Source: Glaucostegus cemiculus
Lineage: Eukaryota
DNA length: 64,000 nt
Assembly: GCA_976551045.1 (NCBI GenBank)
Contig: CDPCPM010000056.1
Coordinates: forward strand, 13,888,001 to 13,952,000
Direction of reading: 5' to 3'
Below, piece after piece: positions 1-64,000 of this stretch (position 1 is its first letter; every line of letters begins with the position of its first letter). Under the pieces are notes generated by a model that saw only the letters and a program-made list of their open reading frames with translations, was not told the DNA's origin and did no database searches. The translations under genes and the position numbers were made by a program.

Positions 1-360
1 AACTTTAAAAAAATGTTTTTTTAAGTGGCTATTCTAATGTATAATGTTCTTTTAAAACTTTGGAAAGTTCATTTCCCACTGGTGTGATCACATGTTAGTG
101 AATATAATTGACAAAATATTTAAGACTGTTTCCTCCAAGTATCTTTATGTTGCTGACTTAAAAAGGATGTTGTTTTGTAATTTAGGAAAGGTGCAAGAGT
201 AAAACAGGGATTATGGACCAGTTAGCATAACCTCTATTGTCAGGGCAATTACTAGAGACTATAGTTAGGAATAAAGTTACTGTATAGTTTGAAAGTATTC
301 AGTTGATCAGAGCGTATTTGTAAAAGATCAGACATTGCCTGGCAAACCTGATAGAGTTTT

Positions 361-1500
361 CATAGATTCATAGAAACGTACAGCACAGAAATAGTCCATG
401 CTGACTGTGATGGTGTTCCACACTAATCCCATGTGCCCACATTAGGCCTGTATTCTTCTACCCCTTTCCTATCCAAGTACCCCTCCAAATGTCTTTTAAA
501 TGTTGTAATAGTGTCTGCCTCTACTATCTCCTTTGGCAGCTCAATCCACCCTCTTTGTGAAAAACTTACTCCTCAGATCTCCTTTAAATTTCTCCCCTCT
601 CACCTTAAACCTTAATTCTAGACTCCCCTGCCCTGGGTAAAAGATTCTGACTAGTTATCCTATCTATGCCCCTCATAATTTTGTAAACACCTGTAAGTCT
701 CCAGTCTCCTATATACCAGTGAGTATAAACCCAGCCTCTCCAATCTCTACTTATAATGTAATACAGCTCTCCATTCCAGGCATAGACTGTTGAATCACTT
801 CCACACTCTCTCTGTTGACCAGATCCTTCCTGTGGTGTGGTGACCAGGAATGAACACAATAATCTAAGTGAAAAACACTATGACGCTGGAGGAACTCAGC
901 AGGCCAGGCAGCAAACATGGAGAAAAGCAGGCGGTCAACATTTCTGGTCAGGACTCTTCTTCAGGAACAAGGGAACAGCATTGGCTATCCTCAAGTCTTC
1001 CGGCACCTCACCCATGCCTAAAAGAGATGCAAAAATCTCTGTCAGAGCCCCAGCAATCTCCTTCCTTGCTTCCCTTGGCATCTTGGGAGAGATCCCATCT
1101 GGCCCTGAGTATTTATCCATCCTAATGCGCACTAATATTTCTAGCACTTCCTCTTTCCTGATACACACATGCTCCAAAATATCAGCGTTAGCCTCCCTTA
1201 ACTCTGCAGTCTCCAATACCTTCTCCCTAGTGAATACCAATGAGAAGTAATTGTGAACGATCTCGCTCATATCCCCTGGCTCCATGCATAGGTTACTCCT
1301 CTAGTCCCTGAAGGGACCTATTCCTTCCAGCCACTCTCTTGCTTCCAATATACTTATAAAAGGTTTTAGGAATCTCCTTAATCCTATTTGCCAAGGTAAT
1401 TTCATGGCCCCCTTTTGCCCTCTGAATTTCTTCATTAAGTTTTCTCCAATATCCCCTCTCAACCCAAGTGACCCATTTGATAATAATTTCTTATACCTTG
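361..1500 (-). mobile_element. CR1-type LINE fragments, with a short Penelope-type terminal repeat at ~871-965
   Basis: Minus-strand translations 'VYKIMRGIDR' and 'DKYSGPDGISPK...IAGALTEIF...GEVPEDLRIANAVPLF' match CR1 ORF2. Confidence 0.85.
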
Positions 1501-2849
1501 AAAACAAGATTATTTTTTTACTTTTTCCAATTATTTAAAAATTCATTGCATATTAAAGTTTATTATATTTTCATGGTATTTTGCAAGCATTTATAATCTT
1601 ATTTGATTTCCTAATAAATTTACTGCTTTAAGTTTCTGACATTCAATATTCCAAGTAGGGTTTTAAATTGCATAGGTAAATTATTCTGTTTTATCTGTTT
1701 TAATCTAATCTGGAGAACTACTTTATCCCAATATTGTATACTTAGTGTTATTTTTATTCTGCGTCACAATTTTTTTTGTTTCTAATTGATGCACAGGATG
1801 TGGGGGATGCTAGCAAGGCCACTATTTAGTGTCTGCTCATAGACATCCTTGAATTGAATGGCTTGTTGAGCCAATTCCAAAGGCAGCTAAAACTCAACCA
1901 CTTTTTTATGAGATTAGGGTCCAGACGGAAGGACAGTAAAATTCTTTCTTAAAGGACAGTGATGGACTATTCTCCTCTGTTCATAACAATTGGTATTTTC
2001 ATGGTCTTCATTGCCAATGCTACTTTTTCCAATCCAGATTTACTTAATTTCCCTAATTCCCGAAATTAAATATGAAATGTCTCTGGCTCCGTCTTCCAGT
2101 GTGCTACACTACTAAAGCAAATAAATCACCCATCAGATTACTGTATGCCTGTTAACAACGTTACATGAAGGGAGAGCACGTCTGATATTTAGCACCCTTT
2201 AAATATCACTTTTAGGCTAAAATAAGCAGATGTGAAGCTCTGTTGACTTGGATTTTACAGAAGTTAACAACCCTCTGAAATAGGGAGTGGGGTTACAGAT
2301 GTTTTTTTCTTGTATATGACCTGAGAAATGACTAACATGCTGTTCAATGATTGACTTGCTATTCTGTCCACAATATGGTTATCTCATTACAATCTTTTGA
2401 AAATGCTCTGCAAGAACCAACTGCACTGCTGAAGTTAACAGTGCAATTATTATATGAAGGTATTGATGCAGACTTTGAAGCATTACAGGAAGAATTTAAA
2501 TATATATAATGTATTTCACCACTTTGGAATGTTCCCAATGCCCTTGGCATTTAATGGAGTAATGTTGATGTGTGAAATCAAAATGCACACAACAAGATCT
2601 CACAAGCAATAATTAAACAATTTACTTTATCCATTTTGCATATGGGTCAAGGGATAAATGTTGTCCTGATAAACAGAACTCTTGAAATAGTACCATGTGA
2701 TTTCTCAAATTGATGGGGCCTCTGTTTTAAAATCTGATCCAGTGAATAGAAATTTCTGTACAGTCTGTGGAATGAATGTATCACATGATTTGATGAAAAG
2801 TTTGTTTAAAGCACCTTGTAACTAATTTTTGTGCATTTTGTCAATGCAG

Positions 2850-5451
2850 CAAAATGGTTTTTTGGCTGAGGAAGTCAAGAATGGAAAGCAACTAAAAGAA
2901 AATGTTGTTGACATTAGAGGTACTTGTTCGTCAGCTGTAACTATGGACCCTGCTGAAGACTTTTCAGATTCTGTAAGAGCTTATGTGTCGAAATCTGTTA
3001 CCATGGAAACAGAAGCAACAGCAAATGCCATTGATCATCAAGGAGGACTTAATGTGAATGCCACACACGAATGCACTGGGTTAAGAGACATAAAGAAAAC
3101 CTTGAATAGTTGCAAATTAATAGCAAAACCTACTTTAACAAAACATGATGAAAACTTTAACGACAGTTCAGAAAACATAAGCCAAGAACTTCAAGGAGAG
3201 GTTCTCAAAATAGAAAAGGTTTTCGATCCTGCTACACAATTTGAAACAGTGTCTTCATCCTATGAAACGTCAAAAGTGATCTACAGCACCATTCACAAGG
3301 AGTACTTCAAAGACTATTCAGCTATAGTACTGGCTGAGCAAGCTGCTAGCACAATGACACAAAAAGATTTAGAGGTGGCTGGGCAGAGCCTTGCCAAGAA
3401 ACCTCTCTCAGTTGCCACAGTTCCAGCTGAGGTCTACCAAGAAGAAATGGTGGAGAACTTCCAGACTAGGAATGAAGTTGAAAAGGCAATGGTTGTGGTT
3501 GCAAGTACCAAATCAAAAAAGGAATCAACATCGAATCAATCAGTATTAACCTCCAATGGAGTAATATTTGAAAACTCTTCAATAATGAGTCAAAACGAAG
3601 AAAAGGCAAATAGTTTCTCTGCAACTGACTTAACTAAATCGACCATGGAAGATCCAACTATTTTAGCCATGCCACAGGATAATAAGGGCTTGATCAATCT
3701 GTCGGTGATGGATCTAAGTGGAAAGAAGATCCCGCATTCAGGCAACAACAGTAATCAAACATCAGACAGCAGGTTGATATACCAACAGGAGTCAGAAGGC
3801 CTTCCAGTTGCTATTCAAAATGAACCTTTGCCCATCACCACTCCTCCAGTGCAATGTGCAGATGACTTGGAGTCAGACAAACCCAATTGCCTCCAAAAAC
3901 ATTCAAACACAAATCAACTTAATCACGGGTTCATTCAAACAAATGGTTTGGCTGAAAGTCTGACCTCCCTCAGTAGGAAACTTGTGTTAGAGATAATGGA
4001 ACTGCAGCATCAAACACTGAGAAACAACGCCAGCCAGAGTGGCGAACTGCAGATCAAGCCAAGGAGTATTAAAGCTCAATCTGCCAAACCATTTCAAGGG
4101 GAGAAACAAAAGACAGAGATGTCAGAAAATCAAAGTGTGGACGTGGAGCACATGGATTTTGCCACAGCTCGCAATCAGTGGCTGAAGTTGGAGATGATAA
4201 GCAGAACACACAGTTATGAGTCAGCAGTCAAAGAGCAGAAGAATAACATGGTAATCAAGCATGTTGTAAAAGGTGACCCTTCCGCCAATAAATCGATAAA
4301 AAATGAAGCAACCTCTCCTCATTCTGGATCTTTGCTCTCAGAAAATAACATGCAGAGCAATACTTCCACTGGAATCAAGACTGATGAAGCTGAATGCATG
4401 AGAAAATCAATGCATCCAAATCAAGAGCAGGCTGTAGTGGTATCACAAGAGAATAAAGGCACAGTAGGGGATCTAGACCAGAACTTGTTATCGAATGCAA
4501 CAGATTGCAGTCCTTGCTCAGAAGGGAATGATTCTGGTCTAGATGACCGGACACACGGGCATAAAGGTAACAATTCACCTGACCCTGTATTTCAGAACGA
4601 ATCTTCACGGTCTCTGCCCATGATGTGTGAAAAGCCTGAAACGCCTATCGAAAAGGAGATTCGCCTCAGTCTAAAGCGGGAGGAAAGTCTTAGAAAAGCC
4701 AGAGGCATTACCAAACTTCCTTGCTCTGAAAAGTATGTAGAGATCAAAACCAGGCCACTTAATTTGCAGCCCGTTCCTTCCTCTTCATCATCTAAGGTTA
4801 AAAATAATCAGTTTGCTGAGATGCAAATGCAGCGTGAAATGTTACTTGAACGGCAGCGGGAGGAAGGTCTTATACTGGAGGGAAAGATTATGGGAAAGCA
4901 CGATGAAAGTACGATCCCAGAGATTGAGGAGAGAAGGAAATTCTTTGAGCAGCAAATTCCCTTCCCTTTCTCATTCCCCAATAAAATGTTAGCCCCGCCT
5001 ATTAATACCCCTGCCACGTTGCTGGTTTCACCTCCTATCAGGAGTCCCTTCAGTAATGAAACAAAGGTTTCCAATGTTGTTATACTGCAAAATGATCTAC
5101 TGACTTCCGAAAAAGACAAAGCAGAACTTAATGATGCTGTCCTGAAACTCAAGCATTCAAATGCAGAAACTGCTGATATTGTAATACTGGAAACACCAAA
5201 TCTGATCATACAACGTTCTTCATGCTTTCCACTGTCTTCCAACTCATCGATACAAAGAGAAGCCACATTGCAAAATAACCCCTTCTTCAAACTCCGCTCG
5301 CATGGAGCTCATTCCATTATTAGCCAAGAGATCAGGGAAGTTCTACAACGCGAGGAAGAGCTCCAGAAACAAAGGTGTAATCTCGACGGTATGGCAAGAG
5401 CTTCTGAGGAGAGGTTAGGATCTTCAACTGCAGCCGATAATTTGCCTTCAG
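2850..5451 (+). CDS. Large coding exon (~867 codons) of an AKAP2/MISP-family protein; flanking exons not resolved
   Basis: Uninterrupted ORF 2829-5471. Acceptor ...tcaatgcag|CAA at 2850 (phase 0); donor tcag|gtaaag after 5451 (phase 1). Motifs: VEHMDFATARNQWLKLE (cf. AKAP2/MISP 'IDFxAARxQF'), ETPIEKEIRLSLKREESLRKARGI, QMQREMLLERQREEGL, and NPFFKLRS...ISQEIREVLQREEELQKQR (cf. AKAP2 'PFKLRS...IEEEIRAAQEREEELKRQR'). Confidence 0.85.
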
Positions 5452-5726
5452 GTAAAGTTGAAGCAAATTAAATGTGAGAGATTGAAAACTGCTAGTATTG
5501 CACTTAGAGTCATAGAGCAACATAGCATGGATGCAGGCCCTTCAGCCCAATGAGTCCATGCTGACCATGGTGCCAACCCAGCTAGTCCCAATTTCCTGCG
5601 TTCGGCCCATATCCCTTTAAGCCCCTCCCCTCCATGTACCTATCCAAGTGCTTCTTAAACAATACCATTGTACCTGCCTCAACCACTTCCTCTAGCAGCT
5701 CGTTCCGTATACTCACTGCCCTCTGC

Positions 5727-5912
5727 AACTTCCTTGCTCTGAAAAATATGTAGAGATCAAAACCAGGGCACTTAATTTGCAGCCCGTTCCTTCCTCTTCA
5801 TCATCTAAAGTTAAAAATAATCAGTTTGCTGAGATGCAAATGCAGCGTGAAATGTTACTTGAACGGCAGTGGGAGGAAGATCTTATACAGGAGGGAAAGA
5901 TTACGGGAAAGC
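5727..5912 (+). repeat. 186-bp direct copy of exon segment 4714-4899
   Basis: Ungapped alignment with 7 mismatches by manual count. Confidence 0.95.
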
Positions 5913-6477
5913 TTTCAATGAACTAGACGCTTGTACTCCTAGGTGCCTCTGTTCCATTACACTCTCTAGTTGCCCCTCAGGTCTCTTTTAAATCTTTCTC
6001 TTCTCACCCTAACCCTTAGTTTTGGGCTCCGCTACCGTGGGGAAAGGACTGTTGCCATCCACCTCTCATAATTTTAAACATTTCTGTGAGGTCACCCCTC
6101 ATTCTCCTACAGTCCAAGGAATAAAGATCTAGCCTGGCCAACCTCTCCCTATAACTCAGGCCCTCTAGTCCCGGCAACATCCTTGTAAATCTATTCTGCA
6201 CTCTTTCCAGTTGAAGCACATCTTTCATATAACAGAGTGACCAAAACTGTGCACAGTACTCCAAGTGTGGCCTCACCAATGACTTAAGCAGCTGCAATGT
6301 AATGTCCCAGCTCCTATACTCAGTGCCCTGACTGATGAAGGCCAGCGTGTTAAACGCCGTTCTTGCCACCCTGCCTACCTGTGACACCACTTTCAATGAA
6401 CTATGAACTTGTACTCTGAGGTCCCTCTGTTCCATTACATTCTCTAGTGCCCTACCATTCATAGTATAATTCCTAAA

Positions 6478-6820
6478 GATACAGGAGCCTGAGGGCATGT
6501 ACCACCAGACTTAAGGACAGCTTCTTCCCCACTGTGATAAGACTATTGAACAGTTCCCTTATACAATGAGATGGTCTATGACCTTACATTCTATCTTGTG
6601 TGACCTTGCACCTTATTGCACTGCACTCTCTCTGTAGCTGTGACACTTTACTCTGTACTGTTACTGTTTTTACCTGTACTACATCAATGCACTTTGTACT
6701 AACTATGTAACTGCACTGTGTAATGAATTGACCTGTACGATCAGTTTGTAAGACAAGCTTTTCACTGTACCTCTGTACAAGTGACAATAATAAACCAATA
6801 CCAATACCAATACCAATACC
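6478..6820 (+). mobile_element. Rex1/Babar-type LINE 3' end with (ACCAAT)n tail
   Basis: 'RYRSLRACTTRLKDSFFPTVIRLLN' followed by 3'UTR, AATAAA and a microsatellite tail. Related copies at ~11170-11790(-), 22342-22746(-), 39320-39442(+), 43165-43712(-). Confidence 0.75.
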
Positions 6821-7044
6821 AAAATGCATCACCTCACACTTATCTGTATTGAAATCCATTAGCCACTCATTGGCCCACTTCCCTAACTGATCAAGCTCCC
6901 CCTGTAAACTACAATAACTTCATCACTATCAACAACACCTCCTAATTTTGTATCATCCTTGCATATACTGTACTTCATCTAACAAACATATGTTCAAACT
7001 TTTTATACCACAAAGCTACCTGAGAATTTAAACTTTTAAAGCTT

Positions 7045-7575
7045 AGAGTATTGTGTTCAGTTCTGGTGGCCGCATTATAGGAAGGACGTGGAGGCGTTGG
7101 AGAGAGTACAGAGGCGATTTACCAGGATGATGCCTGGATTAGAGGGTATGGAATATGAGGAGAGTTAAGGTGCTAGGGCTTTACTTGTTGGAGAGGAGGA
7201 GGATGAGAGGGGACTTGATAGAGGTGTTTAAGATATTGAGAGGAATAGATAGAGTTGACAGCCAGCGCCTCTTTCCCAGAGCACAGATGCTCAAGACGAG
7301 AGGGCATGGCTTTAAGGTATTGGGTGGAAAGTTCAGGGGAGATGTCAGAGGGAAGTTTTTCACCCAGAGAGTGGTTGGCACATGGAATGCGCTGCCTGGG
7401 GTGGCAGTAGAGGCAGATACGTTGGACAGGTTCAAGAGATTGTTAGATAGGCACATGGAAGAATGTGGAATAGTGGGATATGTGGGAGGAATGAGTTAGA
7501 TTGTGTGACGTTTGTAGGACGGCACAACTTGGTGGGCTGAAGGGCCTGTTTTGTGCTGTATTGTTCTATGTTCTA
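7045..7575 (+). mobile_element. CR1 LINE 3' fragment
   Basis: 'LERRRMRGDLIEVFKILRGIDRVD...FFTQRVVGTWNALP' plus tail. Confidence 0.9.
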
Positions 7576-8094
7576 ATAAATCAAAAAGTCCCTAAATCCA
7601 AACTCTCATCAAATTAACCTAAAAACTGCCCCAGTTGACATCCCACAAGGTTTATCCATCAACACTCTGCAACATCAACATCATCAGTTTTCTGGAATCA
7701 GTAGGGAAGTATCTCATTAGCAGAGGCCAATAGTAGGGCAATGCCACTCTTGAACATATCCCTGGCAGCTGCATTGCCCTGTTGTCAAGTCCTGGGGAGA
7801 TAGACTGAGGATGCAGAGTTTGCCTAAGCCTTAGTAATGGTTGCACATCAACCTCCATTTACATATCTAATGAAGCAAAAGATCCCCAAAGTGCCTCAAA
7901 TAAAAATTGACCCTGGGCCACATGAGGAGATATTGGAACAGATTTTCCCAAAGAAGTAGATTTGAAGAAGTAGATTTGAAGCAGTTACTGAGAGAAGGGA
8001 ATTCCAGATGCCTTAGCATCTGAAGGCAAGGCTGCTGATGGTGATGCAATTAAATGTGGGGATGATCAAGAGGCCAGAATTGAAGGAGCGCAGA

Positions 8095-9325
8095 ATCAGA
8101 ATCAGAATTATTATCACTGACATGTGGCATGAAATTTGTTGTTTTACGGCAGCGGTACAGTGCAAGGCATAAAAATCTATAAATCACAAACATAAGTAAG
8201 TATACAAAAAAATACTAACGAGGTAATGTTCATGGGTTCATGATTGCTCAGAAATCTGATGGCAGAGGGGAAGGAACTGTTCCTGAATCGTTGAGTGTGG
8301 GTCTTCAGGCTCCTGTACCTCCTCACCGATGGTAGTAATGAGAAGAGTACATATCCTGGGCGGTGAGGGTCCTTAATGATGGATGTCGCCTTCTTAAGGC
8401 ACCGCCTCTTGAAGATGTCCTTGATGGTGGGGATGGTTGTGCCTGTGATGGAGTTGGCTGAGTCTTCAACCTCCTGCAGCCTCTTGCAATCCTGTGCATT
8501 GGCGGCTCCATACCAGGCAGTGATGCAACCAGTAAGAAAGCTCTCCATCATACATCTATAGAAATGTTTAAGTGTCTTGGTGACATACCAAATCTCCTCA
8601 AACTCCTAATTAGGTAGAGCTACTAGTGTGCCTTCTTCGTGATTGCATCAATGTGTTGGACCCAGGATAGGTCCTCTGAGATATTGACACCCAGGAGCTT
8701 GAAGCTCCTCACCCTTTCCACCGCTGACCCCTCAATGAGGACTGGTGTGTGTTCTCCCAATTTCCCCTTCCTGAAGTCCACAGTCAGTTCCTTGGTCTTG
8801 CTGACGTTGAGTGTGAGGTTGTTGTTGTGACACCGCCCAACCAGCCGATCTATCTCACTCCTGTACGCCTTCTCATCGCCATGTGGGACTCTGCCAACAA
8901 CAGTGGTGTCATTGGTGAATTTATAGATGGTGTGCTTAGCCATACAGTCACGAGAGTAGAGCAGTGGGCTAAGCACACATCCTTGAGGTGTGTCTGTATT
9001 GGTAGTCAGAGAGGAGGAGATGTTATTGAAAATCTGCACTGACTGTGGTCTCCACATAAGGAAGTCAAGGATCCAGCTGCAGAGGTACATACGGAGGCCC
9101 AGGTTTTGAAGTTTGTTGATTAGTACTGAGGGAATGATGGTGTTGAATGCCAAGCTGTAATTGATACATAGTAGCCTGATGTACGTCTTGAGGTTGTCTA
9201 GGTTCTCCAAAGCAGAGTGGAGAGCCAGTGAGATTGCACCTGCTGTAGACCTGTTGCGGCAGTAGGCAAATTACAGTGGGTCCAGGTCCTTGCTCAGGCA
9301 GGAACTAATGCTAGCCATAACCTGC
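8095..9325 (-). mobile_element. Rex1/Babar LINE RT fragment (degenerate)
   Basis: '[14 protein letters not shown]...WILDFL..RPQSV...[12 protein letters not shown]', 'GCITAWYG'; tail reads (CAGAAT)n on +. Confidence 0.88.
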
Positions 9326-10167
9326 AGGATTATAGGGCCAGCGGAGATTACAATACAATACAAATACAGAAGACAGAACCAGAGAGACCTGAAGAAAATG
9401 ATGAGCATTAAAAAATGACTTAACTGAACAGCAGTGTAGCAAGCACCAGCTGGGTGTGAATTGGGACACAGGCAGCAGAATTTTCTATGATCTCAGTGGA
9501 ACAATGAAGATCATACAAGCGTACATTAGAATAGTTACGCCCAGATGTAACAGAAGTATGAATAAGGGCTTCAACAATTGATGAGCTGAGGGAGGGGTAT
9601 ATCAGGTGATGTTATGAAGGCAGGAATACATGGTCTTAAAGAAGATGTAGATATGAAGTCAGAAACTCAACTCAGGACCAAACAGTCGCCAGGAGTTGGA
9701 TGGAGTTCATGGCTGATGAATGAAGTTTATGAAGGGAACAGAAGATATAGGTTTCAGCCTTCCTGGTATTGAATTGGAGGAATATTCTCCTCATCCAGTG
9801 TTGATTCTTAGACGAACTGTTTGCAAACTTGGAGTTAATGGAGGAATTAAGAAAGATGGTGGTAAGCTAAAGCAAAGTGTCACCATCATACAAATGGAAA
9901 CTGATGGCAAGTTGTAGAGGTGGCTTGGAGCAGGGCTAATAATGGATACCCCTTGAGACTTAACATTTGGGTTCAACAATTTCAGATAATCCACACTCCG
10001 GCCTTTTATTCCAGATTTGCAGCGTTCCTTCCAGCTTCCTCTGGTTATCTCAGATACCCATTCTGTATCTTCAGCTCCGTTACACCGCTGCCCCTGTTGT
10101 CATTTCACCTCTCCTGGCCCCCACCCTGTGGCAGACAATCCCTTGTCTTCTCCTCACCCCTTTACCC

Positions 10168-10646
10168 TGTCGGATCCGGTTATTTTCGAATCCGCAGGTT
10201 CTTTCAGAAGTCCAAGAATGAGTTGAAAACAATTTGGTGCTTCACAAAGTTTTATTGGAAAAGTTTAAAACAAAGAAACAGTCGCAGAGCACCTGACACT
10301 TGCTTTATACTGCTAGGAGATGAGCCAAGACAAAGGAACTAAAATGAGCTGGGGGCGGTTGGGGGGGAGGGGAGGGGGTGGGGAAAGAGAGCAAGAGAGT
10401 AATTAACAAAAAAACAACACATTTACACCTAAGATAATAAGTACTCCTTAGGTAACAATAGTCCAATCAGAAAACCTATTAGTTACCTGTGGCAAAATCA
10501 ACCAATGGAAAGACACTCATTCACCTGGTGAAAGGACACACCAGGTAAGCAGTAATACCTTGTACAACCACTAGAGGTATATCAAACACTATACGTGTAA
10601 AAATTACCTAAAAGAGAAAATATATATTAAACAGTCGAATCCAACA
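10168..10646 (-). mobile_element. Solo LTR (479 bp) with 4-bp TSD ACCC
   Basis: TG...CA termini with imperfect inverted ends (tgtcggatccg / cgaatccaaca). ACCC at 10164-10167 and 10647-10650. On minus strand, TATAAA (10309-10304) is followed by AATAAA (10256-10251). Confidence 0.8.
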
Positions 10647-11037
10647 ACCCATTACTCACATCTTTAACTTTGCTTTGTGTCTAATGTTTCCAAGTCCTGA
10701 AGAGAGCACTGAGATACTGTCTCCCTCTCCAGTGATGTGTCTGACCTGCTGGTGTGCCAGCATCACACATTTATATTTCAGATTTCTGGTATCTGCTGGA
10801 TTTTTCCTTGTTTCATTAAATTCTAAATTTGTTAGTAAACAGTATACAATAAAATCAGAATCAGATTTATTGTCACTGAGTTACGTGACTTGAAATTTGT
10901 TGTTTTATTTCACAATCCAGCTCAACTTAGTAATGAGCTTCACAAGTTAGTAGCCAGGCTGATACAGGGGCAGCACTGAGGGAGAGGTGGTCTCCTAATG
11001 GGGCAGGGGCAGCATTGAGGCAGAGTTGGGCTATGGA

Positions 11038-11160
11038 AGGGCAGCAATGAGGGGGAGGTGGGCTACTGGGGCAGCAATGAGGGGGAGGTGGGCTACTGAG
11101 GGGCAGCAATGAGGGGGAGGTGGGCTACTGAGGGGCAGCAATGAGCGGGAGGTTGGCAAT
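11038..11160. repeat. ~30-bp minisatellite, ~4 copies
   Basis: gggcagcaatgagggggaggtgggctactg repeated. Confidence 0.9.
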
Positions 11161-12399
11161 GGTGGGTGTTAGTTTATTATTGCCACGTACTGAGGTACAG
11201 TGAAAAACTTGTCTTACAAACCGATCGTACAGGTCAATTCATTACACAGTGCAGTTATATTGAATCAGTACAAAGTGCATTGAGGTAGTACAGGTAAAAA
11301 CAGTAACAGTACAGAGTAAAGTGTCACAGCTACAGAGAAAGTGCAGTGCGATAAGGTGCAAGGTCACAACAAGGTAGATCGTGAGGTCATAGTACATCTC
11401 ATTGTATAAGGCAACCATTCAATAGTCTTATCACAGTGGGGTAGAAGCTGTCCTTAAGTCTGGTGGTACATGCCCTCAGGCACCTGTATCTTCTACCTGA
11501 TGGAAGAAAAGAGAGAATGCCCCGGGTGGGTGGGGTCTTTGATTATGCTGGCTGCTACACCAAGGCAGCGAGAGGTAAAGACTGAGTCCAAGGAGGGAAG
11601 GCTGGTGTCCATAATGCGCTGGGATGTGTCCACAACTCTCTGCAGTTTCTTGTGGTCCTGTGCGGAGCAGTTGCCGTACCAAGCTGTGATACATCCAGAT
11701 AGGATGCTTTCTATGATGCATCAATAAAAGTTGGTGAGAGTCAAAGGGGACAAACCAAATTTCTTTAGACTCCTGAGGAAGTAGAGGTGATGGAGGGGCA
11801 GCTTTGAGAGAATTCCGAGTTCCACTCTTGATTAACCGGCATATTTGATTAACAGAGCCTCTCAGGTCTGGCATCTGATGTATACCAGAGATTTTACTGT
11901 GGTAAATTTTATTACAAGATTGTCTGCAATCTTCCCCTTTTCTTCTTCCGAGCGAACCTGGGTTCTTCAGCCTACTTACAACATTTCTAACTGGCATCAG
12001 GTTATGGACCAACGTGTTTAAGATGTGTAATCATCCTGACCTTCAATAACCAAAACACAAAATGCTGGAAACACTCGGCAGGTCAAGCAGCATCTGCAGA
12101 GAGAGAAACAGTTAATGTTTCAGGTCCAGTACCCTTTGCAGAACTGGTCATAGCTGCACCTCTTTCCTTAGCAAAGTCCCCCAACTCATCCCACGAGGAT
12201 TTCTGCTCAAGTTCCACCCTTGACAACGTGGACCCACTCAGGATCACAGGATGTTCAAACTATGCTGCAGTTACACTTCTGACAAGACTCCCAGACCTAC
12301 AACATTCCACCAGTTCCTCTTGCCCATCAGCAACATTTTGCATGGAAAATATTTTTTTCCAAACTATAATGAACTGGTTTATTACCAGTTTTCTTCCTT

Positions 12400-13112
12400 A
12401 AAACTCAGAACAGTACAGCAAGGGACAGGCCATTCGGCCCACAATGTTGTGCTGATATTGATGCCAATGTCCTCCTCCTGTGTATCATCCATATCCCTCC
12501 ATTCCCTTCATATTCATTGTCTATCTAAAAGCCTCTTAAGCTCCGCCAAACTGCCTGCTTCCACGACTACCCCTGGTAAACCATTTCAGGCACCTACCAC
12601 TCTTTGAGTAAAAAAATCTTGCGCCTCATATCAGCTTTAAACTTTCCCCCAACCTTAAAGGCATATACTCTGGGGTTTGACATTTCTACCCTGGGGAAAA
12701 GATTCTGACTGTCTACCCTATCTACAGTATGCCTCTCATAATTTTAAAAACCTCTACCAGGTCTCCCTTCAGCCTTCGACACTCAAGGGAGAATAACCCA
12801 AGATTGTTCAACCACTCCTTATAGCTCATACCCTCTAGTCCAGGGAGCATCCTGGTAAACTGCTTCTGCACCCTTTCCACAGTCTCCACATCCTTTCTAA
12901 TAATGGGGGTGACCAGAAATACATGCAATAGTCCAAGTGCAGTCTGACTGAAGTTTAATATAGCTGCAGCATGACTTCCTTACCCTTATACTCAACACCC
13001 CTACCAATGAAGGCAAGCGTGCCATACACCTTGTATACCGTCTTATCCACTTACATAGCCACTTTCAGTGAACTATGGACCTGGACCCCAAAGATCCCTC
13101 TGTACCTCAATG
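12400..13112 (-). mobile_element. CR1 LINE 3' fragment
   Basis: 'ERVQKQFTRMLPGLEGMSY...LKGDLVEVFKIMRG'. Confidence 0.88.
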
Positions 13113-14034
13113 CTATTCTTTATAAGCGGTATTTATGATCTCCATTTAACCCAGGCATTCAGGAATGATGTTTCTTCTTGTTCTCAATCCTCTATGTTCC
13201 TTCAAATTAGTTCATAACATTGTTGGTGTGGATTCATGTCCTTCACTTCAAGGCTGTTCTTGAAACACATTAGATCCGGTTTTACTGGATTCTTATCTGA
13301 CTGATCACTTCTACTATTCATAGATTTCACAATACAGGAGAACAATATCATGTTACAAAGGACAGAACACAGAGTTCCAGTGCTTGTTCTGAAAGTTCAG
13401 AATTAGCCTGAACTTATTACAATTATTTTAAGTGACAGCAGTTAAATTAGGCAATTCAAATTACAATTGTGTTATCGCACAGCACATTGGAAACACGTGA
13501 ACTGATTGCAGCACAAAAACATCCTTTTATTTACAAAGATTGTTTCTTCTAAAATTGGTGGTTTTGTAACCTATTTCACGTTGTTCAATTTTCTAGAACT
13601 ACTCACATCGAGATCAAATACTCAACATATGCTTATGTAATAACCACAATCTACTGCAAAAAGCAAAATAGTTCTTGCCCGTGGAAAGAGCCTGTTTCAG
13701 TCCAAAGGGCCATTTCTGGGTTTTTTTTCAGAAGCTTCCTAGTTGGGAGCCCACTGGGAGCAATCCTGTTCCAGCAGCGAGGAAGTTGGAGCTGCTTTGA
13801 AGCCTGAAATACCTAACCGTTGATTTACTTGTCCCGAATGGGTAACACAAAAGCACACCGAAGGAGCCCGGTCCAGTTGTGAGTGACCTGGACTCATTGA
13901 ATCATACAGCGCGGAAACAGGCCCTTCGGCCCGCCACGTCCGTGCCGCCCCCGTACTGTCTGCACCGACCCCATTTACTGGCGCTCTGACCACCCGTGCA
14001 CCCGGTTCCCCCTCCGCGGTCGGCTGGGCCGTCA

Positions 14035-14397
14035 GTCACCCTTTCGGGTCCGCCTGAGCTCGAGCGTACCGTGTCTCTTTCACGTCCGCTTGAGCTCCAC
14101 CTTGCCGTATTTCTTTCAGGTCCGCTTGAGCTCCACCTTACCGTCACCCTTTCACGTCCGCTTGAGCTCAACCCAGCCGTGTCCCTTTCAGGTCCGGTTG
14201 GGCTCCATCCTACTGTCCACCCTTTCAGGTCCAACTGAGCGCCGCCGTGCAATTCACCCTTTCACGTCCGCCTGAGCGCCCTCATACCATTCACACTTCG
14301 AGGTCCGCTTGAGCGCCACCGAGCCATGTTCCTTCCAGGTCCGCCTGAACTCCGCCCTACCGCCGCCCGCTCAGGTACGCAGGAGCTCCGTCATCAC
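14035..14397. repeat. Degenerate 36-37-bp CpG-rich tandem array, ~10 units
   Basis: Core ctttcaggtccgcttgagctcca recurring every 36-37 bp. Confidence 0.9.
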
Positions 14398-17300
14398 ATA
14401 CTGAGTCCTGCATGATTAATTCCAAACTAGCATCGTCCAGATGCCAGAACATGTCTTGTACTTGGACCAGTTCATTCTAACTTATGCCAGAAGGGCCCAT
14501 GCTGTGTAATACCCCCTGAAACAGCCCAATGCAGCAACAGTGCACGTCAGCACCAATGGGGCAAAAGTCGACTGATCCTGCACTGGGAAGCTTTAGGAAC
14601 CTCACTAATAACTCTGACAAGTTAAAATTGATCTGCAGTTCCAGGGACAAAGTATTGCATGTTACTTCTGTTTATGAAAGACTGTTTACTTCTCTCCATA
14701 GATGCTGCCTGACCTGCTGAGTTCCTCCAGCATTTTGTGTGTGTTACAAAGTATTGCTCACCTTGTTTCTCTTCCACTGTTGCTGATGGTCTTTTTTGCT
14801 AAATCAGTTTATTCTGTTTAGGGATCCAGTATGTGGAGATAGTCAATTAGAATGGATAAGGCAACGCAGAAAATTTGAGAGAATCCTTGACGTAAAATGT
14901 AAAAGATCCTTTCACTGCTGACATAGAGCCTCTCCCATCTGCTGTGCTTACTGCAGATTTGAGGTGCACTCCTTGTGATTTTCCATCCCTATCATCTCTG
15001 GATCACTAGTTTAGGGACATGTGTAGATACTGAATTTTCCCTTTTTAGCTTTGATTCCATTCCAAGGTGGGCTTTTCTTTTTAAGTTTTAACAAAAGATG
15101 GAGATTACAGATCTCAGAAACTCAGGCATCTACTTTTAGTCTCTACAATATGCAACAAAGTCAAAGTCGGTAATAATAGCACAAACAGACTAGTTCAGGC
15201 TTTGCTGTAATTACTTCTTTGATTAAATCTTCATCTTCTTTCATGTAATTGTGTGCAACTACTTGTTGTGGGCTCATTTCCAGCCCACACTTTACTCTTA
15301 CAGCTTGACCAGCATAACCCACAGACTAGTTGTATTGGTCAGTGGACAATATGAACATTTCAAAATCCATCCACAGCATTCTTAAAGCAAAATGAATGAA
15401 CAGGTAAAATCTCCATGGTTGATATTGATTGCCAGCACAGAGTTTTACAGATAAAGGGAAAAAATTATTTTTTCATTTAGGGCTTACGGGATGTTTTTTT
15501 AAAATTTATTATCAGTTGAAACCAAAACCTGCTTCCATTCTTCCATTTAGGAGTTCAGAGGAGAGCAGTTCCCTTCTTGATTCTCTATTTGATCAATAAT
15601 GCTACTGTTACCCTTATTTTGGATCTACCTATTTTTGTTCTTCTGTGTTTAAAACATACTGCCATATAAACTGTTCCTGCTTATTGAAGACTGGTTGTGT
15701 TAGATTTGAAGCCAATCACTTACTATTCTATTTTCCCAAGACCTCTAGGTACTAGTACTGGGTGAAAGATGATCCTCTGTGGATATACTAATAACATACC
15801 ATCTACCTACAGGGCACTAAAGCAACAAGAACTCATCACAAGAATGCCCTGGCACTGCACTTGGAGATTGCTAGATGTCCCAGCAACTAAAAAAACAAAT
15901 AGCACTTCATAAGCATGCCAAAAACAATAAGTGAATGGGATTGGTGGTTCGGTTTGGTTGGACAGGGTTGTTGGGGGTGGTGGGTATGCAAAAATACTAT
16001 TTGATTTCTCATATTTTAATTCAAGGATTATTGTCAATTTGAAGGCATGATATGCTTAGATTACATGAACTCTATTGCACTGAAATAATGTTGGCCACTA
16101 TCTGAGATACAGGACTGAGTGCATTGGGGTCTAACATAGCTTTAAATGGTGTTAGAGTTTTGAATTCCTTTAAGAAATATTGTTTAATGGAGCATGTGTG
16201 ATCAGAACTGAACCCTTTGACCATGCTTCCCACAAATTTTTATATAAATATTAACCCTCTGTGCAAGAAACACAACTGGAACCAGATCCAAATAAAAATT
16301 ATGAATGCATGGATATAACAAAAATAAAAGCATAGACAGACTGATCAACATCTGATGGAGAATGGTGAGGTAATATGTTCAGTTTCGTCGCTAATTGACC
16401 TGTTTTGTGCTTAAAATATTGTTTTATTATTAAATGTAATCTGTGCACAAGTTCATTTTTGCACAATAATCATTATATCCTGCAGCTTTTATCCTGTTAT
16501 GCAGTTTTTCTTTTGAAAATTCATTGCTATGTGGGTGTCTGTGTGTCTACAAAGTTATTACACTGTCTGGAATGACTTACCATGCAGCATAATACTCTGA
16601 AAACCTGGTTAAGGAGATACATACAGAAATGGCTATGGTCTAAGGAATTTTTTTTTCTGAATTATTTACAGCTCCAACCAACAATATAAACTTAAAATGT
16701 AATCTCTTTGATCAAACCAGAAAACATAGTTTCCATAATTCACAAATGTTAAGATTCAGCTCCTTGGTTAAAAATTTAGAAATCAAGTGGCATCATACAT
16801 AATACTGCTAAATACAATATGCATAGCAATAGATGTAAAAACTATCACTCATTCACACTCATTCTATACTAATTCAAATGATGCCAAGTTAGAGAAAGAA
16901 AATTCTTTAATGTCCATTAAATTTGTAATATAATGGGACAAGTTCACTTACAAACCAAAAAAAATACATTGAGTCGTTATTAATTTGAGAATGTTACCTT
17001 TTAATAACATTACTTTTGATTTATACTAGAATTTTGTAGACCAAGTTATATCAGCGAACATCTTTTTCTATTAAATAGTATTTAATAATCTAAAATCACA
17101 GAAGTAATCCATAACTACAAACATTGTAACTGCTTGCTTTTCACAGCTAATGCCTGTTACTTTCACACGCTTTTGCCTTATTGGTTTGTTAACCTGTCAC
17201 ACTGTTAATCTCTAAGTAATTCACACTTATGCTGTTTCTGGAATAGAAAGTAAAATAATAGTCTTTTGATGAAATATTTGAATTCTCTGCCTGATGAATC

Positions 17301-17419
17301 TTCAGTTCGGTGAATGACCAGCAGGGAATACTACCCTCTCATCAGAAAAAAACTCAGATGGCGTCAGCTTCAAGGTCAGGATCAATGGAGGCAAAATGCA
17401 AGAGGCATCAAGGTGGCCA

Positions 17420-17512
17420 TCAAACAAGGCTAATTCCAACAAGTAATTTTATCAGAAATGTTAGGTTTCCGCAGATGTAGATTGTTAATACCATCATCTT
17501 AAACCTATGACC
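17420..17512 (-). CDS. FRRS1: FRRS1 terminal coding exon 15
   Basis: [33 protein letters not shown]; 93 nt. Confidence 0.95.
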   Translation of the reverse strand, partial: GHRFKMMVLTIYICGNLTFLIKLLVGISLV

Positions 17513-20500
17513 CTGTAATTGTAGGATTAAACAGTGAATTCAAATTGAATTTACTTTCCTGCTTTACATTCATTCAAATGATAGTCATTGAAAGAATTAT
17601 GTACTTCTGATGCTTCTAGCCATAATAAAAAACGAAAGCTAACATTGTGGTTGTTACCTGTGGGTCAATCAATTCACTTGAATCCATTATCTCCATTTTA
17701 TCCTCTTCTCGTTTTCTTGCTATGAAAAGATGAAATCAATATTCATATTCAGCATAATTTAAAAATGAGCAGAGTACGTAGTGAGAACAATAAAGCAACT
17801 GCCATTTGTACGTTGTGAATCAAGCCATAGGAGTGTTAGCAAATTTAAAAAATTGAAGCTGAGCAACATGAGATATTGAAGTCAACAACCAATGTATGGG
17901 CAAAGAGAGGTTTTAAGGAGAATCTAAAAGTAAATGAGAGATTGAAGGAAGGAGCTTCAGAGTTTAAGCGTCAGCAGCTGAGTATAGAACCATTATTCAT
18001 AGGAAAACGAAGTGTTACATGTAAAGATTAGAGAGAAATTTAAATATCTGGCAGTGTCATTGCATTGTACATTACTTCTGAATTTTTGAGGCAGTTCTAT
18101 AATAAAGTAAGAAACAATAAAATTAACTATGTGATATAAAAAGAAACCTGACCTTTACAGGTAATTATGTAATTATGTGCTTCTAGAATTAGTTCTGTTG
18201 CAACATGCCAAACTATGAATCCAACCATGACCAACGTATCCCAAGGGTTGCGGAGATCCAGGGCTGGCAGATCTATTCCAAGAAAGATCGATCCAACTGT
18301 GTGAGGATTAAATTGAATGTTAACAATTTATTTTGGTCAGTAATTCCTACTGAGAGATGTTTTATAGGAATACCCAATAATGTAATGAGAGAAGTAAAGA
18401 CTACTGCTACTTTTCACAATAACTCTGGTCACATAATCCTAGTTGGGCAGATGCCTGCTGTGAAAGGGTAACCCAGGCTAATGCTAATACTGAAATATAT
18501 CTGATAGTAAAAAATGTCTTGCATTGAGGGAAAAAAAAACATCATATTCATTCCAATTACATGGTGGGAAAACAACAGATAATGCTAGTGAAGCCATGGT
18601 CTTCAATTTTATTAAATTTTGTGCAGATTTTCACTTGCACATTGTTATGTCTTTAAAAGTACATATTCTCTCCCTCTCCCCATGTTTTTAATGTTATTTT
18701 TCTGTTCCTTCGAAGAACACGTGCTTCACTTAGTAGTCAAGGTGCATGGGAGATTAATTTTTTAGCTGATCATTCATAGCAGATTGAAGGAGTCACAAGT
18801 TACCATAAGGTCCATGGGAAAGTTGTGGAAAGTTTCCATTCTGCTTAAAGATCAGTTAAGAACCAGATTTCAAAATCCCCCACGTGACATGTTGATATTA
18901 ATGTCCACTAAAGTATTAAATCACTGGTTCTGTTATCACCGGTGTGTATTTTAGCCCAGTTATAGTCAGCCAAAAACCTAATATTTACCAAGATATATTA
19001 AGTCTTTATTAAATGAATGAAAATCATTTTTTCTTTAAACTTACCTGCAATTATTCTAGCAAACGTGCCTGTTGCCCAATGAAACCAGTTAAAGAGGTAT
19101 CGCCTATAGAAGGTGAATATTAAAATAAACAAGTTGTAGAAGTTATGGTGAAGTGTCTTGCTATTTTAAAACTTGGACTTCATTCCTCCTTGATCTTAGT
19201 TTAAGGTACTTTAGCATTACTTCAATTTTCTTTCACTTTATCAAAGGTCACAAAAGAATGTAGAAAAATATTAAAATTATTGGTGGACCTACCTGAGTGC
19301 ATTTGGATTGGGTCTGAAGATGGCCACTAGAGGCTGAAGAATCACCAGTGTAAGAATCATACAGCCAAAGTATGGATGGGCACCTGCATACTGCAAGGGT
19401 ACAGAGGTTCATGTACCAACATGACAACTGATGAGCATAACAAATTATACAGAACTTCCTCAAGAACTGAATGAGTATGAAGCTTAAGGGTAATGAAAAT
19501 ACTTTGGAGAATTTCAATTAGCAAATGTAAAAGAACTGACATCCATTCAATTAATACATTTGGACATTCACGTATCTTATTATTGAAGTCAGTAATGTTT
19601 GCAGAACTGTTTACTTATGCAATGCAAGGTGCCTTTCTGCAATATGTTTTATGTAAAATGATGCAAGTTTTCCAACTGAAAGTTGTGATATCAGATCACA
19701 AGGAGTTAAGACTGTTCACATTAAGTAATGCTCTTGGACTGTGACATTCGGTACCAAAATGACAGTGCAGAGAGATAAATAGGAAAGGTTAGAGGAAGCG
19801 AGTAAACTGAATGAATGTAATGGAGACATAAAAGACAGCAGATGCTGAAATCTGTGGCAAAACAAGATGCTGGAGGAACTGAGCAGGTCAGGCAGCATCT
19901 GTGGAGGGAAATGGACAGTCCACGTTTCGGGTCAAGATGAAGGGTCTCAACCCGAAACGTCGACTATCCACTTCCCACCACAGATGCTGCCTGACCCATT
20001 GAGTTCCTCCAGCATCTTGTTTTTTGAATGAATGTGATCAGCACTTGCATCCAATAGCCTTGTTTTCGTTATATTTCACCAGGCAAATGTGAGGTATTAC
20101 CACATAGATGCCACATGAGCTCCTGAGTGTTTCCAGCAGCTTTATTGCCATTTGGGTTTATTATTGCTCTTTGAAAGAACATTGGGGAAATTTAGCCTTT
20201 GGCTTGGCGAAATGTTTACACAAGGCACGGTAGTGTAATGGTTAGCACAATGCTTTACAGTGCCAGCGACCCAGGTTCAGATCCAGCCACTGCCTGTAAG
20301 GAGTTTGTACATTCTCCCCGTGTCTGCGTGGGTTTCCTCTGGGTGCTCTGGTTTCCTCCCACATTCTAAAGACATACGGGTTAGGAAGTTGTGGGCATAC
20401 TATGTTGGCACCAGAAGCGTGGCGACACTTGCGGGCTGCCCCCCAAATCACTACGTAAAAAGATGCATTTCACTGTGTGTTTCGATGTACATGTGATTAA

Positions 20501-23500
20501 TAATGATATCTAAGCAGTACAGCTAACAATGATCAGTTTTGCAAACCTCTGCCCTCAGCTCATAGTTCTTGTCCCATTTTCTCTTTAACACATGCTGGGC
20601 TTGGTTCCAGGACAGTGGCAGTTTAATGGTAGCTCAGTCTCGTCACCACTCAGCATGAACAGCCCTGGACTGTTGATGGACTGAGTAGTACATTTCCCAC
20701 CACTACATGGACTCGATGCCTGCTGTCTCCATCTGCCGGCCTACTCATATTTACGGGGTGAAAAAGACAAAGGGCATATGGACTCTTTCTTCAGTGTGTT
20801 AGTGCCCTGCTGTTGATGCTGTAGCGAGTCAGCAATGGAACTGTCAGATGCATGGACATCTGACCTCCAGTTCACCTCAGACTTCCCTCCGAAACCACTG
20901 ACTACGTATCAAAATAACTCAAGCAAGGGAGTTTACCAATATCCAACCCTGCCTCTCTCTCTCTCCCCACCATTCCTCACAGACACACACAAAACATAAC
21001 CAGGAGTCCCTGTGTGCCACTGAGGAGTGGAAACAGGACCAGCAACATTTTCTAGGTCAATCAATACAGAATTGAGTATAAAATATCAGAGTTAAAATAA
21101 AATTACTGCTGCAGTATTGATTCTTCTTTAATAGTACCAAGCTTTGTTCCAAAGACTAATCAATCTTTATTAAAAGTAAAAGCACAATCACCGCATGAAA
21201 TTCAGCGAGAGTAGCATTTTACAGGCTGCTTCAATTGTTATTTTCATAAAGGTTCCCATAAATTCTCCTAACAAATTCATACAACTTCACTGAACGCTGC
21301 AATGATATTTGTTTAGTGAGGTCACAGATTTCTCCGCATCCCCTGAGCAATATCGGGCAAGGTTAAAGTAGGGATGCCCTCCACTAATGTCCAAAGCACA
21401 CTTTAGGGATTTTCCCCATGCATAGAAGGGGCATATCATCTGCTTCAGGTTTTCCATGGCAACACTGGTTTGTCCTGAGCCAGCCAAAACTATATGAGTT
21501 CAGGAAACAAATGTCAAAGGGTGCCTGCACAATGAGGCAAGAAGCATATCTGCAAAGGACGATACCTGTTACTGCAACTCCCAGATCCGTAATCCCAGAT
21601 GTCCAGGGCCTGGTCCACAATCCATCCCCCAATCCAGGCACCAAGAGCTTAGTCCAAGTCCTCTAACCCCAACCCAGCCTTTAACCTCCTTTCCCCACAG
21701 TGCCTGGCCTCAACTACCCACCCACTTCACCTGATTCGACCACAGAAATCCTCAATCAAAACAAGACAAACTTTGACATTCTGTGGCTTCTATCAAGCGA
21801 ACAGTTTAAGATAAGATATCTTTATTAGTCACATGTACTTCGAAACACATAGTGACATGCATCTTTTTGTGTAGAGTGTTCTGGGGCAGCACACCAGTGT
21901 CGCCACGCTTCCGGCGCCAACATAGCATGCCCACAACTTCCTAACCCTTATGTCTTTGGAATGTAGGAGGAAACCGGAGCACCCGGAGGAAACCCACGCA
22001 GACACGGAGAGAATGTACAAACTCCTTACAGACAGTTTACAGTTTGAAAACATTCCTGGTCACCTCTGCTTTGGAGAGACAGCAAATGACGTACAACTGC
22101 AAGGAAGCAATGCCCGTAGATGAGTGAGGAGTGAGGGCAACATTAAGAAAACAAAGTTCCCAGCCATTAATAGAAGTTCAAATTGAAACAACACATTTGT
22201 AGGTAGTGGGATGGTAAAGCAAATCAACAAGGTGGATATACTTAAAACTAAAGATATACTAAGAAAAAGCTATGTCTTTCCTGTTTCAACACTCTCTGCC
22301 TCCTCCCCTCCTAAAAAATTTCTCTTTGGCATCTGCCCAAATTGGAATTGGTTTATTATTGTCACTTGTACCGAGGTACAGTGAAAAACTTGTCTTGCAT
22401 ACCATTCATGCATATCAATTCATTACACAGTGCATTGAGGTAGTACAAGGTAAAACAATACAAAATAATGTGTCACAGCTACAGAGAAGGTGCATTGCCA
22501 GTAGACAATAAGGTGCAAGGTCACAATGAGGTAGATTGTAAGGTCAAGAGTCCATTTTATCATATTAGGGAACCATTCAGTAATCTTATAATAGCAGGAT
22601 AGAAGCTGTCCGTGAGCCTGGTGGTACGTGCTTTCAGGCTTTTGTATCTTCTGTCTAATGGGAGAGGGGAGAAGAGAGAATGTCCCGGGTGGGTGGGGTC
22701 TTTGATTATGCTGTCTGCTTTACCGTGGCAGCGAGAAGTATAGACAGCTATCTCCTTATGTGATATATGCCAAACTTACCTTGTTTACTGCAGTAAGACA
22801 TAACTTTAGAGCAGGCAAAATGGAGATCGCATGTGTGAGAAAGTTTACAAAGGCTGATACTGGAAAATAATGATTTGTTCATGGACTTTTTATGAATAAT
22901 TGACTGAATTAGGATTGTTCAAGCACCATGCCAACTTAGTCTTTAAGAAAAATAATTATTTTCTACTTTCTGCAAAAACAGTAAATGCTGACTTACGTTG
23001 CTCCAGCCTCCCCGGTAAAGAAAAGGAAGAATAAATCCAAGGCATGTAAACAATACTGTGGTCATCATCAGAATCCTGTGCACCTGAAAGACAATATATT
23101 CAAGTGATAATGGAGCACAGGTACTTTAGTAACAATGCCTCTAGATTAATTCCCCCATTGCCTGCCTGCACAGCTGTATGTCTAGAACATGATATATGGT
23201 AACAGCAACCATATACCATGCACCTAAACAACCTAAACATCAACCCGCAATCAGTCAATATATCTCATTATTCCATATACAGTGATATACATTCTAGATG
23301 TATTAATGATGCAACCCAAATCAGTAAATCTTTTGTTCTTATCAATGAGGTTCATCTTTTTGAGAAACTCAAACTGATGGATGTAGAATTAGGTTTAAAA
23401 TGTCATTTTAAAAAATCTATTGCTCCGGTATTGACTCTTCTTTACAAAGCTTTGTTACAAAGAGTAATCAACTTTTGCTGAAATGAAAAATGCAATCTCC

Positions 23501-26500
23501 TCATGAAAGTAAGGGAGACAAGCATTCTACAGATTGCTTTAATTGCTGCATTTTATTGAGGAATCCAAGCTGATAGATCAAGGTCTGTAGACCGAAGCAT
23601 TGTCAAGTTTGAGTAGATTATGGACTGATACACAGTGGGGAGATGCTCAGGTTTTCAAAGGCTGAAAAGTCAGGAGGAACTGGGGGCAGAGTCTCACGAT
23701 AAAGAACCAAGATGAGGAGTGTTCTAAATCTTTGGGATTCTCTTCTGTAAATGACCACGGGTACGGCAGGGTTCCATTCCTGAGAACTGTTCATAACCCG
23801 AACAGTTTGCAAGTCAGAACTGCAGCCTCAGAGCAAGTTCCCACAGGTCAGAAGATGCCTGCAAGAGGTGGGTCGTCCCTTAGGAATAGATGGCCTGGAG
23901 AAGCAGGTTAAATCTCGTTTTGCCATTCTTGATAGCTAACATTACATTTAGCTCCAGCCAATCTTGGGCTAATAATATTCTTCTAAAACATTTTACTGCA
24001 GGCGCGGTTTTAAATGTCATTGACAGTTTTAAAAAGGGCACTGCCAGATGGCATGTCTCTAGGATTCGCAAAATGGACTTCAACATGTTAACTGGAATGT
24101 CTTCTTCTTGGATTTGACGTGGCAAAATTCCAGCTAGTGTCAAGAACAGTCGCCTGCAGCCCCGCAGCAGCCAACAAATCCATCCTGCCAGTCTCCCAAA
24201 CACACGTTTGTATGTACAGACTGTATATAAGTCGGGTGTTCTTAACCTGTGTGGATCCCATCATTGAGTGCACGCAAGATTGAAAATGATAGCATTTCAG
24301 ACACAAAGTGAAAAAAGATACGAGGATCAGGCAGGAAAATAAACAAGATGGAGGATTGGGTATAATCTTATTGAACAGCAGAGTCAAATTCCCAACTTCT
24401 GCTTCTGTGTTGTGAAAGAATTATGGTAGAAAACAGAATTATATTTTTGAGAACTGTAAAACTATAACCACAAAGTGGCGCCACCTGCTTCATTATCATG
24501 GTCATTAGGGAGCACAGCTCTTGCTGGTGGCTGAGTGATTCAGCGGTTCAAATTAGCATTTGGAATCCTGGGTTCGCTACTGCAAAATTATTGGGTTTGT
24601 CACAAGTTTGCAATTGTGTAACTAACACTAAAACTCTGGCTATTTGACTGCAGGCATCAGTCACGCGTCAGACGCCGTTGGGATTTCATGGCAATGTTTT
24701 CCTTCACAAGCTCTGGTGACTTTGTCCTTAAGTAAAACCCTATGCAATTTCTGAAAGTTAACTAAAACCCACTGCTGATCACTGCATGGTTCACAACCTG
24801 CCAGCATCTTGGACCTCATAGCCAGTACCACCAGTACTACACACAAATACCAGGCAGCTGGTTGGCATTGGACCTCTCCCCTTCCCAATCCATCAAACAC
24901 ATTCCACTTCAGTGCAGCATGTTCATTTATAAGAGCATTGTTAATCCATGGCCCTCATACCAGAAGGCAGTCGTAATCAGTACTGTTCATGTCAAGAGCA
25001 GTAAATTCAAACTAGTTGACAAGGTCAGAGTTTTGTAAACTGAAGTAGGCTCCTTTTCAATTGTAATAAATCTACTCCAGAAAGTACCTCAGACATCATT
25101 TATAAATATTGGGTCGATTTTGCCAGTTAATGACGTGAATCCATATCAATGCGGAAATCAGAATGATGAGATGAAAAAATATACTGTAAACCTCTTGGCC
25201 AATTTATGCAAACTGTGCTGTTTTGTTTCACACAACCTGCAGCTTGCCTTTAATTCCCCCAATGTTTTTAAGAACTTTTGGACAGAGGGAAAGGCGCACA
25301 GGGGATATGGGCCTAATACAGGTAAATAGGCCCAGTGTAAATAGGCATCAAGGTCGGCATGGACAAGGTGGGCCAAAGGTTTCTGTAATTCTACAATTCT
25401 GTAATTTCTGTGCTTATAATTGTTCACTAAACTCTCTGCAGAATACAAAGGCTGGAACATAACGCTGTGTATTTTTTAAACAACTGTTAATACCTGACAA
25501 TGAATCTAACCCAGAGCAAGAACAATTTAATGCTTCAGGTCAATGGCTTCCATCAGAAAGGTAATCAACATGAAATATTAACTCTTTATCCATGGTGCTT
25601 GATGTGCTATTTCCAGAATTTTCTACTTTTATTTCAGATTTCTAGAATCTGTAGCATTTTTTCAAGCCTATTCCTGCAACTTGTAAATTGTTTGCAGAAA
25701 TTTTAAAACTGTCAAATGTAAAAAAAAGAATTTCTTTTCCTTACTCTCTCTGAATCTAGTTACTTGCCCCTGTTTATCCTTCTTTACCTCAGGCACCAAG
25801 TAATTTATCCTCTTTTTCTGTTCCCTTCTCTCAATCTTTAAATGTCATGATTTAAATAGATACATGCTTGGTGTTGCTGTCTACCAACATGCCAGGTCTT
25901 TCATTGTCTTCACCCTGCCATTATCACCTCAAATCAAAGCTGACGTGCCCAGAAAGCAATCTGTCTCACAGATCATCTCAAACTCCAGCATGATCTAGCC
26001 TCCTGATTGTGATTGTCAGGTATGCAAAAACTTCAGCTGATTCTCATTTGGATTCTCAATGTTATTTCACTTGTAAAGCAGTTCCAGCTCAATTATCAAT
26101 TGTCTCTGAGTAGGAAGACTAAATCCAATCCAGAGTCAGAAAACTCCAGAGCAGTACTTCTTGGAAAATGCATTAAAATGAGACCCCCGTTTGCACAGAG
26201 ATAGATGTAGGGGGATTGAGTTTAAGAGAAGGGAGGTTACACTGCAACTGTACATGGTACTGGTAAGGCCGCACCTGGAGTACTGCATGCAGTTCTGGTC
26301 TCCTTACTTGAGAAAAGATATACTGACTCTGGAGGCGGTGCAGAGGAGGTTCACCAGGTTGATTCCGGAGATGAGGAGAGATTGATTCATCTGGGCCTAT
26401 ACTCACTGGAATGCAAAAGAATGAGAGGGGATCTCACAAAAACATAAAATTATGAAAGAGATAGATAATATATAGGCAGGAAATATTTTTCCACTTGTAA

Positions 26501-29500
26501 GTGAGACTAGAACTAGGGGACTTAGACTCAAGATTCGGGGGAGTAGATTTAAGATGGAGATGAGGAGGAACTGCTTTTCTCAGAGAGTAGTGCATCTGTG
26601 GAATTCTCTACCCAAGGAAGGCATAGAGGCTACCTTATTAAATATATTTAAGACAAAGTTCGATAGATTTTTGCACAGTAGGGGAACTAAGGGTTACGAG
26701 GAAAAGGCAGGTAGGTGGAGCTGAGTCCACGGCCAGATCAGCCATGATCTTATTGAATGGTGGAGCAGGCTCGACGGGCCAATGGCCTACTCCTGCTCCT
26801 ATTTCTTTTGTTCTTACGTCCCACAGTATTACTACAGAACAGCAGAGTTAAACCTAATGCCTTGGTCAATATTTATCCCTCAATCAAGACTTCTGAAAAA
26901 CAGATTATCTAATCCTTACACTTACACACTTTCATGAACTGGTTGATCACTTAGACTGCCTGTTTGAATGCTGAGCAATCAATCTCTACATCTCAGAATC
27001 AAATGTTATCATGTAAAGAAAAAATGTCAGTCTGCGGTGTAAGGTTTGCTGGTGTGTGCACTGATAGGAGTGGTGAAATATTAGGAGTTTCAAAATTGTC
27101 AACTGTTCATGTGAGCTGCAAATCATAAGTCCGATTTCATTTTACACAGCAGCTACATTAGCTGCTGTAATAATAGAGATAATAGTTGTATCATTTTCAC
27201 ACAGATTTTCAGTGATGCCCAGGATGGAAGAAGGACAAACATTATCTACCTGGCACCTGTAAATCAGGTGCAGCAGAAGTGAACTCATAGTCCACAGTTT
27301 GTATGGATATTTCAGTCTTTTAAATCCATTTGGGATAGATCTTGGTCTTTAGCAGCCAAGCATTAAGTAATGTCTTGATGTAAAGGGAAGTCCTTGTAAG
27401 ACAGCCTAACAGTTACAGAAACCATCTGATTCTTCTTTCTGCATTCACGTTGAAAGTAAAACCTGGCATGATCTGTAAGAGCAATTAATCCTCCCTGTGA
27501 GATTGTCCTCTGCACATGCCGTCAAGGTGATGCTGAACTCCCAAAAATCTGCTCCTATGCCTATACATTAAATATATGGATTATGGATTATATCAGTAAA
27601 ATAACATGATTAACGAATGTTGATAAATTGAGGCAACATTAGCTACATACCTGAAACCAGATCTTTTTCCCAAACAATGTGGTAGATGGCAAGAGAGGTT
27701 TAAAGAATCGAGCTACAATGACACCAATATTGGCTGTAGTCACCCATGCAATAAACATTAATGATCCTAAGAGGAAAAAATTTAAAATGGATTTTTAATA
27801 GCACACTGGAATATAACCTTAAAGGTCTTATTAAATTAAACCAGCAAAAGACTTAATTTCTCTTGTACCCTTGCCCAGGCATCTTCACTAATTTGCTGAT
27901 AATTAATCATTTGTGATACTGCTCCCTCATTAATAAAACATTCCATAATTTAGTGATTGAACCCTTACATTTCAAATTTACATTAAAAACAAATACCATA
28001 ACTGTGTCGATATCCAGGCAACTTGGTTCAGTTGCTGTGACATAAAGAAGCATTGGGATATATATAATGGCTGGAGCAGTTCCCTCACACATTCGAAAAT
28101 CACATTTCCCTCAATGTCAAACTTACCCGATAAGAAATCGAGCTTAGTGGATCCAAAAGCAAGGGATCAAAGCTCAGCAGTCAAGTGTGGAGAGGAAGGC
28201 AGGAATCATGAACTTTGTTGCCTTCAATCATGTGAGTAAACAAAGCTCACTGAAGACTTTATAAACATCTTCAGTCAAAAGTGCCAGTGGAAGGACATTG
28301 CACTGTCTCCCCCTGAGATTCTCACTACCACACTCAGCCCACTTGTGTCATTAACAAACAGTTGAGAACATAGGACTCAATACAGGCCCAAAAGCATCCA
28401 TATTACTACACAATAAAACCATCATAACCCCAGCCAGGCCTCCCAATGTGACCACAGACTGACAATTGCTGAAAAGGTGAACAATTTATCAACTGTATCC
28501 TAACTAATAAAACAGGACAAATCTAACTTGACTATCACAGAAAATGCTAGAAGTAAAGAAGCAAAAGTGAAGGTTTCAGATCAGTGGTCTTTCATCAGGT
28601 CTCTCTCCCCAGATGCTATGTGACCTGCTGGGCATTTTCAGCATTTTCTGTTCTTATTTTGGATTTCTAGTATCTATTGTATTTTGTTATGGGTTGGACC
28701 AATTATCGCCTCATCATCCTTCTTCGAACAAATGGCAAATCAACAGAATCATCAATAAAACTAAATACATTAATAAATAATTGTCACTGACACACCTTTC
28801 ACAACTGGGAGATACACCAGATGTGCTCCCAAACATCAAAGGCCTTCATTCATCATTCTTGTATATATTGCTGAGATCAAAAGTGAAAGCTCAGGCGAAC
28901 ATATTTCCCCATCCACTGAGAATGCTCAACTTAGAACATAGAACATAGAACATAGATACCTACAGCACAATTCAGGCCCTTCGGCCCACAAAGCTTTGCC
29001 GAACATATCCCCACACTATTAGGCTTACCCATAACCTTCTATCTTATTTACCTCCATGTACCTATCCAACAGTCTCTTGAAAGACCCCAACGTATCCGCC
29101 TCCACCACCATCTCCGGCAGCCCATTCCACGCACTCACCACTCTCTGAGTAAAAAACTTACCCCTAACATCTCCCCTATATCTTCCCCCCAGCACCTTAA
29201 ACCTATGTCCTCCTGTGGCCACCATTTCAGCCCTAGGGAAAAGCCTCCGACTATCTACCCTTTCCATACCTCTCATCATCTTATATACCTCAATCAGGTT
29301 CCCCCTCATCCTCCTCCTTGCCAAGGAGAAAAGGCCGAGTTCCTGCAGCCTGCTCTCATAAGGCATGCTCCTCATTCCAGGCAGCATCCTCATAAACCTC
29401 CTCGTAAACCCTTGCAGGGTTTTGAGTTCAAATATAGTCCTTAGTTCCATAATTATTATTTTAGTATTGGTCACAGAGAATCTTCTTGCAGAAAACAAAA

Positions 29501-32500
29501 GAGGAAATAATTGTGAGCCATAACATATGGTGGAAACTGAGAGAACTAACCGTGAGCCTTAATGTATCGTGGAGACCGAGAACCCTGCAGTTCTTTAGGA
29601 GAACCATGTAAATGTACTTTCCCTTGTGTAATCAGTGGTTGCCGATGATGTTTATGAATTCTTCCTTTAATAGGAATAAAACAACAATAATTATATTACA
29701 TTTGTTAGGAAAATTTGCCAATATTTTGATACTTAGGTAGTTAATGCAATGTTCCAGGAATAGTTATAATGAATCTAATATAATAAAAAAAACTTAACTA
29801 GCAATAGTCCCTATGGTAAAATGTATCAGAGTACAGGCTAAATTTTAATTAAGTGAAAGTAAATATTATTACCTATAGTTGAACATCAATAAAACATCAG
29901 TTTAATAATGTTAAAACTATTTAAACTAGTTTTGCAACAGAACAGTTGGAAAGTATATGATGCATACCGCAGCCATTCCAGCCAGGTTGCACAGATAAAA
30001 GGATGAGGGTCTAGTATTGCAATGCATAAAAAATGCAAACAAACCTTTCTGTCCTATAGGCCCATACATGCCTCCTCATGCCAATCCCGCCCCCACTAAT
30101 CATTATCTAACAGCATCAACACAACATTCCATATCTTTCTGCCTTGCATCTGTATTTGGCTTCCCTTTGAATTAATCTACGCTTTTTGCCTCAACCACTC
30201 CCTGCAGTTGTTTCTGCATTCTAACCATATAATGCGTAAAGAGACTTCCAAATTACCTGTTAGATTTATTAGTGTATACCTTCTATTTCTAATTCCTTGT
30301 TCTGGACTTGCCAGCCATAAAAATATTTTCTCTATATTTAGCCTACAAAATAATCTTAGAGTATTTCAGGCCTTTAGCAGGTCACTTTTTTCACATTTTC
30401 ACAGTTCTGTATTGTTCACAGTCTAACATGAGTGTGGTCTAACCAAATTACTACACAAACTGCAGAGAGAAGCAGTTACAATCGGGCTCTGATTGGAGAT
30501 TTTCCTTGATTTGCATCCAGTGACAAGGAAACAAATGAGAACAATATTAGACCCAATGATTTAGGCTGGGAAATGAAAAGGGCATGCAGACCATAATCCA
30601 GCACAAGCACATTCAAGAGAAGAGAGCAGAACATCACAAAACAGATACTCCACAAGAAAGGTTTCTTGTACTGAATTTCCTTATGAATAGATCAATGGAA
30701 ATTCAGAGCAATCAAACATTGTGGTAGGTTTTACAGTTTTTTTCTTTCCCTTTAGGCTGAAGTCCTAATTGGCGCCTCTGTTGCAACTGCATCAGGAGCA
30801 TTACAATGTGATTCTTTCCCCGCTGTTTTACAAAGAGTGTTGAGAGTATCATCCCACAAGGTGGTGCTCAGCTCTTGCACAGCAAATAGAATCGACTTTT
30901 ACTTAGAGTCATTATTCTAGATCCAAACAATTCCAGTGCAGTATTCTGATGGATGGCATTGACTCCATCTGTGATTTATGTCTGGCATTCCTGGAACTGC
31001 AGAGGAGATGACAAGCCCAGTCTCATCCTCTGCTCATCCCATCAATTCTGTCCTCTGATCATCCAGTCTATTCTGTTATTTATTCATCCCATCAATTCCA
31101 CTGCCTGCTAATCCCACAATTCCATCTTTCAGCAGTAAATCCAGAACAGTAATCAGGGGGTCCAAACCCCAGCCATGTTTTCCCAGAACACCTTGGCCAC
31201 TTCCAGTGTCATCCTAGCAAAGAACAGCAACTTCCACCACAGACTAATGCTCTAATGCTGCACTAGCCTTTGAGCAGGGGTGCTGCCTGAACTGAGCTGG
31301 GCAACAGCAGCGTGGTGTGCCACTTTGTGTGGTGAACAGAGAAGGTGACAGGATTATGTTAACCTGGGGGCAGTTGGGATGTCCAAATGTTTCTGGATTA
31401 GTGAAGAGGCAACAAATATGTCTGTAAACTGGATAGTTCAATGAGGAGATTAGCTCTGTGAATTTTGGGAAAGGCATTAGATGAACAATATCCCTAGTGA
31501 AGGGAGGAGGAAAATGCCTTTGTAAAGCAAGGGAATGACCATTGTGTTTACCTTCAGAGATGTAGTAATTTGGATGGCCCATCAAATATGGATAAAACCC
31601 TGTATCACTGTACTGTTAAATAAATTCAAGCTGTTCAGGTCTCTCAGCGGTATCACTAACTATGCATGCTGCAGATCTGCTTACTCTACATTGTCTGTAA
31701 GCGGCAAACCCACCATTTTCTGCTTTCCCTTCTGCCAGGAAAATGTAATATCGCCTGTCCAGGTCAAAGCGTTCACTATATTTAGGGAGCCGAATATTTC
31801 TTCTGAATGAACACTGGATCACCCCATCTTCCAACCTCCATGCCATGTCATAAATAGAAACCTGACAAAAAATAATCGTTGTTATAATTATTTCCAAGTT
31901 GAGATATCTGTTGCCATTGAATAGCATAAAAAAGAACATATGAACATTAAAATAAAAGAGTAAGAGGAGTCCATCCCCACATTAAGTTCAATTTTTCCAG
32001 AATCTAGGTCTAGTGTTTTATCTTAATCTTCCATCTATTGAATCCTATTTTAGGAAACTCTGGATGGATCATAGAAGGACAACATACTGTTGTTCAGGGT
32101 GAACGTCTTCCTCTTAATTTCTTTTTGTAAAAAATTTTAGTAAACATTTATCTCCCCTTCTCAACAGTTGTCAATATCACACCCTCTTCAGCTTGCTAAT
32201 TAACCCTGAATCATTTAACTTTTCCAGGATGCTTTTATACAAGTCCACTGTTTTTGGAACATGAGATTTTCTTTGCTCAAGGCTATGAATATATTGTTGT
32301 TTTATTGCGTGTGAGCTGGAGAATGCCCTACTCATCTTGGAATTGTACACAGCAAACTTGTAGTCAAAAGCCCCATTTAGGCAGGTAGGTGGAAAATTTG
32401 GATTCACTGCACCTACCTGTGAGCTCAGTATTGGATGTGAGCGGCCAGTGGAACGGGCTGGATTGATCTGCACACTTTGATCATTAACAACGCATAAATA

Positions 32501-35500
32501 AACATCATCATCACCCTGTAACAGAAGATTTTTAATTACATATAAATTCAAGTTCAACCATGTCAACATACCAATGAATCAGCTTGCTGTGATTTTTTTT
32601 ATTGTCTACTTTATTTGCTCATTGACAAAATGAAATAAGCTTGGAGAATATATTGCAGGCTCGTGTATCCTTGACCACCTTGTGCAGTGTTCTTTATTAT
32701 TAACTCTATGTTATATTATGGCCTCACTTTTATTATTACTGGAAACCTCAATAGGGAAGATTTTGAGGCCTCCCACCTGGCATTTCACCCAAAATGTTAG
32801 GGGATGCAATGTTGTCGTGCATTCCCTCCATCAGTCCCACCAGCCTTACGCTGAGGAATCAGTATACATTGTGACCATCATTCAATTACTGCCCAAGCAA
32901 AGAGGCTCCCAAAGGTAAGATGAAGGAGCAGAGAGGAACAGAAGTTCACCTGCAGGCTTCACAAAAGCAGACAAGATTGTTGTGCTTCAGCAGCTGTTTT
33001 ATGGGGAGACTGGCAGATCCTTCCCGCTCTTTCTAGCCACACAATAATATCAACAATTTCCAGTAACGTAGCATCTTTATGGAGCAAAGCTTCCCAAGGT
33101 GCCTCACAAAAGCGTTATCATACATAAATTGATGCTAAGACACATTGTAGGTTCTCAGGAAGATGACCAAAAGCGTGGTTAAGCAGGTAGGTTTTATGGA
33201 GATTCTTACAGAGTAAGACTGCAGAGAGATCTGGGGAAGGAATCCCAGAGCTTGGGGACACTTGATGCTGAAGGCAAGATTGCTAATGGCAGAGCAATTT
33301 CATTGTGGATGCTCAAGAGGACAGAATTACAGAAGTACAGATATCTCTAAGAGTTATATGACAGGAGGAGATTGCAAAGATGGGGACTGGTAAGTAACAG
33401 AGGGATTTAAAAAGGATGGTACATTTAAAATCAAGGCATTGCTTAATTAGGAAACAGTGTAGGTTACAAGCTCAGAGGTGACAGGTGAAGAAAGCTTGGT
33501 GAAATTCAAGATATGGACAGCAGGGTTTTGGATGATCTCAAAGTTACAGGTGTCCAGGACTGCAGTGGAAGAGTATTTTCTGAAGAAAGCAAAGGCATGA
33601 ATAAGAATTATGGTTGGGGTTGGAGAATGTTAAGAAAATGAAAAAAAAAGAGATTAAAGTAGGGTTAGTGTAAATGAGTGGTTGATGGTTGGTGCAGACT
33701 CATTGGTCTGAAGGACCTGTTTCTACCTTCTATGATTCTATGAGGGCGAGGATGTTAACAGCCTGAGGGAGGGGCAGAGAAGTATGCTGAAAGTTCTAGG
33801 AAACAATGAATACAAATGCTGGTCCATGTTTTTGCAGGGACTTAGTGCTAACAACATAGGCAAATTCTCCTCAAGGAGATGAATTAATAACACAGCCTCT
33901 GGTCCTTAACAACTGGTATAATCAATGTAAAATAATCCAGTGCAACCAAGATTTTATTTTGCCATAATACTCACCATCCATTTGTCATCTGACAGGGCAA
34001 ATGAGATGTACCCATTAGATGGTCCACTCAACTCAAAAAGCACTGAAGAGCCTTGCACTGCAAAGGAGAGGAAGAAGCACAATCTGTCGAGCTCAGGGTC
34101 ACATCCGGTAGGATTCCGCAGGCAGGATTTCTTATCACCACAGCCTGTAGCATTAAACTAGCAACATAAGAAGCTAAAATAGGTCATTGATTCTTAATAA
34201 TTCAATCTAACTACATAAAGAATTTAGATTGTAAACCATCAGCCTGATTTGAAAAAACGTCTGGAAATTGTTGAGCATATAAAATCCCTTCTGAAAGAGC
34301 AAAAGTAGTTAAAATAGACTGCTTATCTGACTTACTTAACTGATGGTGGGAGATCGAGGAGAATTTCATGGAATGTCCTTCACAAAGGATTTTGTTTGCT
34401 TTAGTGTTAGAATTCATTTGACTACATGGGAGGGAATGATTTCAGATGGCACAAGGGTGTGCACACTGCAAAACTGTCAATGTACAAAACTCATTAAGAG
34501 ATATTGGGGACTTAATGGTAAGGTCCACACTAACTAAATCCTACATCTGAAATGGAGGCAGCCTGACATGTGCTGGGCACCTATCTGAGGAATCTTCTTA
34601 TTATTGTATGTATTTACCCTCGCCACAGGTCTCCCCAAGTCCCACATCCCCCACTGCAGCTACAACTCCCATTTCCCGCTGATTGCTAGATCAGCCTCAC
34701 CCTTCCATTGCCCTGACGCGCACCACCACCTCATAGCATCATAGAGTTGTACAGCATAAAAACAAGCCCTGCAGCCCACCACGCCTATGTATCCACACAT
34801 CCCACTTGCATTAATTCCATATCTCTCTATGTCTTGCTCATTCAAGTACCTGTCCAGTTGCCTTTTCAATGCTGTTACTGTTCCTGCCTTTACTACCTCC
34901 TCCGGCAGCTTATTCCAGATACTAACTACTCTTTGTGTGATACATTTAGCCCTTAAATTCCCTTTAAACCTCCCTCCTCTCACCTTAAGGCTACGGCTCT
35001 AGTTTTAGACACTCCTACCATGGGAAATGGACTCTGGTTATCTATCCTTTCTATGCCTCTCATAATTTTATAAAGAGTAATATTGGATAAGAATAATATT
35101 AAACAACCAAGCTTGTTTGTTTTCTATCCAGAAAAAAATTGATAAGAATGCTCAAGTACCACAGATGGAAATTACTGTATGAAAAAATTCTTGACCAAGA
35201 TAGTGGAATCCATTTCATTTCTTGGAAGACTGACACAAAGGATTTCTGTAAACTGCATCATTTTATGTAAAAGTTAAGCTTGATAAAGCAATTCAAAGTT
35301 TTCGAAAGTACTTGAACTAATTTGATGGCTACATAGATATTACATGATCACCTTCACATAGGTGCTCTTCTAGGGCTGTTTGGCATGCAGTTCCGAGTCT
35401 GATATACGCATATACAAATTAAATAAATACATGAAGAGTTCCCAAAATATTAAACCCATATGTGGAAAATCAACTTCAAATAAAGGATCACTTCTCATCT

Positions 35501-38500
35501 GGAATAAATCCAGAATAAATCCATTAAATCAAATTTGGTAAATTATCCATTTGTCCACTCAAAACATAAATCAATACTATTTTTACACATCCGATTCCAA
35601 CTCTCCATCTTCAACTGTGAACTCAAATCCTTAAACTATTTGAAGAGCACTTACTGGTTTAGCTAGCTGGGTGGCTGTTGGTAGTATCGGTGGAGACTCT
35701 GTTGCAGCCTGTTGTGACAGAGGAGGAGCATTTGCTTGAGAAACTACTGGACCACGTAATTTGACCCAGTAAGTATTGAACTTCTGAACTACTGTGGCCC
35801 TGGAAAGAAAAAAGTTAAAATTAAGAGAGAAATTCATTACTGTTACGCTGTTTTGTTTTAGGTTTTTAAAAAAAACTAAGGTATAAACACAGCAATGGCG
35901 AGATGGTGTGGTGTGGGAGGTGGACAATCTTTCATCCTTGATCTGCACCCAAAGTACAGTGGGTCAGCATTTTGAACAGGATGATGTTAAGTTACTGACA
36001 GCACCTGACTTGAAACCTGCCTGTAAGCTACCTGCAAGCAGCATTTCTCTGCACCTGGGCAGGAGGTGGATCAGTGACATTAAATTCAAGCCCAAAATGT
36101 ATTAATCTCTGCCCTACCTTCATCCTCAGTAGTGTTCTTAAAATACCATCATTTTTAAAATATGAAATTACAATACCCTTATAAGGCATAAACTTCTTTA
36201 CATTATGAGGTTAATTTTTTTTTTTGCACACCTCGCAAGTTAATTGTAAAGTGCAATCAATCACTTAATGTAATTGGGACTTATTAGTGCACAGAGTACA
36301 CAGTGAAACTTGGGTTTCTGTGCTTCAGTCTGTATGCACAAAGGACCTGTGTACACAGCTGTGATGCGAATCCTCATAAATGCACACTTGATATTGTCGC
36401 AGTTACACTGACTTTGATGAGGAAAGCCCAGACATGCATGCAATGAACTGCAATGTCTTTTACATGTTTGGTCACAGCTGGAACAAGCCATTCCCACCTC
36501 TTTGCAGACTGCAGGTTTGCGAGGAGGGTGTGGAGAAAGATGCAAGGGTGCTTGACACGGTTCATCCCCAGCAGCTGCATAACAGAGGACTCTCTGCTCT
36601 ATGGGCTGTTCCCGGGGACACACACAGAGACAGACATCAACTGCTGCTGGAAGGTCATCAACTCAGTGAAAGACACCCTTTGGTCTGCCCGAAAGTTGTT
36701 GGTCTGCCAGCACTGTGAGATGTCCGTAGAGGAATGCTGCCGACTGGCACATTCAAGGCTGCAGGAGTACGTGCTGAGGGACGCACTGAAGCTGGGCGCA
36801 GCCAGCGCAAGGGCTCGGTGGGAAAGGACAACAGTCTAGGGTTCTTCTGCCACAGGAGAGGGAGGGGCGGGGTCAGGCGAGGAAGCCCCTCAAATGTTGT
36901 AAATATGTGATTGGGGTACCACCCCAAGGGGCCACACGTATGGCATCGGTGTTGTGTTCCGTACATATAAAAAGGTAACACTAAGAATGGAAATGTACAC
37001 GAATGTAATGGTTTGAACTGTTTTTTTTATTATTGTATACAGTTTTTTATCATGAATAAAGTTTATTTTGTTAAAAAAAATAGTTTGAATTCATGCAGCA
37101 GCTTCAGAGGCCTGTTTAAGCACTATTTGGGACCTGTTTGGGGCATGGGCAAGCCACCTCAGATAGGTTCACTTTAAAGTGCTACAATGGATCTCCCTTT
37201 TTGACACCCACGTCCCACTTAACATTCTCTTCTATGCTAGGACACCTACCTCCTCAGCCCACAACCCCTGCCATGTAAGAACATCACAGAATTTCTGCGC
37301 AATCCCATCTGTCTGATCACTGCTCTATGACCTAACCTCTCATGAGTACCAAATTGCAGGTCATCTAACACTTCTCCCCCCCCCACCCCCCCACCACACC
37401 ACAATCAACATGATGCTTGACCCATGTCCTACCAACTTCCCAGCCTGACTCTCATCTCAGCACTCCTACTGATCCTCACCCCAACACATGCTGATGTCCA
37501 GCAACTGACTGTCTGCCCTCAGCTTCTTGTCACATGTCCAGTCTGCTTCCCTTACCCCCATCCCACCCTAGACCTGTGACTCATCCCCCAAGTCAGCAGA
37601 ATTTCAGAGTGCATGAGGGAGAGGCCTTATGCTAGATTAGAACTATTCAATACATGTGCACAACATAACATAACCTAATGCATTTTACAACAACAGGCCC
37701 CTGAAATGTTTGTTGGCCTTTTTCACACTTCTCTATCAATGTGCTTAAACAGGAGCTATTCAATTTCTAAGCATTAGAAGTTGCACCCACGCTTTCATTA
37801 ATTTGCATGTTAGTGTAGCGGTTAGTGTAACACTTTACAGCGCTAGCAACCTGGGTTCAACTCTGGCCACTGTCTGTAAGGAGTTTGTATGTTCTCCCCG
37901 TGTCTGTGTTGGTTTCCTCTGGGTGCTCTGGTTTCCTCCCGTATTCCAAAGACGTACAGGTTAGGAAGTTGTGGGCATGCTATGTTGGCGCTGGAAGCAT
38001 GGCAACACTTGTGAGCTGCCCCCAGAACACTCTATGCAAAAAGATGTAATTCACTGTGTGTTTCGATGTACATGTGACTAATAAAGATATCTTACCTTAT
38101 CTATGTCTTGGACATACAACAAATACTGCTGAAAAATGTGGCTAGCTTATAACAGTTTTAACTTATCCAGTGAATATTGTTTGTTAAGTATACTGCAATG
38201 CTTACAGGAATTGGATGTGATCTGGTTTTGGTAGGGGTGGATTCCAAAGCACCTCAACTGTGTGTTTTCCTGATGAGCTTGTGTGACTGACTGCTGAGTC
38301 CTATGGAAAAGAGACAATGCTCAACATAAGCTGTATGACACATAGATTAGATATATCAAAGCACTTTAAGTTAGAGATTGTTCCACACCATTTTTTGTTG
38401 TTTGAGCAGCATTGTGAGTCATCCTAATGCCGCACAAGAAACAACTTCAATTGCAATTTATAGACAGCGCTGTTGGGCTCCCCTGTGTAATGTTGTTCTG

Positions 38501-41500
38501 ACACTAACATTGTCGGTTTCAGAGTAGCATTCTCTGCTGATCTAATATCAAAATGTTACACAGCAGATGGGATCTCTGCAGGCAACTCACTCAGCAACAC
38601 TCTCTTGCTAGAAGGGAGTGCTGATGATGAATTAATTGGTTAGAGGTAGTGGGGATGGTGCGGAGTGGTGGGTTGAGGGGTTGGGAGGTGATGGGGGATG
38701 GGAGGTGTGTGTGGAAGAGTGCTCCTAGGAGTTCAGAGGGACTTGGACTTGGACAGGCCAGTGAAGGAGAGTGCCTGCAGGGGACATCTTAGAGGCATAG
38801 ATTCTTGAAGTGGTACAGCGTGAAAACAGATCCTTCTGTCCCCTAAGTTCATGCCGACCATCACCCATTTACACAAACCCTACTTTAATCTTTTTTTCTT
38901 TTTTCCTCCACTCTCCCATCCACACTAGGAGCAGATACCAATGGCCAATTAACCCAGCAATCTGTACATCTTTGGGATGTGGAAGGCAACCAGAGCACCA
39001 GGTGGAAACCCAAGCAATCGCAGGGAAAACTCCATCCAGACAGCAGTAGAGGTCAGGATAAGCATCATGCAGACTCTACAGAGCTGCAGGCAGGTACTCC
39101 TGACAGGAGGTAGCTAGGGATGTCTCCATGAGGGGATAAGCGTTGTCTCTTATTTCCCCAACTTGGGGAAGCCAATGCAGGTAAATGACCTTGCCCCTTC
39201 TGCCTGTTCCTACAGAATGAAGAGAACGTAGATGAAATCACCTTATGGATTGAGTTTGGGTGACCTCCCAAATGCAGCGGTGTGTAGCAAACTGTGATAC
39301 ACGGCAAAGATCTGTACTCTGTACTAACAGAGTACTCTGCCCTCTGCACCATGTAATGAATTGACCTGTACAATTGGTATGCAAGACAAGTGTTCACGGT
39401 ACTTCGGTACAAGTGACAATAATAAACCAATACCAATACCAAGATCTTCAGCATAAGCCTGGAATGATCCCGAGGCTAGGAACCTGAGAGTATCCTTGAC
39501 CTTGACCCTCATGGGCAAAGCAATCCGGGCACTCATGAAAAGGTATATTTAATATCTCCATGTTGGCACAGCAGTTAAATTACTGCACTAGAGACTCAAA
39601 GACCTGAGTTCATATTGCACGATCACAGATCTGGAATTTAAATGCAGTTAACAATTTAGTGATCTGTGAACACCAGATTATCAGATTGTTGTACAAACCT
39701 AATGATCTTCAGGGAAGGAAACTAGTCATCCTTACCCAGTCTGGGCCTGTATATGTCTCCAGACTCACCAATGTGGCTCATTTTTAAATGTCCTCTAAAA
39801 TGGCCTAGCAAATCATCTAATTCAAGGGCAATTAAATGCTAGCTTTGCCAATAATGCCCAGGTCTTGAAATATGAGTAAAATAATGCAGTTTGAGAGTTG
39901 GCCATTTAATATTACAGTTTCAGGAGCAAAATGCTTCATAAAAGCTAGTTGTTCTGCAAGTAAGAACTGACATCTTTGTTATGAGTGAGATTAAACATTT
40001 TGCTACAGGCAAAATTGTACATTTTATGCAATTGCTGGTGTTATTTAGGGGAATCTTACACCAGAACAAAAAAGCTAATGCAAAAAAAATTGAGGAAGGA
40101 AATTTCTCAGGAAGCACTGAGGCACCTAGAGGTATGTTCAAAATTGCTCTACTCTGGGTTAATCAATTTTTCAAAAACACAGCATCATTTTTTAAAGAGA
40201 AATGTGAATGAATTTCTTGCCATTTTGCTTTCTTACTTATCTGCACAGATTGTCTCTGAATCTTGCAATGATCCATTGGTCTATACTACAATTTGGATGG
40301 CTGCATAGAGCTTAAGGACTGAATCAGCAAGCTAGAGGCAATGATCTGGAGGAATATGTTCAAATCCCACGACCAGTTGGAGAATAACATTAATTTTATT
40401 AAAAATCTGCATAAACATCTACAAATATTAATGGTAAACAGAAAACCATTGGAATCTCGTAAAAACCCATCTGGTTTTGCAAAAAATGATTTTTGTAAAA
40501 GGAATATGTGAATCCAGACCCACAGCCGCATGATTAATTCTCATCTGCACTCTGAAATGGTCCAGCAAGCCATACAATCTAAGGGCATTTAGGGACAGGA
40601 AACAAATGTTGATCCTGCCATTGATGCCTACAGCCTGTTATGAATAAAAAAAACATTATTTTCTGATCTTATAACTTCTGCACCAGTTTTAAGATGGCAT
40701 ACATACCTTTACACCCCCACACATCAGGAGCTGGGAATTCTGATCATCAATCAAAGTAAAGGTCCCAAGAGGTCCTGCATTCAGATCAGCAGCATCTCGT
40801 GCTTGTATAAAAAATCCTTGGAATGAAGTTCCAGACTGCCTCACACTGAGGGTAACTGAACGTAAGGGAAAACAGTTTCAGAGAAGGGAAGCAAACAGTC
40901 CACATGCAAACAGTCACTATTATTGCAATCTGGAGATAACCAAAAGAGACAGGAAGGGCACCAGACCTGTCAAGTGGACAGGAGAATCATTGAGAGGTTC
41001 GTTCCTGACTTTCGCAAGATGACCAGTTCAAAAGCTGAAGTAAGCCTGTCACACCAGCTTTTGAATGTCATGGAAAGCAAAATAAATGAGAAAACCCATG
41101 GGACATGGTATTTCTAAATAAAATCTTTCCACACCTGCAATAATCCATTACCACCGATGCATCATTAATGTCTTTATTCCAGTGATCAATCTGCTTATGA
41201 CAATGTAATTATTGACCTTGGGGTGGTGGGATTGGTCAATGGAATCACAATTAAAAATAACTATCTCCCTTCTCCAACCCCTGGATTCGTTGTAGAGAAG
41301 GTAATCGAATTAAAGCTGTTGAGAGTTGGCCGGTGCCTGCTCTCAGTGATTGTTGGCACTTTCATGGGTGTGCATGGATGAAGTTGATAATCACCAAGGG
41401 GGTTCACAGAAACTTGCTGGTGACTGTTGATATTACAATTCACTGCACTACAGGGTTACTCACTTGCGACATATTTAGGCTCATGTAGTGTTAATGATGC

Positions 41501-41912
41501 CATAGGTCAATTGGGTCAAATGACCTATTTCTCTGCTGTATATTCCATCCCTTACCAGTATGAAAACAAACTGGGAACCACAGAGAGCATTCTGAATATC
41601 ACGCCACACCTATGACATGTTTTACTTTAAACCTGAAAAAAATGAATTTAAATAGAAAAGAATACCTGGAAAAAATTGTAACATAAATATGATGATTTTG
41701 TTTTAGCTGTCGATACCTTTTATTTGATCACTAGCGTTGATTACATTTTTATCCACTGTGATAATGGCAGGACTTGGTGATTTCTGAGGAACGGCGCCAT
41801 GCTTTGCAATCATGGAGTCACAAGCCACTGTCACCAGACCACTTCTATAGCCAACGATAGGTTCCACAAAGATGCCAAGCACAGCAAGCAGACGAGGAAT
41901 ATGCAGTCCCAT
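17420..41912 (-). CDS. FRRS1: Ferric-chelate reductase 1 (signal peptide-reeler-DOMON-cytochrome b561), full span of 15 coding exons; 1788 nt CDS, 595 aa
   Basis: Spliced by hand; all introns GT-AG with consistent phases. Colinear with vertebrate FRRS1. The four b561 heme His (KAHG, QVHR, AHPY, WFHW) and DOMON Met/His (KWMGDDD, IHKHH) are retained. Confidence 0.96.
17658..17719 (-). CDS. FRRS1: FRRS1 coding exon 14
   Basis: [21 protein letters not shown]; AG/GT, phases fit; 62 nt. Confidence 0.9.
18153..18296 (-). CDS. FRRS1: FRRS1 coding exon 13
   Basis: [48 protein letters not shown]; 144 nt. Confidence 0.96.
19045..19103 (-). CDS. FRRS1: FRRS1 coding exon 12
   Basis: [19 protein letters not shown]; 59 nt. 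Confidence 0.96.
19293..19390 (-). CDS. FRRS1: FRRS1 coding exon 11
   Basis: [32 protein letters not shown]; 98 nt. Confidence 0.96.
19822..20023. mobile_element. Head-to-head pair of Penelope-type terminal repeats (palindrome)
   Basis: Arms 19859-19937 and 19945-20023 are reverse complements; the same repeat caps the GIY-YIG element at 57 kb. Confidence 0.8.
20224..20510 (+). mobile_element. tRNA-derived SINE (V-SINE type)
   Basis: A/B-box-like head followed by 'ttctccccgtgtctgcgtgggtttcctctgggtgctctggtttcctcccaca'. Other copies at 21808-22033(-), 37810-38100(+), 43880-44160(-). Confidence 0.85.
22997..23083 (-). CDS. FRRS1: FRRS1 coding exon 10
   Basis: [29 protein letters not shown]; 87 nt. 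Confidence 0.96.
26200..26820 (+). mobile_element. CR1 LINE 3' fragment
   Basis: '[24 protein letters not shown]...[10 protein letters not shown]'. Confidence 0.9.
27651..27766 (-). CDS. FRRS1: FRRS1 coding exon 9 (cyt b561)
   Basis: [39 protein letters not shown]; 116 nt. Confidence 0.96.
28932..29418 (-). mobile_element. CR1 LINE 3' fragment; tail reads (AACATAG)n on +
   Basis: '[22 protein letters not shown]...[14 protein letters not shown]'; close relative at 45363-45910(-). Confidence 0.9.
29551..29664 (-). CDS. FRRS1: FRRS1 coding exon 8
   Basis: [38 protein letters not shown]; 114 nt. Confidence 0.95.
31714..31861 (-). CDS. FRRS1: FRRS1 coding exon 7
   Basis: [26 protein letters not shown]...[12 protein letters not shown]; 148 nt. 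Confidence 0.96.
32417..32515 (-). CDS. FRRS1: FRRS1 coding exon 6
   Basis: [33 protein letters not shown]; 99 nt. Confidence 0.96.
33975..34157 (-). CDS. FRRS1: FRRS1 coding exon 5 (DOMON)
   Basis: [22 protein letters not shown]...[21 protein letters not shown]; 183 nt. Confidence 0.96.
34735..35072 (-). mobile_element. CR1 LINE 3' fragment
   Basis: '[17 protein letters not shown]...LKRQLDRYL'. Confidence 0.85.
35655..35799 (-). CDS. FRRS1: FRRS1 coding exon 4
   Basis: [26 protein letters not shown]...LAKP; donor gtaagt; 145 nt. Confidence 0.95.
36493..37080 (+). mobile_element. L1/Tx1-clade LINE 3' end (ORF2 C-terminus, 3'UTR, polyA)
   Basis: '[13 protein letters not shown]...LLYGLFP...KDTLWSARK' to stop 36839; AATAAA 37055-37060; A-tail 37073-37080. 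Confidence 0.8.
38206..38300 (-). CDS. FRRS1: FRRS1 coding exon 3
   Basis: [32 protein letters not shown]; AG/GT; 95 nt. Confidence 0.95.
39443..39536 (-). mobile_element. PIF/Harbinger transposase remnant
   Basis: '[28 protein letters not shown]' resembles the Harbinger/HARBI1 'LxFxAxGSFQ..xD' segment. Confidence 0.6.
39570..39870 (+). mobile_element. Old SINE, probably Deu-type; relatives at 40330-40640(+) and 1795-2060(-)
   Basis: Shared 'ttcagggaaggaaac...tccttacccagtctggg...aagggcaattaaatgctagctttgcca' block. Confidence 0.55.
40707..40855 (-). CDS. FRRS1: FRRS1 coding exon 2
   Basis: [50 protein letters not shown]; AG/GT; 149 nt. Confidence 0.95.
41717..41912 (-). CDS. FRRS1: FRRS1 coding exon 1 (signal peptide, start of reeler)
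   Basis: ag|tATG; [39 protein letters not shown]...DQIK; donor g|gtatcg; 196 nt. Confidence 0.92.
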
Positions 41913-44900
41913 ACTAGTGTGGAATCAGACAAGAACTGTTTTAATTAGTGCTCATTTCTGTTAGTAACCAATGAGTAATATTTATCCTGTCAATGATAAG
42001 TAAGAATCTCTTAGTTAAAACTAATACGTCGTGATTAACAAATAACTTTAATTTATTCCTGGTGTTAAATTTGTCTCACTTGTGAGTCAGAAGGTTATGA
42101 GGTATGTGCTGGTTCAGGCACGTGTGATAAAGGGATTAGAAAATAATTTAAAAAATAGGAAGATAAAGAGTAACTATGAAATTCAATTATCAAAGAACAC
42201 TAGTAATAAAGTACTTTACAAACACATGAATGAAAAAGGTTAGAATGGAAATCCCATTAAAGGATATACAAGACTATACTACCACTAACAATTGGGAGAT
42301 GGCAAAAACATTAAAACTTTATTTTGCTTTGGCACTGAATGATGAGTACTGAAATATCTGCATTTAAAATGGAAAAGAAAAATACATTAAATGAGCTAAT
42401 CAAACTAAAAACTGATAAAAGCCCTGGCCTGGGTGGATGTTGAAATATATCTAAGGTATATATCTCAGAGGGCAGTGGAGGCCAATTCTCTGGGCACCTT
42501 CAAGAAGGAGCTAGATAGGTTTCTTATAGATAGGGGAATCAAGGGATATGGGGACTAGGCAGGAACGGGATATTGAGTGTTGAGGATCAGCCATGATCTC
42601 AAAATGGCGGAGCCGACTTGAACGGCCGAATGGTCTACTTCTGCTCCTATTGTCTATTGTCTCTTGTCTATTGTATGCCAGAGGAACATATTTAATAATT
42701 CTGTTTAACATGTGCAGTACCAGAGGACTAGTGGATAACTAATTAAGTATCTAGAAGAATGATAGATCATGTCCTGGGAATCACAGACCAGTCAACATGA
42801 TATCAGTGGTAGAAAAAAAAATAATGAAAATCTCTACTAAAGGAGAGAATTTAAGAACACCAGGAGACAAAGATGTACAGTAATGAATTATCAGTCATAG
42901 ACTTCGAACGGGAATCTTTTTTTCTTGACCAAGACACAAAAATTTCTGCAGATGCTGGAATCCGGAGCAATACACAAAATTTCTCTCCATGGATACTACA
43001 TGACCTGCTGAGTTCCTCCAGCACTTCTTGTGTATTGCCTTTGTTTGACCAACCTCATTGGAATGTTTTGAACAGGTAACTGAGATTAGATGAAGGTGAT
43101 GTTGTAGATGTAATTTATCTGGACTTTCAAAAGACTTTGATAAGATAGCTCATATAAATTGGATAATTGACCTATTATTGTCACAAGTACCGAGGTAGAG
43201 TATCACAGCACAGAAACAGGCCCTTCAGCCCATATAGTCCATGCCGACCTAATCTTCTGACTAGTCCCATCTACCTGCACTCAGACCATATCCCTCCAAG
43301 CTCCACCCATCCCACCCAGGTACAGTAAAAAAACTTGTCTTACATACTGTTCATACAGATCAATTCATTACAACAGTTCATTGAGATAGTACAAGGTAAA
43401 GCAATAACAGAATTCAGAATAAAGGTTTGCAGTTACAGAGAAAATGAACTGCAGGCACACAATAAGGTGCAAGGTCATAATGAGATAGGTTATAAGATCA
43501 AGAATCCATCATATCATTATAGAGGACCAATTCAATAGTCTTATAACACCGGGATAGAAGCTGTCCTTGAGGCTGGTGGTACATGCTTTCAGGCTTTTGT
43601 ATCTTCTGGCCAAAGGGAGAGGGGAGAAGAGAGAATGTCCTGGGTGGGAAGTGTCTTTGATGGTGTCTGCTTTACTGAGGCAGTGGGAAGTGTAAACAGA
43701 GTCCATGGAGGGGTATAAGATTAATAATTAGCATCAGAGAATGCATTCATGGGATAAGTAGCAGAATGAATTGCTAACTGGCTTCAGGACAGAAAGCAGA
43801 GTGGGAGTAGAATGTAAATATTCACTGTTATGCAAAGTAAAGTAGTGGTGTTCCACAAGGACTACTGTACTTCATAGTTTAAGATATTTATTAGTCACAC
43901 GTACATTGAAACACACAGTGAAATGCATCTTTTTGCGGTACTGAGAATGTGCTGGGGGGCAGCCCACAAGTGTCACCACTTTTCCAGTGCCAACATAGCA
44001 TGCCCACAGCTCCTAAGCTGTTCATCTTTAGAAATGTGAGAGGAAACCAGAGCACCTGGAGACACGGAGGGAACGTAAAAACTCCTTACAGACAGCAGTG
44101 GAATTGAACCCAGATCACTGGCGCTGTAATAGCGTTACGCTAACCGCGACAGTACCATGCCACTGACACAGAAAGATTATACATTCTGGAATCAAAGACA
44201 CAATTTCTAAATTTGTGATGGTATTAAACTGGGTCTGGTGGGGGGCAGAGAAGACTGCAACAAGTTATAAAGGACATTAATAAATTTGCGGAATTGATCT
44301 TAAATTCTCCTTGGGTGGCACAACAGTTGATTTTTCTGCTTGGGTCCAGAGGCCTGGGTTTGATCCAGTTGGGTCCTGTCTGTGTGGACTTTCCACATTT
44401 TCCCTGTAACCGTATGGGTTTCCTTTGGGTGCTCCAGCATCCTCCCATTTCTCAAAGATCTGCTGGTACATTAACTGGCTACAGTAGGTTATCCCTGAAT
44501 GCAGGGAAGTGGCAAAAGAATCAGAGGAGGTTGAGTGAGAGTAAGTTGCAGGGCTAGAGAGAGAGGGGGAATTGGACTGATGAGTCACTCTGTTAGGAAC
44601 TAGCATGGACCTGATGGACTGATTGGCCTCCTTCTCTGCCATAAGGTAGATCTGAATACCTGATCTTTAGTGGAAAGGTGTCGCTGTACACCCTCCTTGA
44701 GTGTTGCATTTGAGGATTGTCACAGCTCACTAATCCAACTCTATGCCCATGCATGACTAACAACATTGTCACCATGGTGATACTGATACCAATGTATAAC
44801 GAAATGAATCCCTCCCGCTGAGACACAATGCCACAATTTATGGCCAGGATTCTGTTTCATGGAGAACCAGGCAGTCATATTGTAGAAGAATACCAGAAAA

Positions 44901-46049
44901 GAATTGTAAATGTCTAATGATCCGCTCACCACCAACTCCTTCCCATTAGCTTGCTCTTCCTAACAGATCTGGGAAATTAAAATGACGAGGAAAGGTTCGC
45001 AGAGTTCTGAGCAAGTGCAGCGTTTGTTCTGAAAATCAAAACATACGCAGGACCCAAGGTCAGGCTCAAACCCAGGCCTTGGGACATTATTCTGTTCTGA
45101 TGTCCTGTCAATGACCGTTAACTCTTTTTTTCTCCACAGATGCTGCCTGGCCCACTGAGTATTTTCAGCATTTTCTGTGTTTTGTTTTATATTGTAATCC
45201 ATATCTTCCATTATATGAATTAAAACCTAGGCGGGGAATACAGTTTTCCCAGATTTTAATATCTGATTAGCTACGATTTTTGGTTGATAAGGCATCTTGC
45301 CGTTAATGACACAACATAAATAGAATTAGTTATTGATGGATTGGTGAGGCCACAGTTGTACCCATAGAAACATAGAACTATAGAAAACCTATAGTACAAT
45401 TCAGGCCCTTCGGCCCACAAAGCTGTGCCGAACGTGTTCCTATCTTAGAAATTAATAGGCTTACCCATAGCCCTCTATTTCTCTCAGCTCCATGTACCTC
45501 TCCAAAAGTCTCTTAAAAGACCCTATTGTATCTGCCTCCAGCAACGTTGCCGGCAGCCCATTCCACGCACTCACCACTCTCTGAGTGAAAAACTTTCCCC
45601 TGACATCTCCTCTATACCTACTCCCCAGCACCTTAAACTTGTGGCTACCATTTCAGCCCTGAGGAAAAGCCTCTGACTATCTACCCGATCAATGCCTCTC
45701 ATCGTCTTACACACCTCCATCAGGTTCCACCCCCCCCCCCCCCCCCATCCTCCGTTGCTCCAAGGAGAAAAGGCCGAGTTCCCACAACCAGCTTTCATAA
45801 GGCGTGCTCCACATTCCAGGCAGCATCCTTGTAAATGTCCTCTGCACCCTCTCTATGGCTTCCACATCCTTCCTGTAGTGAGGTGACCAGAACTGAGCAC
45901 AGTGCTCCAAGTACTCAATGGAGATATATGTTGTCGGGGGGCGGGTGCTGCTTTCACTGGCTTCGGATCATCATGCAACAATGTGCAGGAGGCACATCGC
46001 CATCCCTCCACCTATATTACGGACAAAAATAATCACCAATGGATGGGTA

Positions 46050-46770
46050 GTGAAGTGTTACAGTTCCTGAATCATGGCCAGGTTTTCCTGCCTCTCCTTC
46101 CTGCCCTGCCGAGTGGTTCCAGCCTGTTGTGCTTTTATTCGTGTTCTTGCGTTTCGGGAAGCACCTGGAAACCTCGGCGGGAGTATTTCTGCTGCACTGA
46201 CAGTTTCTCCCGCGGCTGAGATGATGCAGGACAGCGGCACGTTTTATAAATAATCCAGCTGCCGCAAGGACGGCCTTTGCACTTCGCCGGCTTTGTGAAA
46301 ATGACATAAATAAAAAGTACTGAGCCCTTCGAGAGAGTAAAAGTTCAAATCTTCTTTGTTCTGACTGAACGCAATCTTATTTTAACTCATTTGCAACGCA
46401 CATCAAGGTGGTTACCATCACCTGCACTTTCGGACCCTCTTCCTTTCAGGGCTCTCCCTCCCCTTCTATAACCGAACCACTCACAAAACTACGCACCTTC
46501 CCGATCACTGGCAGACTTGCACCGAACTAACGTTGCCAGTAAATACATACTTTTACTGTTTAAGGGTGCAGGGAGCTTCGCCCACTCACACTTACCTGGG
46601 GACTTGGAATGTATGTGCCCTTGCCTGAGAGTGACCTGGTATCGAGTTTCATTGTTGAGGCGGGGCTCTGGGCTGTCACCTAACCCGAGGAACTAAAGCT
46701 GAACCGGCAACTCAGTCCTAACGTTACCTGTTACCAATTTGAACCTGATGCTCCCGGCCTCGTTCTCACA
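46050..46770 (-). promoter_or_regulatory. Probable FRRS1 promoter / first non-coding exon region
   Basis: Locally CpG-enriched unique sequence upstream of FRRS1, with a consensus minus-strand donor CAG|GTAAGT at 46596/46595. Confidence 0.45.
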
Positions 46771-47984
46771 ATTTAATGTCATGTTTCGATTCATCTTATC
46801 CAACCTCTTTACCATTCTACTTTCATCTGTGAAATAATTTCTTGCAGGGTCTGAAAAGCCCGTCCTTCCAGTCTTTCTGGTTAACTGCTCACATACAGAC
46901 TGTTGCTGCCTGTTCGCCTATGTCTGTGGATCTGATTACTCTGCCTTGGATTTGAACACCAAGATCACTGGTGTGAATTAGAAAAAAAAGTAGTGGTTCC
47001 AACACTGGACCTTGGCACCCTCGCTCGGCACTTCTCTGCGGATTGGCATTACACCATGAATCACTGTCCTCCGTGTTCTGTCTTCTAGGCAGTTTCCTAA
47101 CCGTTCCACATCCCCGGCTTTTCAAATTCTTCCATTTTCGGGATCTGGCCTCACCAGCAAGACCAGCATTTATTGCACAGCCCAATTTGCCCTTGGGAAG
47201 CTGCCGTCTTGCACCGCTGCAGCCCTACTGGTGAAGATAGCCCCACAGTCTTGCTGGACGGGAAGGTCCAGGGTTCAGTTTTTGAATGTATTATTGCTCA
47301 TCTTTCGATTGGAACTTTATGGCTGCTTTGCTTTTGATGGTGAGATCCTCAACCAAATCACGGAGGATGGTCGAATAGGAATAGGGTAAAATAGCAAATG
47401 AAAATGCTGAGCATTGCTTATGTGGCACCATAAAGTAAGAATGGGACTAAGCAGGATAATGGTTGGGAGGTGTTGGAGGAAAATGGTGTGTCAAACCAAG
47501 CCAAACGCTACAGAAGAGTCCACCAGGATGCTCCCTGTCACAGATACATGGATGATCTCGAATCTGCAGGTTTGAAATTCTCCAGACAGATCACCTGAGA
47601 CTAACACATGTTCAGGAGTCTAATGTCCTTATTCTCTAACCTTTCCTAATTCTAATATGAAGCATTGACTCTGTTTCTGTCTCCACAGATGGTCCCTGGC
47701 CTATTGAATATGTCCAGCATTTTCTGTTCTTATGTTAAATTTGTGGGAGATCTCTGCAGTGTTGGGAAGAATACAATGATCTGACAAGTGTAGCTGAGGT
47801 AAGCACTAAAGCAACTACATGCCACAATTAGTTAATGCACTGAAATCTCAGAAGTCAGTGTGTACAACATGTCATAAGTATTTCAACATTGTACATTGTT
47901 AGGTATAAGTGAGAGCAAATAATTCAGAGTTGCAGTTATTCTATTGTTGGATCCCTCCAAACCATCTTCTCATATCTATTCAAC

Positions 47985-48960
47985 ACAAGTGGATAGGGTG
48001 GTGAAGAAGGTGTATCAGTTCTTCATCAGTTGGGGCACTGAATATAAAAGTCGGGAAGTCATGTTGCAGCTGTATAAAACTCAGGTTAGGCCACAATATA
48101 GGAACATAGAACATTACAGCACAGTACAGGATGTTGTGCCGACATTTTATCCTGCTCCATTATCTATCTAACCCTTTCCTCCAACATAACCCTCCATTTT
48201 GCTATCATTCATGTGGCTATTTAAGAGTCTCTTAAATGTCCCTAATGTATCTGCCCCCACAACCTCGGCTGACTGTGCATTCCATGCAACCACAACTCTG
48301 TGTAAAAAACATATCTCTGACATCCCCCGTATACCTTCCTCCAATCACCTTAAAATTAAGCCCCCTTGTGTTAGTCTGGGAAAAAGTCTCTGACTGTCCA
48401 CTCGATTTATGCCTCTTATCATCTTGTACACCTCTATCAAGTCACCTCTCATCCTCCTCTCCAAAGAGAAAAGCTCTAGCTCACTCAGTCCGGAGGATGT
48501 GGATGTTTTGGAGAGGCTGCAGAAGAGGTTCACCAGGGTAATCCCTTAATTGGACAATTAAGAAGAGGTTGGACAAACATGCATTTTTTCCCCTCTGGAG
48601 CATTGGAGACTGAGGGGCAACCTGACAGAACTACATAAACTTATGAGAGGCATAGATAGGGCAGCTAGTCTTTTTCCCAGGATGGAAATGTCAAATACCA
48701 GAGAACAAAGGTCTATAATAGGATGGGGGGGGGGGGGGGGAGGGAGTTTAAAAGTGATTTATGAGCCAATTTTCTTTTACACAGAAAGTGGAACACACTG
48801 ACAAGGTGGTAGCAAATATGACAGCAATGTTTACGAGGTGCTTAGACAGACACATGAACAGGCAGAGAATATAGGGATATGAACCACATGCAGGCAGGTG
48901 GGGTTAGTATAGTTTGGCACCATAGTTGGCACAGACATCATGGGCTGAAGACCCTTCACC
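47985..48960 (+). mobile_element. CR1 fragment with an oppositely oriented CR1 3' end nested at ~48095-48490
   Basis: 'EVMLQLYKTQVRP' resumes at ~48491; the insert encodes 'RMRGDLIEVYKMIRG' on -. Confidence 0.8.
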
Positions 48961-50929
48961 ATGTCTGTGGCAACCATGATGCCATGAATCATGAACTAAC
49001 TCCTCTTCTTCACATGTTCAATGTACTCAGTGTACTCAGTATTGACTTTCATGTTAAAGCTTCTCACACAGTCTTTTCAACTTTTTAAGAATTTGATGTG
49101 ATAATAGTGAAAAGGAGAGCTGTAGAGTCAAAACTATGGATGTGTAAAATATTGTTCATAATATTAAAGTGCATCAGCAACAGGTATAGAACCACTGAAT
49201 GTGAGAAAATTTCAAGCTTAATGAGGAAAATGTGAAAGAATTTTCATGAATTAATTCCCTCCAAGGCAGAAGGTAGATGAGTAATCAGTGTGAATGCAGA
49301 AACACATTTCTTTGTTGACACAGATTAGATAGTATAAATGGTAAATAGACTGGGAGGATGTTTGTGTGGATTATAAACAATAGCATGGATCTGTTGGTTC
49401 AAATAGGCTATTGTGTATATATATCTCCTATGCAGTTTGATATCTGCTGAGATTTGGGACAGACCAAAAAGTAAATCACTTTAACACAGCTATGGGACTG
49501 GGAAATGCACTACCAGAGTCTATGACTAAAGCAGCCGATGTGGTGTCGGAAATGATGGGAATGTCATACGGGAACAGAGAGGGTACGTGAGATTAGGTGT
49601 AGATTGCTACTTGTGTGGATGCTAGAAGCAACACAAACAAGTATGGCTGAATAGCCCATACCATAAGACAATAGGAGTGGGAACAGGACCAAGCCATTCA
49701 TCTGCTTTAGCCCACTCCACCAATCATGACTCAGCTGACATTTCTCAAGTCCACTTTCCTGCCTTTCCCCATGACCTTTGATTCCCTCATTGATTAGAAA
49801 TCTGTTTATTTCAGCCACTGTAAATTGCTCCTAGTTTAGGAGGATGGTAAAATCTGGGGTAATTTGGTGGGAATAGATTACAGGGAAAATTGGTGGAAGG
49901 TAGTGCTTCCTCTGCGAGCCACCACAGACATGGCGGCCTCCTATTATGTCACATGGAAGTATGGAAATTATTTGAGTTCACGACTGCCATGTGCAGTTGC
50001 AGTGATACTTCTATAAATTTAACTCTTACGCACTTGAAATAAGGACTAAAATTCCATTAGCTCTCCTTATTACCAGCTACACTTGTATGTTAGCTTTCTG
50101 TATTTTATGAACAAGGACCCCCAATCAATTCTTCCTGCAGCTTTCTGCAGTTTTGTTCCATGTGTTCTACCTTCCAAAATGAACAATCTCATATATTCCC
50201 ATATTAGTTTTCATTTGACAACTTCTGTCCCTAACCTTTCTCTCACTTAACCTTTCAATATCTTTCTGATACCTGGAATCTCCAGTTAATATTGAAAACT
50301 ACTAATGAGATTTGATGTAAACCAAACATGTAAACTGGATCTAAGATGTTAAACTGTTTCCCCCTCTGCAGATGCTGTCTGACCTGTTAAGTATATCCAG
50401 TATTTGTTGTTTTTACTTCAGATTTTCAGCAGCTGCAGCCTTCTTATTTAATTTTTCACTTAATGTCAGGCCTCCATCCAATCTTAAAGCTTGCACTGGC
50501 AACACTTGAGATCGAGATTTCGAAGCCGTGAGCTCCAAACTCATTATCAGGGGAGCTGTGCATCCTCACGAGAGAAGTTTGTGAATTTCCACCTTCCTTT
50601 GATGACAAGAGTAGGGTAGGGAGCTACATTTGTTAATTGGAAACTGCACCCTGAAGGGTCTCACGGCGAGCTCACCGGCAAAGTTCCCCAGTTGCGATTA
50701 TTTCCATGCTGCAACATCAGTGTAATTCTGCACAGTTAAACCCCGGGTCAATGTGACCTTCATCAGCTGAAGTTTACAGTCATGATGTTACAAGAGTGAC
50801 ATCACAGTAGATTGAGCCACAGACAGAGTGGGGGAGCTGCATTAAACGTACGGCATTTCACTGCAAAAGATATCAAGCTGTGGGTAATGGGAAGGAGCTC
50901 GGTAGAGAGACAGGGCAGCAGCTGGGGTG

Positions 50930-51360
50930 AGCAATGTGTGAAGGACGGGGAGCTGTGCTGAGGGACAGGCCGGGGAGGGAGCCCTTTCCTGCCCCGCACA
51001 AACATGGTGGCCCTCGCCCCGCTCTAGGCCTGTGCGGGGCAACCGGCTATAACGAACCGGTTTCCTTTCCCGTTTGCTCAGGAGTCAGCTTCCTCCCGGG
51101 GGGAGAAGGAAGGCGGGTGAAAGCTGAGGGCCAGACCCTGCTCTTGGCCCGGAAGAAGCGGGGCTGGAGGCGGCATCCCAGAGCCGAGCGGCCGGGAACC
51201 GGGGACCGGGCACCCGGGGCGGTGGAGTGAGAGGTTGGGCCCAGGTCCGGCACCGCGGCACCGGGCTCGGGTCACCTTGAGGGCGGCGACGGGAGGCGGG
51301 GTGAACAGCCAGGAGCCGGCGGGTCAGAGCTGGAAGGAGGGAGGGAAGAGAGCCCGGTGG
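50930..51360 (+). promoter_or_regulatory. CpG island; probable AGL promoter and non-coding exon 1
   Basis: Very GC/CpG-rich, ~2 kb upstream of the AGL ATG exon; ETS-like CCGGAAG (~51149) and GGGGCGG box (~51216). TSS and donor not determined. Confidence 0.7.
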
Positions 51361-51369
51361 GAGGGGCAA

Positions 51370-51975
51370 GTTTGGTGGGGGGGGGGATCAGAGAGCCTGG
51401 GGTGGGGGGATCAGAGAGCCTGGCGGGGGGGAGAGTCAGAGATCCCGGGGTGGGAGTGTGGGCTGGGCTGGGCTGGGCTGGGGTGGGGTGGTGGGGTGGG
51501 GGGTGGTCAGAGAGCCTGGCCGGGGGGGGGGGTGGTCAGAGATCACCAACGTGGGCTGGGGTGAGGGATCAGAGAACCCAGGGGTGGGGGGATCAGAGAG
51601 CCTGTCAGTGTGGGGGTGGGGTCAGAAATCCCGAGGAGGGGTTGTGGGCTTGGGGGGGGGGGGTGAAATCAGAGAGCCTGGGGTGGGGGTGGGAGTGTCA
51701 GAGATTCCGAGGTGGGGGGGGGAATCAGAGACCCCGGGGTGTCTGTGCCGGGGGTGGGGGTGGTCAGAGACCCCGGGGTGTCTGTGCCGGGGGTGGGGGT
51801 GGTCAGAGACCCCGGGGTGTCTGTGCCAGAGGGGGGAGGTCATAGACCCCGGGGTGTCTGTGCCAGAGGGGGGAGGTCAGAGACCCCGGGGTGTCTGTGC
51901 CGGAGGGGGGAGGTCAGAGGGTGGAAAGATCCCGGGCTGGTTGTGTGAGGGGGTGGTCAGAGGGTAGCGAGAGCC
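51370..51975. repeat. G-rich minisatellite-like region (tcagagagcc.../tcagagaccccggggtgtctgtgcc units)
   Basis: Visible ~38-39-bp units at 51722-51920 and shorter related units upstream. Confidence 0.85.
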
Positions 51976-52059
51976 TGGAATGGGTATTGGATCAGGAGTA
52001 TACTGAGAGGTCAAAGTGAGTTGAGGGAGTCAGAGGGTGGAGAGAGCCGGGGTATGTGT

Positions 52060-52905
52060 GAAGGAGGTGGGGGGGGGTGTGAAGTAGTTGGGGGGTGCGG
52101 GAGGGGTGTGTGTGAAGTAGTTGGGGGGTGCGGGAGGTGGGGGGGTGTGAAGGAGCGGGGGGGTGCGGGAGGTGGGGGGGTGTGAAGGAGCGGGGGGGTG
52201 CGGGAGGTGGGGGTGTGTGAAGGAGCGGGGGGGGTGCGGGAGGTGGGGGTGTGTGAAGGAGCGGGGGGGGTGCGGGAGGTGGGGGTGTGTGAAGGAGCGG
52301 GGGGGGTGCGGGAGGTGGGGGTGTGTGAAGGAGCGGGGGGGGTGCGGGAGGTGGGGGTGTGTGAAGGAGCGGGGGGGTGCGGGAGGTGGGGGTGTGTGAA
52401 GGAGCGGGGGGGTGCGGGAGGTGGGGGTGTGTGAAGGAGCGGGGGGATGCGGGAGGTGGGTGGGTGTGAAGGAGTTGGGGGGTGCGGGAGGTGGGTGGGT
52501 GTGAAGGAGTTGGGGGGTGCGGGAGGTGGGTGGGTGTGAAGGAGTTGGGGGGTGCGGGAGGTGGGTGGGTGTGAAGGAGTTGGGGGGTGCGGGAGGTGGG
52601 TGGGTGTGAAGGAGTTGGGGGTGCGGGAGGTGGGTGGGTGTGAAGGAGTTGGGGGGTGCGGGAGGTGGGTGGGTGTGAAGGAGTTGGGGGGTGCGGGAGG
52701 TGGGTGGGTGTGAAGGAGTTGGGGGGTGCGGGAGGTGGGTGGGTGTGAAGGAGTTGGGGGGTGCGGGAGGTGGGTGGGTGTGAAGGAGTTGGGGGGTGCG
52801 GGAGGTGGGTGGGTGTGAAGGAGCGGGGGGTGCGAGAGGTGGGGGTGTGTGAAGGAGTTGGGGGGTGCGGGAGGTGGGGAGGGTGTGGGGGGGGGGGTGC
52901 AGGAG
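52060..52905. repeat. 35-36-bp G-rich minisatellite, ~24 copies, probably in AGL intron 1
   Basis: Unit ggagttggggggtgcgggaggtgggtgggtgtgaa and variant ggagcggggggggtgcgggaggtgggggtgtgtgaa. Confidence 0.95.
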
Positions 52906-53300
52906 GTGGGTGGCGGAACAGCAACCGCTTGCCATGTAGACTGCAGTAGCTCTAAAGCCCACGGTTTGAGTGGTGATGGTCTCAGCATTGTTACCTACAG
53001 CGCCTGCACCGACCGGTGGCTATTGCTGAATACGGCTGGCTGTCATCTAACGTTTCTCAAGCCAACTGTCTTGTGGGAGGAAACCAGTTGCGGATTGCTC
53101 TTGGGGCTGGTGTTGCTGCAGCTCAGTCTTGCAAGGGAAGACTGTTGGAGTGTATAATGTTAAAACGCAATTGTTAAATGTTGATGGTGGGGAATCGTCC
53201 ACTTGATCTGCTGTCCATTTTGTGTACGCTTTTAGGGGATTGCTGATTTCACCTTAGTTACTTGCTGCTGCGGAGAATCAGGCACCATTACAAGTGAAAC

Positions 53301-53382
53301 ATGCAACAGCCTAAACAAGTTCGAATTCTGCACTTAAATCGTTTCGACAAGCTCGAAAGAACGCTTTTTCGGCTGAAACAAG
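53301..53382 (+). CDS. AGL: Glycogen debranching enzyme, first coding exon (exon probably starts at 53236)
   Basis: MQQPKQVRILHLNRFDKLERTLFRLKQG (cf. human [28 protein letters not shown]); donor g|gttagt; acceptor tttag| at 53235. Confidence 0.94.
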
Positions 53383-55379
53383 GTTAGTGTGTGTTTAACC
53401 GTCGTTGTTCCAGTGCAAATATCTGTTGCAAGCTCAAATAGAAGAACTGCCGGAGTTGAGGTGAACTTGTGCATATTAGCAGACTTGTATTTGAGGCGAT
53501 TTGACTGTAAGGACCGTTGTTTCAATGTTTGGTTGCAGTGTTGTTTGCTTCCTGTTTATACTGTAATTTTGACATATTTGCACATTAACAATGTTTGGAA
53601 CACGCATGTCAGCAAATGCACTTTGTTAGCATGTTTTAAATGTGGCCACAGATAGCTCGGTCTAATTTGGGAGCAGTGTCAATGACCAGTAGTAAAACTG
53701 CTGTCACAGAAGTTCACTTTCAAATAGTTTGCTTGAAGTATCTCGAGCGCTGTTGAATATTTTGTTGCTTTCAGCAAAGGCCATTGCATCCTATTTATAT
53801 GGTTCGTTGCTGGAGTAACTTTCTTGAATATCCACTCTGTTGAAACTGGTTTATCAAACCTAATTTTAACTGGAAACCTTGAGCTAGCAGAAGATTTCTT
53901 CCAGCTACGATCTATGTAATATTTAAATGTTGTGTAATGAACGTCTAGGTTATTACTGTTTTCTTTCCAGTTCTCTTTACCCCTGATGATTTCCCACTCT
54001 GAATCCGTGCATTTGTTCAGGTAGCATGGCTTTTCGACTTTGTAACTTGTAACTTTGTTTTGGCTGTAGCACGAGTGCCCGTACCTGAACCTGTGCCAAA
54101 TCTCAAAGGCCTGCTGTAGTTAAACATAGACCCAGATGTCCTGCCCATATTGCAGATGTCCTGCCTTTCCCCTACTCCACAGTATGCTCAACCATCCATA
54201 AGTGAAGAACAGCCAGTAGGTGTTGATATTTTTATCTTGGAGCTAATTGGGAGAAGGGCAGGAGATGTTAACTGTCTTTGTGGGTGATAGAGTTCCTGAG
54301 CTGTTGAATCCCTTGGGGAGGACATCATATAACTCCTCCAGTAAGCTCTCCAACAAAAGGCATCTCCCTCCAGCTTCTCTTGAATATTCCCCTTTGGGCC
54401 ACTTCACGATCTTGTTCTTAGGAGAAACATTTTGTTTTTGCTGATCTGTGCCCAACTGTTACTTAATTAACTTCTTTGCTTGGCACAAAGAGTAACTGAG
54501 ATTATAAATTGCTGTCTTGCTCAGGAACTGCCCTCTGCCTTTGCAACACTCACTTGCCTGGTAAATTCTTGCTCTCTCACTCTCACTTCTTTGTCAGAAA
54601 AAATTATCCTTAGTGTCCTGTGATTTTAGTGGTTGGGGTTCTGTGCATTTATCACTGTGGCCTGAGTTTGGTCCCCACTCAGGGTAAATGTTGTGTGTCA
54701 GTTGTTTAATTTCTTACAGCTTTAAGATGAGAAGGGTGAAGTTTAAAGGAGATTTATAAGACAGGTTCTTTACACGGTAGTAGGTGTCTGGAATGTGCTG
54801 CTGGGGAAGGGGTGGCAGGAGACAATAGCAATGCGTAACAGGTATTTAGACAGGAACATTAACAGACAGGGCATGATTGGCACAGACATCACGGGCCAAA
54901 GGGTTTGTCCGTCCGCTGCATTGGTCTATGTTCTACTATGGAGTGCAGGAGACAGAGCCCCAGAGAGTTCAGAAGAAGCACAGGAAACAGGAACTCAGAA
55001 TTTTAAACAAAAAGCCAGGGAATTAAAAACCTTTGTTTAGGGTACGTAAAACGGTAAGTAATATAACATTAATAGTTTTTAAGAATTTTATATCTGTAAA
55101 TAGATCTGATAAATATAGGCATGGTGGGTACTCCAATTCTGACTTGTGGAATGCAGGTCCTGTGCCTTTGGGAAGTCCAGGATGCTTTCTGTATCCTGGG
55201 TGACTATAGGTAAAGGAAGTGTCATTAATTGGAGGAGCTTGAGAGTCAGCTGAAATCACTGTGGTCTATAAGTGTGATCGAGTGTATCATCCTGCAACGT
55301 GGGAGTGCTGGCAGAGATAGAACAGATGGCAGCCAGACAGAGAGGGGATAAAAATAAGCAGGTAGATGTTGTAGGAGAT

Positions 55380-58300
55380 CCCAAGGATGAACCAAGGCTA
55401 ATTGGCTGGCTCAACTTCGTATGAGAGGAGAAAGGTTAAGCGAGCAATAGTTATAGGGGATTCTATGATTTGGGGGTTAGATCATCATTTCTACAGTCAC
55501 AGACGTGATTCTGGGACGGTTTAGTTTCCCCCCACACCCCACACCCCACACCCCACACCCCCACCACCAGTGCCGGGGTGGGTGGATGGCTACACGAAGT
55601 TTTGGAAAGCAAAAGTACAGCTAAAGGTCCATATCAGTACCAATGACATTGGTTTGAAGAAAAGGGATGAGGTCCTGCAGAAAAATCTCAAGGAGTTAGG
55701 AAAGGAATTCTGAAACAGGACTTCAGCTGCGGTAATCTTCAAATTACAGTGTGTTACAAGCTAATGTGTATAGAAATAGGAGGAGAGAACAGATGTAGAT
55801 GTGGCTGAAAAGATGGGGCAGGAGGGAAGGGCTTTGGATTCCTTGGGTATTGGGACCTGTAGAGGCACACGTATTGATGAACTGCAGGCACAATAACCCA
55901 ACTCTCTTCAATGAAGGTTGAAAGTAATTTAGTTCAGTTGAAGCCAGGATCTTGCACCTGAGTAAAGCAAGTTATGAAGCTGTGCGTTAGCTTTGGTAGG
56001 TTGGAAAACTCCATTAAAGGTACGATAGTAAACTAGCAATGGGTAAGTTTTAAAGAGTTAACACATAGTTTCCAAGAAATATACATCTCTTTCAACACAG
56101 AACAAAATAACAGGAAAAGTGATCCAACTTTGGTTATGAAAAAAAGTTAAAGAAGGTATTGAATTAAAGGAAAAGACTTACAATATTGCCAAAAGCAGGA
56201 AGTCTGAAGATTCAGAACATGTTTAGAATTCATTAAAAGAGAATCAAGACATTGTAAGGAAAGGGAAAATAGATTTTACAAGAGCAGGCCTGTGAGAAAT
56301 ATTGAGACATAGAAGCAGATTGTAAAAGCTTCTATAATTTTTCAAAAAAAGAAAAAGACTAGCAAAAGTCAATGTTGTCCCATTCGTGAATGAGGCAGGG
56401 TAAAGACCTGGCAGAGAAATTAAAAATATGTCGCTGAGGTCCATTAGCATGATTCAGTTTTTTGCGTGTAATGTGTTTTAGGAAGTGATCACCCTGCAGG
56501 GAAGAAGATGCAAGAACTTCCTGAAAATAGTGGAGAATTACAGGTTTAGAGAAAGTGAGGAACATAAAGAGATTGGCATTAGTAAACTAGTACTGTGGGA
56601 ATTAATGGGCTGAAAGCTGATAAGTCCTCAGGACCTGTTGACCTTTGTCCCAGGGTTTTCAAGAAGGTAGTTATAAAGGTAGTGGATATACCACTTATCC
56701 ACATTTTAACAGATCCTAGAACAATTCTCCCAAATTGGAAGGTAGTAAATATATTGTGATAATTTAAGAAAGGAAGGAGAAAACATGGAATTGTAGACCA
56801 GCCAGCCTGGCACCAGTGGTTTGGAATCTATTATTACGGAAGTGACAAAGGGGCAGTTGGAAAATAACAGTGGGATTGGGCAGAATCGCCATAGATGTAC
56901 CAAGGGAAAATCGTGTTTGACAAATCTGTTGGACTATTTTGAGGTTGGAATCGGGAGAATAGATGAGAAAGAACCAGTTGATGGAGACACGAGAGATTCT
57001 GCAGATGCTGGAATCTGGAGCAACACACACAAAATGCTGGAGGAACTCAGCAGAAAGTGCTACACCTGTCCCTACACCACCTCCCTCACCACCATTCAGG
57101 GTCCGAGACGGTCCTTCCAGGTGCATCAGCACTTCACCTGTGAATCCGAGGAAGTCATTTATTGCATCAGGTGCTCCTGGTGTGGCCTCCTCTACGTAGA
57201 TGATACCCGACGCAGATTGGGTGACTGCGTTGTCGAACACCTTCACTCCTTCCCCCACAAAAGTAAGGATCTCCCAGTGGCCACCCACTTCAATTCCGCA
57301 TCCCCTCCCTTACTGACATGTCTATTCACAGCCTCTTCTGCCACGTTGGAGGAACAACACCTTGTATTCTGCTTTGGTAGTTTCTGCCCCGACAGCCTCG
57401 ATGTCGCTCGCTCTCTTCCGGTAACCCCTATCCTCCCCCTGCCTTTGTTTTCCCTCATTCCTATGGCCCCCTCACACCTTCTCTTTTCCTCCCCCCACCC
57501 TCATGACCTGTCCATCTATTCCCCACCTCCTTCCCCTTTTTCCTACGATCCATTGCCCTCTCCTACCAGATTCCTCCTCCTTCAGCCCTTTGCTTCTTCT
57601 ACATATCACCTCTCAGCTTCTTGCATCATTCCTTTTCATTCCCCCCTCCCCCACTCATCTGGACTCGCCTATCACCTGCCAGCCCATGCTCCTCCCTCAC
57701 CCCTGACCTTATTCTGGCTTCTGCCCTCTTCCTTTACGGTGAAGGATCTCGACCCAAAACATTGATGTTTATTTCCCTCCATAGATGCTGCCTGACCTGT
57801 TGAGTTCCGCTAGCATTTTGTGTGTTGCACCATTTGTTGGAGTGTGGTTATGCTTTCAGAAGACCTTTCAATGGGATGCCACATAAGGTTATAAGCAAGG
57901 TTATAGCACATGGTCTTGGGGTTAATATACTGGTGTGAATTGAGGATGAAAAACAGTTGGAATAAAAGTGTTATTTCTGGCTTGGAAAGTTGTGGCCAGA
58001 GGGGTACCATAGGCACTGGTGTTGAGCCCCAGCTGTATACAATCACTTTCAATGATTTGGGTGAGGGAATCAACTGTAATATATCCAAATTTGCTGCTGA
58101 TATAAAACTGTTTGACAGTGTTGACTTTGAACAAGATGCAGAGAGAATTCATGGATATGCACAGGCTAGTTGAAGGTGCAAAGGCTTGGCAGATGGAATT
58201 TAGAATGGAAAAATGTGCATTCATTCACTTTTTTAAAAAAAAAGCAAAGATTTTTTTTAAAGGTGAGGCATTCAAAGATGTAATTTCTAAAGGGATCTCG

Positions 58301-58945
58301 GTGTACTTGTACGTGAATCACTGCAATTTACTGTGCTAGGTTCAACAGACAATAGGAACAATGGTATGTTGGCCTTTATTGCAAGTGGATTGATGCGGTT
58401 CTCTGGAACCTACTGAGGTTGCATCTGGGACATTGTGTATAGGTCTTGTCTCTATCCCAAGGAAGAATATACTTGTGATAGAGGAAGTGCAGTAAAGGTT
58501 CAAAAGATTGATTCCTGGCATGGTGGTTTTGTCACCTGAGAAGAGATTAAATAGAATAGGCTGTACTCTTGAACTTAGAATGAAAGATGTTCTCATTGAA
58601 ACCTACAACATTTTTCTAGGGCTTAACAACATAGATGTGGCGTTGATGTTTCCTCTGGCGAGATGGCTCACAGTCTCAAAGTAAGATGTCAGCTATTCAG
58701 GACAGAAGAAAAAAAAATCTTCACTTGGACGGCAAAGAACCTTTGTAATTCACTAACCGAGGTCGCTATGGAGCCTCAGCTGCTTCACAGACAGATCAAT
58801 AGATTTTTTAAACATTAAGGAAATCAAGGGATATGGGGTTGGTGCAGTAAAGTGGCAAAGAAGTGAAAGATCAGTCATAATCTTTTCTGAATGGCCAAGC
58901 AGACACAAAGGGCTGAATGGTCTATGCTTTTTATTTCTTATCTTC
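55380..58945 (+). mobile_element. Degenerate long CR1 element (ORF1-like and RT fragments) in an AGL intron
   Basis: 'KGKSCLTNLLDYFE', 'LYTITFNDLGEGINCNISKFAADIKL' and a CR1 3' tail; many stops. Confidence 0.8.
56983..57828 (+). mobile_element. Penelope-like element fragment (GIY-YIG endonuclease plus terminal repeat) nested in CR1
   Basis: 'CYTCPY...FTCESEEVIYCIRCSWCGLLYVDDTRRRLGDCVVEH'; inverted partial terminal repeat at the 5' end and terminal repeat at 57741-57828. Confidence 0.85.
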
Positions 58946-59499
58946 CATAAGGCATTTGATCAAGTGCCTCATAATAGGCTTGTCATCAAAATTGAACACT
59001 GTGGGATAAATGGAAATTGATTAGAAAACTGGTGAAGCAATAGCGGTGACAGAGTACTACTGAAAAATTGTTTTTCGGACCGGAGGAGAGTGAACAGTGG
59101 TATTCACAAGTGGCTGATACTAGAACTCGTGGCTTTCTTAGTAGAAATAAATGAGTTGTACTTGGGTATATATCAGAAACAGAACCAAAAATAGGACAGT
59201 CAGCTCCTTGACCCTGCTCTGCCATTCAAAGAGATCTTTCACCTTATCATGACCTATCTCCATATCCCTTGATTCTTTTGATATACAGATATCAATGGCT
59301 GAGCTTCCACTGACCTCTGGGTTAGAGAATTCCAGAGATTCACCCCCCTTGCCCCCCTTTTAAGTGAAGAATGTTCTCCTAATTTCAGTCTTAAATGACC
59401 TACTCATTTTGAGTCCAGATTCCTTAAGCCAGGGGAAGCAACTTCCTCACAAATGCTCAGTCAAGCCCTCTTAAGAATTTTGTTTTTTTCAAAAGAATT

Positions 59500-60180
59500 T
59501 TGAATGTTTTAGTGGAACGATTTCCAAATTTGTAGTTGACACAGAACTTGAAAGCATAGTGAGCTACAAGGAAGATACTAATAGATTCAAAGAACATATG
59601 GGTGCAATATGAAGTTTAGTAATTTAAAAAATTGACGTGCTAAATGCTGATAGAAAATATGTAAGCAAGAATGTACAAGAAGCAAGCAAGAATGTACAAG
59701 AAGAAAGATCTGGAGGCATCTGTGCATAGTTTTTTGAAAGTTGCAAAATACATCGAGAAAGCGGTTCAAAGAGCATTTGGGATCATGGGCTTTATAGAGT
59801 CAGAGACTGTAAGTGCAAGGAAATCATGATAAACTTTCATAAAACAATGGCTCAGCCTTAACTGGAGTATTATGTTCATTTCTGGGCACCACATTTCAGG
59901 AAAGGTGAAGAGACTTACCAAAGTGCTTCCAAGGATGAAGGATTTTAGCTTTGTGGATAGACCGGAGAATTTGCAGTTGCTCCCCTTGGAAATGAAGAGG
60001 TTGTGAGGTGTTCCACGGGAGTTGCCTAGAATCATGAAAGGTATAGACAAAGTAGGTAGAAAGAAACTTCCCATTTGTGGAAGGGTCACAAACTAAGGCA
60101 TATAGAATGAAGGTAATTGGCAAATGAGCCAAAAGTGATAGGAGGGGTTTTTTGTTCACATAGCAAGTTGTTAGTGTCCC
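59500..60180 (+). mobile_element. Old CR1 fragment
   Basis: 'ctggagtattatgttcatttctgggcaccacatttcaggaa' (LEY.V.FWAPH.RK-like). Confidence 0.7.
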
Positions 60181-60469
60181 GCAATTTATAAGGGCACTAA
60201 AGAATTTTGAGTCCGTTGTCTTTCATTTACCGTGACAGTAGTCTTGGTTAGTAGTCCTCAATTAAAAATATGATTGTTTATCTCAGTATTTGCGGACATT
60301 ATTGTGTACTGACAGAGTACTCCATTTTCCTAAATTTCAGTGCAGCTGATCTTCAAAAGTATTTTGTCTGTGAATTCCTTTGGTATGTCCTGGAGACATG
60401 AGAGATGCTGAATGTAAACTCTTGCCTCTAAGCCACGGGGTGAGAATCCTGTTTCAAGGATTGATCATA

Positions 60470-60855
60470 TCAGAATCAGGTTTACTATCACAGACATACA
60501 TCGTGAAATTTGTTGTTTTGTGGCAGCCGTACAGTGCAAGACATAAAAATTACCATAAATTACAAAAAAAACATAGTGCAAATGAGGAATAAAGAGGGGT
60601 AGGGTTCATGGATAGTTCAGAAAGCTGATGGTGAAGGGGAAGAAGCTATTCCTAAAACACTGAGTGTGTGTCTTCAGGCTCCTGTACCACATCCCCAGTG
60701 TTAGTAACATGAGGAGGGCATGTCCCAGATGGTGAGGTTCCTTAATGATGGATGCTACCTTCTTGAGGCACTGTCTCTTGAAGATATCCTCTGGTGGGGA
60801 GGGTAGTGCCCGTAATGAAACTGGCTGAGTCTACAACCCTCTGCAGTCTCTTTCA
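60470..60855 (-). mobile_element. Rex1/Babar 3' fragment
   Basis: Clear similarity to 8095-8490. Confidence 0.8.
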
Positions 60856-61548
60856 ATTGGTTATCTGCCCGATACACCTTTATCATTGGATTAGATTTTA
60901 AACCAAGATGCTACTAATGGATCAGTTAAGGTGGATGTAAAAGGTCCTATGACCCTCCTGGGGGAGAAACAGGGACAATTTTTGATGTCCTAAGCAGCAG
61001 CAGCACTAGCAAATAACTTGTAATGAACCTTTATAAAACATTGGTTTGACCACAACTGGTATAAAAGCTTTAGCAGAGGAGTCAAGATTTAGGCAGTGTA
61101 GAATGAAATGAAGGAATTAGAAAATAATTACAGCCTGGAGTGCACTGCCAGAATGAGCAAAGGAGGCAGATTTGTTAGCATTCAAAAGGGAGCTGGATAA
61201 GTATGGAAAGAATTTACAGGGCAGTAGGGAGAGGGTGGGGCATGGAGCAGGGTGCAGCTGATTGGCCTGTCAAATCCACCTTGGCTGCATCCAATGACTT
61301 CATTCTGTGCTGTAAAGACCTATAAGGATTTAATTTTATCAAGAAGTTTGCTTTCTGTTTAGCTGATGTTAAAATAGCTGAAATTAATTGTTGTTAATTT
61401 TTCTTTGTAACTTTCAGAACTGTGCAAATTGTTCATAATTACAATTTTTGTATTCAGCTTTTAAGACAAGTACTGAGGTTGTTCAGCTGATGAGATGGAT
61501 CACTTCCAACCAAAACAATTCTGGTTATATTTATCTCTTGTCTTCAAG

Positions 61549-61756
61549 GGTATGAATTGCAGTTTCGCCTTGGTCCATCTTTACAAGGGAAAGATATCCA
61601 CGTGCACACAAACTATCCAATTGACAAAGGAAACTTTGAACGTTATCAGTTTCATTTACTTGAGTGGCAGAATACAACAGGAGGAGATGACTCTGATAAA
61701 TTCTGTGCAATCAATCTGCAGATGTCTGGATCATTTCAATTTTATTTTACCTATGG
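61549..61756 (+). CDS. AGL: AGL second coding exon
   Basis: [24 protein letters not shown]...[24 protein letters not shown]; AG/GT, phase 1->2. Confidence 0.96.
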
Positions 61757-62648
61757 GTGAGCTCAAATTAAGATTTGCTTCCTATTCTTAAGCAATTGAA
61801 TAACCTGTTAAACTGATTTTACAATTATTTTCACTGTTGCCCTTCCAATTTTTCTCTCAAGAAGCTGCTGAACGATTCTGGACTATGGTTCAAAAACCAT
61901 CAACTGCTTCCAGTAATCCTGCTTGTTTTTTTTTAACATATTAGGTCCAAGCAGTGAGTGACAACAGGCAGATTGACTGGAAAGTCTCACAGATGACATC
62001 CACGTGTGTGTGGCAATAAGTTGAACAAATTTGGAATATAAAACAGAAACAGAACCAGGATTAGACCTTGTGCCTCCCCTGCTGTTAACTAAAATCATGG
62101 CATATCTTTTAATTGACCACCACTTTCCTATACTAACTCTTTTCCCCTTAATATCTAACATTCTATCAATCCACCTTGAGTATGCTCAGCAGCTGAACCT
62201 CCACAGCTCACGATTCCAATGGTTTGCCACCCCTTTTTTTAATGAATTCTCAGTTCTGAATGCATTCTGTTATTGCTTTTCCTTTGTACTATCTGGATGG
62301 ACTGATGTGATGAAATGATCTGTATGGATAGCATACAAAACAAAGTTTTACACTGTACCTCAGTACATGTGACAGCAATAAACATTATTATGCTATATCT
62401 TATTTTGAGACTATGAACCCTGGTTCCAGATATCCCAGGCAGGGAAAACATGCTTCCTCCATCTTCTCTACCAATTCATTGTATATGTATCAATGAAATC
62501 ATCTCCCATTCTTTAAAATTTGAGAATATAGGCCCAGTCTGCTTACTCTGTTCTCATAGGACAATCTCAGCATCTCAGGAATAATATATTTCTACAAATG
62601 TTTGAAAATATTGAATGACTTACTGAATAATTTTGTTTTAATTTAAAG

Positions 62649-62818
62649 AAATGAACAAAAGGGTGGTTCAGGCTTTTTAGTCGTAGATCCTATCCTACGC
62701 GTTGGTCGTAACAATGAAGTTCTGCCACTGGACTGCATATGTGCCCAGACTTACTTGTCCAAATGTTTGGGACCATTGGATGAATGGGAGGATAGGCTAA
62801 AGGTTGCCAAACATTCAG
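62649..62818 (+). CDS. AGL: AGL third coding exon; gene continues beyond the window
   Basis: [56 protein letters not shown]; AG/GT. Confidence 0.96.
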
Positions 62819-64000
62819 GTAATGAAGATCTATTCAAGTACTAAATATAAAACTAATGTTATGAAATACAGCTGTAATTCAGATGGTTTATCATAACTTA
62901 ACCTGCAATATCAATAACCAACTCAAAATTAAGAGCATACAAGATGATACTGTTTTAAGTTCTTTTTAAACCATTGTGAATATTGCATAGGATTCAGGAA
63001 AATTAAATGCCTTTCTCTCCTGTCTCTGTTTCTGGCTCTCTCTGTGTTCATGATAAACTTTGTAAAGCAACACTTGGAGAGCTCCAGAACAAAGTGCTCT
63101 TCTTGATTGGCATCCCATTCACCACTCCTAGAATTCATCCCTCCAGCACTATCTGCAATGGCTGCAGTAAGTTGTTTAGGCCACAATAACAACATCTCAC
63201 AAATCTGTGATCTCTATAACCAAGAAGTACGATGGCAGCAGGTGAATGGTAACGTCACCAACTGCAGTTGTACATCATCCTGTCTTGGAAATGCCTTCAT
63301 TTTCATTGAGTCTAAATCATGGAACTCCCTATTCAACAACATTGTGGGAATACCCTCACCAGATATACAGCAGCAGTTCAAGGCGGCTCACCACCTTCAA
63401 AGCTAATTTCATAGAATTGTTTGATTTATCCAGCTTCTCCCCCCCCCCCCCCCCCAATATAAAAATATGGCTGATTATTTACTGCACTCTTTCCCTCATT
63501 CTGTTCATTGTGCAGTTGTCTTGAAGGGACATAACAAAAACATTATTTTTTTTACAATCTTTGGAGATTCTGATGAATTATTCATGTATTTTGACTCTTG
63601 TTTGTTTTGCTTTGTTTAATTCAGTGTACTTAGTTATCCTGATTGTGAAGACTTATGCCATTTAAGGCACAATATTAGCTCTACCAGTGATGTGTTTACT
63701 CTACCTCACAAAAAAAATCAATGAATAAATATACAATTTTTAAAAAATGCAGTTCCTTTTGATTTCTATAGCTACAATTCTATCAGGCAGTACATTTCAA
63801 GTCCGAATTGAAATATAATATTCCTGACACATCAAGCATACATTTCCAGGTTTGTTTCCATTTATGCTTCCAAATGATAAATGATTTTGTGTTCACATCA
63901 ACCTCTTAGCTTTTTCACCACTCATAATCAATTAATCAAAATTCAAATATAAATCTTATTCTTGGTAATATATAGTTGTCAATCACACAAGCAGATGTAA

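Follow-up and report, generated by a model that had tools for sequence, protein, structure and literature searches.

What gene lies downstream of PALMD and convergent with FRRS1 in the ray Glaucostegus cemiculus, and how does it relate to AKAP2, MISP and MISP3? The window, by which we mean the whole stretch of 64,000 nucleotides analysed (G000:C56:13888001-13952000), carries on its plus strand, at 2850-5451 (start at 13890850 of the contig), a main coding exon of 2602 bases, recognized by its splice sites, reading frame and motifs. It begins in phase 0 after an acceptor AG at 2848-2849, ends in phase 1 before a donor GT at 5452-5453 and comprises 867 codons plus one base. The longest ORF of the window (2826-5471; 881 amino acids, stop to stop) contains it, and across the exon there are no stops in the coding frame against 50 and 73 in the other plus-strand frames. 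The initial annotation had described an intact 2.6-kb exon with the family motifs, and both descriptions stand, all of the named motifs being found. It had also proposed the gene as a candidate fourth ohnolog, kept in this lineage and lost in mammals. Such an ohnolog is already on record: the PDG family and PDG4, the neighbour of PALMD, were named in 2012 from work in which PDG4 was found in teleosts only (Hultqvist et al., 2012; PMC3405040). The loss holds but is wider than mammals, the same report describing no PDG4 downstream of tetrapod PALMD; no named tetrapod protein falls in the PDG4 class in our material either, including a 190-row tree with 55 PDG4 rows, most of whose added rows are unnamed. 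Hultqvist et al. also report none in the lamprey and elephant shark assemblies of that time, and a literature search, with most subscription journals outside it, returned no PDG4 paper on cartilaginous fishes beyond that negative.

The gene has a first exon of its own, of 12 codons with a phase 0 donor, which lies upstream of the window (G000:C56:13879789-13879824) and 11 kb from the main exon. Its pattern, MI[SP]xW, is shared by 47 database proteins, which range from sharks to teleosts and all belong to the PDG4 class. Transcription from this exon would yield a protein of about 880 residues. Similarity to AKAP2, a trait of the PDG family, is seen in shared blocks and in a match to Pfam AKAP2_C that stays under the threshold (E 1.5e-4, 21.5 bits; cut-off 27), while the chimaera orthologue scores above it (44.5 bits). 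Candidate expression contigs cover introns, have coding pieces about 92% identical and are of uncertain kind; they are uninformative on expression and splicing and were set aside.

A second family trait, a position directly downstream of a paralemmin gene, is found as well. PALMD is absent from the window, as had been stated, and lies upstream on the same strand, with exons at C56:13831272-13864254 (+) that stop some 27 kb short of the PDG4 main exon. This paralemmin set has a long last exon with a CaaX box at its end, and its early exons match teleost palmdelphin models. A Paralemmin family search of the genome gave 13 matches, with sets on C157, C54 and C56 and a doubtful match on C433 that by eye looks like an unrelated coiled coil and was rejected. 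Between the PALMD set and PDG4 we also observed a homologue of PALMD exon H (G000:C56:13870930-13870976; L023), which ends in KKVLM and a stop and is in phase 1, fitting an internal donor in exon G. Exon H is described from tetrapods only in PMC3405040; given its homologue in the ray, it is therefore probably an ancestral exon that teleosts lost.

On the other side, FRRS1 runs on the minus strand (17423-40877), convergent with PDG4 as the initial annotation had it, with a Reeler domain at 40692-40877 (E 1.2e-9), DOMON pieces at 33957-34157 and 31616-31978, and a membrane part. We identified its last exons, near 19165-17423, by inspecting the translations by eye (the one that was Pfam-scanned gave no match); its last stop, near 17420, is about 1.5 kb from the terminal exon of PDG4. 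The N-terminal exon of AGL, the glycogen debranching enzyme, follows on the plus strand (61557-61760, by a domain match), in what we take to be the human order, PALMD-FRRS1-AGL. Between the FRRS1 and AGL exons seen, G-rich tandem repeats at 51100-53020 produce long minus-strand frames, rich in Pro and His, that are spurious. FRRS1L was not placed by a DOMON search of the genome, which overlooked even FRRS1 itself.

A homologue search that scored 7999 candidates gave 65 matches. The top ones were 14 cartilaginous-fish proteins, 44-73% identical over residues 430-867 and named uncharacterized or AKAP2-like (orthologue names elsewhere include MISP-like); bowfin and teleost proteins came next, many of them named palmdelphin isoforms and containing a paralemmin domain. 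Sturgeon, paddlefish, gar, bichir, lamprey, AKAP2, MISP and MISP3 proteins were added by further searches, one of which was drawn on via the best 150 of its 433 matches. The main tree (74 rows, 244 columns, mixture model, lamprey outgroup; of 316 selected columns, 39 at the start and 33 at the end were removed as noisy or missing) contains four clades, AKAP2 (100/100), MISP (100/99), MISP3 (97/94) and PDG4 (100/98). The 28 rows of the PDG4 clade comprise the query, 11 other cartilaginous fishes, 15 ray-finned fishes and the protein P0016, and they take in PALMD-linked fish proteins, palmdelphin-fusion models included, apart from PDG1-3. The query sits among the rays (100/100) on a short branch of its own (0.058), those of Hemitrygon and Narcine being longer (0.24 and 0.29). 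It scores 624 against the PDG4 clade profile, which left out the query but took in near relatives, and 193, 190 and 23 against the other three classes. Grouping the cartilaginous rows with AKAP2, MISP or MISP3 was rejected in each case by AU tests (p 0.0057, 0.00017 and 0.0011), made on 37 rows with a simple model and after inspection of the tree, with the rival groupings named beforehand in the initial annotation. The gene is almost certainly the syntenic orthologue of PDG4. Moreover, since PALMD lies upstream on the plus strand and the separate clade contains PALMD-linked proteins, the proposal that PDG4 and PALMD are a pair dating from the early genome duplications of vertebrates is supported, the query nesting in none of the three other clades. 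Two further proteins deserve mention: P0016 branches outside the cartilaginous and ray-finned groups, as would fit an origin in a lobe-finned fish, and P0219 of the sea lamprey is a PDG protein with three repeats and a WEAG tail, from an animal in which PMC3405040 reports none.

The conserved blocks of the main exon all lie on the plus strand, and two of them contain features largely confined to the PDG4 class. The H-x-DF-x-x-AR-x-QW helix at 4149-4181, identified by alignment, class counts and the structure model, has its leading H in 180 of 191 PDG4-class proteins and in 0 of 264 others, and the strict ILET pattern of the VILETPNLII ... NNPFFKLRS block at 5181-5300 (alignment, class counts) is present in 173 of the 191 and in a single one of the 264. 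There are three charged helical repeats: repeat 1 (ETPIEKEIR...REESLR) at 4638-4709 (31.7 bits; helix 599-617), repeat 2 at 4824-4889, which is degraded in the ray (2.9 bits; 24.4 in the chimaera orthologue), and repeat 3 (QEIREVLQREEEL) at 5325-5378 (23.4 bits; helix 820-854). A repeat profile made from the non-PDG4 paralogs thus finds two strong repeats and a weak one in the query, and three in chimaera, sturgeon, MISP, MISP3 and lamprey. Repeat 2 occurs in sharks, rays, chimaera, sturgeons and lamprey, whereas the PDG4 rows of gar, bowfin and teleosts are without it. When the ray protein is compared with those of other cartilaginous fishes, the repeat blocks are the most alike, at 74-77% identity; the first 600 residues reach 39-55%.

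The PDG family was defined with a C-terminal motif that includes an invariant WE (PMC3405040), and this trait is absent from the ray gene. A remnant terminal exon at 15813-15890 (+), with its AG at 15811-15812, is aligned in register with the last exons of AKAP2 and MISP from the same genome, and no other site on the plus strand of the window matches the motif as well (13.6; the next scores 9.0). Read in the ancestral phase 0, it is open for 25 codons and encodes a decayed PDG motif with LE where WE is expected; joined straight to the phase 1 donor of the main exon, it gives Gly-His-stop, with TAA at 15818-15820. The initial annotation was silent on this exon and on the intronic copy at 5727-5912 discussed below. 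A regular-expression scan of the window for the motif found no exon with an intact WE. The same absence extends to all 39 named shark and ray PDG4 models, from 15 species (one unnamed member excluded), while WE is present in 2/4 chimaera and 8/9 non-teleost ray-finned PDG4 models and, among the shark and ray paralogs, in 9/9 models of MISP and 13/15 of AKAP2. The tails were also back-translated, as a best case and from gene models rather than DNA or reads, in 13 species, two stingrays whose models end at an earlier donor being omitted. In the +1 frame, and at the offset that the exon has in the window, the motif can be encoded in 8 of the 13, each above all 40 shuffles; the tails of the other 5 do not decode to the motif. 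For catsharks and Heptranchias the W is obtained by no choice of codons, and the +2 frame scores low.

In chimaera and bony-fish PDG4 a middle stretch sits between the main exon and the motif. We searched the 10.4-kb intron of the ray gene with 95 queries from chimaera, bony fishes and paralogs and found no convincing middle exon; the best match listed, at 14367-14450 (E 0.003), stands beside a GC-rich repeat, has an unfit splice phase and is probably due to chance. The same method recovered the two middle exons of MISP in this genome, with closer queries, and a diverged exon could escape a search limited to queries of those three kinds. The segment 14350-14690, which follows a GC-rich repeat at about 13990-14370, is single-copy intronic DNA that faintly resembles the middle exon of PDG4 and the motif, probably by chance. 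Loss, in the ancestor of sharks and rays, of one or more exons that bridged the phase 1 donor and the phase 0 last exon appears to be the simplest reading of these sequences. The last exon would then have been read in a shifted frame or terminated at once, and the protein would have survived without the WE motif. A message with its stop in the last exon evades nonsense-mediated decay; the new stop lies there, and the message should therefore escape and the loss be tolerated.

Alternatively, the ray could possess an ordinary full-length PDG4, with a diverged and unannotated middle exon that restores the frame in part of the transcripts, the models representing an exon-skipped form. The 15813 exon, with its open phase 0, its motif score and its intact acceptor, would be consistent with this, as would the chimaera models, which are of both kinds, and the faint resemblance of 14350-14690 to middle-exon and motif words. 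We nevertheless consider a full-length gene unlikely, because the invariant W is L here even in phase 0, because catsharks and Heptranchias could not encode it at all, and because the middle exon is missing from every one of the 39 models while those of MISP are annotated and easily found in this genome.

The loss of the motif, the stop two residues into the last exon and the degraded repeat 2 could also mark a gene in decay, whose long frame merely lingers as the ray protein loses its function. The C-termini of rays are varied, the branches of Hemitrygon and Narcine are longer, and PDG4 is missing from tetrapods according to PMC3405040. Yet 867 codons are free of stops on a short branch, orthologues in 15 shark and ray species are intact and conserved block by block, and the first exon has been kept from sharks to teleosts; decay is thus quite improbable. 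A local measure comes from the intron, where a 186-base copy of exon bases 4714-4899 (5727-5912, +; 96.2% identical) lies amid repeat-derived sequence and lacks a splice context. Polarised against the alignment, the gene has two amino-acid changes in this stretch and the copy three; both derived changes in repeat 2 are in the gene, the copy holding the orthologue residues there. These very small numbers give no sign of constraint in the 186 bases.

PDG4 could also be entered in frame from PALMD, like the teleost fusion models. The phase 0 end of PALMD exon E falls on the very residues at which 12 of 12 listed teleost fusion models join, and a read-through that exchanges the lipid-anchor exon of PALMD for PDG4 is therefore possible; three zebrafish PALMD-PDG4 read-through ESTs are reported in PMC3405040, and in mouse a Palm2-Akap2 read-through is described as swapping out the lipid-anchor exon (bioRxiv 10.64898/2026.08.18.745582). 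That PDG4 is chiefly the 3' half of such a protein and not an independent gene is nonetheless improbable, since it has its own conserved first exon 11 kb 5' of the main exon and since none of the 39 shark and ray models, with lengths to 1518 searched, is fused to PALMD.

The initial annotation would have counted the three other paralogs elsewhere in the genome as support, and two were found. The AKAP2 orthologue is on C54, after PALM2, and that of MISP on C767 (L033, L034), with an intact WEAG tail and middle exons. MISP3 was not recovered: searches with the AKAP2_C family, and others with the coelacanth MISP3 protein, entire or in pieces, yielded only PDG4, AKAP2 and MISP; nor was PALM3 in the genome-wide Paralemmin family search. 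Among the named proteins of the MISP3 class, none is from a shark or ray, and the 83 MISP3 rows of the 190-row tree include no shark-like branch. Possibly the PALM3-MISP3 pair was lost in cartilaginous fishes, or else it falls in an assembly gap. Of a quartet of four clades with lamprey outside, as expected from two rounds of genome duplication (2R), three members are thus found in this genome. PALM1 is on C157 (L009) and ends about 39 kb from the end of that contig, with no long ORF in between; linkage to MISP, on C767, is not visible across the contigs. With MISP3 and PALM3 not found and orthologues named AKAP2-like or MISP-like, the gene might be taken for a copy of AKAP2, MISP or especially MISP3 that was translocated or arose in this lineage, but this is very improbable indeed, given the AU tests, the presence of both the PDG4 and MISP3 clades in ray-finned fishes (Polypterus, Polyodon), the AKAP2 and MISP orthologues on other contigs and a locus that coincides with the PDG4 position published in PMC3405040.

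What the protein does can be approached through its paralogs. The structure model of PDG4 is largely disordered (699 of 867 residues with pLDDT below 50, mean 43), with helices at the conserved motifs, and a search for related solved structures gave 0 matches. A profile of 17 AKAP2 PKA-RII helices finds no match in PDG4, and the helix is present in 119 of 120 AKAP2-class and in 0 of 191 PDG4-class proteins; we infer that PDG4 would not be a PKA anchor, with the reservation made in PMC3405040 that RII binding cannot be excluded from sequence alone. MISP binds and bundles F-actin, mainly via its C-terminal half, and no recognisable actin-binding motif is reported in it (PMC9097542); a FERM-binding peptide of MISP is the topic of PMC10249358. 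A small repeated motif is common to MISP and AKAP2, and AKAP2 is associated with cortical actin (PMC3601349). By analogy, PDG4 is somewhat more probably than not a scaffold for cortical actin, disordered and with short charged helices, whose C-terminal half would most likely bind and organise cortical F-actin.

Taken together, an orthologue of PDG4 that starts from its own exon, has lost the bridging exon along with other sharks and rays, and makes a WE-less, disordered, putative actin scaffold is the account we consider probable. A broader scenario is offered tentatively, at somewhat less than even chances: the shark-ray ancestor would have lost the bridging exon or exons, and the WE motif, the only one common to the whole family, would have been decaying out of frame since then, with selection still acting on the splice site and the 2.6-kb exon; PALM3-MISP3 would have been lost in cartilaginous fishes and PDG4 in tetrapods, leaving the quartet whole only in ray-finned fishes. 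Two points are new here: PDG4 is widespread among cartilaginous fishes, and sharks and rays as a clade appear to have lost the tail that defines the family. Because the WE motif was tested and is missing, we file the ray gene as a variant orthologue by descent and not as a canonical PDG member. The finding refines a gene family and reveals no new kind of system. It supplies the cartilaginous evidence that the 2012 study lacked for a duplication origin of the paralemmin-PDG pairs, and in 16 cartilaginous fishes it gives a name to genes labelled uncharacterized or wrongly AKAP2-like. Should the frame loss prove real, PDG4 of sharks and rays would be a naturally occurring deletion mutant in which the WE motif is parted from the helical repeats, a help in assigning functions to parts of the human MISP and AKAP2 proteins.

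Compared with known systems, MISP (C19orf21, PDG1), an F-actin bundler, is the best functional analogue of PDG4. The two share the ETPIE(K/R)EIR repeat and two more, the DF/NF helix and disorder; MISP differs in forming a clade apart (AU p 0.00017) and in having an orthologue of its own on C767, with middle exons and an intact WEAG tail. AKAP2/PALM2-AKAP2 (PDG2) has in common with PDG4 the FKLRS block with the last repeat, the DF helix, the read-through architecture, a large exon that ends in phase 1 and a homologous last exon, but it contains the PKA-RII helix and one clear repeat only, and its orthologue follows PALM2 on C54. MISP3 (PDG3) resembles PDG4 in its three repeats and NPFFKLRS and is set apart by its clade (97/94; AU p 0.0011), in which no cartilaginous-fish member was seen. 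Among known PDG4 genes we infer that the teleost 'palmdb isoform' and si:ch211-153l6.6 models would represent PDG4A/B. Unlike these relatives, the ray gene has retained repeat 2, missing from the rows of gar, bowfin and teleosts; it is without the middle SSPSSPM exon, the in-frame WE motif and fusion models, and it comes from a cartilaginous fish, a group in which PMC3405040 reports none. Like them, it lies downstream of PALMD on the same strand, falls in the same clade (100/98) and has the same type of first exon, the H-x-DF helix, the ETP repeat, the ILET-NPFFKLRS block, the phase-compatible read-through site and a protein free of an RII site.
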